The notes beneath the pieces were generated by a model. It was not told where the DNA came from and did not search any database. It was given only the letters and a program-made list of their open reading frames with translations. Shown in pieces: positions 1-64,000 of a stretch of DNA of 64,000 nucleotides. Within the stretch, counting starts at the first letter, position 1. Every line of letters begins with the position of its first letter. The translations under genes were made by a program, and so were the position numbers. Origin of the DNA: Picochlorum sp. SENEW3 (Eukaryota); NCBI GenBank assembly GCA_034226945.1, contig CP120460.1:682001-746000 (forward strand). The letters are read 5' to 3'.

Positions 1-1662
1 CCGTCTGCTTGGGCAGAAAGGGAAGTGAAATATAAACTGGAAAAGAAGGAATGGGAAGAGGAGGTTGAAGATAAAAATGCCAAGATTAGAGCTCTCGAGT
101 CGGAGAATGAAATGCTGCGATCTGAGAAAGGCACTGATGATTTGAATAAAAAGATTGTGGAGTTGGAGTCAGAGATTGTGGTCCTGCGAAACAAATATGA
201 AGATGCGAAAGCATCTCTTCATGACATGCAGGTATCTTCTCTTGTAAGTGCTGGAGAGTTTAGCATGTCTGGAGTAAAGCCTGTCGCCCATGAAGATGAC
301 GTCCGCTCAATGGTGGATAAGATTGAGAGTGAATCAGAATCCCATGAAGCATCCTCAAGTAGACAAAAAGATACAGTAGATGGACATGCGATGCAGGAAG
401 AATTGGATAAGGTTCAAAGAGAAAAGGAAGAGATTATCAGTAAAATTAGCCAAGCAGAGGAGGCAGACGCTACCAATGTGCTTCTGGCAGAGGCTCAGAT
501 TGCCTTGCTTGAGAGTGGCGTTGACATGGAAGACACTGCTAAAATTGTGGAATTGGAAGAGAAATTACATCAGAAAGATATCAATGCCGAGGAAGTTCAG
601 GAGCAGACACAATCAGTGGTCCCAATGCTACAGAAAGCACTGGCAGCACCATCACCCGGAGTATTGCCATCATTAAAAATTGCCGAGTATGTTGACAGTA
701 CCAATCCACCAGATCCTGCTACTGATTCTGCTAAACCAGAACTCGAGGAGCATGTCAAGGAAAGAATTGCCGATTTGAAACTGCAAATACATGTCGGCAA
801 GGACGAACAAGGCAGTCCTGCAATGCCTGCCAGTGCTGCAGCAGGAATGGCTGCAGTAAATCGCGCACAAACTGCCGATATTCAGCAACTCAAGTCCCAG
901 TTACAAGAAGCTGCGGAACGCGAAGAAGAATTGCAGCGCAGAATAGAACAAATCAAGGTGAGGCCAGTGAATCTCCGTCTCTCCCAAGCAAGCACACTCT
1001 CCTCAAGCAGTCCTCACACGGCCAAACTTGTATCTGAACGGAAAGATGCTGATAAAGCATGGGAAGAGCACCAGAAAAAATCTGATGTCACATCACTTCT
1101 CCGTGAAAAAGCAGAGCTGGAGGCCAAACATGACATGGCAAAGTCTCAAGTGTCAAAGCTGAAGGATGCATTGGAGGCGGCAAACCAAGAGAAACAGGCC
1201 CTTCAGAAAGCAGTCAAGCATGCCTTGGCAACAGGTGACATGGCTACTCTATCAACAGCGCAAGAGAACTATGCAAAGAAGAAAAAGGCTACCTCTCCCT
1301 TGAAAAAGCTCAGAGGCCGTGGGATATTCTCCCGCAAATCAGGAAGCAGACCAAGCTCTGCCCAGGATGAAGCCCCACCCACAGAAGCAGAAAATCTTCG
1401 CCTTAGACCTGTGCCAGCACCCACAGATCTTCCCTCACCGAGCGATTCAATGCTGGACCATGAAGACCCTGCCATCACCAAGCACATACATGCCTTGGAG
1501 GAGGAGAATGAAATGCTCATGGATCAACTCGTGACAACAAAAGTACGCCTCGCAGAAGTCGAAGGCGACTGTCTAGAAAGCAGACGTGCACTCCTCCGTG
1601 CCAAGGAGAAGCAAATGGATCTTGCACGCCAGCTCCATGACAAACGCGTTTCACATTCGTGA
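1..1662 (+). CDS. 3' part of a long coiled-coil protein (5' end outside window); possibly the tail of a TBC/RabGAP-type protein
   Basis: Frame is open from base 1 to the TGA ending at 1662; E/K/Q-rich heptads. The C-terminal 'LEEENEMLMDQLVTTKVRLAE' resembles RabGAP coiled-coil tails (weak). Confidence 0.6.
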   Translation, partial: PSAWAEREVKYKLEKKEWEEEVEDKNAKIRALESENEMLRSEKGTDDLNKKIVELESEIVVLRNKYEDAKASLHDMQVSSLVSAGEFSMSGVKPVAHEDDVRSMVDKIESESESHEASSSRQKDTVDGHAMQEELDKVQREKEEIISKISQAEEADATNVLLAEAQIALLESGVDMEDTAKIVELEEKLHQKDINAEEVQEQTQSVVPMLQKALAAPSPGVLPSLKIAEYVDSTNPPDPATDSAKPELEEHVKERIADLKLQIHVGKDEQGSPAMPASAAAGMAAVNRAQTADIQQLKSQLQEAAEREEELQRRIEQIKVRPVNLRLSQASTLSSSSPHTAKLVSERKDADKAWEEHQKKSDVTSLLREKAELEAKHDMAKSQVSKLKDALEAANQEKQALQKAVKHALATGDMATLSTAQENYAKKKKATSPLKKLRGRGIFSRKSGSRPSSAQDEAPPTEAENLRLRPVPAPTDLPSPSDSMLDHEDPAITKHIHALEEENEMLMDQLVTTKVRLAEVEGDCLESRRALLRAKEKQMDLARQLHDKRVSHS

Positions 1663-1681
1663 TTGATTTCATGTTACACAT

Positions 1682-2133
1682 TCAACTACTATGATACGAC
1701 ACCATTGCCCCCACCCACACCACAGTCAAGAACACCATCATAACAATGGTCAGTACAACAGGAAGCACTCTATTATCATATGGCCCATCCATCTTTTGGG
1801 TCAACATATCCCCACGCTTTTTAAAATTATATGCTGCATACACTGCCATGGCAATGGAGATGCCCATCATCAACAACGCCAGAATACGAACCGATATCGC
1901 CCGTTTCAAATACTCTGCCCCCCATTTCTTATGAGCATGCCCAGATACTCCCAGTAACGCCGCTGCTATGGACCCAGTGGTCACAGACATGTTCATCCAA
2001 TGAAGAAATGTCCTCTCATTTGCTGCATGGGTTTCGAATCAATTAATCCGTCTTGGTCATGAAAGAGTAGTATTTATTGCTTAAAAAACATACCGAAAAA
2101 GGCCTTGGCCTCTGTCCTCCTGAGGGTGGACAT
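1682..2133 (-). CDS. VTC1: VTC1-like small membrane subunit of the vacuolar polyphosphate polymerase (DUF202)
   Basis: Exons 2133-2094 and 2022-1682, 71-nt GTATGT...TGCAG intron. Spliced protein begins MSTLRRTEAKAFFANERTFLHWMNMSVT (FFANERTFLxW DUF202 signature) followed by 3 TM helices. Confidence 0.85.
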
Positions 2134-2317
2134 GCTTGTAGAACGAAACCAAGAAAATCAATTCCGAACAATAACAAATAGTATGCCTCTTTTGTGACAC
2201 TCTGTTGGGTTTCAATGTAAATAAGAATGCTTTGATGATGAACCAATTTCACAGTATGCGACACTGCCTTGTACAAGGGCAGGGGGCATCTGGACCTGAA
2301 AGATTCTTTTGTACCAC

Positions 2318-2352
2318 ACCATCCCATCAAAATAGACCATTGATGGGATGGT
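2318..2352. promoter_or_regulatory. Perfect 13-bp inverted repeat in the VTC1/VTC divergent spacer
   Basis: ACCATCCCATCAA (2318-2330), 9-nt loop, TTGATGGGATGGT (2340-2352). Regulatory role is inferred only. Confidence 0.5.
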
Positions 2353-2533
2353 TCTGTACCTTGATTCTGAAAGATGCTACGGAATCTCGAAAACAGGGTT
2401 TGAAAGTGAGACAGGGTTTGGCGGAACAAAGGTTGTCAATTACCAATTGTTTGGTTACTTTTGTCATCGGACCAAGGACCTTTTGACTGCCACTGTGTAT
2501 TGAACGGAATTGCAGTTGAATGGACGGGGCAGC

Positions 2534-4714
2534 ATGAAATTTGGGAAATATCTGACAGAAAAGGAGAGACCGGAATGGTCAGGGAAATATGTTGATTATG
2601 GAGCGTTGAAGGATTTAATTAAAGATGCGTGCAAGGAAGAGGAGGAGAAGGGGATGCGGGGAGGGTCGTATTCTCCAAGGTTGACGTCCTTGACTGTGCT
2701 CAGAAGTGAGAATAAAAGGGATACGGCTGAGGAGAAGTTCTTCCAGAAGTTAGAGGAAGAGGTTGATAAGATTGGAAGGTTTACGTTTGATATGGTTGAG
2801 GATTTGAGGGGTCGATTGTACTCTTTGCAGCGGCGCGTGGAGGGAAGGACAAAGGCAGATTTGAACAATCTGTCTCTGTCTGATGAATTGCTCAAGGAGG
2901 CCAAGTCGATTGGGGATGAGTTTTTGCATCTTGAAAAGTATGTGAACCTGAACTATATGGGTTTTCATAAGATTTTGAAGAAGCATGATAAACAATTGCC
3001 TCATTCTCCATGCCGACAGTTTTATATTAGTCATCTGCATAATCAGCCATGGGTGCAAGGATCCTATGCGGATTTGCTGGTGACGTTGGGGAAAGTGTAC
3101 GCTGAGATTCGAGGGGATGTGGTGGAGTCTCAGCCTGTGGACACCTCCTCTGTTGAGGTGAGGAGTAGTACAAAGTATTGGATCAGTATGGCTGATGTAT
3201 CAAAAGTCAAGCATCTCGTGTTGCCTCATTTGCCAGTGTATCAGTTTGATGAGAATGAGTATACAGGAGATTCTCAGCTCGTGAATTCGGTGTATTTGGA
3301 TAACTCGTCGCTGGAAGTGTATCATAGACGGTTGATGGAGAATCCAAAGACGACAGTCGTGAGGTTGAGTTGGTATGGTAGCCAAGAGCCTATGGATGTG
3401 CATGTGCAGCGTAAAGTATTATCTAAAGATGATATTTTGGGGATGGTTGGAACTGATCGGGTGATGCACCCGATGGAGGTGGATGAGTTTATTCTTCCCC
3501 CGGATATGATTGTGTCCTTTATTGAGGGTGAATTAGAAGTGAAGGATGCGGTGGAGTATTGGAAGAAGAAGAAGCTGTATTCAGACAAGAATGTAGAGTC
3601 GAAATCGGCATTGTTTGAAGAGATTAAGAAGACTGTGGATTCGAAACAGCTCAAACCTGTTCTGAGGAGCCAGTATATGAGGACGTACTTTCAGATTCCG
3701 TTTGATCCTACTGTGCAGATTAAATTGGATACGAATATTACGTTGATGAAGGAAAATCCAGAGGATGGACAGAATTGCATCAGCGCAGGAAGATGGTTTA
3801 GAGATCCCTCATTGCCTGTTCATAGGACAGAGGTTACTCGATTTCCTCATGCTGTGTTGGATCTTCGGCTTGCCTTGGCAAAAGGGCAAGAGACGCCGTC
3901 TTGGGTTCAAGATCTTGTCATGTCAGGAATGTTGGATGAGGTTAATGGATTTAGTAAACATTTGCATGGTATCACGACGTTGTTCCCAGATGTTGTGCAA
4001 TCAGTTCCGTATTGGGTGGACAGGGAGAGTGTGAGGGCATCCATGCTGAGCTCAGCTCCCGATAGTTCGCAAGATATGGCGCCAAGTGCTCGTGATGTAT
4101 TTGCTAAGAAGGAAAAGCCACGTCGAGGGACCGGAGAATCTGGTCTTCGGGAGCCATTGCTGGACGATGAGGATAGAGAGGAAGAACCTCGGCGCGAGCA
4201 GAAGCGATACAAGACTCCAGCCTTCATTGATTGGTGGTTTAGTAAACCTCCAATGCAAAACAGGCCAAAGATTCCAGGCCATGTGGAGAATAAGATGGAA
4301 CCAAAGACGTATTTTGCAAATGAAAGAACCTTTTTGTCCTGGCTCCATATGGCATTGACCATGGGATCTATTGCAACAGCAATGATTGGAATTTCAACCG
4401 ATGATGCAAAATCGTCTTCAATGTTGATTGCGATGATACTTCTTCCTGCAGCTATACTGATGTGCTTTTATTCAGTCATCGTGTACTACTGGCGTTCATC
4501 AGCAATTCTGCACCAGAAAGAGTTGTACTATGATGACAGAAGGGGCCCTTTGGCTCTCACGTGTGTCATTGTTTCATGTCTTACAGGAATCCTGCTCTTA
4601 GGATTGTACGAATTGTTCGAAGAGTTGAAGAATACTAACCAGGCAGAGAGAAATGGAAGTCCACATGAGTGGTTCCGAACCACCTTGTTTTATAAATTCT
4701 TCTTCTCCGAGTGA
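2534..4714 (+). CDS. SPX + VTC + DUF202 vacuolar transporter chaperone (Vtc4/Vtc2/3 family)
   Basis: MKFGK SPX start (ATG 2534); YVNLNYMGFHKILKKHDK; VTC core (TKYW, SVYLDN, RFPHAVL, FSKHLHG); C-terminal EPKTYFANERTFLSW plus 3 TM. Confidence 0.92.
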   Translation: MKFGKYLTEKERPEWSGKYVDYGALKDLIKDACKEEEEKGMRGGSYSPRLTSLTVLRSENKRDTAEEKFFQKLEEEVDKIGRFTFDMVEDLRGRLYSLQRRVEGRTKADLNNLSLSDELLKEAKSIGDEFLHLEKYVNLNYMGFHKILKKHDKQLPHSPCRQFYISHLHNQPWVQGSYADLLVTLGKVYAEIRGDVVESQPVDTSSVEVRSSTKYWISMADVSKVKHLVLPHLPVYQFDENEYTGDSQLVNSVYLDNSSLEVYHRRLMENPKTTVVRLSWYGSQEPMDVHVQRKVLSKDDILGMVGTDRVMHPMEVDEFILPPDMIVSFIEGELEVKDAVEYWKKKKLYSDKNVESKSALFEEIKKTVDSKQLKPVLRSQYMRTYFQIPFDPTVQIKLDTNITLMKENPEDGQNCISAGRWFRDPSLPVHRTEVTRFPHAVLDLRLALAKGQETPSWVQDLVMSGMLDEVNGFSKHLHGITTLFPDVVQSVPYWVDRESVRASMLSSAPDSSQDMAPSARDVFAKKEKPRRGTGESGLREPLLDDEDREEEPRREQKRYKTPAFIDWWFSKPPMQNRPKIPGHVENKMEPKTYFANERTFLSWLHMALTMGSIATAMIGISTDDAKSSSMLIAMILLPAAILMCFYSVIVYYWRSSAILHQKELYYDDRRGPLALTCVIVSCLTGILLLGLYELFEELKNTNQAERNGSPHEWFRTTLFYKFFFSE

Positions 4715-4744
4715 TTTCGATGTCTATCGTAACGATTGTAGATG

Positions 4745-7700
4745 TTATCTGTGTAATACAGCAGAAAAGTCTTTCATTGATACGTGATCGCACCGATGTG
4801 GGCCTGATGTTCGCAGTGCATGCATGGCAGCCTTTTGGCAAAGAGATGCAATGTCAGCACCACTGTACCCATGAGTCTTCTCGACAAGGAGCTCGAGAGT
4901 CACCGTCTCATCGATTGGAATATGTCTCAAATGAATTTGGAAAATTTCTCGTCTATCCTGGTCAGATGGAAGGGACACATGCAGCACTCTGTCAAACCGG
5001 CCTGGTCTTAAGAGTGCTTTGTCAAGCCTGTCCATTCTATTTGTCGCACCAATGATGACAACCTTATCATCTTTGCCTTTGATGCCATCCATTTCTTGTA
5101 ACATCTGACTCAAAACGCGTTCGCTTACATCGACCCCATTGGAGGCCTGTTTTACTCTGGATCCCACGAGTCCATCAATCTCATCAAAAAATAGAATTGA
5201 TGGACTTGCTTTTCGGGCCTTTTCGAAAATATGAGCAATTGCTTTTTCACTCTCACCAACGTATTTTGACATAAGTTCGGGGCCTTTGACACTAAAGAAA
5301 TTCAGACGGCATTCCCCTGCAATCGCTTTGACCAGAAGTGTCTTGCTGCACCCAGGAGGCCCACACAAGAGAACACCCTTTGGGGGTACAGCGCCCATTC
5401 TATCGAGAGACTTTTCAAATTTGATGGGCCATTCAACGACTTCCTTTAATTTTTGTTTCAATTCCGAGTGCCCTCCAACATCTGCAAGGGTCATACTGGG
5501 AATATCTGAAGAAAACTCTCTGAGGGCGCTGGGCTTTGTGTGGTACAATGCTGTTTCCAAATCCGGCAAGGTCACCACTAACTCATCCCCATTCTTCACA
5601 TATCTCCTCAGCGCAATCATAGATGCTTCTGAGCATAAAGACAATAGATCAGCTCCAACAAATCCATGTGCCCTCGAAGCCAATGACAACATCTTGTCTG
5701 CATCCACCCGAGTGTTGACATTGGACAAGAGGGTTGATAGAATCTGCAAACGAGCACGAGGACTAGGAACACTGATCTCAAGCTCTTTTTCTAATCTACT
5801 CGGCCGTCTTAGACTCTCATCAAGCGAATCTATCCTATTTGTCGCGCCAATGACCATCACAGGGTGCCCATGAATGGAGTCCAACGCTCCAGCCAGGGTT
5901 GCCACGAGACGAGTTGCTGTGTTCGACAACCCAATCGAAGTCTCCCTCGAAGGACCAAGCGTATCAATCTCATCTATGAAAATAATCTACACGAGCATCA
6001 TGATCTACGTCAGCATACGCATCATAGCAACTACAGGAAACAACAGCAACCTACCGATGGTGCCAGCACCACTGCAGCATGAAATATGGCAGACAGACAC
6101 CTTTCAGACTCTCCTAAAAACTCGCTCATCAGCTCCGACCCATTTATAATAAATAATTTAGCACCAGAGTCACGCGCAATCCACCGAGCTAACAGCGTCT
6201 TTCCTGTTCCAGGAGGACCATGCAGCAGAACCCCAGTTGGAGGATGGGCTCCTTGCAAGCAGAATTCTTGGTACTTTTTCAGCGGAAAAGACACCCAGTT
6301 CCTCAAAACATCCACATATTCATCGAGACCTGTTATATCATTTGAACCTTGCAGACTTTCAAGACTTGTATATCCTGCGTACGCTGATTTGAACACAGTC
6401 TGTGAAACATTATTGTCATCATGAGCATGCGTCTCTGAGATGGCGTCCACAGCATCTTGTGCATACCCTACATCATCGCTGCTGCTTTTGTTCGGGGCTG
6501 CATTCTCGTCTGACTCGACCTGTATCGTCAGAGCATCACTTGAAGCATCAAACCGATACACGATGGCGCACTCATCTCCTGCACTGTCGGCACGAGATGA
6601 CAAGTCTATCCGAGCAGACAGTGGCACATCCAAGAAGCGAAAGGAATAACAATTTCCCGTCATAATATACCCAACCGTGGACAGATGCCGCACAATCACA
6701 GATCGTACCATCATATCCATCACCTTGCCTCTTTTTATCAGTGCATTATAGGTCTGCTGGCTGGATGCTGAAAGGTTGTTACCCGTACTGGTTTCATGTG
6801 ATGGAGATGCCACCACCATCTGCTCCTGGGTAGTAGAAGTGGATTTCTTCTCCTGAGGAGTAGTACTATCAAGCGTCCTTCTCATACTGGGAGACATGTG
6901 CACAAACTGTAGTGATTTCGTATTCTTTTTCGTATTCTTCTTCTTCTTGGCTCCTGTTTTTGTCGCCTCAAGCATTGGCGTCTTGTCGCCCACAAAGACG
7001 CTGCCATTGTCCTCCTTTGTCAGAGGTGTCCCTGTTGATCCTCCATCAGCAGTACCCAATGAACTACCACCACCATCATCATCATTCTCTTGCGATATTC
7101 CCAGACATAAGGATATCGTACACGAATCAAACCTCTTGTCAATCTCCAAAACACCTTGTTGTTGAGGCACTACAAGTGCCACACCACCATCATACACAGC
7201 CCTATGTTGCCCAAACATACCCTTGACCAAGGCACTATTACACACAACCTCCCCTTTCTTCACCTTTGGAGATGGCCATATCGTACAGTACACAAAATAG
7301 TCACCCACAGATTCCTTGTCAACGTCTCTGCCAGAAAAAGAGGGCAAGGAGGAAGAAGCTGATATCTGAGACCTGTGCAATGACTTTAATGGATGCAAAC
7401 ACGCCACACCACCCTCTGTCACCCTTTGTCCCTCTCGTACAACACCAACCTACAATATCCACAATACCCAATTACAATACAGCCATACAACGCAGCAGTT
7501 TCCTCGAATCATCATTATGATACACAACGTACCAAGGCACCTTGACCAGCCCCCCACCCAGCTTCATACATGACGCTCGGCGCAATTTCTACCACGCACT
7601 CGGACACACCCTCCAGACTAGAGCGAGAACGACCACCTGTTCGTTCCTCAACCACAGAAAACTGCCTCACATCTACACCAACAGATAAGACAAATGGTAA

Positions 7701-7764
7701 AGACAACAACAGTGACATGCCAATACTGTTAATACCAACCTGATCTACTCAGCAAGAGATCCAT
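4745..7764 (-). CDS. AFG2/SPATA5/CIP111-type double-AAA ATPase (CDC48 family)
   Basis: D1 GPPGTGKT...IIFIDEID and D2 GPPGCSKT (typical of AFG2/SPATA5)...FFDEID. Introns 6054-5987 and 7532-7450, plus a probable 7739-7673, all preserve the frame; the first exon is less certain. Confidence 0.85.
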
Positions 7765-7998
7765 ACTGTACTAATTTAGTAGTAATTCAAAATGATTATC
7801 TAAATGGCGCATGCATCGACAAAACAGGTTTGCATGACTTTGATTCTCTGCTTTTCAAGGCCACTTTAAAAGACGCAGAATGGCATTCATTTTCCCTAAA
7901 CTCTACCAATTTTACAAATACAATTATTATTAATTATAAAAACATGGATATTCAGGAGCGAGAGACGGTTTCAGCCGAGATACTCATGATGATGCCAT

Positions 7999-8922
7999 TT
8001 ACGAAATATCAAACAGTCTTTCTGTTACTGCCAGGCCCGAATCTTTCTTCTTCCTCTTCCTCTTCCTTCCTTCTTCTTCTTCCTCTTCTTTAGCTGATGC
8101 GTCCATTACAGGCGTAAGAACAACATTCTTCCGTCCGCGCAGAAACGACTGACGCCTCTTCTCAACCAATCTCAGTGGAGTTGTCGAAAGACAATCATAC
8201 GCCTGCTCCTCTGTCAGACCCAGAAACACAACAAGCAGATTCGCAACATCATACGGTCCTCGCATCTCATACACAGACCCACACCCACTCGAACATACTA
8301 TATTCTTCCCTCGAGTTGCTCTTGCCAGCACCCGCGCATTGGATATGAATTGCAACCGTTGCTGCTGTAGAAACCCACTGTATGGAATTTCAAATGCCAC
8401 TCCCCTATCCACTGCTTGCTGAATCAACTGACGTCGCATCACCATCCCATTGCTATTTGAAGACATGAGCTGCATTGATATGATATCCACGTCCATGGTC
8501 GTACACGCATACTGGAATGTTTTATCTGATGTTGGCCGCACAGCAACAAGGCCATAGTCTTCCATCAGGCTACCATATACATGCCCAGTCAACGACCGAG
8601 CAATCTCATCTACCTGACTAGACAACTGAAGGGTTATTCGTCGTATAGATGTCGATGCCACCGCCGGGTCATCCACCTCTATTGCTTGTGTTGTCTTGAC
8701 CCTCTTTTTCTGTTTCTTCTGTCTGTTCTCCACATACGACTCGATCGTTTCGTATACTGATACCGATGCGAATGAAAATGATAGTTTTTTTGCTACCGTT
8801 GCTCGTTCTTTGATTGTTAAGGCGTCTATGGTTGTGTCATTGAGACATGCATCTACCCACTGTCGATTCTTGGATTTCCTTGTCACCCGTCTTTTTTTCT
8901 TTTTTGACGCTTTCGATGACAT
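7999..8922 (-). CDS. RPP30: RNase P/MRP subunit p30
   Basis: AFEIPYS...FISNA...TRGKNIVCSSG...EMRGPYDVANL motifs; basic NLS-like termini. Confidence 0.85.
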   Translation of the reverse strand: MSSKASKKKKRRVTRKSKNRQWVDACLNDTTIDALTIKERATVAKKLSFSFASVSVYETIESYVENRQKKQKKRVKTTQAIEVDDPAVASTSIRRITLQLSSQVDEIARSLTGHVYGSLMEDYGLVAVRPTSDKTFQYACTTMDVDIISMQLMSSNSNGMVMRRQLIQQAVDRGVAFEIPYSGFLQQQRLQFISNARVLARATRGKNIVCSSGCGSVYEMRGPYDVANLLVVFLGLTEEQAYDCLSTTPLRLVEKRRQSFLRGRKNVVLTPVMDASAKEEEEEEGRKRKRKKKDSGLAVTERLFDIS

Positions 8923-9191
8923 TTTTGCATATAGAAGAAGTGGTTATGTAATGAAAATATATGCTATATCGACATGATGTGTTCAAATCTGCGACGAGCA
9001 TTCTTTTTTTATTATTACTAAAAGTCCTTTTTTAGAAACATCCAAACCAAAAAAAGTAGTCCTCCAAGAAAGACACCTGGTATTCCCACATGCAGTTCAT
9101 TATTCCTAATGAAGAAATCATGAAAATGAAGAACTGTGTATACGAAGAGTCGTCATGCTGGGCTCTTTGTTGAGGATTTGAATGACATGCC

Positions 9192-11513
9192 ATGCCATGG
9201 CACTGCATGCTTGGTGGATTTGACATGGATTTGACTTTGACAGCCAGAATGCCTTTGATGGGGCGAATTTCATTATTTCATAAAAATATAGACATGCATA
9301 GAGGGCAATCGTATGGGATTGGGCCTGTGTTGGAGAGTAAAACTCTCAATAGGAATTGTTTTCTGGTACAAGACAGATGTAGGGTGGCAGCGTCTGGCAG
9401 GGGTGTCGGGTTTACGAATGCACAGAGCAATGCCTCAAGATACGTACAAAAAAGTCGAGAAGAAGACAACAAAGAAAAGGATCGCAGTGGCCTAGGTGGT
9501 TGGAATGGAAAGGGACTTCAGGAGCGATTGGAAAAGGCATTGCTGGTGGAGGCAGAGGAGGAGAAGAAGGCGTTGGAGGCTGCCCTGTTGAGAAGACGTG
9601 GACATGATGGGACATCGCATGTGGTTGTACTGGATGTAGGTGTGTCTCCTCAGGGTCGTTTATATTCTGATCTTCTGTGGAAGGTGTATAATAATAGACC
9701 CTGTGATGATTTGTCAGAGAGTGGCCGACAGAGTGGCCTACCACTCAAGGGTGGTAGTGTTGTGTTCTTGTGCAAGAATGATGGGAGCAAATCAAATCGT
9801 AGAGTTTCATTATCAGAGTCGATCGAAGCAAGCATTGTAGAGGTGACATCAACTCGGGAGATGTTGGTTGCCGTGTCTGCAGAGGATTCCATAGCGCTCT
9901 CATCGTGGAGCTGTGATGCAGATGTTAAAATTGACATGGTGAGTCAGGGTGGAAAAGGAGTGGGGTTGGATCGGCAGCTTCAAGCTGTCAGGAATCTGTC
10001 TCACAGGTTGGAAGGTGAGCGCAAGGGTGCGAGAGCGTTTCGGGCCATCATTCTTGGCTCTTCCAAGGCTGAGATGCTTGCATCTCAGCCTCCAGAATGG
10101 ATGGCGTCACCCGGCGCTGTGGAAGTCGCCAAGAAAGCACTGCAAGAACTGAAGAATTTGAATCCAAGTCAGAAAAGGGCGATTGTTGGTGCACTGTCTC
10201 GGTCTATGACACTATGGCAGGGGCCTCCAGGGACAGGAAAGACGAGGACATTGCTTGGGCTTTCGTATGTTTTGTCGTGTCTAGCTCGACACAGTCCTCG
10301 TCAAAAATCCAAGATTGGTAAGGTTCTTGCGGTTGCAGAGACAAACGCTGCGGCGGATAATTTAGTAGATGGTATGAGCTTGTTGGGTTTGAATGTTGTG
10401 AGAGTTGGCCCTGCGTCTAGGGTGCGGCCAGAGCTACGTCATCTTTGTTGGGAAGCAAAAGCAGAGCAGAGCCATGCGGGTCGAAGTGTGGCCCGAATGA
10501 GAGACATGTCGACAGAAATGTCAATTGAGGCAAAATCCCTGCGGGACAGTGGTGTGGTTGGGAGTCTGACACAAGCTCAGGAGCTGGAGCAAAGGGCACA
10601 ACAGTTGTGGAAGCGTGCTCAGGTGGAAATGATATCTGCAATGGATGCTGCCATGCTTGAATGTGATATTGTTGTATCTACATGCATTTCTGCAGGGGAC
10701 GCGAGACTCCAGGAGCACCAGTTTCGAATGGTCATCATTGATGAGGCAACGCAAGCCACAGAGCCATCAACATTGATTCCTTTGACAAGAGGCACAGAAT
10801 GCGTTGTGATGGCAGGAGATCACGCTCAGCTTCCTCCCACAATTATCTCTAAAGATGCAGAAAAGTTGGGTTTGAATATCTCGCTGTTTGCAAGGATGCA
10901 ACGCCTTGGACTGAAGTCCTTCTTGCTGGATACCCAGTATAGAATGCACCCTTCAATATCAGAATTTCCATCCATGGAGTTTTATGGAGGCAATGTGTCG
11001 ACAGGAATTCATCCAAGACTGAGACCTGTTGTTGAGGGAATAGAGATACACAAGGACATGCGGTATCCGCATGTTCAGTTTATAGAGTCTCAAGGCAGTG
11101 AAAGACGCAATGACAAGTCATTTAGCAATTCATCACAATGTGACATTGCTATCAACCTGGTCAAGAGCATTGCACAGGATGAGACCGTAAAAAATTGTGT
11201 TATTCTTACTCCATATAATGCGCATTTGAGTCTGGTTGCAGATCAAGCTGCAATATCGTGTCAGCATCTGGTGGATTCAGGGTGGCTCATGATGAGCAGT
11301 GTTGATGGATTTCAGGGTAGGGAGGCAGACGTAGTGATTTTTTGTACAGTCCGTTGCAATCCGAAAGGGTCCATAGGATTTTTGAAAGATGCTAGAAGAA
11401 TGAACGTTGCGATAACAAGGGCGAGAAGAGGATTGGTCGTCATTGGATCACGTGAGACGCTGTCATCTGATCCACTCTGGAGACGATGGATTGAATGGGT
11501 GCATGGCAATTAA
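9192..11513 (+). CDS. UPF1/DNA2-NAM7/IGHMBP2-like superfamily-1 helicase; true start uncertain, possible organellar transit peptide
   Basis: [54 protein letters not shown]. Confidence 0.88.
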   Translation: MPWHCMLGGFDMDLTLTARMPLMGRISLFHKNIDMHRGQSYGIGPVLESKTLNRNCFLVQDRCRVAASGRGVGFTNAQSNASRYVQKSREEDNKEKDRSGLGGWNGKGLQERLEKALLVEAEEEKKALEAALLRRRGHDGTSHVVVLDVGVSPQGRLYSDLLWKVYNNRPCDDLSESGRQSGLPLKGGSVVFLCKNDGSKSNRRVSLSESIEASIVEVTSTREMLVAVSAEDSIALSSWSCDADVKIDMVSQGGKGVGLDRQLQAVRNLSHRLEGERKGARAFRAIILGSSKAEMLASQPPEWMASPGAVEVAKKALQELKNLNPSQKRAIVGALSRSMTLWQGPPGTGKTRTLLGLSYVLSCLARHSPRQKSKIGKVLAVAETNAAADNLVDGMSLLGLNVVRVGPASRVRPELRHLCWEAKAEQSHAGRSVARMRDMSTEMSIEAKSLRDSGVVGSLTQAQELEQRAQQLWKRAQVEMISAMDAAMLECDIVVSTCISAGDARLQEHQFRMVIIDEATQATEPSTLIPLTRGTECVVMAGDHAQLPPTIISKDAEKLGLNISLFARMQRLGLKSFLLDTQYRMHPSISEFPSMEFYGGNVSTGIHPRLRPVVEGIEIHKDMRYPHVQFIESQGSERRNDKSFSNSSQCDIAINLVKSIAQDETVKNCVILTPYNAHLSLVADQAAISCQHLVDSGWLMMSSVDGFQGREADVVIFCTVRCNPKGSIGFLKDARRMNVAITRARRGLVVIGSRETLSSDPLWRRWIEWVHGN

Positions 11514-13222
11514 ATTTTATGATACACGAGTAGATATGGGCTATCATGCAGAACATTTTCTTCTCGAACTTTATAAATGTGCTCATCATTGAAATGTAGC
11601 CACACATTTCCATGTTGAAGGCCATGTGCTGTAAAATGGCCCCTTGCAATGGACTGACCATGGTGGGAGATTGTAGAAACTAATTTGTAAGCTGCCTGCC
11701 TATCTTTGCTCCCTGAGGTGAGCCATGAGCTCTTTATATTTAGTGTATCCTCGAAACGGATCTTCTTATTTAATTTTTCTGTTGAACCTGTGAATTGAAA
11801 TCTCATCAAGTGAAAAATCAACACCGGTGGCAACTTGTGAAACCTTTCAGACTTGTTTGCATCGCAAGGTACATCCTGTCCCCTTGGCCTATAGCCTGAT
11901 AACACCTCTGTTGCGGTCAATGAGTCCAAAGCTCCACTCAAACTATCAATGTTGGGGTCAAATAAAGGGATTTCGACGATCAGGAATGGATGCATTGTGA
12001 CTGATGGCGGATTGCCTCTGCTGGAAACACTTGTTGACTGCATCCCTTCAAACAATTCTGTAATCAACGTGTTATGAGTAGAAACCTCTGGACGAATAAC
12101 CTGTTGCTTTACTGCCCGCTTACCCGATTTTGTAAGCCATCCATCTGCATCATTTGATGCATCCTGTTGGGCCAGTATACCATTGCTCACAGTGCCACCA
12201 TCAGCATCCAAGCCTTGCTGCAGTGCCAGCATTTCCTGATGCATTGCATCCAACAGGGAGTGAAGAAACTCGTGCGCATCTTCCTGCTCTACTTGCCTCT
12301 TTTTATCTGCCCCTTTATATCGAATTCTAAACGACTCGTGAATTAGGCTAGTCACAACACCCACATTAATTGAGTCTGACCGACTGGTGTGTCCATCTTT
12401 CAAATCATCTACTTGTTCATCCTGGACTGCCTCGAATCGGAACTCGCGTGCTAAAACCGACATACTTTTCAACACAGGATATTCTTTAGATTTTATTGAT
12501 GGTGCAGCTCTCCGCAGCGTGTAAAATATCTGGCAAAAGGATGGACATGCCAACAATGCTTGAATCACAGAACTTGCAAAGCAAATATTCCCTGGATTAT
12601 AAATCCCTTTGGGCACTACCATATATTGGGCACTGTACTGAATATCTTCAAAAGATTTTGACAGCCTCAATAAGGCATTTTCGGACTGCTCGGACGGGTC
12701 TTCATGATTATTATTATTATCAGCATCATCATCAGAAACAATGCTGTGGTCTTTACTTGTTTCCTCCTCACTGACAAGGCCCATATTTCTCACAGACTCA
12801 CATACGTCTTCTTTCATCGTTCCCGAAAACTCGTACGTCGTCCCAATGATTGCTTTCGTCTCTTCTGCCTTGCTCCACGCATTTGCCGGAGGCGCTGAGA
12901 AAATAGCAGGGTGTTTCTTTTTCTGTTCCTTCTCTTTCTTCTTGGTTTGCTGCTGCAAGGTACCCTTTGCCCCACTGCACCCATTCTCGTGGATTTTATC
13001 ATTCTTGTTTGTTTTTCTCCTTCTCTGAGACTGCCGCTTCGCCTTATTTCCAGGTGGGCTTGGAGCGTCGTTAACTGCCGAGGGCTGCGGTCTATTATCC
13101 TTCGATGATCCATGTTCAACCCTCAAAGGTGACGTATTACAACTTTTATCAGTACACTTTGCACTTATATGCGACTCAGGCGCGACCAGAGCCGCCCATG
13201 ACTTGGTCTGGCTGTCTTCCAT
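11510..13222 (-). CDS. Ubiquitin-specific protease (USP10/UBP3/UBP24-like)
   Basis: Cys box GIYNPGNICFASSVIQAL, QEDAHEF, His box HHGQSIARGHF, WLHFND. First ATG at 13222 (MEDSQTKSWAAL). Confidence 0.88.
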   Translation of the reverse strand: MEDSQTKSWAALVAPESHISAKCTDKSCNTSPLRVEHGSSKDNRPQPSAVNDAPSPPGNKAKRQSQRRRKTNKNDKIHENGCSGAKGTLQQQTKKKEKEQKKKHPAIFSAPPANAWSKAEETKAIIGTTYEFSGTMKEDVCESVRNMGLVSEEETSKDHSIVSDDDADNNNNHEDPSEQSENALLRLSKSFEDIQYSAQYMVVPKGIYNPGNICFASSVIQALLACPSFCQIFYTLRRAAPSIKSKEYPVLKSMSVLAREFRFEAVQDEQVDDLKDGHTSRSDSINVGVVTSLIHESFRIRYKGADKKRQVEQEDAHEFLHSLLDAMHQEMLALQQGLDADGGTVSNGILAQQDASNDADGWLTKSGKRAVKQQVIRPEVSTHNTLITELFEGMQSTSVSSRGNPPSVTMHPFLIVEIPLFDPNIDSLSGALDSLTATEVLSGYRPRGQDVPCDANKSERFHKLPPVLIFHLMRFQFTGSTEKLNKKIRFEDTLNIKSSWLTSGSKDRQAAYKLVSTISHHGQSIARGHFTAHGLQHGNVWLHFNDEHIYKVREENVLHDSPYLLVYHKI

Positions 13223-13583
13223 GCCTAGTACACTTGACGAGTTGAACCAGTTGAAATTCAAGAAGGGCTAATACTCAATTTCCATAGAAACCCATCTTTA
13301 AAAATCCATAATGTTTTGTTTGAATGCATTTTGGTTAGGAATGTATGCAGCAAGGCGAGATGAGAATGGAATGAAAGCAAGCATCTCCAGATGCTATGAT
13401 ATTAAGGAAAACAAGCGGCTATTTTTGTAAGATTCTGAAGGAAAACGGTGCGACGAGCAGTCAAATCTTCATATAAATTTATTCTTCAATGACTTAATGG
13501 CTGATTTAGCAAATCGATCTCGTTTGGATGCGGCATAACTTTTAAAAAGTTGGTCACTCTGCAGCCCGCAGAAAGGCACCGGC

Positions 13584-16571
13584 ATGGATATTTCCTCTGA
13601 TGAGACAAATAATAGATCAAGTCCTCTGATAGTTTCACCAGCAGCAGCGCGGCGTCTTCATCTGATCATGGGAGATCGCCAGCAAGATTTCCCTCTCGGC
13701 GGGACGGCATTTAGTAACTTACCAGGACTGCGCCAAGAAGAGCCATTCATGAACGGAAATACTGAAGATGCAGATGGACATGGTGTTTTTGTGATGGAAT
13801 GCAACGCCATGATATTAGGAGAAGCATGCTCTGCCGACCTGAAAGACTCTGTAACCCAGGGTGCTGAATGTAGGAACTATCTACATGATTGTGTGGCATA
13901 TGCTCATGTTTTGGACAGGCTGGGGGTGCAGTCTGGCGACTTGGTAGAAATTTCAAATCCAGAAAGGCCAAGTATATCTCCTCGGGTGTCTCGCATTTGG
14001 ACTGCTGGGGATGACTGCGTCATCAAGGGTGACGTTGCTATTTCCCCCTATCTTGGATATAATATTGGCATTGCATACCACTTGGCACCGTTTTTCAAAT
14101 TGAGAGAAAGAGAATTATCTAAAGAAATGTTCAAGGTCAATATTTCAAAGTTTGTTGAACGAAAGACATCTCAGGAAGAGGTTGCAATGGCACAGATCTG
14201 TAATCCTAGTACGGGGTCTGTTCAGGTTCAATTGGCAACATCCTTGGGACTTAAAGCAATTCGAGAGCCCGACGCGAGCGGCGATTTTCTTCCAGAGGTA
14301 GAGGATGATGGAGGCGAGCATGGGAAATCTACTCAGGGTGTGCAAGAGCCTGAAGAAGAAACAGCTGCTCAGTGTATTGAAAATTACTTTGGTGGTCGCA
14401 TTCAGATTGTGAGTCTGGGTGACGTTATCGCCATCCCAGTCCCTTCGGCGTCTATTAAAGATCCTGGCTTGGTGATATCGGCAATAAATGCGCCTTTAAC
14501 GACAGAAAGCGACCTGTCTGATATCAATGCAGCCTCTGTTGGAGTACAGAGAGTATTATATTTTAAAGTGACGAGTCTCAAGCCATCCTCGCCGCTTATT
14601 CTCGCCGTGGACTCGGAGCAAACTACAATCAATTTAGAAGGAGTAACAAATTCTGGGTACCCTGTTGGTGCTCTAGGGTATATGTTTGGGAGAAAAGAGA
14701 GTTCGTGCCTGGGATGGTGTGCACACGCATCCTGGATGAATCCTGCATCTGTCACCCTGCCATACATTGGAAGGCTTTTACCTCTATGGGAAAAGATTGC
14801 GTCAATTGTCTCATGCACAATGCATCCTTCTTCTTTAAACATTCGCATGAGAACGTCGATTCTGTTGCATGGGCCACATGGTGCTGGTAAGCGAGTTGCC
14901 GCCAGAGCAGCATCGGCTGCTTTGGGCATTCACTTTCTCTCAATTTCTTGCGAGGATATCCGACCTGAGGGCTTGCCGGATGACAAGGTGGTTGAGGCCC
15001 TCGAAGCAGTGATGTCTATTTCCTCTCAGTATAAACCTGTGATTCTCTTTTTGAGGGATATCAATGTCTTGGCACAGCCAGGTGCGCCAACTGCCGAGTC
15101 ACAAGCAGCTCGGGTTGGAGCTGCACTGTTTCGCTGCATATTAAAAGGACTAGGAGATGGTGTCACCAGTAGCGACAGCGGTCCACTATCATTGGATCAT
15201 GAACCTTCTTTTCCATCCCGGATATTCATTATCGGTACTGCATCGGATATTGATGCTGTGGATCCTAGCATTCGACGGTGTTTCACACACGAGTTGGAGG
15301 CAGATGCTCCAGAATCACAAGAACGCCGTCTCTTACTCGAATCATATTTCGGGCAGATCCGTCAGCACATAGCAGAAGATACACTTGATGATATCGTTCA
15401 GCATACGGCTGGTCTCATGCCCTTGGAGCTAAAGAATGTTGCAGCTGAAGCCTGTGCTTCTGCCACCCTTGCTCTCCATCAGGACGATGTGGCCAAGATG
15501 GTGGCTCCCCGCTCCACCACCGAGCCCAAAGAGGATGATGGACAGGTGGATGACTCAAAAATCAAACTTCCTCCATTTACACGATCATGTGTTGACAGCG
15601 CCATCGTATCAGTCAGACAAAAGACAGCCACAGATATTGGAGCGCCCAAGATTCCAAATGTCCAGTGGAACGATGTCGGTGGCTTGGAGGACGTGAAACT
15701 CGGCATTCTGGATACAGGTACGTACATACGATAGAGATTTCTTATTATATTGAATGCAGACTGTTAACTCGCATTTTGCTTTGCAGTGGAACTTCCGCTG
15801 AAACATCCTGAATTATTTGCTGGAGGATTACGCCGCAGATCAGGAGTTTTGCTCTATGGTCCACCTGGAACAGGCAAGACTTTATTGGCCAAGGCAGTTG
15901 CTACAGAATGCTCTGTCAACTTCCTGTCCATTAAAGGTCCTGAACTCATCAACATGTACGTCGGAGAGAGCGAACGGCTCGTCAGGGATGTTTTCATACG
16001 GGCAAGGAGGGCCAAACCATGTGTCATATTTTTTGATGAATTAGACAGTTTGGCACCCGCGAGAGGCCGAGGGTCTGATTCGGGCGGTATTATGGATCGA
16101 GTAGTATCTCAACTCTTGGCAGAAATAGATTCTGCGCAAAGTGGAAGCGGCAGTGACGACGTTTTCATCATTGGTGCCACAAACAGACCAGATTTGCTTG
16201 ATCCTGCCCTTTTGAGACCTGGAAGACTGGATAGGTTGTTGTACGTCGGCATTGCGTCTGAAAAAGAAGATAGAAGAAAAGTACTTGAGGCGCTCACACG
16301 TAAATTCGTACTGGAGCAAGACGTAGACCTTGACAGTGTAGCAGAGGCATGCCCCTCGCGATTGACAGGGGCAGACATGTATGGCCTATGCAGCAAAGCA
16401 TGGATGAGTGCATTCAAACGAACGGTAACTGAGGATCAGGATGCTACACGCGTATCAGTAAAACAAGAGGACTTTCTATCATGCGTAGCATCAATAACAC
16501 CAAGCCTCACGGTAGAAGATGTTGCTCGCTACGAGGCGATTAGAAACGAGTACAACACTGGGACACGATGA
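13584..16571 (+). CDS. PEX6: Peroxisomal AAA ATPase PEX6
   Basis: Degenerate D1, then [17 protein letters not shown]...[15 protein letters not shown]...[26 protein letters not shown]; 69-nt intron 15718-15786. Confidence 0.92.
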
Positions 16572-16670
16572 TGATTGTCAGGCTTGAATGATTGATGAAA
16601 TACTTGTTTCGATCCACCATACTCTCCGATATAATTTTACATAACATGGTACTATACAATTCACATACTT

Positions 16671-17483
16671 TTACGCGCAAATCTCATACGTGAGACCGAT
16701 ACTCCCCTCAACTTTCTGTGTGCCTGTAGATACAACAGTGGTCTTTTCAGGAGACAGCCCGACATCGTTAGCAGCCATCGCCGCGTAAGGCTGATATGGT
16801 GGATAAAACGAGTCCGTTATATACGTAACAGCTCCAAGAGCAGCCCCGATAGACTTTGCTAGAGTTGCCGCTGTAGTTGCTGCGTGATTGACGGCTTCCT
16901 CCCTCAAGGCATTTTGAATTTCTCTCAACAGCCCATCAGACACATAAAATTGTGTGTCAGTAATCTCCACATTATTTCCCCCAGCACCAATCACAGCATC
17001 AATAACATCAGACACATTTCCACTCGCACTTCGAACCATCATTGATTGTGAATACGTATAATTTGACACGGCCGTATTCCTTGTATCCTCATAATTGGGC
17101 TGGACAAGAAATGCAGTCGTCGTAATATCAGTATCATTCAGAAATGCGAGGTCCATCAATGCCCCCATGATACCATTAGAAACCGTATCACCTTCACTAC
17201 TTGCTCCCGCAAGTGTATCCTCCGTCGCAAACACCCTGAATGTCACAACACCCGTATCAGGCTCGGCAAGCCTCTGAGCAGTACCGGTCACGGAAAACTG
17301 CCCAGTCACATTTGTCCCTTCCGGACACAATCTGCCCTGAACATTCGGAATATAGTTCTGTGCAGACACAGTATGTACTTGGAGAATGAAAATGCTCACA
17401 AAACCAAGGAGGAGAACTCGGAACCGCGTTGTAACACGTGGCACTTGGCAGTTCCATGTCCTGGTGGTACCATTGCTGCTCAT
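16671..17483 (-). CDS. Secreted SIMPL/DUF541 (YggE/BP26-like) protein
   Basis: Signal-like hydrophobic N-terminus; 'SVTGTAQRLAEPD', 'DITT...VQPNY', 'VIDAVIGAGGN', 'REEAVNHA...A..LAKSIG..LG.V' match the SIMPL pattern. Confidence 0.75.
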   Translation of the reverse strand: MSSNGTTRTWNCQVPRVTTRFRVLLLGFVSIFILQVHTVSAQNYIPNVQGRLCPEGTNVTGQFSVTGTAQRLAEPDTGVVTFRVFATEDTLAGASSEGDTVSNGIMGALMDLAFLNDTDITTTAFLVQPNYEDTRNTAVSNYTYSQSMMVRSASGNVSDVIDAVIGAGGNNVEITDTQFYVSDGLLREIQNALREEAVNHAATTAATLAKSIGAALGAVTYITDSFYPPYQPYAAMAANDVGLSPEKTTVVSTGTQKVEGSIGLTYEICA

Positions 17484-17713
17484 CAGTATCTTCTTAATCA
17501 CTCGAAGAACCTATATATTTATTTCGGAATTCAATAGGGTTTTTTATCGATATACATTGTAGTTAGTTGAAGTACTACATGCACTACTATTTTCCAGCTG
17601 TCATCATTTCAAGATCTTGGATTGACCAACATCTGCCATGATTTTCAATAGCTGCAAACACATGCATGGTGTAATTGTACCTCCACGGCAATATCATGAA
17701 GGATGACTTGAAT

Positions 17714-19096
17714 TCATTCAAATAGCGTCGATACTGGAATAATGTCACTACTCTCGTCCAAAGCCTGACTTCCATGGGCTCGAATTTCCTTGATATCCGA
17801 TGCAATTGTTGCACAAATCCTTTCAAGTGGGAGAACCGAAAATGGCTCTTCAATAATAACACCGATTTCCTCCACCCCAAGAGTCAACAACGATATTGCC
17901 ACAGAGAGGGGTATCATGCCCCATCCACATGATTCCCACAATGCGAATGGCAACAGACTAAGCCAAATGATCATAAACCTAGAAGTGTGTCGAGTGTAAG
18001 ACAGAGGAATAGGTGTCCTTAAAATACGTTCACAGGACCCACATATATCTTCCAACTGTGTGATATTTGAATCCATACTTTGTAAGATCATATCAGACCT
18101 CATGTTCATCTCTGATAGCCTTCGAACCAGCATGGACAGCACTTGAATAGCATACATGGGTTTATGCCGTACTCGTGACAGGGCATCAAGCTCGTTCTCG
18201 TGCAATATTTCAAGCTGTCGAAGCTTCTCAACAGCATCTTCATTCTCTCTTAAATGACACTTAAGGCAATATGAGAACGCTACCACCCACCGACACAACA
18301 TCCCAGCATACATGTGACCAGTTGACTCATCATCGGATTGCGGTAACCAGGTCAGGCCTTGCCGAACAATATCTCGACTTCTATTCGTCAGCAAACCCCA
18401 GTTTTTCCTCGCATCGAGCCATCTAGAATACGAAGAATTGGTCCTAAAAACAAGCAAGAGACCCAAGATACTCGACGTAAGGGACATGGGAAGTGCAGAG
18501 TTTAGAAAGAGCACATCTTTCAATCCCTCTGGAATCACAAGCACTTCATAGTGAAGCAACTCATGCCCAATCGCCACCACTGTCGCCAGCATTGCCACAG
18601 AAACTAACGGTATAGACAACCCACGGACGAGCCTACTGTCAAATATCCCGGATATATGCCGCAGGTACCGAGTTGTTGCCCGATGCTCAGCCCAATTATC
18701 AAAGTCAAAGACTGTCCTAAACAGTTTCCTCGAAGATTCTTTGTACTCATCACGGGAGTATATCCTTTTAACATTCCGTCGTCTCTTTGAGTACAAGTCA
18801 AAGTCATCCCCACTACTCACAGTCGAGCTGTGATACAGTTCTGTGATATCTCCCACCCCCAAGTGTGTGTGTCTCCAAAAGCCTGGCTCATCTGTTTGAA
18901 ATGAATTCTCCGCCTCTGTTATGACCATGCATCGTTTATTGATACAGGGTTTTTTGTCACCATATGTGTGCAATCTCGAATGCAAATGTGTCCGCATTCT
19001 CATGTATGAGTTGGCCGAGCCCGCATTGTGACATGTCAACAACATGTCTGTGCTCAGAGAACGCAAGGGTTTGTTCTCTAAGAATCTCATTTTCAT
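17714..19096 (-). CDS. Chloroplast bestrophin-like anion channel (UPF0187/VCCN/BST family)
   Basis: LLLVFRTNSSYSRWLDAR, CERILRTPIPLSYTRHTSRF, EEIGVIIEEPF; transit-peptide-like N-terminus. Confidence 0.9.
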   Translation of the reverse strand: MKMRFLENKPLRSLSTDMLLTCHNAGSANSYMRMRTHLHSRLHTYGDKKPCINKRCMVITEAENSFQTDEPGFWRHTHLGVGDITELYHSSTVSSGDDFDLYSKRRRNVKRIYSRDEYKESSRKLFRTVFDFDNWAEHRATTRYLRHISGIFDSRLVRGLSIPLVSVAMLATVVAIGHELLHYEVLVIPEGLKDVLFLNSALPMSLTSSILGLLLVFRTNSSYSRWLDARKNWGLLTNRSRDIVRQGLTWLPQSDDESTGHMYAGMLCRWVVAFSYCLKCHLRENEDAVEKLRQLEILHENELDALSRVRHKPMYAIQVLSMLVRRLSEMNMRSDMILQSMDSNITQLEDICGSCERILRTPIPLSYTRHTSRFMIIWLSLLPFALWESCGWGMIPLSVAISLLTLGVEEIGVIIEEPFSVLPLERICATIASDIKEIRAHGSQALDESSDIIPVSTLFE

Positions 19097-19542
19097 AGGA
19101 AGAACTGATATCGAAATTGATGCATTATTTATTTCGATTCAATGTGGAAAGGTAATGCGTGGTCACAATCGATACACGTGCAATGCTTCTTTATTGCAAA
19201 GATCCTCATGATGGTGGGTGGCGCCAACTGGCCTTCAGGCAAGCTGAAGGCATCACCCCATTCTGATGTGACACCAGGATTCTACATTCGATACAGAGAT
19301 GAATACCTGACAACGTACGTGTCTATCTAAAGAATTCAGATGTTCCATAATATCTCTCGTTGGTGGTGACAAGTACTAGTAGCATTGGTAGTAGTTGGAC
19401 AACACTAGTAGTACTACTGGCCTCGCCTAGGCGACAGGCCTGTCGTCATCTCCTCAACATCGGAATGAGATGGGTCCGTCTAGAACTCGAGCAGGCAAAA
19501 CCCAATCTTCCACCCCATTAAATTTTATAAACATTACTTGCT

Positions 19543-20976
19543 ATGAAATTTCTGAGGATAATCTGGTGCGATGTAACCGGTATTCGGCGTTGCAGGGTCG
19601 TACCGCTTGACGACAGGATTACAAAGTTGGGCGAGGGCGATATAAACATTCCCATCGCCGACTATATACATCATATCAGTCGATTAGCATTAGTGTGCTA
19701 TTTTTTACCCTGCTATGCGGATGAAGTGGTGACAAAGAAAGCGCAGCTCATGGGAGATACACGTCTTCAGCCCTGCGTTTCGGAAATATCTGGAATGTCC
19801 AAGGTCGTGTGGCTTCCGTACTCTCCAGATGCAATAGTTGTATCTGAGATGCTCTCGCTGTCAAGGTTTCCCGGCTCTGATACAGCAGAGCATGTGCAGC
19901 ATGATTGGTCTCCAAGACGGTATTTACAGCTTGCTCTAGAGCGGTTGAAGAGGGAATGTTTGCTGGATATCTTGGTTGGGTTTGAGACTGAATTCATCTT
20001 GCTACAGAATATTGTCGATGAACATGGATACGACACGTATGTTCCTATTGAAACGAGTGCATATTGTCAGACGACAGGTTTTGATACAGTTGCTGATGTG
20101 ATTCGAGACATGTGTACTGTGCTGCAAGCCCATGGTCACCAGCAGGTATTGCATTGCCATGGAGAATCTGCGAATGGCCAATACGAGATCGTGACGGGAT
20201 ATGGAGATGCCTTGACTCAAGCTGATGATTTCATCTTGAGGAAGGAGCTTATTCAGCATGTGGCGCGTACTCATGGGCTGGTTGTGAGTTTTTTACCAAA
20301 GCTTTTTCAGGATCAGGCTGGAACAGCGTCCCATGTTCACATCAGTCTAGTGCCGACATCGGATACCGATAGAGTAGAGTTAGATGATCATGGGCTTTCG
20401 ATACATTTGTCTCGGTTTATTGCGGGTTTGATTGATAATATGCAAGCCCTGGTGCTGCTGACTGCTGGATCGCCAAATTCTTCCAAAAGACTGCTTGATG
20501 GGGCTTGGGCAGGGAGCTGGTCCTGCTGGGGGTTTGATAATAAAGAGGCGCCTTTGAGGGTGATTGATCGGAACCATGTAGAGTATAAAGCGTTTGATGG
20601 GACAGTGAATCCGTACTTGGCAATGACTGCAATTCTGTGTGCGGGTTTAGATGGAATCTCCAGGGGCCAATGTGCGCCTGGTCCAGTTACTGGTGACCCG
20701 AGTGTATTGGACAGTAAACCCGTGACGTGTACGCGACTTCCTCAATCATTAGATGAATCTATACTGTTTTTCTCAGAAAATAGAACGAGGATGGAAACTG
20801 ATGGGTCCGGGATGATTTCTGAATGGTACAGAGCAGTCTGCAGTGATGGTGGCATTCCCAAGAAAGCCTTGGACGAGTTTTTGCATGATTTCTGCGCGAC
20901 AAAAGAAGCAGAGGCAGAATACTTTAGCTCTAAATCTTTTGAAGAAGAAGTTGATATTCTGCGACTACGATATTAA
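19543..20976 (+). CDS. Type-I glutamine synthetase-like protein (FluG/NodGS/gamma-glutamyl ligase-like)
   Basis: RIIWCDVTGIRRCRVVP, GFETEF, HGESANGQYE, SHVHIS, WGFDNKEAPLR, EYKAFDGTVNPYL. Confidence 0.85.
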   Translation: MKFLRIIWCDVTGIRRCRVVPLDDRITKLGEGDINIPIADYIHHISRLALVCYFLPCYADEVVTKKAQLMGDTRLQPCVSEISGMSKVVWLPYSPDAIVVSEMLSLSRFPGSDTAEHVQHDWSPRRYLQLALERLKRECLLDILVGFETEFILLQNIVDEHGYDTYVPIETSAYCQTTGFDTVADVIRDMCTVLQAHGHQQVLHCHGESANGQYEIVTGYGDALTQADDFILRKELIQHVARTHGLVVSFLPKLFQDQAGTASHVHISLVPTSDTDRVELDDHGLSIHLSRFIAGLIDNMQALVLLTAGSPNSSKRLLDGAWAGSWSCWGFDNKEAPLRVIDRNHVEYKAFDGTVNPYLAMTAILCAGLDGISRGQCAPGPVTGDPSVLDSKPVTCTRLPQSLDESILFFSENRTRMETDGSGMISEWYRAVCSDGGIPKKALDEFLHDFCATKEAEAEYFSSKSFEEEVDILRLRY

Positions 20977-21171
20977 TGTAAAGTATTGTCGATGATGGTT
21001 CTGCTCGACAGCCAGTGGTGGTGTATCCAGATCCAAGAAGACCCTTGGATGACATGTACAGACAGATCTTCTTCAGAAAGCGTGCGGAATGATGCGTGAA
21101 GCCAGTAATGCATATTTGAGTTGTTCGTTTTGTATAAAAATTACTACAGTAGTTCTTTTTAGTACATCATC

Positions 21172-21957
21172 ATGCGGAATATGATGGTGGCTCTGCTTTT
21201 GTTTGCCTCTTGGTGTGCTTTTGGTCTGCCAGTATTTGCTGTAGAAAGCAGCAGTGAGTGGAGTTGGAAGTGCCAATACCCTGGGAAATGGGCCTTTTGC
21301 TCACTTGTGTGTGATCAAGGTTGTATAGAAGGACCTAATGGATTTCCAGGTATGTGTGGTCGTATCGTTATGGGTGCTTGAATTGACTCTTTGAATCGAT
21401 TCATCAATGAGCCTGCAGGGGGCTGTGGATTCTGTAAATTCTGTGATCCATCTGCCCGGCCACCACCTGAATGTGTCGTCTCGCTTGAGGAAGCATCCAG
21501 ATCATTTAATATGTCTTCTGAGATTGTCCAAGGACAACCTGGAAAGATTGTGAATGCTAGCATAGTTGTTCAGGATGTCAATTCCTGGTTTGAAAGCCGA
21601 GGTCCCAACCTGCCACCTCCTATCACAACCGCCGTCCAGTGCGCGAAATCTTGTATGGAGCATGAGGAAATGTGCAATGCGTGGGAGTTTTGCTACTCTG
21701 CACAAGGATGTGGAGAAGCAGGAGAATGCTCTGTTGTGGGACAGGCATCAAATATAACTGATTCGTGCACAACATTAGGCCCGTATGGGCTATGTACAGC
21801 GGATGGACGTTTCCCGCCCCTCACCTGCGTCCTCAAAATAGTGGATAATATTACAAACGTTGAAATCGATTCGGAAGTTGACGGATGGACTTCTGGTCTC
21901 ATATCTTTCGAGAATCTAGGATTTGAACCACAGACAAACCTGACATGTCAGTTTTGA
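21172..21957 (+). CDS. Secreted Cys-rich protein with a PAN/apple-like domain
   Basis: Exons 21172-21349 and 21419-21957 (69-nt GTATGT...TGCAG intron, in frame); signal peptide; CAKSC...CNAWEFC...GC motif; no TM. Confidence 0.7.
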
Positions 21958-22079
21958 TTTCTCAATGAGACCCTGCACAGGATGTTTGGAACTTTTTTGA
22001 CATAATATCAGCTAAAATAGTCCGACGAGTGCCTTTCTGCAATATGGAATGAACACGAATATCTTTGTCAAGAATCACT

Positions 22080-24251
22080 TCAACTTCTCTTTTTAATATT
22101 CAAGAATGGATGTGACATGGCTTCATGAACATCAGGACGTTGTTCTTGACGATACATGAGACATTTTGTGATGAAATCCTTGCATTCCGTAGTCACTGAT
22201 GGTTTCGATGGAAACTGCACCTCGCGTGCATTCAGCATGACCTCATTCCGAAGAATCTGTTCCTGACTCAACTCATGGCCAAACGGTCTCCTGCTGTACA
22301 GCATTTGGTACAGTATCACACCTACTGACCACACATCTACCTTGTTTGATATCAAAGGTGTCCTGTTGATATCGAAGCATTCAGGTGGGAGGTACCAGTA
22401 TGTTCCAGCACCTTGGCTGGTGAGCTCCATCCCCTGTGTATGGCCTTCTTCAACAACCTTGCTGAGTCCAAAGTCCGTGATTTTGCACTGCCCCAACTGA
22501 TCAAATAAGATATTTGCTGGCTTCAAATCATAGTGAATGAATGACCGAGGTTTGACGTTCAGATAGCAAAGTGCAGATAGCACTTGTGCAATGATTGACT
22601 TGGCCTCACGCTCTGGCAAACTCCCATGAGATTTCATGTATCCCTCCAGGTCTCCACCAGAACAGTACTCCAACACAGTAGCAAACGTATTATTATCAAT
22701 CTCAAATATATCTAACAGACTGACAATCCTGGGGTGATGGAGTTGCTTGTGAATATGATATTCTCTCACAGAGTGCTTCACATAAGAGGCCTTTTTAGAC
22801 TCTGACCATTGAGACGACAATTGGTGTATCTTCACGGCGACATATGTGAGACTTCTTAGGTCGAGAGATTTAAATACTTCGCTAAATCCCCCCTTCCCTA
22901 GAAGCTCAAGCAGGAGATACCTCCCATTCAAAATTGGGTGGTTGCCAAAACGCGATGCTTCCTCATCCCTGAGTCTCTTAATCTCTAAAATATGGGCATT
23001 CTTCTCAATCTCTAAACGTTGTCCTTCAGACTTGAGCATCTCTTCCTCCCTACGTATTGCACTCAAGCGAACTTTATATATTTCTTCCTGAAGCATCCAG
23101 TCATCAGGATGGAGCGGGCCTGTGTCAGAACATGCCCCCTTTTGGCAATCCATCTTCTCTGGCAGTGCCTGCCCTGGAAGAGGAAGTCTACGCTTGGTCG
23201 CTTTCCTCATAGTTTCAATCGATTCTTTCTGCTTCAAAAGATTCTTATACTTCTCTTTCAATTCAGTGATTGCTGATCCATTCTCCCACACTTCCTGGAC
23301 ATCAATCCCCTTCCTTTGAACACTCAGAGTTCCCAAACGAGGAGCATCCTCCTGAAGCTTATGCTGTGACAAGGCTCGTTCCTTCTTTGCATTCTCTCGA
23401 GCAAGCTGAGCAACGAAACCCTTAAATCCCTCGGACTGGCTCACAGTTGACAACTTTGAATCAGCAACTTGTTTCTCTAATGATGCCACTGTATCTTCTA
23501 AATGATCACACGCCTTTTGCGTCTGTTTCAAATCTTCTTGGAGATGGCCATTTTCTTTTCTCAACGACTCCACTTCATTCTTCAAAGTACGAAGATACAC
23601 CCCATCATCTCCCACCACCTCCTTGACCAGCTCTCTACGAGATGTCCCATCATCATGCGGCGCAGCCTGAAAGTCAGACATGCCTGTATGTCCTGACTTT
23701 GAAACGAGATATTTTTCGATGCGGTTTCTCTGTTCGATTCCAGGAGACGCCTTGGCTGCCCCATCCAGCTGCCTCTGTCCACTTGGAGACTGCTGCTTCC
23801 TTGTCCTCTCACCACCATACCGAACAGGCTGCTTTTTCACACGCCTTTTCTTCACGTCAACAAGACTAATCTCTTGTTTCAAATTCCTCTTCATGCTCTG
23901 CATACCATCCTCCTCAGCACTCACAGCTGGCGTATCAGACACATGGTGTCCACCACTGCTATTAATGCTCACCACCCCCTGAGAATTCGACTGCATCACA
24001 TCATCCTTTTGATGCCCAATATGAGACTGATGATTGCTTCCAAGCTGAGAATCATGCATTGGTGTGTATGGCTGCAAACCCAACCTCTTCTCCAACAGCA
24101 ACAGCTTGTTTGCCTCAGAGTCTTTGATCCCATTGCTCTCCAACAATGTCTTCATCTCCTCGACCCTATCACTCTCCATCCCATGTTGATCATGATCACC
24201 ATTCTTTGCAGTATCCCTGGTGGGCCTGGCATCGTCCAGCGTTGCACTCAT
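22080..24251 (-). CDS. TLK: Tousled-like Ser/Thr kinase
   Basis: Coiled coil, then LLGKGGFSEV, HYDLKPANILF, MELTSQGAGTYWYLPPECF, ISNKVDVWS. Confidence 0.95.
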   Translation of the reverse strand: MSATLDDARPTRDTAKNGDHDQHGMESDRVEEMKTLLESNGIKDSEANKLLLLEKRLGLQPYTPMHDSQLGSNHQSHIGHQKDDVMQSNSQGVVSINSSGGHHVSDTPAVSAEEDGMQSMKRNLKQEISLVDVKKRRVKKQPVRYGGERTRKQQSPSGQRQLDGAAKASPGIEQRNRIEKYLVSKSGHTGMSDFQAAPHDDGTSRRELVKEVVGDDGVYLRTLKNEVESLRKENGHLQEDLKQTQKACDHLEDTVASLEKQVADSKLSTVSQSEGFKGFVAQLARENAKKERALSQHKLQEDAPRLGTLSVQRKGIDVQEVWENGSAITELKEKYKNLLKQKESIETMRKATKRRLPLPGQALPEKMDCQKGACSDTGPLHPDDWMLQEEIYKVRLSAIRREEEMLKSEGQRLEIEKNAHILEIKRLRDEEASRFGNHPILNGRYLLLELLGKGGFSEVFKSLDLRSLTYVAVKIHQLSSQWSESKKASYVKHSVREYHIHKQLHHPRIVSLLDIFEIDNNTFATVLEYCSGGDLEGYMKSHGSLPEREAKSIIAQVLSALCYLNVKPRSFIHYDLKPANILFDQLGQCKITDFGLSKVVEEGHTQGMELTSQGAGTYWYLPPECFDINRTPLISNKVDVWSVGVILYQMLYSRRPFGHELSQEQILRNEVMLNAREVQFPSKPSVTTECKDFITKCLMYRQEQRPDVHEAMSHPFLNIKKRS

Positions 24252-24767
24252 GTTGGTTCCTTGTCGACGGCAATCTCACCAATCCTCCTCCAAGTACAGT
24301 AGTAGAAATACAAGGACTTGGGGTCTATATGACCGGGATATGAACTTTTTCTTAGGAATATAAAATCAATCCAAGCAGAATAGTACCGTCAGTCCAGTAT
24401 TTCCTGAATTCGAAAATTCAAAAATCTGGACACTTGCTTGGATGTGAGAGAGAATTCTCCGCAACTGATGGTACGATTTCTATCAGAATCTCATCCGAGT
24501 GCGTATGAGTATAATTCTAAAAGGAAATTAAAAAAACAAAGCTACGCTCAAATCAGCATTGGGCTGTATTGAAAAAAAATACATCCATGCATGGGGAATT
24601 CAAATTCGTTTTAAAACTTCTTTATTACGACATACTCGTGCCGTGTCTCGGCACCATGTATCGCATGGACCTTGAAACACATCTGATTGACTATATAACA
24701 CACTTGATATAGTGACACCAGCACGATCGACAGAGAAAGAATCAATCTGTGGTAGAGAGAGAACGCC

Positions 24768-27092
24768 ATGGACGCACAAACAACCTCTTCACAACAACAG
24801 CAGCAACAAGGGAGCGCGCCAGTGTCCCTTCCATTTATTGATATCAAAGATTCGCCAATTTTTAGGTCCAAAGTGGGTGAATTAGAGCGAACAAGTGCTG
24901 CTCTGTCCAACAGAACGAGAAAGTTGTTGCAGGGAGCGTCGCAGTACTGTCAGGCTCTGGATGACGCATTTCAGGCATCCCTTAAATTTTCAGATTGTAT
25001 AGAATCATGCAGTGGTGGGAGTGGCATGGATGGGAGAGGAGGAGATGACGATGTGGGTCTTCAGCTTGGTGGGCCGGTACTTCATAGGTTTGTGCAGAGT
25101 TTGAAAGAAATGTCGTCGTTTTTGGAGCTGTTGCGGACGCAAGTTGAATTGATTATCTGCGATGGGTTGGGAAGCCGATCTGATAGGTTGTATGAATCCA
25201 TCAGGAATGGTGAAAAGCGGTTGCAACAGAAGACATCAGAGTATGATGCAGTTCGGTCCAAGCACCTTGGGCATCATGGGAAGAGATTGGGGCAGAAAAA
25301 CTCAACGACCAAGCAGGAGGTTGTGATACAGGCGAGGGTGGAAGCTGATGAGGCGCGATTTGATTTAGCAAAGGCGTTGGTGAAGGCCCAAGGGGATTAC
25401 AAGTTTGAGGTTATTGAGGCTGTTGCGAATGTCATGCAATCTCAAGTCAAGTATTTTGAGCATGGGCACGCTGTTGCCCAAGGGCTTTTGCCATATATTG
25501 ATGAAAGTTTAAAGTATGTTGAGGCGTTGAAAGAGGACTCCAAGGCGAAGATGGACAAACTTGACGAGTTGATTGAGTATGAGAGAACGTGTTCGAGGGA
25601 GCATGATTTAAAAGTAAGCAGGGCTGAAGAAGAGAGACTCAAGACAGAGTATGGATTGGATGATGGTGATGCAGAAGCTAGTAGTACACAGCAGAAAAGT
25701 AGTAGAAATCTTGCGAGTGAACTGGAAGCTTTAATTCAACAGACAAGAGTGTCAGGTAATGCGTTGGTGACGATTTTGAAGCAAGGGTATCTGTTGAAGA
25801 GGAGTAGCACAATGAGGAACAAGTGGCAGCGGAGATTTTTTGTGCTAGACTCGACTGGTATGTTATATTATTACTCAACAAAATCCGAAGGTATCAATGT
25901 GGGTGATCTGATTCGTAAATCTGGTGCAAATCAGCATCCTCACACAACGGTCAATCTACTGACAGCTGCTGTCAAGCCTGGTTTGCCGGAAGATGAGAAG
26001 CCCGTGCCGTATGCGTTTCGAATAGTTAGCCCAGAGCGAGAGTATTATTTACAGGCAGAAGATGAGATTGACGCATCCTCGTGGATAGAAACGTTGCAGG
26101 GCGTTATTGTTTGTCTGCTTTCTGGTGCTTTTCAGAGCACTGATGTAAAGCGTCCAGAAGTGAATGCAAGCCCGATACGCCCGACTCATAGCAGAGATAT
26201 GAGTGGAGATATGTCTGCGTTGATGGCTAATTTTAATCTGATGGATGAGAAGCAAGATGCGCATCGTCGAGACGGCCCAGATGTGATATTAGCTCAAGTT
26301 CCTGGAAATGATGTGTGTGCGGATTGCAGAGCCAGAAAACCCGAGTGGGGATCGATAAACTTGGGGTCGCTCCATTGCATCGAGTGCTCCGGGATACACA
26401 GGAAGCTAGGTGTGCATGTTTCTAAAATAAGGTCGCTTACGCTTGACACCCGCGTGTGGGATGATTACTTGGTTTCTCTCTTTCAAGTACTCGGGAATGA
26501 TTTTGTGAATAGCATTTGGGAGGCGAATGTGGACGAAAGTATGAAACCGCAGCCCTCGTCTCCGGCATCTGTGAAGGAAGCTTATATTATTGATAAGTAT
26601 GTCAAGAGGACATTTATGGAACCTCGGTCTGGTGATGGCTCATGGAATGATGACCTTTGGGACGGAATCAGGAATAATGATATTTTGACCTGCTATAGAG
26701 CATTGGTTCATTCGGAAGGCGTTCCAAAGAGTCCCGTGCAGCCTGCGAAAATTTTGGCAACCAATATTGGAAGCAAGTTTCAAGAGCATGAGGATTTCAT
26801 GCCGACAGCATTGCATTTTGCCTGCTGTTGTGGCAGTGGTCTCGTCGTGGTGTTTCTTCTTGTGTCAGGGAAATATTCCATCGATGCGCAGGACGGTTCG
26901 GGCCGCACTCCTTTGATGTATGCCTTGTATTTTGACAAGCCTGAGATTGCAAAAATACTTCTTACGTATGGATCCAGTTCAAAGATTGTTGATTTTGAAG
27001 GGTTTACACCATTCACATGGTTGAAGAAAAAATGCCCAAGGTCAATGCAGTGTGCAAGCGACCCGGATTTATTAAAAGATCTCATGAATTAA
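24768..27092 (+). CDS. BAR-PH-ArfGAP-ankyrin protein (ACAP/AGD1-4 class)
   Basis: DSPIFR BAR start; PH domain KQGYLLKRS...WQRRFFVL; ArfGAP CADC...CIECSGIHRKLGVHVSKIRSLTLD; ankyrin GRTPLMYA. Confidence 0.93.
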   Translation: MDAQTTSSQQQQQQGSAPVSLPFIDIKDSPIFRSKVGELERTSAALSNRTRKLLQGASQYCQALDDAFQASLKFSDCIESCSGGSGMDGRGGDDDVGLQLGGPVLHRFVQSLKEMSSFLELLRTQVELIICDGLGSRSDRLYESIRNGEKRLQQKTSEYDAVRSKHLGHHGKRLGQKNSTTKQEVVIQARVEADEARFDLAKALVKAQGDYKFEVIEAVANVMQSQVKYFEHGHAVAQGLLPYIDESLKYVEALKEDSKAKMDKLDELIEYERTCSREHDLKVSRAEEERLKTEYGLDDGDAEASSTQQKSSRNLASELEALIQQTRVSGNALVTILKQGYLLKRSSTMRNKWQRRFFVLDSTGMLYYYSTKSEGINVGDLIRKSGANQHPHTTVNLLTAAVKPGLPEDEKPVPYAFRIVSPEREYYLQAEDEIDASSWIETLQGVIVCLLSGAFQSTDVKRPEVNASPIRPTHSRDMSGDMSALMANFNLMDEKQDAHRRDGPDVILAQVPGNDVCADCRARKPEWGSINLGSLHCIECSGIHRKLGVHVSKIRSLTLDTRVWDDYLVSLFQVLGNDFVNSIWEANVDESMKPQPSSPASVKEAYIIDKYVKRTFMEPRSGDGSWNDDLWDGIRNNDILTCYRALVHSEGVPKSPVQPAKILATNIGSKFQEHEDFMPTALHFACCCGSGLVVVFLLVSGKYSIDAQDGSGRTPLMYALYFDKPEIAKILLTYGSSSKIVDFEGFTPFTWLKKKCPRSMQCASDPDLLKDLMN

Positions 27093-27132
27093 TGCATCTT
27101 TGATTCTTTTTTACTCTATGATAAATAAATAG

Positions 27133-30100
27133 CTAAGTTGACAATATGTTCTCCAATGCTCCAGTCTGCTTAGCAGCAGATGCATTTGCAGAATCTAGAG
27201 CAGTAGAGATCACTCCATGTAAACTTTTCAGAGATGGATACGTGGACGCCGCCCCTTCCAGAAGCGATAAAAGCTGAGACAAAACATCGTGAGGTAAATT
27301 GATCGAACCAACTTTTGGCAAGGCAATGCTAGATGCACTTGTGGTAACTGGGCTCAAGAGTTCCAAGGCCAGCTTTGCTGCCAACTCCAGTTTGCCATAC
27401 TGCAGTAACAGCCGGATCATACCTATACAGTCATTCATTTTACCTTTCGGAGTGCTTTTGCCGGACAGAAATTCGTATTGACACAAATAAGGCTCCAAAA
27501 TCCACGGGGGAATGCCCATGGACGTGTCAGACACAAGGATTGCCTCAACAGCTGCCAACCTCATCTTATCCTGAATAGCATTGCTTACTCCGGTATCGTT
27601 GATGAACGACTTCAGCCTTCTCCAATGTCCACGACTTCCAGATAGGGTTGCATTCTTACTTAAATGGAACACAATTTTCTCCCTAGCCTCTTGAATATCT
27701 GACCACGAAAACACACTTTGAGCAAGATGCCATGCCTCATCATAAAGGGACAGAGACAAAAGTTGAGAGAAGATCTCCTTCTCATTCTTGTTCATCTCAT
27801 AGTTGGGAACAATTGAAGCGATATGAACCAAGGCTTTCACTGAAGCAAGCTCTTTTTGTACACTCCTAATGTCAATCATCTTTGGAATGGTGTACTCTGT
27901 TGTTGCCACAGCATCATCTGAAACAAACTCTCTCACAAATGTCTCTTGATCCAATGGATTCGAATCTTCCAGCCATGCATCTGCGGTACCAACCATCTTC
28001 AAGCATCCCTCTGCCAATGTAAGCATCTTCTGAAGTGATAAAGCTATTTCAAGGCTACCATGGGCACTTTCCTTGACCATTCTTCGGCAATGTGACAGCA
28101 CAGCTGCCGCTGCCGATTGGAAATTTCCACGGGATACGTAAAAATCATAAAGAGCAAGGTACGCTTTTGATTCATCTATTGGCTCTTTTAATGCTTTGTC
28201 CCACAATGCATGAGAAATTTGGTCAAAGACATTTATATTGCCCAAGTCCCTCAGCTCTAAGAGGGGTAGTGTGCACAAGGATATCAGAGCATTCGTCGAG
28301 CCATAGTGGTCGACTAAATTTCTGATGCAGTCTATTTGTCTCTGAGGGTCCAGCATCGAAAGGGCAGCTACATATGCCTCCTGGAGGTGGCCTTCCTCTT
28401 TAAGGATGCTGTATAATTTACCCCAAGCTCGGACAGATTTTCCAACACCCTCGCTGCTTTCCGACCTTTCATATAAACGTGCAGACAAAAGAGTGACATT
28501 TTTAAAGCTTTCATTGCAACCTAAGCGCTCGAGAATTTCTCCTACAAGGTCAAGATAGTCCTCCTGGGACAAGGCATCAAAGGTATCCCAGGAAACACCA
28601 ATCCACCTGCATACTGATTCCAGTGATTCCGAAAGTCTCTTGGAATTCTCTGAAAAATCCGAGCATACTAAGTCCGATGAGAGTAGAATTGACAAGGCTT
28701 CTTGTTCCTGCAAATTTCTGGCATACGAGTCTTTGACACGATGACACATTTTGAGCTGTAAAAATGCTTTGAAAACCTTCATCTCAAAACCTCCTAAGAA
28801 AGGGGTCGCATTAAATATATGCACGAGGGACTCAGTTATATCATCTTGATTTACGATGCGTGCATTCCGCAAGATCGAATGCATTAGCGCAGCTGGAAGG
28901 TGAATGCTCCCCTGTCCCAGTGTGCCAAGCAAGGCATTCCGCAGGCTACACATATCCAGGATATTGCGCACTTCAGAGGGAGCGTTCATGAAACTCAGGA
29001 TAATTTCGTATCCATAAATCTCCTCTTCGTCGCTTTCACGCTTGGCTCGTTTCGAGAATGGCCCTTCCATAAGCACATCCTCCTCTGCCCTCAACACTGG
29101 TATCTGCACTTGTTTCTGAAGACAAACATTCTGCATGCATGCCCAGTGAACATACAGTACAGAGAAGCATTCAGCAAATACTGTATCCAGCTTCTTCGAT
29201 GAATGAGACAGATCCAGCTGCCAAAGACTAGTATTCCCAGAAAAGTATTCCAATGCTACACCAAGTTTTATCAAAAGGTCAAGCCTGGCACTAGCCCACG
29301 AGTGCACTGAGGAATGCATGGCATGCATAGCATCTTTATTGTCTTGAAAACTTTCATCCTCATACTCTTCCCCCACGACACCGCATTTTAATTCTTGTAT
29401 AACATGATCCACAACAGGTCCAATCAAGTCCTGTTCCCAATCATTCAAAACAACCGGGAAATTTCTCAAAACTTTCCTAACAGGCAACGCTTTTCTTCCG
29501 AATTCCACAGCATCAATCCTTACATGTCCAGTAGCAACCTTCACAAGAACTGGAAGAAGTTCCTCCTTTAAATTCACACCCTGTCGAAGCGCGTATAATG
29601 CCATTGAAACAGCAGCAGAGCTGGCAAACACATTCATCACAGCATAAAATTCTGCAACCAAGTCAGCCTCTGAATCCGACATGCGTGCATGATGTCGAAT
29701 TGACTCAAAAGGATCAGCATCAAACAAGTATGATATTTTTCCATCTCGACGGACAACAATGACCGCCTTCTGCTCCGCATCATGCCTTTGGATCACCCTG
29801 ATTGCCAAAGGACAACATTGCCTGTGATACTCAACAAGATATACATCCAGGAATCGAAGACATCGAGAAAAGGGATCCATAGTATCATCATCCAATATCC
29901 AAGATGTCAGGCATGATCGAATATCATGTTGCCCATCATACTCCACCCCCAATACTTGCAATGTAGCCTTCATGGCTGCTGCTGACACATTAAATGGAAG
30001 GAAAACATCGTCTAGAACATAGTTGATCAAGTGCCCTTGTTTCAGAAGAGATCCAATAGCATCAAAGTACATTTTGAGCATCTCTCTGTCCAAGTCAGAC

Positions 30101-31356
30101 GATCCACCCAGGTCCCTAAGCCTCTCTTCAGTAGAACGAATAGCATACTTGACCCCTGTGTGCCGGCCATCCGCCTCCCCTTCAAATGAAATACGCTGCA
30201 TCATGGACCCACTCTCATCCTGACTCACAAACCACACATGATACCCAGATCCGACATATTCTAATGAAGCACTGCTCACACGACCCTTGACACCAGTCAA
30301 CCGAGGACCAGTATCAACATGAATATTCAAGACACCATGCTTTCTATCTTGAATGGTCATTTCGAACAAACACAGGTGACTCTTTGACTCTTCTCCGCCA
30401 ATCACCTCAAACGAAGCAATCAAAAAGTATCCATCATGATGCAAAATATCTTCAGAATGCGTCAGATAAGATGGGATAACCTGCTCAGCTTCATGGGGCG
30501 GCAGCAAGGCAACCTCATGCAACATGTGTTTTGACTGCACATCCCATACCCTCAACGATGCATCACAGTAGAGACAGCATAGTAACAATGTATATTCACC
30601 ATCATCTGTCCGAACAGACACAACATCCATACATGCAATCCCATTCTTATTGTTGTTGCTCGCAGCAGACCCACCACCAAAGAAACTTCCCAAGTAAGAA
30701 CCCATGATATTCCCCAAAAGCCCACTTGGCTGCCCCAAATGCCATACATGTCCAGTAAACTTTCCACGCTGAACATCGACGCATGTAATCGATCCACTTT
30801 GCTTCCCAATACACACCACATCATCTATCAACACGAGAGTTCTAACAGGGACATCATTAGCTTCAAAGTATTGGCTCGACACATTCACAGATCTCCCAAG
30901 AGTAATCAGATGAAGATACTTGTCAACAGTCAGCACCGCCACCAGCACGTCTCCACGACCATCCACCAAGCATCCACACTGAGAAAAAACAGCCACATCA
31001 AACTGTATTCTCCGCGTACAGTTTCTCTGTACGTGCACCACAACCTCGTTGGCAGACCCATCGCACGTCCATGACACTGGAAATGAATCATCTCCCACTA
31101 CATTCACCGCAACACCTCCTCCCATCCCCCGATGAGACAACCAAGAAGCTGTCTCTTCTCCCTCTTCTTCAAGTGCTGTTTCAACAACCTCATCAGATGA
31201 AACTTGACTATACGATGATTTTGACACATAAATAGTGTCTATAAAAATACTTTGGGCTACAGTAGACTCCACAACCAATCCTTCTGGCGCATCTGGCAAG
31301 GGATTCCCAGGATGCTGCTCGCCATCTTGACTCATCTTCCCCTCCATGGCCTCCAT
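27133..31356 (-). CDS. NUP160: Nucleoporin NUP160-like
   Basis: 1407 aa; N-terminal beta-propeller (CDASLRVWD) and helical C-terminus with LYDFYVSRGNFQSAAA, similar to Nup160. Confidence 0.72.
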   Translation of the reverse strand: MEAMEGKMSQDGEQHPGNPLPDAPEGLVVESTVAQSIFIDTIYVSKSSYSQVSSDEVVETALEEEGEETASWLSHRGMGGGVAVNVVGDDSFPVSWTCDGSANEVVVHVQRNCTRRIQFDVAVFSQCGCLVDGRGDVLVAVLTVDKYLHLITLGRSVNVSSQYFEANDVPVRTLVLIDDVVCIGKQSGSITCVDVQRGKFTGHVWHLGQPSGLLGNIMGSYLGSFFGGGSAASNNNKNGIACMDVVSVRTDDGEYTLLLCCLYCDASLRVWDVQSKHMLHEVALLPPHEAEQVIPSYLTHSEDILHHDGYFLIASFEVIGGEESKSHLCLFEMTIQDRKHGVLNIHVDTGPRLTGVKGRVSSASLEYVGSGYHVWFVSQDESGSMMQRISFEGEADGRHTGVKYAIRSTEERLRDLGGSSDLDREMLKMYFDAIGSLLKQGHLINYVLDDVFLPFNVSAAAMKATLQVLGVEYDGQHDIRSCLTSWILDDDTMDPFSRCLRFLDVYLVEYHRQCCPLAIRVIQRHDAEQKAVIVVRRDGKISYLFDADPFESIRHHARMSDSEADLVAEFYAVMNVFASSAAVSMALYALRQGVNLKEELLPVLVKVATGHVRIDAVEFGRKALPVRKVLRNFPVVLNDWEQDLIGPVVDHVIQELKCGVVGEEYEDESFQDNKDAMHAMHSSVHSWASARLDLLIKLGVALEYFSGNTSLWQLDLSHSSKKLDTVFAECFSVLYVHWACMQNVCLQKQVQIPVLRAEEDVLMEGPFSKRAKRESDEEEIYGYEIILSFMNAPSEVRNILDMCSLRNALLGTLGQGSIHLPAALMHSILRNARIVNQDDITESLVHIFNATPFLGGFEMKVFKAFLQLKMCHRVKDSYARNLQEQEALSILLSSDLVCSDFSENSKRLSESLESVCRWIGVSWDTFDALSQEDYLDLVGEILERLGCNESFKNVTLLSARLYERSESSEGVGKSVRAWGKLYSILKEEGHLQEAYVAALSMLDPQRQIDCIRNLVDHYGSTNALISLCTLPLLELRDLGNINVFDQISHALWDKALKEPIDESKAYLALYDFYVSRGNFQSAAAAVLSHCRRMVKESAHGSLEIALSLQKMLTLAEGCLKMVGTADAWLEDSNPLDQETFVREFVSDDAVATTEYTIPKMIDIRSVQKELASVKALVHIASIVPNYEMNKNEKEIFSQLLSLSLYDEAWHLAQSVFSWSDIQEAREKIVFHLSKNATLSGSRGHWRRLKSFINDTGVSNAIQDKMRLAAVEAILVSDTSMGIPPWILEPYLCQYEFLSGKSTPKGKMNDCIGMIRLLLQYGKLELAAKLALELLSPVTTSASSIALPKVGSINLPHDVLSQLLSLLEGAASTYPSLKSLHGVISTALDSANASAAKQTGALENILST

Positions 31357-31572
31357 CTATCACCTCTTCATCATAAGATTTGCTATACTATATATTCATG
31401 CTGTAACAATCCCCTGCCTCCATCCCAAATCTGCTCCACCACATGGACACATGCCGTTCTTAATAATCTTTTTAAGGTTGATTGTTCCTTCCTTATGAGG
31501 AAATGTATACACATACATATGGGTCTCGTGTGCCGTATATATAGACCCAACCATATATAGAAAAAATTAATA

Positions 31573-32400
31573 ATGTCAAATCAGAACAGGTTTGTTGTAA
31601 TTGGAAATCAATAGCCATCCAAAGAAGGAATCAATCAACCCGTGTGTGTTTCTGTGTGTAGGTTACCAGTCGTGCCCACCGTGACGGTGTTGGCCATCAT
31701 GAAGGGTCGGCTTCAGGGAGCATCGAAAGGACATGCTCTATTAAAGAAGAAGGCGGATGCGTTGAATATGCGGTTCCGTCAGATTCTGAAGAAGATTGTC
31801 GAAGCCAAGGAACGAATGGGCGTGGTCATGAAGGAATCTTTCTTCTCTTTGGCACAGGCTCGATATACGAATGGAGATTTTAGACATACGGTTTTAGATA
31901 ATGTGGATCAGGCGACGGTGAAGGTGCAGGCGCATCAGGAGAATGTTGCTGGGGTTGTGATTCCAAAGTTTGAGTGTCACAAGGAAGATGCAGATACAAA
32001 GATTGCATTGATTGGTTTGGGGACTGGGGGTAAGCAGATTCAGGATTGTAGGCAATCGTTTGTGGAAGCAGTCGATTTGTTAGTGGAGCTTGCGAGTCTC
32101 CAGACGGCGTTTGTGACGTTGGATGGGGCAATCAAGACGACAAACAGGCGTGTGAATGCTTTGGAGCATGTGGTGGTGCCGAAACTGGAGAATACAATCT
32201 CGTATATTAAGGGTGAGTTGGATGAGTTGGAGCGTGAGGAGTTTTTTAGATTGAAAAAGGTGCAGGGGAATAAGAAGAAGCATACAGAGGCTGAGGCAGC
32301 GCTGCATGCAAAGCAGGGGGAGCAACTGGCACAGGGAGGAGGGACGAGATCAGTGGTGAATGTTGTGGATGGGGAGAGGGATGAGGATATTATATTTTGA
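31573..32400 (+). CDS. ATP6V1D: V-type H+-ATPase subunit D
   Basis: Exons 31573-31589 and 31662-32400 give [51 protein letters not shown]. Confidence 0.95.
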
Positions 32401-32415
32401 TTGTTCGTTTTAATA

Positions 32416-34026
32416 CAGTAGCCCGAAAAAAGATAACCCAAATTCACCGGGAACACCCTCATGAAGTGGAGGTATTTCATTTTTGTGATCACTCAACGCG
32501 GCACATCTCCCTATCCAGCGAGAATTAGACCCTCTAGTCTCTGAAACAGGCATCTCCAGGCTCCAATCTATCCATCCGTCCCCAGAAATCGACATCCCAT
32601 GAGATGTCAACAATCGCATCCTGTCTGGTTCAGTCAGGCATCACCAGATGTGGTGATGCATCATTAAACCGGCACATCCCTGTATTGATCATTCTTTTAT
32701 TGATTTAAATGGTCTAAAAGTCAAGGTACACTATCTAGATCGCTCATACATAGTTCTGGAGGTGATTTTCTCTGTGCTGTATTTTCAAATTCTGGTGACA
32801 TTTTCAAATGGCATCTGCGAAGATGAGGCGCAGTGAATCTGATTCACGTCGCAAGAATATACATAAAAAGCAAGATAAATCTGGTATAGAAGATTTGAAG
32901 ACTTGGCAGGAATTGTATGATGAGGAAGAGGGAAATGAGACCTGTTTCATGCAAAACAAAGGCACGTGGTCCACCAATGATATTATTGTCCAGTGGTTCA
33001 AAGAGCATTTCATTTCACGTGTTCATGTGGCACAAGCAAAGAGGCAATCACAAGGAGAAATTGTATCCAATAAATATGTCGTTATCCTCGATGGCGTGAG
33101 CACCTACTGTCTCACGACTTCTTGGATAACAGAGCTTCAGGGACATGATCCTGATCTGATTTTACTTCGGCTTCCTCCCAATATGGGTGATCAACAATCC
33201 GTGGATGTCAATTTCAATAGACCTTTGAAATCCAAATTCAGATCTATATAGACAAGTTAGAAAAGAAGAGGAGGGATGTAGATGAGTCCAACCCACTGGT
33301 GGACAATACTTCAAGGGAAAATCCAGCTGCTTATAAATTGAAGGCTGTTGTGATCGAGGGGGTCATAAATACATACAAGGTAGTTCCAGAAATACAAAGT
33401 GAAAAAGGATGGACAAAGGCTGGCAACTATGTATACGAGGATAATGACAAGCCTCATGATGGTTCTGGCTATTACTTAGCATGGGCACAGATACCCAAAT
33501 TGATGCTAAAACTCGATATGCCGCAGGAACATTGTTTCACCAAGGTATGAGTGGTGGTATATCGGACATTATAGGAAATTTACAATTCATTCCCGAGGCT
33601 GGAAGGAAGAAGAAACAGACCAAAGAGAAAGGTACAGACCTGGATCCTGAAGATATGGAGGAAAGCGTTGAAGAGATTGAGGCACCCACTCAACAGTTTT
33701 CAGAATATGGTACCTCGGACTGTCCAGATGAATTTGTTGACGAAGAGACCGCTGAAGGTATGATAGTTGACTTCATTTCTGATTGAAGCACTTGACTGGT
33801 GGGGGGTTGGTGGGCCCATATGGCATCTCACACCCAATGACGGCCCCATATCGACTCGAAATCACTGAAATCGATGTAAGATTCCATTGTATGACTTCTA
33901 CTAGGTCTACCTCGTTAAGAAACCTACGATTTGATGCAAATAAACGAATTTTGTGATTTGGGTTATTTCATTTTGGACCACCGGCACCAACAATTAAAAC
34001 CAGAGGTATCTTTTTTCGGGCTACTG
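32416..34026 (+). mobile_element. pogo/Tc1-mariner superfamily DNA transposon (1611 bp, defective)
   Basis: Perfect 20-bp TIRs CAGTAGCCCGAAAAAAGATA (32416-32435; reverse complement at 34007-34026), flanked by TA on both sides (32414-15, 34027-28); internal DDE_1-like remnant. Confidence 0.92.
32808..33786 (+). pseudogene. Fragmented DDE_1 (pogo/CENP-B-like) transposase
   Basis: 'KGTWSTNDIIVQWFKEHF...VILDG...LRLPPN...QSVDVNFNRPLKSKFR' matches the DDE_1 C-terminal core. Stop at 33251 followed by short broken ORFs; no HTH or first catalytic D visible. Confidence 0.75.
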
Positions 34027-34081
34027 TAAAACAAGAATTAGATATAATGTGATTGGGAAAAGACAATCAAAATACAATGAA

Positions 34082-36163
34082 TTATGATGCAACAGGTTCT
34101 GGTGCGAGTTCTGGATGCCTCACGAGTTCATTTCTTCGGTCATACGTTCCGTGGCCGGAGCGAGCGACGCTCTTGTGTTCAAATTTGACGTGGACACGCA
34201 CGTCATTGATGGTAATCTCATCACCCGGCCTCAATGGCACAGGGCTATGGCATGAGACTGTTCTTCCATCTCTGAGGACAGTTGTGGATTGGGAAAGATT
34301 GCTGATACAATAGCTTCCGTCTTTTCTCTGAATTGTAAAGTGTCTAGCGTTCCCGTCTGCAACTGTGTTGATGCTGGACTCGGTACATGCGAGGTGAAGA
34401 AGAAGGTTGCTGTCTTCATCTGGGAGGTGGAATTGAGTTGCATCGTTCTGGGTTGTGAGGTACCAATCAGCATTCGCCGCGCGAAGGAGTTCATCATCGT
34501 CCCTCATGAATGTAGGAAACTGAGATTCATCGAATCCAAGGGGTTTGTCTTCGATTCTGCACAGAGGGGCCCTTCCAGACATACGAAGGACTGATTGGTA
34601 TCCTGTCAACACCCAGTCAAGGACAGCAGGCATGGTCAATTTCAAAACAAGCTGTCCTGAAACCCTTCCAGGATGAGGAATTTTCAATTTTGTCATCCAT
34701 TCCAAGGGACCTAATCCTTCTCCGAGATATGCCTTGTATGTCGAGGCCATGAAAGCAGCCATTCCTGCCATTCCATGAATGGCAGCAGCCCTCACCAGTC
34801 TCTTCCTAAAGTATCCCTTCAGTACCTTGTCTAGGTCGGGATTCGTCTCGTCTCGCTTCAATTCCTCTTGGATATCAACTGACAGTTGGAAAGCATCTTC
34901 AATCGCCATACAACCTCCCTGGCCCAAGTTTGGCTGCATTGCATGAGCACTGTCCCCAAGCAGTGCCACTCTCCCATCTGTCCATTTGAATATAGGTGGA
35001 CGGTCATAAATGTCTCGTCGCAGAACATCATCCTCTGGGGTGGCTTCAATAAGATCCGTGACCATATCACTCCAGTCTCCAAAGATGGTCATCAGCCTCT
35101 CCTTGCGCTTCCCTGGCATGTCATCTCCACCAGCAGGTTCTCTATGGAACCCATACCATTGCATCTTTCCGCCACCAACATCACTACTCACGAAATATTG
35201 TTCATGACCTAAGAACACCCTGTATCCAACTGTATCGATATCTGGCGGCGTGAAATCCGATATTCCAGTGTAACATGTATACCGTGAATAGTTTGCTTCC
35301 GTATGCCCAATCATCTTGTGACGAATCTTTGACCAAATCCCATCGGAACCAACCAAAAGGTCCCCACGATACTCAGTTCCATCTTCACAAATTGCAACCA
35401 CAGTCTTTTTCCCCGAATCCCTATCCACTTCCTGCCTGTAATCCACCACATGTACACCATTCTCAATCACAGCCTCCCCTCCCAGAGACATCACCCTCTC
35501 CGCCAAAATCTCCTGAAGAACTTGCCGACTAATCACTCGTGTCACAGGAAGACCTTTATTCACCGCAGGGTGGAAGGTATCAAACTTGCAGTACCACTCT
35601 CCTGACACACCATCACACAATCCATTCACCCGATCCCCAGTAATACAACCATAGTTGAGCACTTGCTCTGCTGCCTCGTCATCCAATGCCTGCAGAGCAG
35701 CCAACGCATTACTCTGCACCTGAATAGGCCCTCTGTATTTCCCTTCTCCACGAATAGCAGTCAAGTCTCTTTCCAACACCTTGACAGAAATTCCCTGCTT
35801 GAGCAAGCCAATCGCAAGAACCAGACCACCAATACCTCCTCCCGCAATAACAACGCGCATCTGAGATATTTCTGAAGAATGATTTGGCTGATGTGATGGA
35901 AGAGTCCCATCCCTCTCTGCCGTGATAGCACGTCGTGCTACCCTCTGGCGAGATACAGGTGTTGGAACGTCACTACCATGCGCGGCCCCGAGACCCTTCC
36001 CGTTTCCAAAATAATCATTATGTTTTTTAAGATTCGTTGCATCCATTGCATGGACTCTACGGCCTCCCTGCAGCCTTGTGCCACTTGGGACACGTGTTCC
36101 AGATAGGGATATCGTAGATATCGTAGACTGTTGTCCACAGGACAACCATCGTGGTTGAACCAT
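34082..36163 (-). CDS. ZEP: Zeaxanthin epoxidase, chloroplastic
   Basis: IAGGGIGGL, AIRGEGKYRGPIQVQSNALAAL, GDSAHAMQPNLGQGGCMAIED, C-terminal FHA-like domain, transit peptide. Confidence 0.96.
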   Translation of the reverse strand: MVQPRWLSCGQQSTISTISLSGTRVPSGTRLQGGRRVHAMDATNLKKHNDYFGNGKGLGAAHGSDVPTPVSRQRVARRAITAERDGTLPSHQPNHSSEISQMRVVIAGGGIGGLVLAIGLLKQGISVKVLERDLTAIRGEGKYRGPIQVQSNALAALQALDDEAAEQVLNYGCITGDRVNGLCDGVSGEWYCKFDTFHPAVNKGLPVTRVISRQVLQEILAERVMSLGGEAVIENGVHVVDYRQEVDRDSGKKTVVAICEDGTEYRGDLLVGSDGIWSKIRHKMIGHTEANYSRYTCYTGISDFTPPDIDTVGYRVFLGHEQYFVSSDVGGGKMQWYGFHREPAGGDDMPGKRKERLMTIFGDWSDMVTDLIEATPEDDVLRRDIYDRPPIFKWTDGRVALLGDSAHAMQPNLGQGGCMAIEDAFQLSVDIQEELKRDETNPDLDKVLKGYFRKRLVRAAAIHGMAGMAAFMASTYKAYLGEGLGPLEWMTKLKIPHPGRVSGQLVLKLTMPAVLDWVLTGYQSVLRMSGRAPLCRIEDKPLGFDESQFPTFMRDDDELLRAANADWYLTTQNDATQFHLPDEDSNLLLHLACTESSINTVADGNARHFTIQRKDGSYCISNLSQSTTVLRDGRTVSCHSPVPLRPGDEITINDVRVHVKFEHKSVARSGHGTYDRRNELVRHPELAPEPVAS

Positions 36164-37135
36164 ACCGTCGTATTATAGACTTGCTAAGGAAAAAATTGAG
36201 TAAAGTATGGCAACTGACGACAGACAGCGTCTAATTTGTGCATGCTGAACGAATCCAATATGCTCTCCTTCTATCGAATGGATGCGTTGATGGGAGACTG
36301 CTTGTTCCTGGTGGATGATTCAATCCAATATACCTCCATCTACCATGCACCTCTATGGAATGGTTGTTTGATACATCCATATACGTAAAAGCAGCTCTCA
36401 GCCTGACCAAACCCATCATCCGATGGTACATGTGTATGTGTATAACACGGGTGTCGTATCATAGTGTCTCCTTCTTGTAAGCACACCATCAGGCAACAAT
36501 ACGTCCTTGCCCGGGAAACTTCTCGGCTGATATCTCCCTATGGACATTGAGTTGAGTCGCACTATGTACACATGCATGCTGCTACTCCCAGAAGGAGGGC
36601 AACCATGTGCCAGAGCGCTCTGGCCAACCTATGCAGTGGCCATCCTCATCATGCCACGAGGGTGTCCAATATTATTACACAGGTATACCATGATTTGGTA
36701 TGAATCACATGCCAGGAGGATAATACCATTGGGCAACTGGTACAGGGTGGAAAAGAAAATGACACCGTAATGTCCTTATTATTGTGACCCTATTTGGTTG
36801 AGGCGGCAACCGCAGTAATACTACCACAGTAGACCAAATGCTCCCGCCCCAACCTTGTGGATTGCCTCGTTACACTTTCATGAATGATATACTATGAAAC
36901 ATATCAATGAAGGGAATGATTGTATGGCGTGGCTTTGAGAAAAATGCAGTCGACCTTGAGAAGCGTTATGTCACGTACGGGCCCTATCAAAAATAAATTT
37001 GATGGGTGATATAATCACAAGTCCTTATTACGGTCCTTATTACGTCGACAAATGGAGAGGTGCTCCGACGGCAGGCCTAGAATAATTTCCGATACATTGT
37101 TTTCTGCAAAAATAATTGTTTCACTATGATATAGT

Positions 37136-38431
37136 ATGTTTAAAGCAGTTCCACGGGAGTACATAATGGATTCTATTCCTGACGGACATAACGCTGCTCA
37201 ACTCATCGAGTTGATGCGACTGCTTGCCTCCATGTCGCAGCCAGGAGGAACCCAAACACCACCGACTGATACTATCCATTCTGTAAAAGAGATGGTTGAT
37301 TCTCTGTACAAGCAGGAGAAAAAAAAGTGTCAGGAAATAACAACGGAGATCCGCGAGCCAGGTTCTGACACCCATAGCAGTCGCCGCGCGACTGATATCT
37401 CGGAGAATGAAGCTTTTGGAGGTCAACAACTTTCAAATAATGAACGCTTGGATCGGCAGAGAGTTTTGGGTAGGCTCCGCCAGAGAAAGCACCAGGCCAA
37501 GAGGAGGGAAATAAAGCAGGAGGTTGACAGAAAACTGGCAGAGCTGCATACGTTGCAAAAACTCAACCGCGGGTTGAAGAAGAAGGCCAGAGGTCTGGTC
37601 TCCATAATGGTGGTTGCCGAGGAAGGATTCTGTTTGCTGAAAGATACGAGCGCCTCATCAGGAGACACGGTTGCACCAAAGAAGCATGTTCAGGACCATA
37701 TGGAGACAGTTCAAGACTGGGTCCACAATCAAGCGAAAACGATGGATGCATGCATGTTTATTATCCAATGCAAAAATTTGTTTGCAGAACCAGAACGTAT
37801 CATAGTACCGAGAGAATGTATGGATTGGAATATCTATCAGAACATCTTGGGAAACTTGGCAGATGCATTAGTGGATGCACTGGTTCAGTCTGGAATTCAT
37901 CTTGATACTCTGCTCCATAGTGTCTCGCTAGACAGGGTATCCTTGACACGTGGAAATGATGCAGTATTGGAAATCACGCGGCGTATTGTCATCCTGACAA
38001 TGCTGTATCTGGCTTCTCCTGGAGGCAGCCTTCACAGGATGGCAGAGACACCTGTAGCTCTGTCCTATTCCCACGGAATGATTGCACACATGTGCTGTTT
38101 GAAAGAAACTCAAGCAAGACGTATAGGTAACCATTTCAATCGCATGGCCATGGAGCATGCGAACTCGTTTGCAGATATGCTTGGTGTGTTGGAAAACCTG
38201 CCACCAGCAGTCCCCAACAATATGGCCCCAGCACCATTCGCAGCACAAATGAGTATTAATTTGTTGACCGCCCAAACTGCAGTAGTGAATATTGAAAAGA
38301 GAATACGAGATGCGAGCATCCAATATATTACAGACACAGCAGCCGAACTTGAGCCCATGCAGCTGGCAGTTCTCCTTGCTGCTGGTGGGGGCTTTGCTGC
38401 TGTGTCTCATGTGGCAGCAGCATTGTCTTAA
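37136..38431 (+). CDS. Uncharacterised protein with an atypical bZIP-like basic region and zipper
   Basis: RLDRQRVLGRLRQRKHQAKRREIKQEVDRKLAELHTLQKLNRGLKKK; 431-aa uninterrupted ORF. Confidence 0.5.
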   Translation: MFKAVPREYIMDSIPDGHNAAQLIELMRLLASMSQPGGTQTPPTDTIHSVKEMVDSLYKQEKKKCQEITTEIREPGSDTHSSRRATDISENEAFGGQQLSNNERLDRQRVLGRLRQRKHQAKRREIKQEVDRKLAELHTLQKLNRGLKKKARGLVSIMVVAEEGFCLLKDTSASSGDTVAPKKHVQDHMETVQDWVHNQAKTMDACMFIIQCKNLFAEPERIIVPRECMDWNIYQNILGNLADALVDALVQSGIHLDTLLHSVSLDRVSLTRGNDAVLEITRRIVILTMLYLASPGGSLHRMAETPVALSYSHGMIAHMCCLKETQARRIGNHFNRMAMEHANSFADMLGVLENLPPAVPNNMAPAPFAAQMSINLLTAQTAVVNIEKRIRDASIQYITDTAAELEPMQLAVLLAAGGGFAAVSHVAAALS

Positions 38432-38613
38432 GATAAGAGCGATACAAATATCATTGAAAAATAGTGGGTATTCCTTCCAGTACCTTTCAGTCAGAGCATA
38501 CGGAAACGTGTGCAGAACCTCAGACACACATTCTCAATTCTGCTACGACACAGAGATGTCCTTTTTGTTTTTTTCTTCAACTGTCTCAAGCAACATATTA
38601 GTTTTGAATACCT

Positions 38614-38648
38614 TACTACTACTACTACTACTTCGAGTACTACTACTA
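38614..38648. repeat. Interrupted (TAC)n microsatellite
   Basis: tactactactactactacttcgagtactactacta. Confidence 0.7.
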
Positions 38649-38935
38649 GATGTAATACGTCTACCATCCATATGGACATATATATAGTATCTTGCTCGTG
38701 AACTGTGTATCTAAAATTGACTGTGGTAGTTCTTGACAGGTGAAAGCTTTCTGCAGCACAGATCTGAGATCTCAGACCTGAGAAGATCTGCCTTCTGCAT
38801 TGAGATGCACCAATCCCCTTCCCATACAGTAGTACATGATTTTGGTATATATTGTTCTTTACATGCACTCGAAAGCAATACATTCGTCCTGTTTGAAGTA
38901 GCATCGGATTGTGTAGAACCCAACAAACAGGCAAG

Positions 38936-39901
38936 ATGATCCAGTCTACGGAAGGCACCGACGGCTTCTTGGATCTCACCAATTCACATTTACATGAACT
39001 TGAGGGACAGGTAGTTGTACCAGAAGATACGGTGCATGTCGATTTGACAGCGAACAGACTGAGCAGAATTGAATCGTGCATTCTCAACTTGCCCAAACTG
39101 GAGACGCTCTCACTTCGACAGAATATCCTCAAGGATGCTTCATCTATATCCATGTTGAAAAATGCGAAGAATGTGTCGAGATTGGAGCTGAGAGACAACC
39201 AGCTTGCGAGCATTCCGAACTTGGATCGTTTTCACTCTCTCGAGTACTTGGAACTGTCATATAATCATATTTCACGGATGGATCCGCTCGGGGTGTTGCC
39301 ATGTGCCGACTCCCTGAGGGAACTATATGTAGCAAATAACCAGATTAGGAGTATTGAGGGGATTTCGCATTTGATAGGGCTCAAAATCTTGGAATTGGGG
39401 AGCAATAAAATAAAGAGCATGGAGGGCCTAGCAACAATAACACAGCTCGAGTCGCTGTGGCTGGGTTCAAATAGAATCGAGGCGATTGAATTTCTTGAGC
39501 ATATGCATATGCTGAAGCAATTGTCTGTACAGAGCAATAGGCTGACGGGCATGTGTGGGTTGGAGGCATGTGTTGCACTGGAGGAGTTGTATTTGAGTGA
39601 TAACGGGATTACAGAACTATCTGGTCTGGAATGCCTACCAAATCTAAAGGTTTTAGATATATCTTCTAATAGATTGAAAAATATAGCAGGCATTCGACAT
39701 CTGCAATGCGTCACAGATGTATGGGCAAATAACAATTGTGTTGAGGACCTGGACCTGGTGGAAGATGAGCTCCGTCATGTAGCAGGTACACTGCAGGTTT
39801 TGTATCTTGGAGGAAACCCTTGCTCGGAGTCGACTCATTATAAGCTCCGGATGCTTGCATGCCTTCCAAAATTAGAGCAGTTGGACGATAACATGGTTTG
39901 A
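38936..39901 (+). CDS. SDS22/PPP1R7-like leucine-rich-repeat protein; start uncertain
   Basis: About 11 SDS22-type LRRs (LELGSNKI, LWLGSNRI, LSVQSNRL, LYLSDNGI) and LRR cap GNPC...YKLRMLACLPKLEQLD. Confidence 0.85.
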   Translation: MIQSTEGTDGFLDLTNSHLHELEGQVVVPEDTVHVDLTANRLSRIESCILNLPKLETLSLRQNILKDASSISMLKNAKNVSRLELRDNQLASIPNLDRFHSLEYLELSYNHISRMDPLGVLPCADSLRELYVANNQIRSIEGISHLIGLKILELGSNKIKSMEGLATITQLESLWLGSNRIEAIEFLEHMHMLKQLSVQSNRLTGMCGLEACVALEELYLSDNGITELSGLECLPNLKVLDISSNRLKNIAGIRHLQCVTDVWANNNCVEDLDLVEDELRHVAGTLQVLYLGGNPCSESTHYKLRMLACLPKLEQLDDNMV

Positions 39902-39949
39902 TGGGCTTTGGTACATGTAGTTTTTTTCCTAGCACATGCATTGCAAAGG

Positions 39950-40792
39950 TTATGAGGGGGGAATGCTCACCCGAATGAGCTCGACTTCGTATGTAAGATT
40001 TGCCCCCGGTGGAACAATGCCTTGTTTCTCTGGGACATGTAGGGTTGGCTTGAGGGATATTCCTTCATCACCAAACCCATAATCTGAAGGCACTGTGACA
40101 TGTCTTTTACCCCCAGCCTGCATTGATTCCAGGGCCATTTCCAACCCCAAGCACATTCCAGCAGTAAATGGTCTACCTTTATATAAAAACACAATCGGCT
40201 TTCCCGTATCCGATGTATCCACAAAGAGAGAACCATTGGCATAGCCCTTCATATGAAGCACAACCAGGTCCCCCCGCATGGGTCGTGCACCTCCGCCTCT
40301 CACAATATCATAGTATGTAATACCTGTTCCTGGTATTTGCTCTACCACTCGATCAGCTTCGGATACATTCCTAGTATTCTTCTCCTCACTTGCAACCTCC
40401 AAGCGAGTCTTGATTTGTTCACCCACAACACCAAGTGAAAGAAAGGCAATCCAAGCAAGACCTCCGGCTAATCCAAACCGTCGTGTTAAAGCAGATGCAA
40501 TGGCATCTGTTGAATCTGGAGATCTCCTTCGAGTCCGGCTAGAGGTTGTTGTTGTTCTCATGACTGGGTCTTTGTTGCTCTCTTCTTCCTGCTTTTCTTC
40601 TTCTTCTGCGTCTCCGCCGGCATCACTAGGACTGCTCTTGCAGATCCACAAATTTCTATGAAATCTGAACTCATTTTTTGTATTTCTAGACTCTATAATA
40701 CGAATCTTTCTGCTCCCTGATGCCGATCGAGGCTGTCTAAACTTCTCTACAGACAAGACCAACGACGAAGAGCGCGTGTATGACGCGTGCAT
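39950..40792 (-). CDS. Thylakoid FKBP-type PPIase (FKBP17-like)
   Basis: Transit peptide; TRRFGLAGGLAW...GVVGEQIKTRLE; FKBP domain GLEMALESMQAGGKR...VPPGANLTYEVEL. Confidence 0.88.
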   Translation of the reverse strand: MHASYTRSSSLVLSVEKFRQPRSASGSRKIRIIESRNTKNEFRFHRNLWICKSSPSDAGGDAEEEEKQEEESNKDPVMRTTTTSSRTRRRSPDSTDAIASALTRRFGLAGGLAWIAFLSLGVVGEQIKTRLEVASEEKNTRNVSEADRVVEQIPGTGITYYDIVRGGGARPMRGDLVVLHMKGYANGSLFVDTSDTGKPIVFLYKGRPFTAGMCLGLEMALESMQAGGKRHVTVPSDYGFGDEGISLKPTLHVPEKQGIVPPGANLTYEVELIRVSIPPS

Positions 40793-41199
40793 TGTGTGTA
40801 GATGTGATACTCCTGTTGTCGATAAATCAAAATCACTGATTTATTACTATTGGCAGTCTGTGCGTATGGATCTTTTTATATTGCAATGGAAGAAGCAATT
40901 GGTTAATTGTTTATTTTAGGAAGAATGCGAATTCAAAATGCTAGAGCTCTACAGCATTGCTTGATTCTTTTATATGTTGGTTGAATATCAATAAAAATCA
41001 AATTATTGGGTGATACACGAGTGCATAGAGCGGTTCCTGCTGATTAGTGTCATCAATTCCACCATTATTTAATTAACTCTTCACTGGCATTCTTTTCTCT
41101 GGGGCCTTGCATTTCCGGGTTTTGGGGCTCGGATGGTCTTCGAAACCTAGTTTATTAGATTCATATGCATCGTGTAGACGAAGAAGGAAGGTAGAAATC

Positions 41200-43429
41200 A
41201 TGCTGGTTGTCAGGAGGAGCAACAGAGTTTTGGCTTCTCAGCTGTTGAGAGGGAGCAGCACACTCTTTGGCGAGGAACAAGATACCACGTGTTCATTGTT
41301 GTGGCATACGCGTACATCTGAGCATGGTATTAATCAATCTAGAGAAACATGGCAGGGAATAGCACAATATCATTGCAAGAGCAGCAGCATAGGTCAGGAG
41401 GCTATAAGCAGACAGCCTACCCACAGTAGCACAAAGAAGGATACGGTTCAGTGTCTGTCTACACGGTTGTTTTCACAAGTTGGTTCGATCAACAACAATT
41501 CTAAAAGCAATGGGGAGACTTCGAGTTCAATCCATACAAAGTCCGATGGTGAGGAAGGGAGAGATTGGGTTACAGTGAAGGAAATGTTCAAGTACATCAA
41601 GCCTCAAGGAGACTTTCATGTCAAAGCTCGGTTGGGTGCTGCGTTGGGTCTGCTTTTGGGTTCGAAAGCATTGAATGTACAAGCTCCATTCATGTTCAAA
41701 TATGTTGGTGCGTCGTATGCTTGTGGGTATTGTGGTTTTGTGGCCGTTGCAGGATGATGTTACTGAATGTGTGGATGCAGTGGATGCACTCAGCATGGAT
41801 CCCTCGGGGCTGACGCCCATGAATATTGGCGCAGCTATAGCACTGACGCCTCCAATGTTGATCGTTGGGTACGGTGTCTCTCGTATTGGTACATCTCTGT
41901 GCAATGAGATGAGGAATGCAGTTTTTGCCAAAATTACTCAGAATGCTATTCGGACGGTTGCCAACCAGGTGTTTGGGCATCTGCACCACCTCGACCTTTC
42001 CTTCCACCTCAGTCGACAAACGGGTGCTGTTTCTCGTGTTATTGATCGTGGTACTCGGGGAATCAATTTTATAATGAGCTCCATGGTGTTTAACGTTGTT
42101 CCAACAGCACTAGAGGTTTCCCTTGTATCTGGAATATTGGCATACAAGTGTGGGATGCCATTTGCTCTTCTTACGGCAGGGACGATTGGCTGCTATACTG
42201 TTTTTACATTCTGGGTTACACAGTGGCGATCTCAATTCCGAAAAGAGATGAATAAAGCAGAGTCTAATGCGAGTGCTATTGCTGTGGACTCGTTGATAAA
42301 TTATGAGACTGTCAAATTTTTTGGCAATGAAAAGCATGAGCAGAAGCGCTATGATGAGCACTTGCAGACGTATGAGAAGGCAGCTATAGAGACGCAGCAG
42401 TCTCTTTCTCTACTTAATTTTGGACAGAGTGCGATTTTCTCCACTGCGCTTGTTGCGGCAATGCTCATGTCTGCTCAAGGCATTTATGATGGTCATTTAA
42501 CAGTTGGAGACTTGGTCATGGTGAATGGCCTCCTGTTCCAGCTGTCTGTGCCTCTGAATTTTCTTGGGACTGTGTATCGAGAAACAAAGCAAAGTTTGAT
42601 TGATATGGGCGCCATGTTTGATTTACTGAAAGAGAAATCAAAAGTGAATGAATCTCCTGATGCTGTTCCTCTGAAACCAAAAGCTGCTGGCTACGATTTA
42701 GATTTAGAGAATGTCTTTTTCGGGTATCAGCCCTCGCATGATATACTGAAGAATTTTTCATTGCATGTGCCTGCGGGTACAAGCTGCGCTCTTGTAGGTA
42801 CCTCTGGCAGTGGCAAATCAACAATCCTGAGACTCTTGTTTCGATTTTATGACCCACATCAAGGATCGATCAAGGTAGGAGGACAGGATATTCGAAATAT
42901 TAAACTAAACAGTTTGCGGGACGCTTTTGGCATTGTTCCACAAGATTTGGTGCTGTTCAATCAGACGGTTGAGTATAACATTCGATATGGGAGGCTTGAT
43001 GCTTCTGATGAGGAGGTTAGAGAGGCAGCAAAGTATGCTGCCATACACGATCAGATAGAACGTTTCCCTAATGGGTATCAAACAATGGTTGGAGAGAGAG
43101 GTTTGAAATTATCTGGAGGCGAGAAACAGAGAATTGCCTTGGCCCGTGCATTTCTCAAACAGCCATCCATCGCGCTCCTTGATGAGCCAACCTCTGCCTT
43201 GGACTCTGCTACAGAAAAATCAGTGTTGCGTGCTTTGTTTGGGCTCGCTGAAGGGCGCACATGTCTAGTAGTTGCGCATAGATTATCTACGGCAGCTCAG
43301 TGTGACAAAATTGTTGTTTTGGACCATGGCAGAATTGTGGAGACTGGGTCCCATTCTGAGTTGTTGGAGAAGGGTGGGCAATATGCCAGTCTATGGAACA
43401 AACAACAATACGATGAAGTGATCCTGTGA
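41200..43429 (+). CDS. ATM1: Mitochondrial ABCB half-transporter, ATM1/ABCB7/ATM3 type
   Basis: Presequence; 73-nt intron 41708-41780; FHLSRQTG...[43 protein letters not shown]. Confidence 0.92.
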
Positions 43430-43492
43430 ATTACATGAAAATGTATCCTAGTTTCATATTGATATCAAAAATGGCTACGTTGCAAGAGTCTT

Positions 43493-46400
43493 CTATTTAA
43501 TGCTTCCATTTACAATAGAAGCTACTGTGCAGGGCCCTGAAAATGGCACACCTTTGTAACAAGCCTGTTTGGCATCATTGGTTCCAAGATCTACCTGTAC
43601 CTTTTCCCAAACTTTCTTTTTGGGATTTAAAATGTCGTCCGCCTCACCTTCATAGCCTTCAACATGTATTCTAGATCCTATTTCTGCAGAGGCTGGTGGC
43701 TCCACAAGCTCCACTGAATTTCCATCAGGTGCCGTTGCTGCTAGAACCATTGCTTCACTCTTGATCCCTCGCATGTTTGCTGGTTTGAGATTGCAAACGA
43801 GAACAACCCTTCTATTCTGCATCTGTTCCAGTGGAATAAATTTAACTAGGCCACTGACAACAGTCCGAGGCTTCTCTTCTCCAACATCCACAGTTTCGAC
43901 ATACAAACTGTCAGCATCAGGATGCTTTTTGCATTCCACAATCTTTCCCACTCTAATATCAATTCGAGATATATCTACTGATTTGTCTGAAAGTGACATC
44001 TTTTTCATCTTTGAGGAAAGCTCCTCTTTTGCACCCTTGGCTTCTTTCTTCTCTTTTTTGCCTTTATCTTTCTTGGATTCTGGCTGCTTTTGTTCGGCAT
44101 CAGACGGCTTTGACCCTTCCACACGTGAAGCTTGACTTCCTGCATACCTTGCTCGCAACTCTGATACTTCTTCCTCCGTGATTTTCTTGAATATTGGAAC
44201 AGGCTCTTTCACAAGTTTGTGGCCTTCTGCCACAATATCTCCTACTGATTTGCAGTTCTCTATCAGATCATCTGTCAAGCTTGGGCAGGAGTCAAGATTC
44301 ATCTGGTCCAAAATCTTGGCTGTGAGGCTGGGCATGAAAGGCTCAAGCAATGATGCCAGTACAGCTGATGTTCCAAAGCAAGTTGAAATATATGCTGCTG
44401 CTGTATCTCTATTCTCCTTTACAACCTTCCATATCTCTGTTTCTTGGAAAAACAAATTGCCTGATTTGCTAATCATCATAGCCGATTGCAATGCACTCTT
44501 CATCTTCTTGGACTCGAGGGCTGCATCAGAATGAATTCAATTGTCAATGCATGGGCAAAAATAATACAATAAGCATCATTGAGTAAAAACAGACCTTGAA
44601 TATAGGATGCCACATACTCGGAGATTTTCTCTCCATAGTCGCGCAATACCTTGTTAACAGACTCGTCCATATTGCCATTGGCAGTGCCAGGCACTGTTGC
44701 ATCGAATCTGGCATAAATAAACTTCAAAGTCCTATTGATAAAGTTTCCTAAGTTATCATTCAGCTCAGCATTACTCTTTGCTGCGAAATCATCCCACTGA
44801 AACACAGAATCCTGAGATTCTGGCCTCATTGAGAGTAAATAATATCGCCAGACCTCGACAGGTATTCCAGTCTCCTTGGCATCATTTCCAAACACACCAA
44901 TCCCCCTGCTCTTGCTGAACTTACCATCCTCGTAATTCAGATATTCTGTCACCGATATAGAGTTCATCATCGTCCAAGGTTTCTGGGAACCAATTTGACA
45001 TGCAGGAAAGATGATTGTATGGAATGGAACATTATCCTTGCCCATGAATTGCACGAGTTCCACATCTGGCACAGATTCACCGTCCATAAAGTACTCATTA
45101 GGCATCCACCAAGCTTTCCATTTGTCTCCACAGTATGTAGCAGTTATAGAAACATACCCAATCGGAGCGTCAAACCACACATAAAATACTTTATCTCGGA
45201 ACCCATCCAACGGAACAGGTGTTCCCCATTTTAAATCACGGGTGATGCACCGTGATTTCAATCCCTGATCAAGCCAAGCTTTCGTCACATGCATGCAATT
45301 CGAACTCCATCCTCCCTCTTTCGAGGATCGATCTATGTAAGCTTGCAGGTCTTCGGAGAGCCTTGGCAAGTCCAAAAACACATGCCTGGTGCTCTTCAGA
45401 ACAGGTTTGCTGCCTGACATCGCACATTTGGGATTCTTCAATTCTGTAGGATTCAATAGAGACCCACAAGAGTCGCATTGATCCCCTCTGGCATCTTCAT
45501 AGAGACATTTTGGACAGGTACCTGTCACATACCGATCTGCCAGAAACTTCTGCAGGGGCTCGCTGTATAACTGCTCCACTGTCTTCTCCTCCAAGTACCC
45601 ATTCTCTCTCAACTGATTGAACGTTTCCTGGGCTATTTCTGTCTGATAGCGCGTAGGAGTCCTCCCAAATTTGTCAAACTTAATATCAAACCAGTCATAA
45701 ATCTCCTTGTGAATGGCATTGTATTTGTCACATAATTCCTGGCAACTCAACCCTTCTTCAATAGCTTTAGTCTCTGTTGCAGTTCCATACTCATCAGTTC
45801 CACATACATATATGCAGTTATATCCACGTGCTCTACAGAACCGGGCATAGACATCGGCACTCAGCACACAACCAATTATATTCCCAAGATGTGGGACATT
45901 GTTGACATATGGCAGAGCAGACGTGATCAAAATATTCCTGTCTCCAACTTTAGGAAGCTTTATCTTGTTGCCATCAATTTCATCTACATCTGATTTGACA
46001 ACTTGTGCAGATATGGCATCATCAACCTTTCCAAAACCAATCTTTTCCAGACTTGCCAACACTTCAGCAGTCTCCATCACCTTTCCAACATACTGTTTCG
46101 CGTCATCTGAAAGCTCCATTCCCAACAACAAGGCAGACTTCAGCGTACACGCAATGGAAATATCAGCCAAATCGATAGGATGCCCGTCCACGAGGGAACC
46201 AAGTTCCTCAGTCACCAGTCTTTGAACAGCACCAGAGTCACCAGAGTATACTGCCGGGCGCAGCACCGATTCCTCCCACTCCAAACGTGATTCACAGATA
46301 ATATCAATCTTATCACATCCATACAAGTATCGAGCCATTGCATTCGGCTCGCTGAGCACGCTCCCGTCAGTCAAAACCAAGAAGAGCGTTTTGCGGCTGA

Positions 46401-46551
46401 AAGGGGCTATGGCATCCTCGGCTATTTTTCTTGATTCGGCCATTGCAGTGATTTTCAAAGGCTTTTTTGATAGTTCTGCCGCGGCTGCTACTCGTATAGC
46501 CATCGGATCACCAGCCCGGCCGATAACCAAATTGGCATCTCCAGCACTCAT
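43493..46551 (-). CDS. MARS: Cytosolic methionyl-tRNA synthetase with GST-like N-domain and EMAPII-like tRNA-binding C-domain
   Basis: [20 protein letters not shown], zinc knuckles; 74-nt intron 44594-44521; C-terminal DIRVGKI...HPDADSLY. Confidence 0.95.
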
Positions 46552-46817
46552 ATTTTCCACACTATTTCGCCCTTCCTGTCTTCCTGAGATTCCTTGACGC
46601 TTATTAGTTTCTAAAATAAAATTTTACATAGCAATGCTTGCACATAGACAGCCGTATTAACCAATGCATGCAACGTTTTCTAAATTACTCTAAAGTAGGA
46701 ACTCGAATGGAGACAAAGAAACAGGGACACTTTGATTCACTTTTAAATTCATCAATAGCGATTGTAGTTGAATGAGGTGGCAATGCAGGTGGCGTAGATC
46801 ATTCGTGCTGCGGTAGG

Positions 46818-49800
46818 ATGAGACCAGGGGAAATTTTAAAGTCTTCAAACCAGTCTCCCCTTCTGAAACAGGATTCTTCGCCATCTAGTGGTGATGACGC
46901 ACCAGAATACACTCGATCGAGTTTTAGTGTCAATATCAAGCGATACGTAGGCTGTAAAGGCCATGAAATCCGGCTTCCTGGTGGGAGTTCTTGTTGGAGT
47001 GTCGAACTGAAAGATGGGCTTGAATTATACATTTATGAGGAGAATGTGACAGAAGGAACGAGTGTATGTGACCAATGTAGGATTATAGGCTGGGGGACGC
47101 ACCCTGTTTGCTCGAAAAAGTATCATTTTGTCATCCCGGCAGAAACCGGGCCTGACTCCCTGGACGACCCCACCTCCTTGGCAGCTATTACGGAAGCATG
47201 TAGGCTTGGTAAGGATCACGCATCGAGCATTAGTTTACCCTCAAAGGTTATCAGCGAAACAGTAGAGCACCATGCGTCCATTTACAATGCTGATCCAACA
47301 ATCTACGACTCTACGAAACATCGGTTACATGGGGTCATCCATGGAAATGGATATGGGCACTTGTTGCGGATTAATGGCATGTATGGTGGGTCGCGAGGGG
47401 TGACTGGACTGCAGGTAATGGCGTTATGGGATGTATTGTGTGATATGTTACAGGCAAAGGATGTGACAGTGGAGGATGTTTCATCAAAGAGTGGTATGGA
47501 GCTTCGGATATCCTACTTTCTAGGGTATGGTCAGACTTGGTATGGCCTGTTTGGGTACAAGTTTGGCAGAGGTCCTTACAACATAACTGAAAAGCGGTGG
47601 GAAGATGCTGGGACATATGTTAGCTCGACTCTCTTGTCACACATACTACATGATTTTGAAGGAGTTGAAGAGCATGTTCCTGAGATTATTCAGAGGTATT
47701 CTCTCCCTGTTGGGGGTGCAGCACTTGTTCGGGATTTTGGTGCTTTGTTGTATAGATTGCTTTATTTGCAATTAAATCCAAAGCAAGCTGTTCCATTTTT
47801 TGACACAAAATGCATCGCAGAAGCCCAGGAGGCCGTTTCTGGTGGGGAGAGTGAGTTGAAGAAGAGGAAGGCTGGTCCATTTCACAAGAAAAAGAGGAAA
47901 GGTATTCGGTTTTCCGCCCCTCCGCAGAAAAAAAGAGATGCTTCAGGAGACATAAATCCTACTACTGCAACGACATCACAGATAGGGAAGAGTCTGAATG
48001 ACTTGCATGTAGATCACAATCATGCTCCGTGCAGTATTGGGGATATCACGTTGAACAGTGAATTAGAGATTTTAATGAGAGGTGAAATAGTGCAGGGTAC
48101 TGTAGTTGCAATGCCAGTGAATAGAGGTAGGATGCATAAATTGAGAATGATGGACGGCAAAGAGCGGAAATTTGATTTAGAAATTACTCCCTGGAGACTG
48201 AAAGGTAGTTGTGCACCTATGAGTGGATCAGATGAGAGTACGCTGCGTTTATTAGAAAAGAAAGAAGAATCCAAGCTTGAATCAATCAAGAACAGTAGGA
48301 ATAATAGTGCAAACCCTGCTGTTTTGAAGTACAAGGCTAACTTGTCCCGTGATGATTTTGTGGAGAGGGCAAGACAGTTGTGCCGAGCGTTGAAGTCGCT
48401 CATTCCTAAATCGAAGGCAATAATAGGTCAGTCGAAAACCAGGTCCGATATGGAGGCAGCATTTTCAAATCTTGTCGGGGGATCTGGTCCTGTTGTAACA
48501 TGCAAGGTGAGTGGTTGTAATACTGTGGCATCTGTTCCCAATCAATACAAGATCCTGTTGTATTTTATGCAGGACTCGTGGTGGGAGTTTCTGCCTGTTT
48601 TGTTGAAATGGATCCAGGAACTTCTTGAGATTCAAGAAGGTGATGCATCAAAGTGCATCACTCTCGTTGATAATACAATTGAGATTGACAGGGAATGTTT
48701 GCGTCACATGGGGATGTTTCCAGAAGGGTGGAACCCTCCACTGGGCAAGGAAACCCTAAAAGAAGATAATGCTCATTTTAAATTACAAAATCCAAGTTTT
48801 GCTTACGGAGAAGCTGCGGAAGAATTGAGTCCCAGGCACACGAGGAATACCAGGTCTCGCAGTGCAGCACTGTCCAATGCTGTGACCACAGTAGAGCCAT
48901 GTCAGGATGGTGTGAGTCATCGATACCACGCGGAGGACATACAAACATATGTCAGAGCGTCTGTTGATGCAACTCTTGAGTCGCTTTGGAATTCAGCTTT
49001 GTCACCGAGTGATGATGATGAGACAACTAGAATATCCAGACCATGGCATTTGTTGGATCCTGGGGCAGATGTTGCCGACCCAGGGGACGTCAATTTGGTA
49101 CGCAATCAAATAACAAGAGATTTACATTATCTTTTCATGTGTACCTTGAAAATATACCTGCCAGAGGTAGCGAAGATAGCAGCAAAGAATGCAGCTGCTG
49201 CATTTCAGATGAAGACTACCCACAAGGTACTGAAGGCTCGTCACCTTACCAAAGAAGTTCAAGTGTTGCGCGATACGAAACTCTTCATGAAAGGCTATCA
49301 TTCATATCCAGAACCATCTAAGAATAAACAACAGAATAAGTCAGAGTCAATCAGGGTTTGGACACGTATAGAGATGCCTCGAGAGTTGAATTCAAAAAGT
49401 GTATCTGCAACAAGATCTGGAAGAAAGTGTTTACCCATCATCCCTCCACCGGAGATTCTCATAATGGACATATCGGCAACCATAAAACAATATCTTGAAG
49501 AAGTCACAAAGCAGTTCCGAGAATTATATCACATGTTTTCCAAGTTTAGAGCCGTTGGTGTCATTTCCCCAGAGAACTTTGGAAACAAGAGCAAAGGGGT
49601 TCAGAGTAGAGTCCTGCCTGAGAATATACAATTACGGCAGCTTCTCGGACCATCATCAATAGATCTCGACTTGCAGGTGGTAGGAGAAGGCTATATTTTG
49701 GACAGCGTCTGGTTACATGCTGGTGGACCAGAAGACTGGGTTGTTAATTGTCCTTGTGGGACAAGAGACGATGATGGTGAAGCAATGGTTGCATGTGATG

Positions 49801-49907
49801 TTTGCGAGACATGGATGCATACTCGATGTGTGAATGTTCCAGAAGGAACGCATACATGGTCATGTGATGCTTGTCAAAGGAAACAAAATGCTAAATATTT
49901 ATCTTAA
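46818..49907 (+). CDS. MS1/MMD1-family PHD-finger chromatin protein
   Basis: CDQCRIIGWGTHPVC, HRLHGVIHGNGYGHLLRING, WYG.FGYKFGRG; C-terminal PHD DWVVNCPCGTRDDDGEAMVACDVCETWMHTRC. Confidence 0.88.
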   Translation: MRPGEILKSSNQSPLLKQDSSPSSGDDAPEYTRSSFSVNIKRYVGCKGHEIRLPGGSSCWSVELKDGLELYIYEENVTEGTSVCDQCRIIGWGTHPVCSKKYHFVIPAETGPDSLDDPTSLAAITEACRLGKDHASSISLPSKVISETVEHHASIYNADPTIYDSTKHRLHGVIHGNGYGHLLRINGMYGGSRGVTGLQVMALWDVLCDMLQAKDVTVEDVSSKSGMELRISYFLGYGQTWYGLFGYKFGRGPYNITEKRWEDAGTYVSSTLLSHILHDFEGVEEHVPEIIQRYSLPVGGAALVRDFGALLYRLLYLQLNPKQAVPFFDTKCIAEAQEAVSGGESELKKRKAGPFHKKKRKGIRFSAPPQKKRDASGDINPTTATTSQIGKSLNDLHVDHNHAPCSIGDITLNSELEILMRGEIVQGTVVAMPVNRGRMHKLRMMDGKERKFDLEITPWRLKGSCAPMSGSDESTLRLLEKKEESKLESIKNSRNNSANPAVLKYKANLSRDDFVERARQLCRALKSLIPKSKAIIGQSKTRSDMEAAFSNLVGGSGPVVTCKVSGCNTVASVPNQYKILLYFMQDSWWEFLPVLLKWIQELLEIQEGDASKCITLVDNTIEIDRECLRHMGMFPEGWNPPLGKETLKEDNAHFKLQNPSFAYGEAAEELSPRHTRNTRSRSAALSNAVTTVEPCQDGVSHRYHAEDIQTYVRASVDATLESLWNSALSPSDDDETTRISRPWHLLDPGADVADPGDVNLVRNQITRDLHYLFMCTLKIYLPEVAKIAAKNAAAAFQMKTTHKVLKARHLTKEVQVLRDTKLFMKGYHSYPEPSKNKQQNKSESIRVWTRIEMPRELNSKSVSATRSGRKCLPIIPPPEILIMDISATIKQYLEEVTKQFRELYHMFSKFRAVGVISPENFGNKSKGVQSRVLPENIQLRQLLGPSSIDLDLQVVGEGYILDSVWLHAGGPEDWVVNCPCGTRDDDGEAMVACDVCETWMHTRCVNVPEGTHTWSCDACQRKQNAKYLS

Positions 49908-49927
49908 AGCACCATAATGTAAAATGT

Positions 49928-52900
49928 CTATACATAGGATGGTGATCTCTCTACGAGAGGAATGGCTTCGCTTGACTTTCTTTTGGCCTCCTCCTTTGAA
50001 GAATTGCGAAATAATTTTGAAAGGAGCAGTTTGAGATGCACTTGTATTTCTGACACGACTCCAACGCTCCGGCTGGGCAGGGCCATGGAGCTGTGCATGA
50101 AATTCCTGCTGATAAACTTGAGCACTTCATCTAAAATAATCACGGGAAAAGAAAGCACCAAAATAGCGATCCACTCACGCCCAGATAATGCGCTAACACT
50201 AAACATAACCGAAAGAGGAGGAATGTATATGATTGCCACATGGAGAAGCATTGAGAGAGAAATAGCGCCAAGCAGCCATGGGTTGCTCCACGGTGGCAAG
50301 GTCAATAGCGAACAGTTTTCTGACAATGCATTGAGAGCATTGAACATTTCTACCACGACAAGAACAGACATAGAAACCGTTGAAGGTAGTCTTGTTTCGA
50401 ACACAGAGCAATCTGGGTTTTGGCCCTCACCACAATGTTGGAATGATCTCAACTGAGACCATGACAGTTTGGGACCTTGTTCATACATCATGAACCACCA
50501 TAAAAATCCTAGAGACGTCGCCATACCAACATAGGCGCCGACAACTAAATATCTAATGAAGAGCCAGCGATCAACAATACCTTCACTTGCGCTCCTAGGC
50601 GGCCTCCTCATGATGTTACTGTCGGGCTTGTTAAAACCAATAGCTGTTGCGGGAAGGCCATCTGTGACTAAATTCACCCACAACAACTGCACTGGATTCA
50701 GACACTCTGGAATTCCTAAAAGAGCCGCTGAAAATATCGCTACGACTTCTCCAATATTTGAACTAACCATATATCTGATGAACTGCTTCGTATTTGCATA
50801 AATTGACCTGCCTGCTTCAACGGCCGACACAATGGTGGCAAAATTATCGTCTGCCAAGACCATGTCTGATGCGTGTTTTGCAACAGATGTGCCAGATCCC
50901 ATAGCAACACCAATGTCAGCAGTCTTTAATGCAGGCGCATCATTCACTCCATCACCCGTCATAGCAACCACATGACCCTGAGATTGGAGCATTTGAACAA
51001 GCACTGTTTTATGTGCTGGCTCTACTCTAGAGAAGATCGATATTTGCGATGCAGCAGAAGCTTTCTGCGAGTCTGAAAGTTCATCAAACTCCAAACCAGT
51101 CATCACAAGACTATTGTTGCTGCTTCCAGCAATCTCAAGATCATCTCCATGGCTCATAGAGTTGACCAATGATACCTGTCGTGCAACACTTTCAGCTGTC
51201 ACTTTGTTATCACCTGTCACCATAATAACCCGGATCCCTGCCAATTTACATTGTTCCATAGCATGTTTTACCTCCAACCTTGGAGGATCTTGCATACCGA
51301 CTATTCCAATCAAGCAGAAGCGATTCTCATCATCCACCGTTACCTGCCTCCTGTCTCGCCCATCCCATTTCCTGTAACACAGTGCAAGGCATCGAAGAGC
51401 CCTGTCTCGCGCAAAATGCTCAATTTGAGACTGGAACTTCTTCACAAGGGACTCTTGAAGAGCAACCTGACTTCCATCTTCAGCCAATACGGATGTGCAC
51501 CTGCCAAGTACAATCTCAGGTGCTCCCTTACAGTACAGCACCAACTGCCCACTCTCCGAGTCCTCACACAATGTGCTCATGAGCTTTCTTTTCCTATCAA
51601 ACTCCAACGTAAATATCTTCTTCATTTTCTGTTTCCACGCGTCATTGCAATACGTCGTTCTCTGTTGCTGTGGCAGTCTTGAAAGCGCTGTTGGCATGGC
51701 AGAATACCCTGGCAAGCCAATCTTTTCAGCCAACACACGAAGCGCCACCTCCGTTGCCTCGCCAGCTCTCTGATACGTATTCTTGTCGGGTAAATAAATC
51801 AAGTGGGATTCATTGCACAAAGATGAGCAGGCACCAATCTCAAGCAAAACCCGAGAGTCCCCAGGATGCTCCAACCTCTTCCCATCAACACCCAATATGT
51901 GACCTTCTGGAGCAAAAGATGTTCCTGTGACCTCATATTCTTTGAAGCTTCCCATTTTATTATAACTTGCCACTCGAACCACACTCATTTGATTTGTCGT
52001 CAACGTTCCTGTTTTATCAGAACAAATGACAGAGGTACACCCCAAGGTCTCCACAGACTGAAGCTTCCGAACAATGGCATTCTTCTTGGCCATTTGCCGT
52101 GTACCCAACGCAAGGCATGTTGTCACCACAGCTGGAAGCCCTTCCGGAATAGCAGCAACCGCCAGCGCAACAGCAATCTTAAAGTAGTACAGCGCCCCTC
52201 CAAACCATGACCCATGCAAGGGATCAGAAAAGTGAGGCAAATTCACAACCCACACAAGAATACAAATGACAGCAATAGACTTTGACAGAAATGTCCCAAA
52301 CTGATCCAACTTCTGTTTCAAAGGCGTTTCATGCTCACTCGCACTTGCCATAGCATTCCGTATCTTACCCAGAGCCGTGGACTCACCAGTCCCAACCACA
52401 ACCCCAATTGCCCTACCGGCAGTCACCACAGTCCCAGAAAACACAATGTTTGTCTTGTCCTGATTCACAGCTTTTGACATACTCACACTCTCTTCAGATT
52501 TTGACACACTCTCCGATTCTCCTGTCAAAATACTCTGATCTACCCTAAAATCCGGCGACAACAACTGAAGCACTCGAATATCAGCAGGAATCTTACTCCC
52601 TACCGACATTTCAACCACATCCCCCGGCACCAAGTCTGCCGCTGGAACAACAAACCATCGCGCATCTCTAAACACAGTCGCAACTTCCGCTTCATACGCC
52701 TTCAACTCCTCAATCGCCGCCTCTGCATTCGTCTCTGTCACAACCCCCACTGTCGCATTCGCAACAAGAATCAGAATAATCACACCAGGCTCCACAAACG
52801 CTGATGCCCCATGCTCCCCATTTGATAACGCAATCAGTAAATCAATCACAGCAGCAACGATCAGAATCTACACAACACAACCGCCCACACATAGATCTTC

Positions 52901-53432
52901 TGTTCTTCATACAATATTCGGATTATGTGACTGCAACACACCTTGACCAACAAATCATCAAACTGCTTCAACACCAGCTTCCAGAACGGAGTACCTACAC
53001 CATCACACCCAACCATGAATATATATCTACACCATGACATCTTTATTATTAGTATTATTATACATACCTGGATCAGTCGGCAGCTCATTCTTCCCATACC
53101 GAATCCTATGCTGTTGCACAGCATCTGAACTCAAACCATGCTCCAGAGTCACAGAGAAATGATTCAAAACCTACACCATATTACCATACATTCATCCTTG
53201 AATCATCATCTACTTATTTCCACAGCATCGCATTCGATACGCATTAAAGAAAAACACCAAAGAGAAAGAGAGAGATGTGTGTTTTTGAAGAAAAAAAAAA
53301 CAAGAAATCACATCCGGTTGTTGTGGACTCCATCGAAGCGTGACCAAGAAGCAGACCCCCGATCTCATACAATCTATGCACTATAAAAACCCAGCGTACC
53401 TCCTCCTTGGAACTCGCATACGCAGTCTCCAT
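49928..53432 (-). CDS. ECA3: SERCA-type P2A Ca2+/Mn2+ ATPase (ECA3-like)
   Basis: Exons 53432-53400, 53170-53068, 52994-52942 and 52867-49928; TGES, CSDKTGTLT, TGDGVNDAPAL, LWVNLVTDGLPAT. Confidence 0.92.
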
Positions 53433-53718
53433 GAATAGAATAGGTCTGTTTGTTCCTCTTCAGAAATGAAATGAACGATTGGAATCTGCTCGTCACATAC
53501 AGACACACATACTCGTGCGATGACTACGTACTACTCGTAGTATTAAAAAATATATTTGTAATAAATAATATTAGTATGGACAAAGCATGTTTGGCAACAG
53601 GGGCGATGCCATCTAGATACCCTACTCCGCCCAATCCCTTCCGAAGGCGACGAATTAAAAATTTCCCTCCTCCTCCAATTGCAATTGGAGTTGCAAGAAG
53701 ACACTCGCATCATTGTTG

Positions 53719-54720
53719 TCAACTACTCCTACTAGACGACTGTTTGCCTGGCGATGTGGAACACGTCCTGCTATCAGCTGCACAGCCAGGATAGCCCTGG
53801 ACTGTATCATTCACAGCAGCCTCAGTCAATGGGAGACACAGGCATGCCTCTCCCCCATCAGCTGACCTTACTTTCCTCGGAACCGTCTTGTCCTTTTCAT
53901 CACAATACACCTGTGATCCAGAGTCTTTATGCCATCGAAACCCGCATCGCCCTCCAGACGCACTGCTCTGGGTCGTATTCTTCTCAACTTCCCTCTTGTA
54001 GTCTGCTGCGTGTGATTCCACAATGCCAAGCAATGGCAATGGATTGCCCTTGGCATCGTAGAATCGCCCAATCACACGCCCAACATGGACATATTTGGCA
54101 CTATTGATATAAAAATTTCTCCAGTCGACGAGCTCTGCCATCCGTTCCGGTGATAGATCGCGAATATCATCATGTAGGTCGACATCAAACTTGCCAGTGG
54201 TGTAGGCCCTTGATGCATCCCTTCCAGCAAAGAAATGATACGACCCTCCCCGCCCTGCATATGTACATATATATGAGTCAGTTGATATATACGGAGGAGT
54301 CGGCATTGCGAATACAGAAAACATACCGTAATGCCTCTTGCCTTGGGTCACATCAAAGACAGACCCCAAAATGGCCAAGTACAGTGGACCACCACGCCGC
54401 TGCTTCCCATCATACATGCCCAATTCTTCGGTGGTAAACACCTTCATACTACTATTACGTGACGTCGGCTGCACCGAATGCTGTCGCATTCGAAGGGTTC
54501 CAACCACACCAAACAGAACCAAGAGGCCCATCAGAGGCAGGAGGAGGAGGACTCGAAACGTACTCGTATGGTCTGCTGTTGCTGTTGCTCTTCCTCCTGG
54601 GACTGATGCATTCTTCTTTTCTTGTTCTTTTTCATATGTATGCCCGTGTGGAGCGGGTTTGATGCCATTGTCCTTGATAACGCGTTTTCGAATGCCTTGT
54701 GGCATTCCATCCTCACCCAT
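53719..54720 (-). CDS. Cytochrome b5-like heme/steroid-binding protein (neuferricin/MAPR family)
   Basis: TM anchor; FTTEELGMYDG...LYLAILGSVFDVTQGKRHYG|RGGSYHFFAGRDASRAY; in-frame 72-nt intron 54326-54255. Confidence 0.88.
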   Translation of the reverse strand: MGEDGMPQGIRKRVIKDNGIKPAPHGHTYEKEQEKKNASVPGGRATATADHTSTFRVLLLLPLMGLLVLFGVVGTLRMRQHSVQPTSRNSSMKVFTTEELGMYDGKQRRGGPLYLAILGSVFDVTQGKRHYGMFSVFAMPTPPYISTDSYICTYAGRGGSYHFFAGRDASRAYTTGKFDVDLHDDIRDLSPERMAELVDWRNFYINSAKYVHVGRVIGRFYDAKGNPLPLLGIVESHAADYKREVEKNTTQSSASGGRCGFRWHKDSGSQVYCDEKDKTVPRKVRSADGGEACLCLPLTEAAVNDTVQGYPGCAADSRTCSTSPGKQSSSRSS

Positions 54721-54849
54721 GATAATGTATACGACACTTCATCAAACAATCACGATATCGACTGGCAATATTGATTACTTACTTATATATATATACATAT
54801 AGATGTTTATTATTATTAAATACTGTTTCGATCGATCGATGGATATATC

Positions 54850-55977
54850 TCAGTCACGACGCAGCTCTTCTTCTTCCGCTTCTTCTTGTCTAATTGGATG
54901 GCCCTCGTCAACATCTTCTCTGTCTTCTCCTTCTCCTTCCTCACGACGCAATGCTTTGCCATGCGTCCGAGTCATGAGTGCGAATGTCAGCATGATGGCC
55001 ACCATGGCAATGATCAACACCCCCGCAATTGTTGGCAAGACTATCCACAACACCGTGTTTGATGAACCACCATTGCTCTTCTCAACCGGATTCTTGGCCT
55101 CGAGACCTTGCTCTGTCAGCACATACACGTTTGACTGAGGGTCTTGTATCAGTTCATCTTCTTCGATCAACCCACCACCCGTCGGTCCTCGCTTCAGAAT
55201 ACCCAGATTCTGAGAGGAATCACCAGTGATGGATGGCAAAAAGACAAAGCCTTTGCATCTGGGGTCGGCACTGCATATATCAGAGATTTCTGATGCTGAT
55301 CCATAAATTTCACATCGAGTTTTCGTCGGACTATACCCGCAGGTGAAATCATAGGTCGCTGATATGTTCATGCTCGGAAAGGTGCGGTACCCTGATATAG
55401 AAGGCATGAACATTCTGCTCATCTGCCCAGATGAAAAATCGCTGTCATTTTCAAAGAATTCCGAGGAAGAAGAAGATGCAGGTCTCTTTGATAATAATAT
55501 ACACGCTTTATATGGAACTCGAGACACGTCACCTGGTGTCTCGGCGAATGCCGTGACGTTGAGCCTGTCAGGGACACGGCATCCGCTGGGATGCATGCAA
55601 AAGTTCCAGGCATTGCACCCATCCCAACGAGCACAGGTTGCACAGCACCCTCGCTTCGACCCCGCAATGGTATATAACCTTGGTATTATTGTCGTTCCGC
55701 TCAATACTGTCGAGTTATCGATGATACTGCACCCAGTGACGAGAATACCACCCTGGATGACCTGCACAGACGAGGACTCGCCAGAGGAAGCAGTGCACGC
55801 AGACACAGAAGGGTCGCAGAGCAGTTCCTCCTGTGCTAGTCGCCGTCTCTGTCGTTTTACTCTATCACTAAACATCATGCTAAATCTATTGTGGAGAGAA
55901 GAAGACCCAGTGCTTCGACATTCTACTGACAAGGTCAAAGACAAACACAAGAGCAACCAAATACAACGTGCTCTCAT
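54850..55977 (-). CDS. Single-pass receptor-like protein with tandem Cys-rich PAN/apple-like ectodomains and a short acidic tail
   Basis: Signal peptide; CCATCARWDGCNAWNFC...GC; second domain GYRTFP...C...CSADPRCKGF; TM VLWIVLPTIAGVLIIAMVAIML; ~40-aa tail. Confidence 0.78.
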   Translation of the reverse strand: MRARCIWLLLCLSLTLSVECRSTGSSSLHNRFSMMFSDRVKRQRRRLAQEELLCDPSVSACTASSGESSSVQVIQGGILVTGCSIIDNSTVLSGTTIIPRLYTIAGSKRGCCATCARWDGCNAWNFCMHPSGCRVPDRLNVTAFAETPGDVSRVPYKACILLSKRPASSSSSEFFENDSDFSSGQMSRMFMPSISGYRTFPSMNISATYDFTCGYSPTKTRCEIYGSASEISDICSADPRCKGFVFLPSITGDSSQNLGILKRGPTGGGLIEEDELIQDPQSNVYVLTEQGLEAKNPVEKSNGGSSNTVLWIVLPTIAGVLIIAMVAIMLTFALMTRTHGKALRREEGEGEDREDVDEGHPIRQEEAEEEELRRD

Positions 55978-56476
55978 CCTATTATTATTCTCAGCTGTTA
56001 TTGATCCAATATGTCACGAATGGTTATATGTATTCTCAGGTGTGATACGAACCCATGATGGAGACTGTGTCTCAATGGATTAACGAAGACACACATTGAG
56101 ACAAACGCGTTCTTCGATACTCACATGCGTGCTCTCCTACTATCATGTCGATCAGAAACTATATTTAATTTAATTTCTTCATGGAAAATAGAATTCTATT
56201 GTTGTATACTCATGAGATGAGTCTCTCAAGGAGAGACTCCCATCTCTAGAGATCTCGCCATGGCATGCCTTAATTTGTAATAATAAAATGGCGTCATCGA
56301 CCTGGCGTTTGTCTCATCATGCTCAAGGGAATATTCGACCCAGTGGAGATTACTAAAGGTAGAGAAGGTAATCATGTTATGAACTCGGAGGATTTTATTC
56401 GCTGGGGTGTTTCTATATACGTATTTGGATATATTTGTTTGTAATGTGATTTGGATTTTGTCAAATTCTCTCAAGT

Positions 56477-56597
56477 ATGCGAGTACAACAGCTGAGTATC
56501 TTTTGGGTTGCGCTGTGGGGTGCTGTCGCGGCAGCAGCGACAACACCGGTGCGTTATTGTATGCGGATATGAACATGAATTATTTACCATGGATCAT

Positions 56598-56637
<40 letters not shown>

Positions 56638-57974
56638 GGTGGGTACATTGTTATAGTGACCTGTACATGCGTGTGTGGCTGCAGGAGTTTGCCATTGCCA
56701 AGGACTATGTGATCACCTTTTGGCCTCTCTGGCTCAGTGTGAACCAGTGGGAGAAATTTCCCACCAACAGTTTATTTGGACCAGATGAAATTACGCCAGA
56801 ATTTCACTCTGTGGTGGCCATCAATGTGGACACATTGTATGGTGCTACGATTGTTGATCTGAGCAAGGGGCCTTTGGTGCTCACGGTGCCGGACACGGAT
56901 GTGGGGTATTCTGTGATTCTTGCGGATTCATTTGGGACGTATTTGGATACTGGTGATCTGAAGAATCACAAGGCCGGTGAGTATGGGGGAGGTGGAACGT
57001 ATCTCTTGAAGGGGCCTATGGCTGGGGAGGCCCCCGGGGGAGGAGGGTATGATGTGGTTCATGTGCCATACAATCACACCATGCTCATCTTTAGGGCGGA
57101 TGTATCCCTTCCTGATGGTACCAGTATTCTTGAAAAGACGCATGCTTTTCGGAGGGGACTTCAGCTTGCGAATTTGACTGAATATGAAAACAATGCCGAG
57201 GCAGGTGGTCTCCAAATAGTGTCAGTCGAGTTGTTTTCAACGCCGTACAAGTCTATCGCGGATAACATGGTGCAGTTGGCGCCAATTATGTATTTGAAGC
57301 AGCTTCAAGAGTCAGTCGAGTCGAAATTTATTCCACCTTTGACCCCCATGGAGCAATCTGTGTCTGACCAGTTTGATGCTGCGTTTGATGCACGGACCAA
57401 TGATGGAGAGTTCCAAAAGGGTGCTATTGCTGGATATAACGCACTGTTGGAAAATTATTTCACAAATACGGATGGAAATGGGTGGATTCATTTCACTGAT
57501 ATGGGGGATTGGGGGAATGATACCCTGAACAGAGCCTCAACCACAGAATTTATTCAATGGGGTAATACAATGGAGACTGCTGCGTATTATCACACATTTA
57601 TTGATGGTGATGGTAACGCATTGACTGGGGGAAATGACGCTGTATATATGTTGAAATTTACCCCGGAGGATATTCCTCCAGTTGGACGGTTTTGGAGCGT
57701 CACTGCATACACTCCATACACTGTCGAGTTGATTCCCAATGATGCCAACAAATACCACGTTGCAAGTTACAGCCAAGGTCTTGAGACGGATTCAGATGGT
57801 GGAGTGACTATATATATATCCAAAACAAGGCCTGTAGGTGTGCCAAAAGCTAATTGGCTTCCTGTTTCGGGTTCAAAATTCAATATTATTCTCAGGGTCT
57901 ATGGGATTGTGGAAGGCAGCAACGTAGCAGAGAATACCTATGTCCCACCGGCTATAGTATTGATGTCCAAGTGA
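56477..57974 (+). CDS. Secreted DUF1254/DUF1214-domain protein
   Basis: Exon 1 56477-56548 (MRVQQLSIFWVALWGAVAAAATTP, signal-like); intron 56549-56684; then NVDTLYG...DLSKGPLVLTVPD (DUF1254) and DGDGNALTG...PPVGRFWSVTAY...NWLP...LRVY (DUF1214). Confidence 0.85.
56598..56636. repeat. (ATG)13 microsatellite, intronic
   Basis: 13 perfect ATG units inside the 56549-56684 intron. Confidence 0.95.
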
Positions 57975-58171
57975 CATGAGAACAGATGATGGGGCTAGGC
58001 TTTTGCATTTTTTTTTGCTTAATTGCTTGTCGTTTCTTCTTCACCATATATCAATCTTTAGAATCATTCACTACAAATGTCTTACAATACCGTCTCTATA
58101 ATTGTATTTGACGAAAAATATTCTCTTCGAATAGAAGCGCTCTATAAATAGTAATCATATGTATAGGGTCG

Positions 58172-60613
58172 TCATCTGGTAACATCGCAGACTCGCCCAA
58201 GGGCGTCGAGAAGATCTTTTGCGGTTGGCCTATCGTCAGGATTTTCAGCAGTACATGCCTGATACAAATCCACAATCTCCTGAGGACAGTCGCCTGGTGC
58301 TTGCAATGGACGCATGTCACCACGAGCAGGTGCCTCCCCGGTGCAAATCTCCCACAGTACCACGCCAAATGAGAAAATGTCAGCCTTTTCTGTGCATCTC
58401 TTTCCAGCCAAAACTTCAGGGGCACTCCAGGCAAAGGTTCCTAGGCCACTGATGACTGATAAATAACTCTTATTCAAAACTCTTGCCATTCCAATGTCGG
58501 CAAGTTTTGCTGTCCCGGCTCTAGACAGCAGAATATTTGCAGACTTCAAATCAAAGTGAACAACTCTTCGAGAGTGAAGGTAATGGAGCCCTCTTGCTAC
58601 ATCAACCAAACATTGGGCTCCTCTGCTGTACCAGGAGAATATTCGCTCTCCTTGAGGGTCTTTTGCTGACAGAGCTCTCCACAGGTCCCCAAGCTCCATG
58701 AGCTCTGTGACGAGCAGTGCTGTTCCATGAGGTCCATCCAAACAGGCTCCCAAAAACTGCACTACATTCTTATGGCGAAGGGCTTTCAGAAGGGACGCTT
58801 CTCTAATGAAAGAGTCTTTATGTCGCTCTTCTTCTACATGGTGGATAATTTTAATTGCTACTGGGTGTACACCATGATACAGTCCCTTGTATACTGTTCC
58901 AAAACCACCAGTACCCAATTGCCACCATGTCCCATCAGGTCGCCGGCAGACCTCAACTTCCTCCGGTAAAATAGACCAGTCATCAACTAACCCGGCATCG
59001 GCCAGTCCAGATGATTCATGGGCAATCACTGATGGTATTTTTGTGCTTTCTCTATGCTGTGTTCGTGAGCTAGCACTGGCAGAGCTTCTGCGGCTCTCTT
59101 CTACTGCTGCTTCCAACTCTGCTGCTGCCTTGCTTTCATCATCCTCCAAAAGACTTCCCAATTGCAAGTAGTCTACAGCTGGCCTCTGCTTGTACATTTG
59201 AGAAAATGCATCAATTAAATCACGCGCAGAAGAGCCAGCTGGCATTGAATCAGGTGGAGAAGTTGATCTATCTGGAGTTTGGTTAAACGAAGGCATTTCG
59301 TTTGGTCTCGGAACTTCTGATACAACAATTGTTTGTTGACGCGGCAGTCTCCCTATGACATCTACGGATGTTGGAGAGCCGCTGTCTTCTGCACTCTCTT
59401 CTAAAAAGTCTCCAGATGAGTCTTCTTCTGAAGAGTTTCTAATGTGCCCCACTTTATTCTTATCATTATTCTCATCATCATTTGATGATCGATTCGCACT
59501 TGGGAAAGATCGAGTCATCTTCTGATACCGTTTAATGTAGTACACCATTCCTATCAACGCAGCTATGAGAACGACACCAACGACACTAGCAACAACTGCA
59601 ATGACAACAGTCGATGTCCCATCACTCGAGGTATCAGTCTCGTCAGTGGCCACAATTCCAGCTTGTTCTGCTACATTCACAGATTCCGGTAGCAACCCAT
59701 CCTCAACATAAATTGCAGCATTTGGATTCAATTCAACCTCTGTCACAAATGACTCTGCAACGTCCCCAGTCTTCAAAATACCCACGCTTCCTTGAAATGG
59801 AGTCGGTTGACTGTTTGAGGGATCTAATCCTTTCCTATAAAAATTGAACGCCAAACATTCCTCAACCTCTGAACACACAGCGGCAATCAGATTTGCCGAA
59901 CCCTTGATCATACATCCATACTGATCTGTGCTATTATACACCAAAGAATCCGTCAAATTTACGATACTGGGAGACTCAGAAAAGCCAGACAGATCGCATT
60001 TAAAGTCAAATGCGCTTCCGAGTTCATTACCAGGAAACACCTCATATCCATCCACATCAGGCACACTCACATTCAGTGGCGCTCCAGCAATGAATGGAAT
60101 ATTCTCTCCCTTCGACTTCACATCTGATAGATCAAATACATACTGTGTGAATCCTTCTAAATCTAATAACTGACAACCTAAATACGGAAATGACGTATTG
60201 CTCAACTTCTTTCCCGTTGTGTTTGCAAATGAGCATCCAACTTCCACTGGACACCACTGCCATGCATTGCACTTGTCATTCTCCAGGCAACTCGCACAAC
60301 ATTCTCTGGACGACGCCTTCAAATTCGTCACTGGATCTACTATTTGTCTGTTTCCATTCGCAAATGGGAAGTAATACGTATTAAATGATGGCATGCACAG
60401 CTGAACTGTTGAATCCACTTCTACAGGCCGATTCTCCTCGGGAGATGTACCAATATCCTCGACTTGCTGCAACAACTTCCGCGACAAGATTCTCCCATCC
60501 CCACATAGCGATACTGGTACAGCATGTACCTCATCTGATGCACTCACAGCATGCCACGGGACCCCAATACTCGCAACCACAAGCACTATCAACAACACTT
60601 CAAGTCCCACCAT
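58172..60613 (-). CDS. Receptor-like TKL kinase with PAN/apple-like ectodomain; non-RD
   Basis: Signal peptide; ECCASCLENDKCNAWQWC...GC; TM VVIAVVASVVGVVLIAALIGMVYYI; kinase LGTGGFGTV, VAIK, HFDLKSANILL, DIG, GTFAWSAPE. Confidence 0.9.
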   Translation of the reverse strand: MVGLEVLLIVLVVASIGVPWHAVSASDEVHAVPVSLCGDGRILSRKLLQQVEDIGTSPEENRPVEVDSTVQLCMPSFNTYYFPFANGNRQIVDPVTNLKASSRECCASCLENDKCNAWQWCPVEVGCSFANTTGKKLSNTSFPYLGCQLLDLEGFTQYVFDLSDVKSKGENIPFIAGAPLNVSVPDVDGYEVFPGNELGSAFDFKCDLSGFSESPSIVNLTDSLVYNSTDQYGCMIKGSANLIAAVCSEVEECLAFNFYRKGLDPSNSQPTPFQGSVGILKTGDVAESFVTEVELNPNAAIYVEDGLLPESVNVAEQAGIVATDETDTSSDGTSTVVIAVVASVVGVVLIAALIGMVYYIKRYQKMTRSFPSANRSSNDDENNDKNKVGHIRNSSEEDSSGDFLEESAEDSGSPTSVDVIGRLPRQQTIVVSEVPRPNEMPSFNQTPDRSTSPPDSMPAGSSARDLIDAFSQMYKQRPAVDYLQLGSLLEDDESKAAAELEAAVEESRRSSASASSRTQHRESTKIPSVIAHESSGLADAGLVDDWSILPEEVEVCRRPDGTWWQLGTGGFGTVYKGLYHGVHPVAIKIIHHVEEERHKDSFIREASLLKALRHKNVVQFLGACLDGPHGTALLVTELMELGDLWRALSAKDPQGERIFSWYSRGAQCLVDVARGLHYLHSRRVVHFDLKSANILLSRAGTAKLADIGMARVLNKSYLSVISGLGTFAWSAPEVLAGKRCTEKADIFSFGVVLWEICTGEAPARGDMRPLQAPGDCPQEIVDLYQACTAENPDDRPTAKDLLDALGRVCDVTR

Positions 60614-61177
60614 GACAACTGCGATTCGTATACCTCTTCAATCACATTATCAACACCATATATACCATTTGATTCATTCTGCACCAACAAAATGCCAACA
60701 GTCAACGGATATCCGCACGTTCCTTTCCAACCCCCCGGAATCATGGAGGGGCCCGAACACCAACGTAGAAAATCGAGCAGCATGGCTCGCCGCCAATGGT
60801 AATCATGATTTTAGTCATATATATAATCTTTTTTCAACCATGCGTGAGGAATATGAGACCAACGAGTTCAACGCGATGTTGTCAAACAGAACAAGAGCCA
60901 CGCACCTGTGCAATGCTTGGTCACGCGAATCCCTTACAGTGTTACATTACTCATCTCAAAAAGTAAGGTATTCGACTATAGGACTCCAACCCTTCTCCAA
61001 AATACCATGGTCTCATGTCAAACGAACGCTACAATGGATCGGTTTGTCGACTTCGGTCGAGTGATCTGTTTGATGGGAATACCAATACCAGGCACTTGCA
61101 GTGTCGACGATGGAGCTCGTGTCGACATGGTACAGAAGCCTTTCTTGATCGGTTCTGCATGATGTATATTCATAGAA

Positions 61178-62752
61178 ATGAAGAATGTGGGTAAAACCGT
61201 AGGAAGAATGCGGTTGAAAAGAACCATGCAATCGCCATGCTATACCACGACTCTTGCGAGGCAAAGGCCAGTGCCCTTGACGCAAAAATATGCGACTCTG
61301 AATGGGTTCCGTGGGCGTTTTGCGATGGCTATTGCATCTAGAGATGAAAATTCTACTGAAGAGGTGCCATCGAGGCCGCTGTTTGCGGATTTTATCGCCG
61401 CAAAATCCGTACAAGGTGGGGATGCAGATGCAGATGACAAGGTGGATGAATTAATTGAGAGGACATCAGGGGTGCTTCGTGATGCGGCGGAGGCGCTGCA
61501 AGATATACGGTCAAAGTATGTGGATGAGACTCCCAGTGTGAAGAGAGGAGATGGAGGAGCGGTTGGAGTTGTGAAATCGAGGCAGAGGCCTGCATTTTTG
61601 AACAGGGTGTCACAAGGTGACACAAAAGATGGTTTCTCAAGCTCTTCTCTGGCGCCACCATCGTCTGTAGGAACGTCACTTGATGGTTGGTTTGGAGGAA
61701 AGGTAGATGCCGGCCCTTTACTTGCCCCGAAAAAGGAAAAGCAGGGGCCGAGGATGATGTTTAAGGAGAAGGACTCGGAGACACCGCAGGAGATGTGGTT
61801 TGCTGGGTCACCGTTGGCACCTGAAGCGCCGGAGGAATCGATCAAAGGTTCTCAGAGCTTATTTCCAGAGAGTTTAGCTCTGAAATTCCAGTCTGAGGAT
61901 GAAGAAATCTATGAGGAGGAGTTGGGGCAGGAGGAGGCAATGACTGTTGGGTTGACAGAAATGATGTCTACAACGGAGAGTGGGGAAGAGTTTGGCGAGA
62001 ACGGGTACTGGTACAGATGGACAGAAGTTTCCGGTCAAAATAAGGATGGAACCGTTGCGTGGACAGAAAGGTGGTGGGAAGTGAGTGATTGGTCTGGCAT
62101 GAAGGAATTAGGGGCTGAAAAGTATGGAATTAATGACTCGGGGGATGCATGGCGGGAGACCTGGACGGAAAAAATAAGCATCGATAAAAAGACGAAACAG
62201 CCAATGGTACTAAGAAATGCACATAAATGGGCGAGAGCTGCGAATCAGCAGGAATGGGAAGAAAAATGGTCAGAAGTGTACTGGAGTGGTGGAAAGACAG
62301 AGAAATGGGCTGACAAGTGGGGACGGGATGGAGGGGATGTCTGGCATGAAACATGGGGAGAAGACTATGATGGATTTGGTGGTTGTGTAAAATGGACCGA
62401 TCGATGGGCTGAACGCCCCGATGGGTATGGTGGACTGACCAAGTGGGGAGATAAGTGGAGGGAAGAGTTCAAACATGGTGTGGGGGAGAAGAATGGAGAG
62501 ACGTGGCAAGAGATCCCAGGACAAGACAAGTATCAGAGGTGGTGGGGTGAAAATCATTTTGGAGACGGTCATGTCCAAAAACATGGAAACAGCAGTACAG
62601 GGGAACATTGGGACGTGACAGAGCACATGGATACATATTATAATCCCATTCCTCACTTTGGATATGATTTGGCATTGGCACACTCCCCGCAGCTTCGGGA
62701 GGTGCCTGTTCTGCCAAGAGACGATATTTTAGATTTAGAATTTGAATCTTGA
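61178..62752 (+). CDS. ESV1/LESV-family Trp-rich starch-granule protein
   Basis: Transit-like N-terminus; W/E/D-rich repeats (KELGAEK, WGDKW, GETW, WGENHFG, GEHWD, PHFG). Confidence 0.88.
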   Translation: MKNVGKTVGRMRLKRTMQSPCYTTTLARQRPVPLTQKYATLNGFRGRFAMAIASRDENSTEEVPSRPLFADFIAAKSVQGGDADADDKVDELIERTSGVLRDAAEALQDIRSKYVDETPSVKRGDGGAVGVVKSRQRPAFLNRVSQGDTKDGFSSSSLAPPSSVGTSLDGWFGGKVDAGPLLAPKKEKQGPRMMFKEKDSETPQEMWFAGSPLAPEAPEESIKGSQSLFPESLALKFQSEDEEIYEEELGQEEAMTVGLTEMMSTTESGEEFGENGYWYRWTEVSGQNKDGTVAWTERWWEVSDWSGMKELGAEKYGINDSGDAWRETWTEKISIDKKTKQPMVLRNAHKWARAANQQEWEEKWSEVYWSGGKTEKWADKWGRDGGDVWHETWGEDYDGFGGCVKWTDRWAERPDGYGGLTKWGDKWREEFKHGVGEKNGETWQEIPGQDKYQRWWGENHFGDGHVQKHGNSSTGEHWDVTEHMDTYYNPIPHFGYDLALAHSPQLREVPVLPRDDILDLEFES

Positions 62753-62877
62753 GTCACTTCCACATTGAATACGTATTGAAATGTAAACTGTGCTCAACTG
62801 TGGGCATTGAATGTGTGTGTTTATAAAACAACATGCGTGAAACAAAGTATGCTGCTTGATGAATGAATAATTGATGA

Positions 62878-63962
62878 TCAATACTGAGAAAACAATGATA
62901 CACTGATGGAAAAGCAAAACGCAATGCAGGTAGCCCAATATATGCATGCTCTCACTGAATGGGATGATGCAGTATATTCCTCTACCCAAGTGGTCGAAAA
63001 AGGATCAATACGGGTCTCCAGTGGCATGTTCCCCTGCAATCCACTCAAGAGACGCCCATACGCAGCACCTTCATTCGGTTGGATATAGGTAAAACCATTG
63101 CAATTTGTCATACTTCTACAGACTTTAGCCACCGTCTCCAATTCTTCATAAATATGACAGTACTCTTGGTTGTTGGCTGAATAATCCAGCCCTCCAAATG
63201 ATGCAGGAATATCACATGGTGCCAACTCCTTGTCTTGAAGAATTTGTGCTGGATAATAATCAAATCCATCCAACATCGCAGTTCGCTCAAAGTTATTCAC
63301 GGCAGAAGAGACAATATTAGGAACATCAGATGAGAGATACTCCAGAGCATCTTTTCCTTGCACTGTTGATGGCAGTGCATTCCATAGAATGCATCCCTGG
63401 AAGGCCAGCGTCGTCACATTGATACGATCCGCCAAAACGTCAGGAATCTCACAATCGTTCAATCCATTGCAAAATATCCAAAGATTGCATCCACTCGTCT
63501 CAATACACTCTTGGCAGCACCCAACAAGGTTGCTGGACCCTCTTGCCACATTCAGTGACAAGAGCGTACCCTCTCTTGGAATGACCCACCTGTCGAACTG
63601 CAATATGCAACGTCCGCTATCTTCTATAGCACCTGAAAGTACACACATTATATAGGTTTGTTTGTCACTTGACATCCTAAAAACAATGCATCCTCATGCA
63701 GGGAATCTTCGCTCCCGTCGGTTTGTCTCGTGCGACTCACTATCCAGACGCGGACGCCACCGGTGAAGCCTCGTGCGGTATCGGAAGGGATGCGTTTGCG
63801 TTTATTCGGCATAAATATCATTCCGCATGCATTGCATATTATAGTAAACGTACTTGTATTCACAATTTCCTCCGCGTGAGCGACTGTAATGGCCCAAAGC
63901 ACCGCGACGACGGCACACGGTAGAGGGTGTAGCATAGAGTCAGTATGCTTTGACGAAGCCAT
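62878..63962 (-). CDS. PAN/apple-like ectoprotein with a C-terminal hydrophobic (putative GPI) tail
   Basis: Exons 63962-63854 (signal peptide) and 63632-62878 (221-nt GTACGT...TTTCAG intron, frame-consistent); GCCQECIETSGCNLWIFC; ends ASSHSVRACIYWATCIAFCFSISVSLFSQY. Confidence 0.72.
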
Positions 63963-64000
63963 TCAAAACGAAACAATTTTCATTACAAAATACTGTACAA

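Follow-up and report, generated by a model that had tools for sequence, protein, structure and literature searches.

Does a compact group of genes in Picochlorum sp. SENEW3 constitute a cell-surface receptor module, or is it an inherited receptor kinase accompanied by diverged duplicates? The genes, here called A, B and C, all lie on the minus strand within 9.1 kb of the 64-kb stretch of DNA that was analysed (the window), and each encodes a two-domain Cys-rich ectodomain. The preliminary description had read them as a receptor-like protein, a receptor kinase and a GPI-type protein that form an independently assembled receptor, co-receptor and decoy system of local origin.

Layout and transcription of the locus

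The features of the locus are as follows, in the coordinates of the window.

54850-55977, minus: gene A, 375 aa, with signal peptide, RRLAQ pro-motif, two PAN domains (~aa 83-291), TM (~aa 310-335) and acidic 40-aa tail, without kinase (parts from Pfam PAN_4 and hydropathy)
55105-55731, minus: tandem PAN ectodomain of A
56477-57974, plus: DUF1254/DUF1214 gene with a secreted product, unrelated, between A and B
58172-60613, minus: gene B, 813 aa, with signal peptide, RKLLQ pro-motif, two PAN domains (aa 72-307), TM (~aa 336-360), juxtamembrane region of ~200 aa with a conserved island, and non-RD TKL kinase (aa 565-804)
58202-58921, minus: kinase domain of B (Pfam PF07714, 183.9 bits)
59693-60400, minus: tandem PAN ectodomain of B (AF2 model, fold matches, PAN_4)
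60679-60905, minus: 5′ UTR intron of B, 227 nt, GT..AG, seen as a contig joint in X17 and X19, runs from two studies
61178-62752, plus: LESV (like early starvation) family gene (Atlas PF28232 LESV, score 0.95), unrelated, between B and C
62878-63962, minus: gene C, two exons (63854-63962 and 62878-63632), product of 287 aa with signal peptide, two PAN domains (aa 44-256), a candidate omega site at A258-S-S and a moderately hydrophobic 21-aa end, without cytosolic tail

The motifs previously quoted for the three genes were each found in place, as were the differing C-termini, namely a TM with a 40-aa tail in A, a TM with a kinase in B and a hydrophobic end in C. The shared two-domain ectodomain on three minus-strand genes was likewise confirmed, but the genes are distant paralogs rather than carriers of one common ectodomain, and they are not adjacent, as the DUF1254/DUF1214 gene separates A from B and the LESV gene B from C. 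A stop codon follows the 40-aa tail of A, and the next gene lies 112 bp on. Intron 56549-56684 of the DUF1254/DUF1214 gene contains an ATG microsatellite, and a short-pattern search of this gene against prokaryotes gave no close relative (0/32 matches confirmed).

B and C are transcribed, and splicing is observed as well. The intron of C (63633-63853, GT..AG) coincides with an RNA-type contig joint that supports it, and the spliced product is identical to the NCBI protein P0053. Contigs of run X17 cover B, LESV, C and the DUF1254 gene and not A, though such contigs cannot show absence or level, and run X19 contains a 159-bp piece of A. Run X9 is probably DNA. A fourth, weak single-PAN ORF, predicted to be secreted, is located at 21163-21957, 33 kb from the cluster.

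The tandem PAN ectodomain

Pairwise BLASTP of the ectodomains gives 28% identity for A-B (E 3e-19), 23% for A-C (E 1e-12) and 21% for B-C (E 5e-10). With Cys fixed and the other residues shuffled, the observed score was reached in 0/1000 shuffles for each of the three pairs, and the ectodomains thus align beyond their Cys spacing. Masking the Cys gives a graded picture, with 0 (A-B), 10 (A-C) and 259 (B-C) shuffles per 1000 reaching the observed score, which suggests that the B-C similarity rests mostly on Cys. No similarity remains among the three ectodomain genes at the DNA level, which rules out recent duplication or gene conversion.

The PAN/apple fold that had been proposed for both domains finds support in Pfam PAN_4 and in the fold matches of the B and C models. 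At the curated PAN_4 cut-off of 27 bits, A (38.3), C (30.5-34.8) and the B ectodomain alone (29.1) are recognized, and full-length B (25.2) falls below it. In the AF2 model of the B ectodomain (pLDDT 79, pTM 0.71), domain 1 matches a kallikrein apple with a Z-score of 9.7 (rmsd 2.6, 83 aligned) and domain 2 matches 4a5t_S with 9.3 (rmsd 2.0, 78 aligned). The best AF2 model of C has a pLDDT of 84, the remaining four 49-67, and both modelled halves of C match PAN chains with Z 7.7-8.9. Overall, each half of the B and C models matches apple/PAN chains with Z 7.7-9.7, rmsd 2.0-2.6 and 77-83 aligned, and as modelled for these two proteins both ectodomain domains are of the PAN/apple fold. An Atlas search with A returned only leads scoring under 0.9, all PAN/MANEC-like.

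Receptor kinase B and its kinase-less paralogs

Hydropathy and Pfam predict for B a signal peptide, the ectodomain, one TM and a cytosolic kinase with the motifs GTGGFG, VAIK, HFDLKSAN, DIG and SAPE intact, and by this architecture B is a receptor-like kinase. The best single-domain match of the kinase in the PDB is CTR1 (142.8 bits), followed by IRAK4 (116) and BRI1 (110); it looks closer to the Raf-like CTR1 than to IRAK4/BRI1, which would fit an assembly independent of plant RLK/Pelle. In plants, a non-RD kinase is regarded as a sign of immune function. For B this indicator is uninformative, since 25/25 PAN kinases checked are non-RD, as are most other algal kinases of the same radiation.

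A local ectodomain HMM, applied to the 150 rows from a representative search, detected the same ectodomain in 24/145 further representative proteins, almost all of them kinases, with Micractinium, Chlorella, Parachlorella and Auxenochlorella among the organism names; as the search profile included kinase columns (758 positions), the counts mirror kinases, and relatives that lack a kinase are poorly sampled outside Picochlorum. The B kinase falls within a 19-row PAN-kinase clade with a support of 100, in a tree without identified reference RLK/Pelle rows, and a Nannochloris ortholog of B has 33% ectodomain identity. Chlorophyte PAN RLKs of the same PAN-PAN kinase type have been catalogued (Marciano et al. 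2026, PMC12757656), including the Nannochloris desiccata ortholog of B, A0A8T2WEU7, which is row 338 of Table S1 and passed DeepTMHMM, and A0A9D4TNZ8 from Chlorella vulgaris. Table S2 of the same work has PAN_1 annotated on both domains of A0A087SE35 (Auxenochlorella, P0086 in our set) and of Chlorella vulgaris relatives. The PAN-PAN kinase type is an inherited Chlorellales family, already catalogued, and neither new nor a local invention. As for the independently assembled system described earlier, a kinase that looks nearer CTR1 than IRAK4/BRI1 would be in line with it, but the PAN-PAN kinase was inherited. The catalogue covers kinases only, has 0 mentions of Picochlorum, is silent on linked kinase-less paralogs ('tandem' and 'cluster' have 0 mentions), gives no ligand or function, and treats chlorophyte RLKs as putative, none with a ligand or partner. 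Our literature searches found nothing on PAN receptor-like kinases in Picochlorum and only this paper for kinase-less chlorophyte PAN proteins.

The layout of A, with the ectodomain, a TM and a short tail without a kinase, is also found in two distant loci, L001 and L003, and in the proteins P0035 and P0155, and by this predicted layout A is a receptor-like protein. Across the orthologs of A, which include those in L001 and L003, the ectodomain, stalk and TM are conserved and the tail is not. A word-based protein search gave no new kinase-less family member, as its 9 matches were all already known and distant paralogs escape such searches.

The 'GPI-type' label for C needs qualification. C has a signal peptide (a hydrophobic stretch at aa 10-28, encoded by exon 1 of the spliced gene) and lacks a cytosolic tail, and 6/7 C sequences have A-S-S as a candidate omega site, followed by 26-29 aa (last-18 hydropathy 1.0-1.9), but the end is just moderately hydrophobic, with a best Kyte-Doolittle 19-mer of 1.65 and values <1.6 in 3/7 C sequences. 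C is possibly GPI-anchored, as far as these sequence features indicate. No paper on GPI in Picochlorum was found. C has a linker or stalk of ~4 residues versus 20-28 in A and B, and it diverges 2.5-4 times as fast as A or B.

An improbable reading of these layouts is a three-part module with an origin independent of plant RLK/Pelle, in which B serves as the kinase, A as a co-receptor and C as a GPI-anchored co-receptor or decoy. RLK, RLP and GPI-type layouts (as defined in PMC12757656) do occur within five genes, the omega candidate and the length of the end recur among C sequences, the B kinase looks nearer CTR1, and C changes fastest, as a decoy against viruses or grazers might. However, once Cys are masked the B-C similarity is no longer significant, the stalk of C is far shorter than those of A and B, L001 lacks C at this place, and not all Trebouxiophyceae have GPI anchoring, which is lost in Coccomyxa C-169 and present in other chlorophytes sequenced by 2012 (excerpts of PMC3446292).

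Origin of the cluster and comparison with known receptor systems

Synteny was counted in L001 and L003, as L002 is without flank and L004 and L005, matching one PAN domain only, were dropped. The B-A tandem is present in 2/2 testable distant loci, with the genes 1.2 kb apart in L001 and 190 bp apart in L003 and the DUF1254/DUF1214 gene not between them in either. Unrelated neighbours, a cytochrome b5-like gene, a Ca-ATPase gene and a PHD gene, are also kept there, with LESV beside B in L001, and since they are kept equally, the linkage supports an old local duplication and not coupling. L001, the one distant locus able to show C at this position, lacks it there and has the end of a GH32 gene at 70 bp from LESV; C may have been lost or relocated. 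The synteny in relatives for which the preliminary description had called thus bears out the B-A tandem, but C is outside the conserved block and the linkage is no stronger than that of unrelated neighbours. In two BPE23 assemblies and in P. renovo, the locus tags of C, B and A are consecutive-but-one.

The retained tandem bears on another, rather unlikely reading, namely that A is an SLG-like accessory co-receptor or tuner of B that would raise or damp the B signal through a common ligand or PAN-PAN contact, with C optional. A and B have the same fold, strand and tandem order in both distant loci, stalks of similar length, of which that of A is conserved together with the TM, and each has transcript-derived members from one MMETSP-labelled source; Brassica SLG, moreover, strengthens the SRK response (excerpts of PMC11170026). 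Yet unrelated neighbours are kept as well, the DUF1254 gene is tolerated between A and B, the A-B ectodomain identity of 28% compares with 76-97% for SLG and its cognate SRK in the same excerpts, and A changes faster than B, with 45/42% identity to the orthologs in the two loci vs 67/59%.

That the three genes belong to a large PAN family of dispersed genes and cluster incidentally, an objection raised at the outset, is very hard to credit. If 7000 genes are assumed, 20 of them scattered copies, the expectation for chance clustering is 0.002, and ~100 or more such copies would be required; N. desiccata has 16 RLKs in total, the tandem ectodomain occurs in these three genes only across the 64 kb, and three protein searches found no other named Picochlorum family member. 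These searches miss paralogs under ~33% identity, however, and the interposed unrelated genes, the fourth weak PAN ORF and the presence of PAN in 9/36 C. vulgaris RLKs are in keeping with a dispersed family.

In the trees, A, B and C form one ortholog clade each, and three runs gave three different placements of A and C. The LG+G4 tree puts A and C together outside all kinases (99/98, with a long-branch warning), a mixture-model tree leaves their placement unresolved, and AU tests reject no grouping (p-AU 0.27 for A+B, 0.39 for C+B, 0.53 for A+B+C and 0.43 with Nannochloris). With the A profile, a Parachlorella kinase (88.5 bits) outscores B (69.1), which together with the unsettled trees suggests that A may stem from a sister kinase and not from B. 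Overall, A, B and C likely arose through local duplication, as originally proposed, given the B-A tandem in 2/2 loci, the ~100 or more copies needed for chance clustering and an A+B+C clade that is not rejected.

Taken together, it is probable, if not securely so, that B is an inherited PAN receptor kinase and that A and C are kinase-less paralogs from local duplication near B. A would have arisen long ago, before the lineages of the window, L001 and L003 split, and C later than A or under much faster change. B would be secreted, lose a pro-segment at the RxLxQ motif and expose its pair of disulfide-bonded PAN domains on the cell surface, where it might bind a wall glycan or protein and signal via its non-RD kinase upon ligand-driven dimerisation. 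A would bind at the surface without signalling by itself, and C would be a fast-changing binding protein tethered to the membrane, possibly by a GPI anchor. Probably the three now differ in ligand or role, and A and C could serve as helpers or decoys.

A compact locus in a small-genome, industrially used alga allows a direct test of plant-like co-receptors and decoys in unicellular green algae, and of whether such use involved a kinase outside RLK/Pelle. It would be a long shot that Picochlorum made, out of a single tandem-PAN gene that duplicated and a non-RD kinase of Raf-like type, a full plant-like sensing unit at the surface, with receptor kinase B, membrane co-receptor A and a fast-evolving GPI-anchored decoy or co-receptor C that follows a changing ligand, for instance a viral or predator protein. 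If the three-part reading were true, a minimal unicellular alga would have arrived at an RLK/RLP/GPI system by convergence, in intron-poor genes open to knockout; if A, B and C do not interact, the locus would represent ordinary duplication with kinase loss, which is common in plants.

The same fold is found in TgMIC4, Sarcocystis SML-2, the factor XI/prekallikrein apples and the HGF N domain (Z 7-10, 8-22% identity), and since the ligands of these modules are galactosides, heparin or peptides, the fold does not by itself reveal what is bound. Among plant LysM receptors, CERK1 partners with CEBiP, which like LYM is GPI-anchored. LysM sets likewise deploy one ectodomain family as RLK, RLP and GPI-anchored protein, but the fold is different, and the three layouts are mostly separate old clades and not one local cluster (excerpts of PMC5485988).

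Membership in the S-domain (SRK/SLG) family was rejected, as the ectodomain is without lectin or EGF domains by Pfam and fold. The fold matches include 5gyy ('Plant receptor complex', Z 6.0-6.7), which we take to be the SRK ectodomain structure. As in Brassica SRK/SLG, a PAN-containing receptor kinase is linked to a kinase-less copy, the mechanism of SLG being given as unknown in excerpts of PMC11170026. In these same excerpts, however, the S-domain ectodomain consists of two lectin domains, EGF and PAN, in contrast to PAN-PAN only, and SLG is a secreted protein with 76-97% likeness to its SRK, compared with 21-28% here. The SRK kinase, furthermore, is of the RLK/Pelle type, and a ligand gene is not evident at the Picochlorum locus. 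The best reading of this comparison is that the cluster resembles SRK/SLG in layout only.

The shared ectodomain of genes A, B and C

The green-algal window is gene-dense (45% GC), its proteins have their nearest named relatives in Picochlorum, and it holds three clustered genes, A, B and C, listed here with their neighbours:

53719-54738, minus strand: cytochrome b5-like steroid-binding protein (PF00173) with a membrane anchor, the next gene after A
54850-55977, minus strand: gene A, 375 aa; signal peptide, two Cys-rich domains, one transmembrane (TM) segment, acidic 40-aa tail
56477-57974, plus strand: secreted DUF1254/DUF1214 gene, between A and B
58172-60613, minus strand: gene B, 813 aa; ectodomain as in A, TM segment, long juxtamembrane region, kinase
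61178-62752, plus strand: LESV starch-binding family gene, between B and C, convergent with C; adjoins B also in the distant metagenome locus L001
62878-63962, minus strand: gene C, two exons, GT..AG intron 63633-63853; 287 aa once spliced

The intron of C is bridged, with one substitution, by an RNA-type contig, and the spliced product is the same sequence as an NCBI protein (P0053), while a 5′ UTR intron of B is joined across in RNA contigs from two studies. The seeming poly-Met run of the DUF1254/DUF1214 gene is an ATG microsatellite within a spliced intron (56549-56684).

The preliminary description of three minus-strand genes with a common ectodomain is sound, with pairwise identities of 21-28%. 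The cysteine positions are invariant throughout the 13-row family alignment, and with the cysteines fixed none of 1000 shuffles attains the observed score for A-B, A-C or B-C. With the cysteines masked, the claimed similarity beyond Cys spacing holds for A-B (0/1000 shuffles reach the score) but is marginal for A-C (10/1000) and fails for B-C (259/1000). The Pfam PAN_4 cut-off is exceeded by A, by C and by the B ectodomain, and the suggested PAN/apple fold is borne out by structure models and fold search, with two such domains each in the AlphaFold models of B (pLDDT 79) and C (best pLDDT 84, the other four 49-67). Domain 1 of B matches plasma kallikrein (Z 9.7, rmsd 2.6, 83 aligned), domain 2 matches 4a5t_S (Z 9.3, rmsd 2.0, 78 aligned), C matches PAN/apple structures at Z 7.7-8.9, and the four highest Foldseek rows are factor XI/kallikrein apples. 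Since this fold class spans lectins and peptide binders, the fold points to no particular ligand.

Among the ORFs of the 64 kb, a tandem PAN domain is found in A, B and C only. A Cys-rich secreted ORF at 21163-21957 (plus strand), in two frames probably separated by one intron, carries one PAN-like motif, which is weak (PAN_4 E 0.016, short of the cut-off; hhalign 73%).

The kinase of B and its relatives

Searching with the B ectodomain retrieved 24 proteins among 1497 candidates, every one a kinase, with the lowest identity (33%) in Nannochloris desiccata. Of 145 new proteins among the representative matches, 24 showed the double domain when scanned with an ectodomain HMM, and almost all of these are kinases; those with names belong to Micractinium, Chlorella sorokiniana, Parachlorella and Auxenochlorella. 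A fast tree built from 94 kinase domains puts B in a 19-row clade with support of 100; the PAN ectodomain is present in 18 of its rows, and the remaining row is a fragment. Each of the 25 PAN kinases checked is of the non-RD type. Among solved single-domain structures the B kinase scores highest against CTR1 (142.8 bits), followed by IRAK4 (116) and BRI1 (110), a ranking by match score rather than phylogeny that would point away from RLK/Pelle. An EGFR two-copy construct heads the full list only via the sum of two 82-bit stretches.

The kinase type of B is inherited and already catalogued. Within the available part of PMC12757656, the N. desiccata ortholog of B is row 338 of Table S1, A0A087SE35 and C. 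vulgaris relatives have PAN annotated on both domains (among 60/69 PAN rows), 9 of the 36 C. vulgaris RLKs contain PAN, and Picochlorum is outside the coverage. The available text of PMC10463195 and PMC4143559, on kinase background, contains no treatment of A-, B- or C-type proteins.

The Micractinium and Chlorella kinases P0106, P0099, P0101 and P0109 of the same family have additional PAN copies, P0106 carrying the double domain twice. At residues ~460-495 of B (window ~59130-59230, minus strand) a conserved island interrupts the otherwise low-complexity juxtamembrane region; retained in Nannochloris as well as in PAN kinases further removed, it is a candidate regulatory helix.

Descent and gene order

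A, B and C form separate, supported ortholog clades, whereas the branching among them differs between trees and none of the alternative groupings tested is rejected. A profile of A gave a Parachlorella kinase a higher score than B, so that A may instead descend from a sister kinase.

C, B and A occupy every second locus tag in two BPE23 assemblies and in P. renovo, all >90% identical to the window. Of 132 pattern matches in a metagenome scan, 5 were confirmed, and both loci long enough for gene order, L001 and L003, have the B-A tandem. L001 (B 62% identical) reads LESV, B, A, cytochrome b5-like, Ca-ATPase and PHD gene, the window order minus DUF1254; upstream, the end of a GH32 gene is 70 bp away from LESV, too close for C to fit in between, with no C ortholog in 10 kb. 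In L003 (62% GC, B 53-57%) A lies 190 bp after B, followed by the cytochrome b5-like gene, retained in L001 and here inverted, and the Ca-ATPase and PHD genes. The DUF1254/DUF1214 gene stands between B and A in the window lineage only, missing there in both loci; these domains are for the most part bacterial, and a short-pattern search found no close prokaryotic relative. Elsewhere in the window are genes of two often bacterial types, one with a glutamine synthetase catalytic domain (19531-20976, plus strand) and one of SIMPL/DUF541 (16671-17510, minus strand).

The B-A tandem order is old. Clustering by chance is very improbable, the expectation for three members within five genes being 0.002 with 20 scattered copies and 0.2 with 100 (7000 genes assumed). 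A partnership of A and B, with which the old order would agree, appears unlikely; unrelated neighbours are also retained (four in L001, three in L003), so that the linkage favours tandem origin, not coupling.

At the same loci (L001/L003) ectodomain identity to the window is 45/42% for A against 67/59% for B, A having drifted further. Against the two BPE23 copies C shows 14 and 12 differences in 217 sites, compared with 10 in 451 for A plus B (Fisher p 0.013 and 0.035, for comparisons that are not independent). In one further, tentatively paired set C is 65% identical as against 90% and 92% for the other two genes, although this C copy could be a paralog, given that another C-type cluster (P0029) stands at 87%. 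The faster change of C may reflect adaptive change or relaxed constraint, which fit equally well. The receptor/co-receptor/decoy system of all three genes claimed earlier would suit their shared ectodomain and clustering, yet with C absent beside the L001 tandem it seems decidedly improbable, and a signalling module is put forward as a hypothesis. We favour, with some reserve, independent or diverged roles following local duplication.

Proposed working and known systems

B would be a surface sensor, its PAN pair binding a wall glycan or protein and its non-RD kinase switched by dimerisation. In A, B and many of their relatives the first domain is preceded by RxLxQ, a subtilase motif and probably a pro-segment cleavage site. 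Since A orthologs conserve the ectodomain, stalk and TM segment but not the tail, A is proposed to act from outside, where it may work alone or tune B. Six of the seven C sequences offer a candidate omega site, and C lacks a cytosolic tail, but its end is weakly hydrophobic and the stalk almost absent; judged from these features, GPI anchoring of C has about even odds. According to the available part of PMC3446292, one trebouxiophyte has lost the GPI pathway.

A literature search, with subscription journals mostly beyond reach, found no published report of kinase-less tandem-PAN paralogs linked to a kinase in a chlorophyte; the kinase type of B is already known, and the paralog cluster is a new variation. 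Its layout is similar to Brassica SRK/SLG, as covered in the available portion of PMC11170026, and to the RLK/RLP/GPI sets of plant lectin families in that of PMC5485988. A, B and C are, however, not an S-domain family, and the likeness to both is one of layout.
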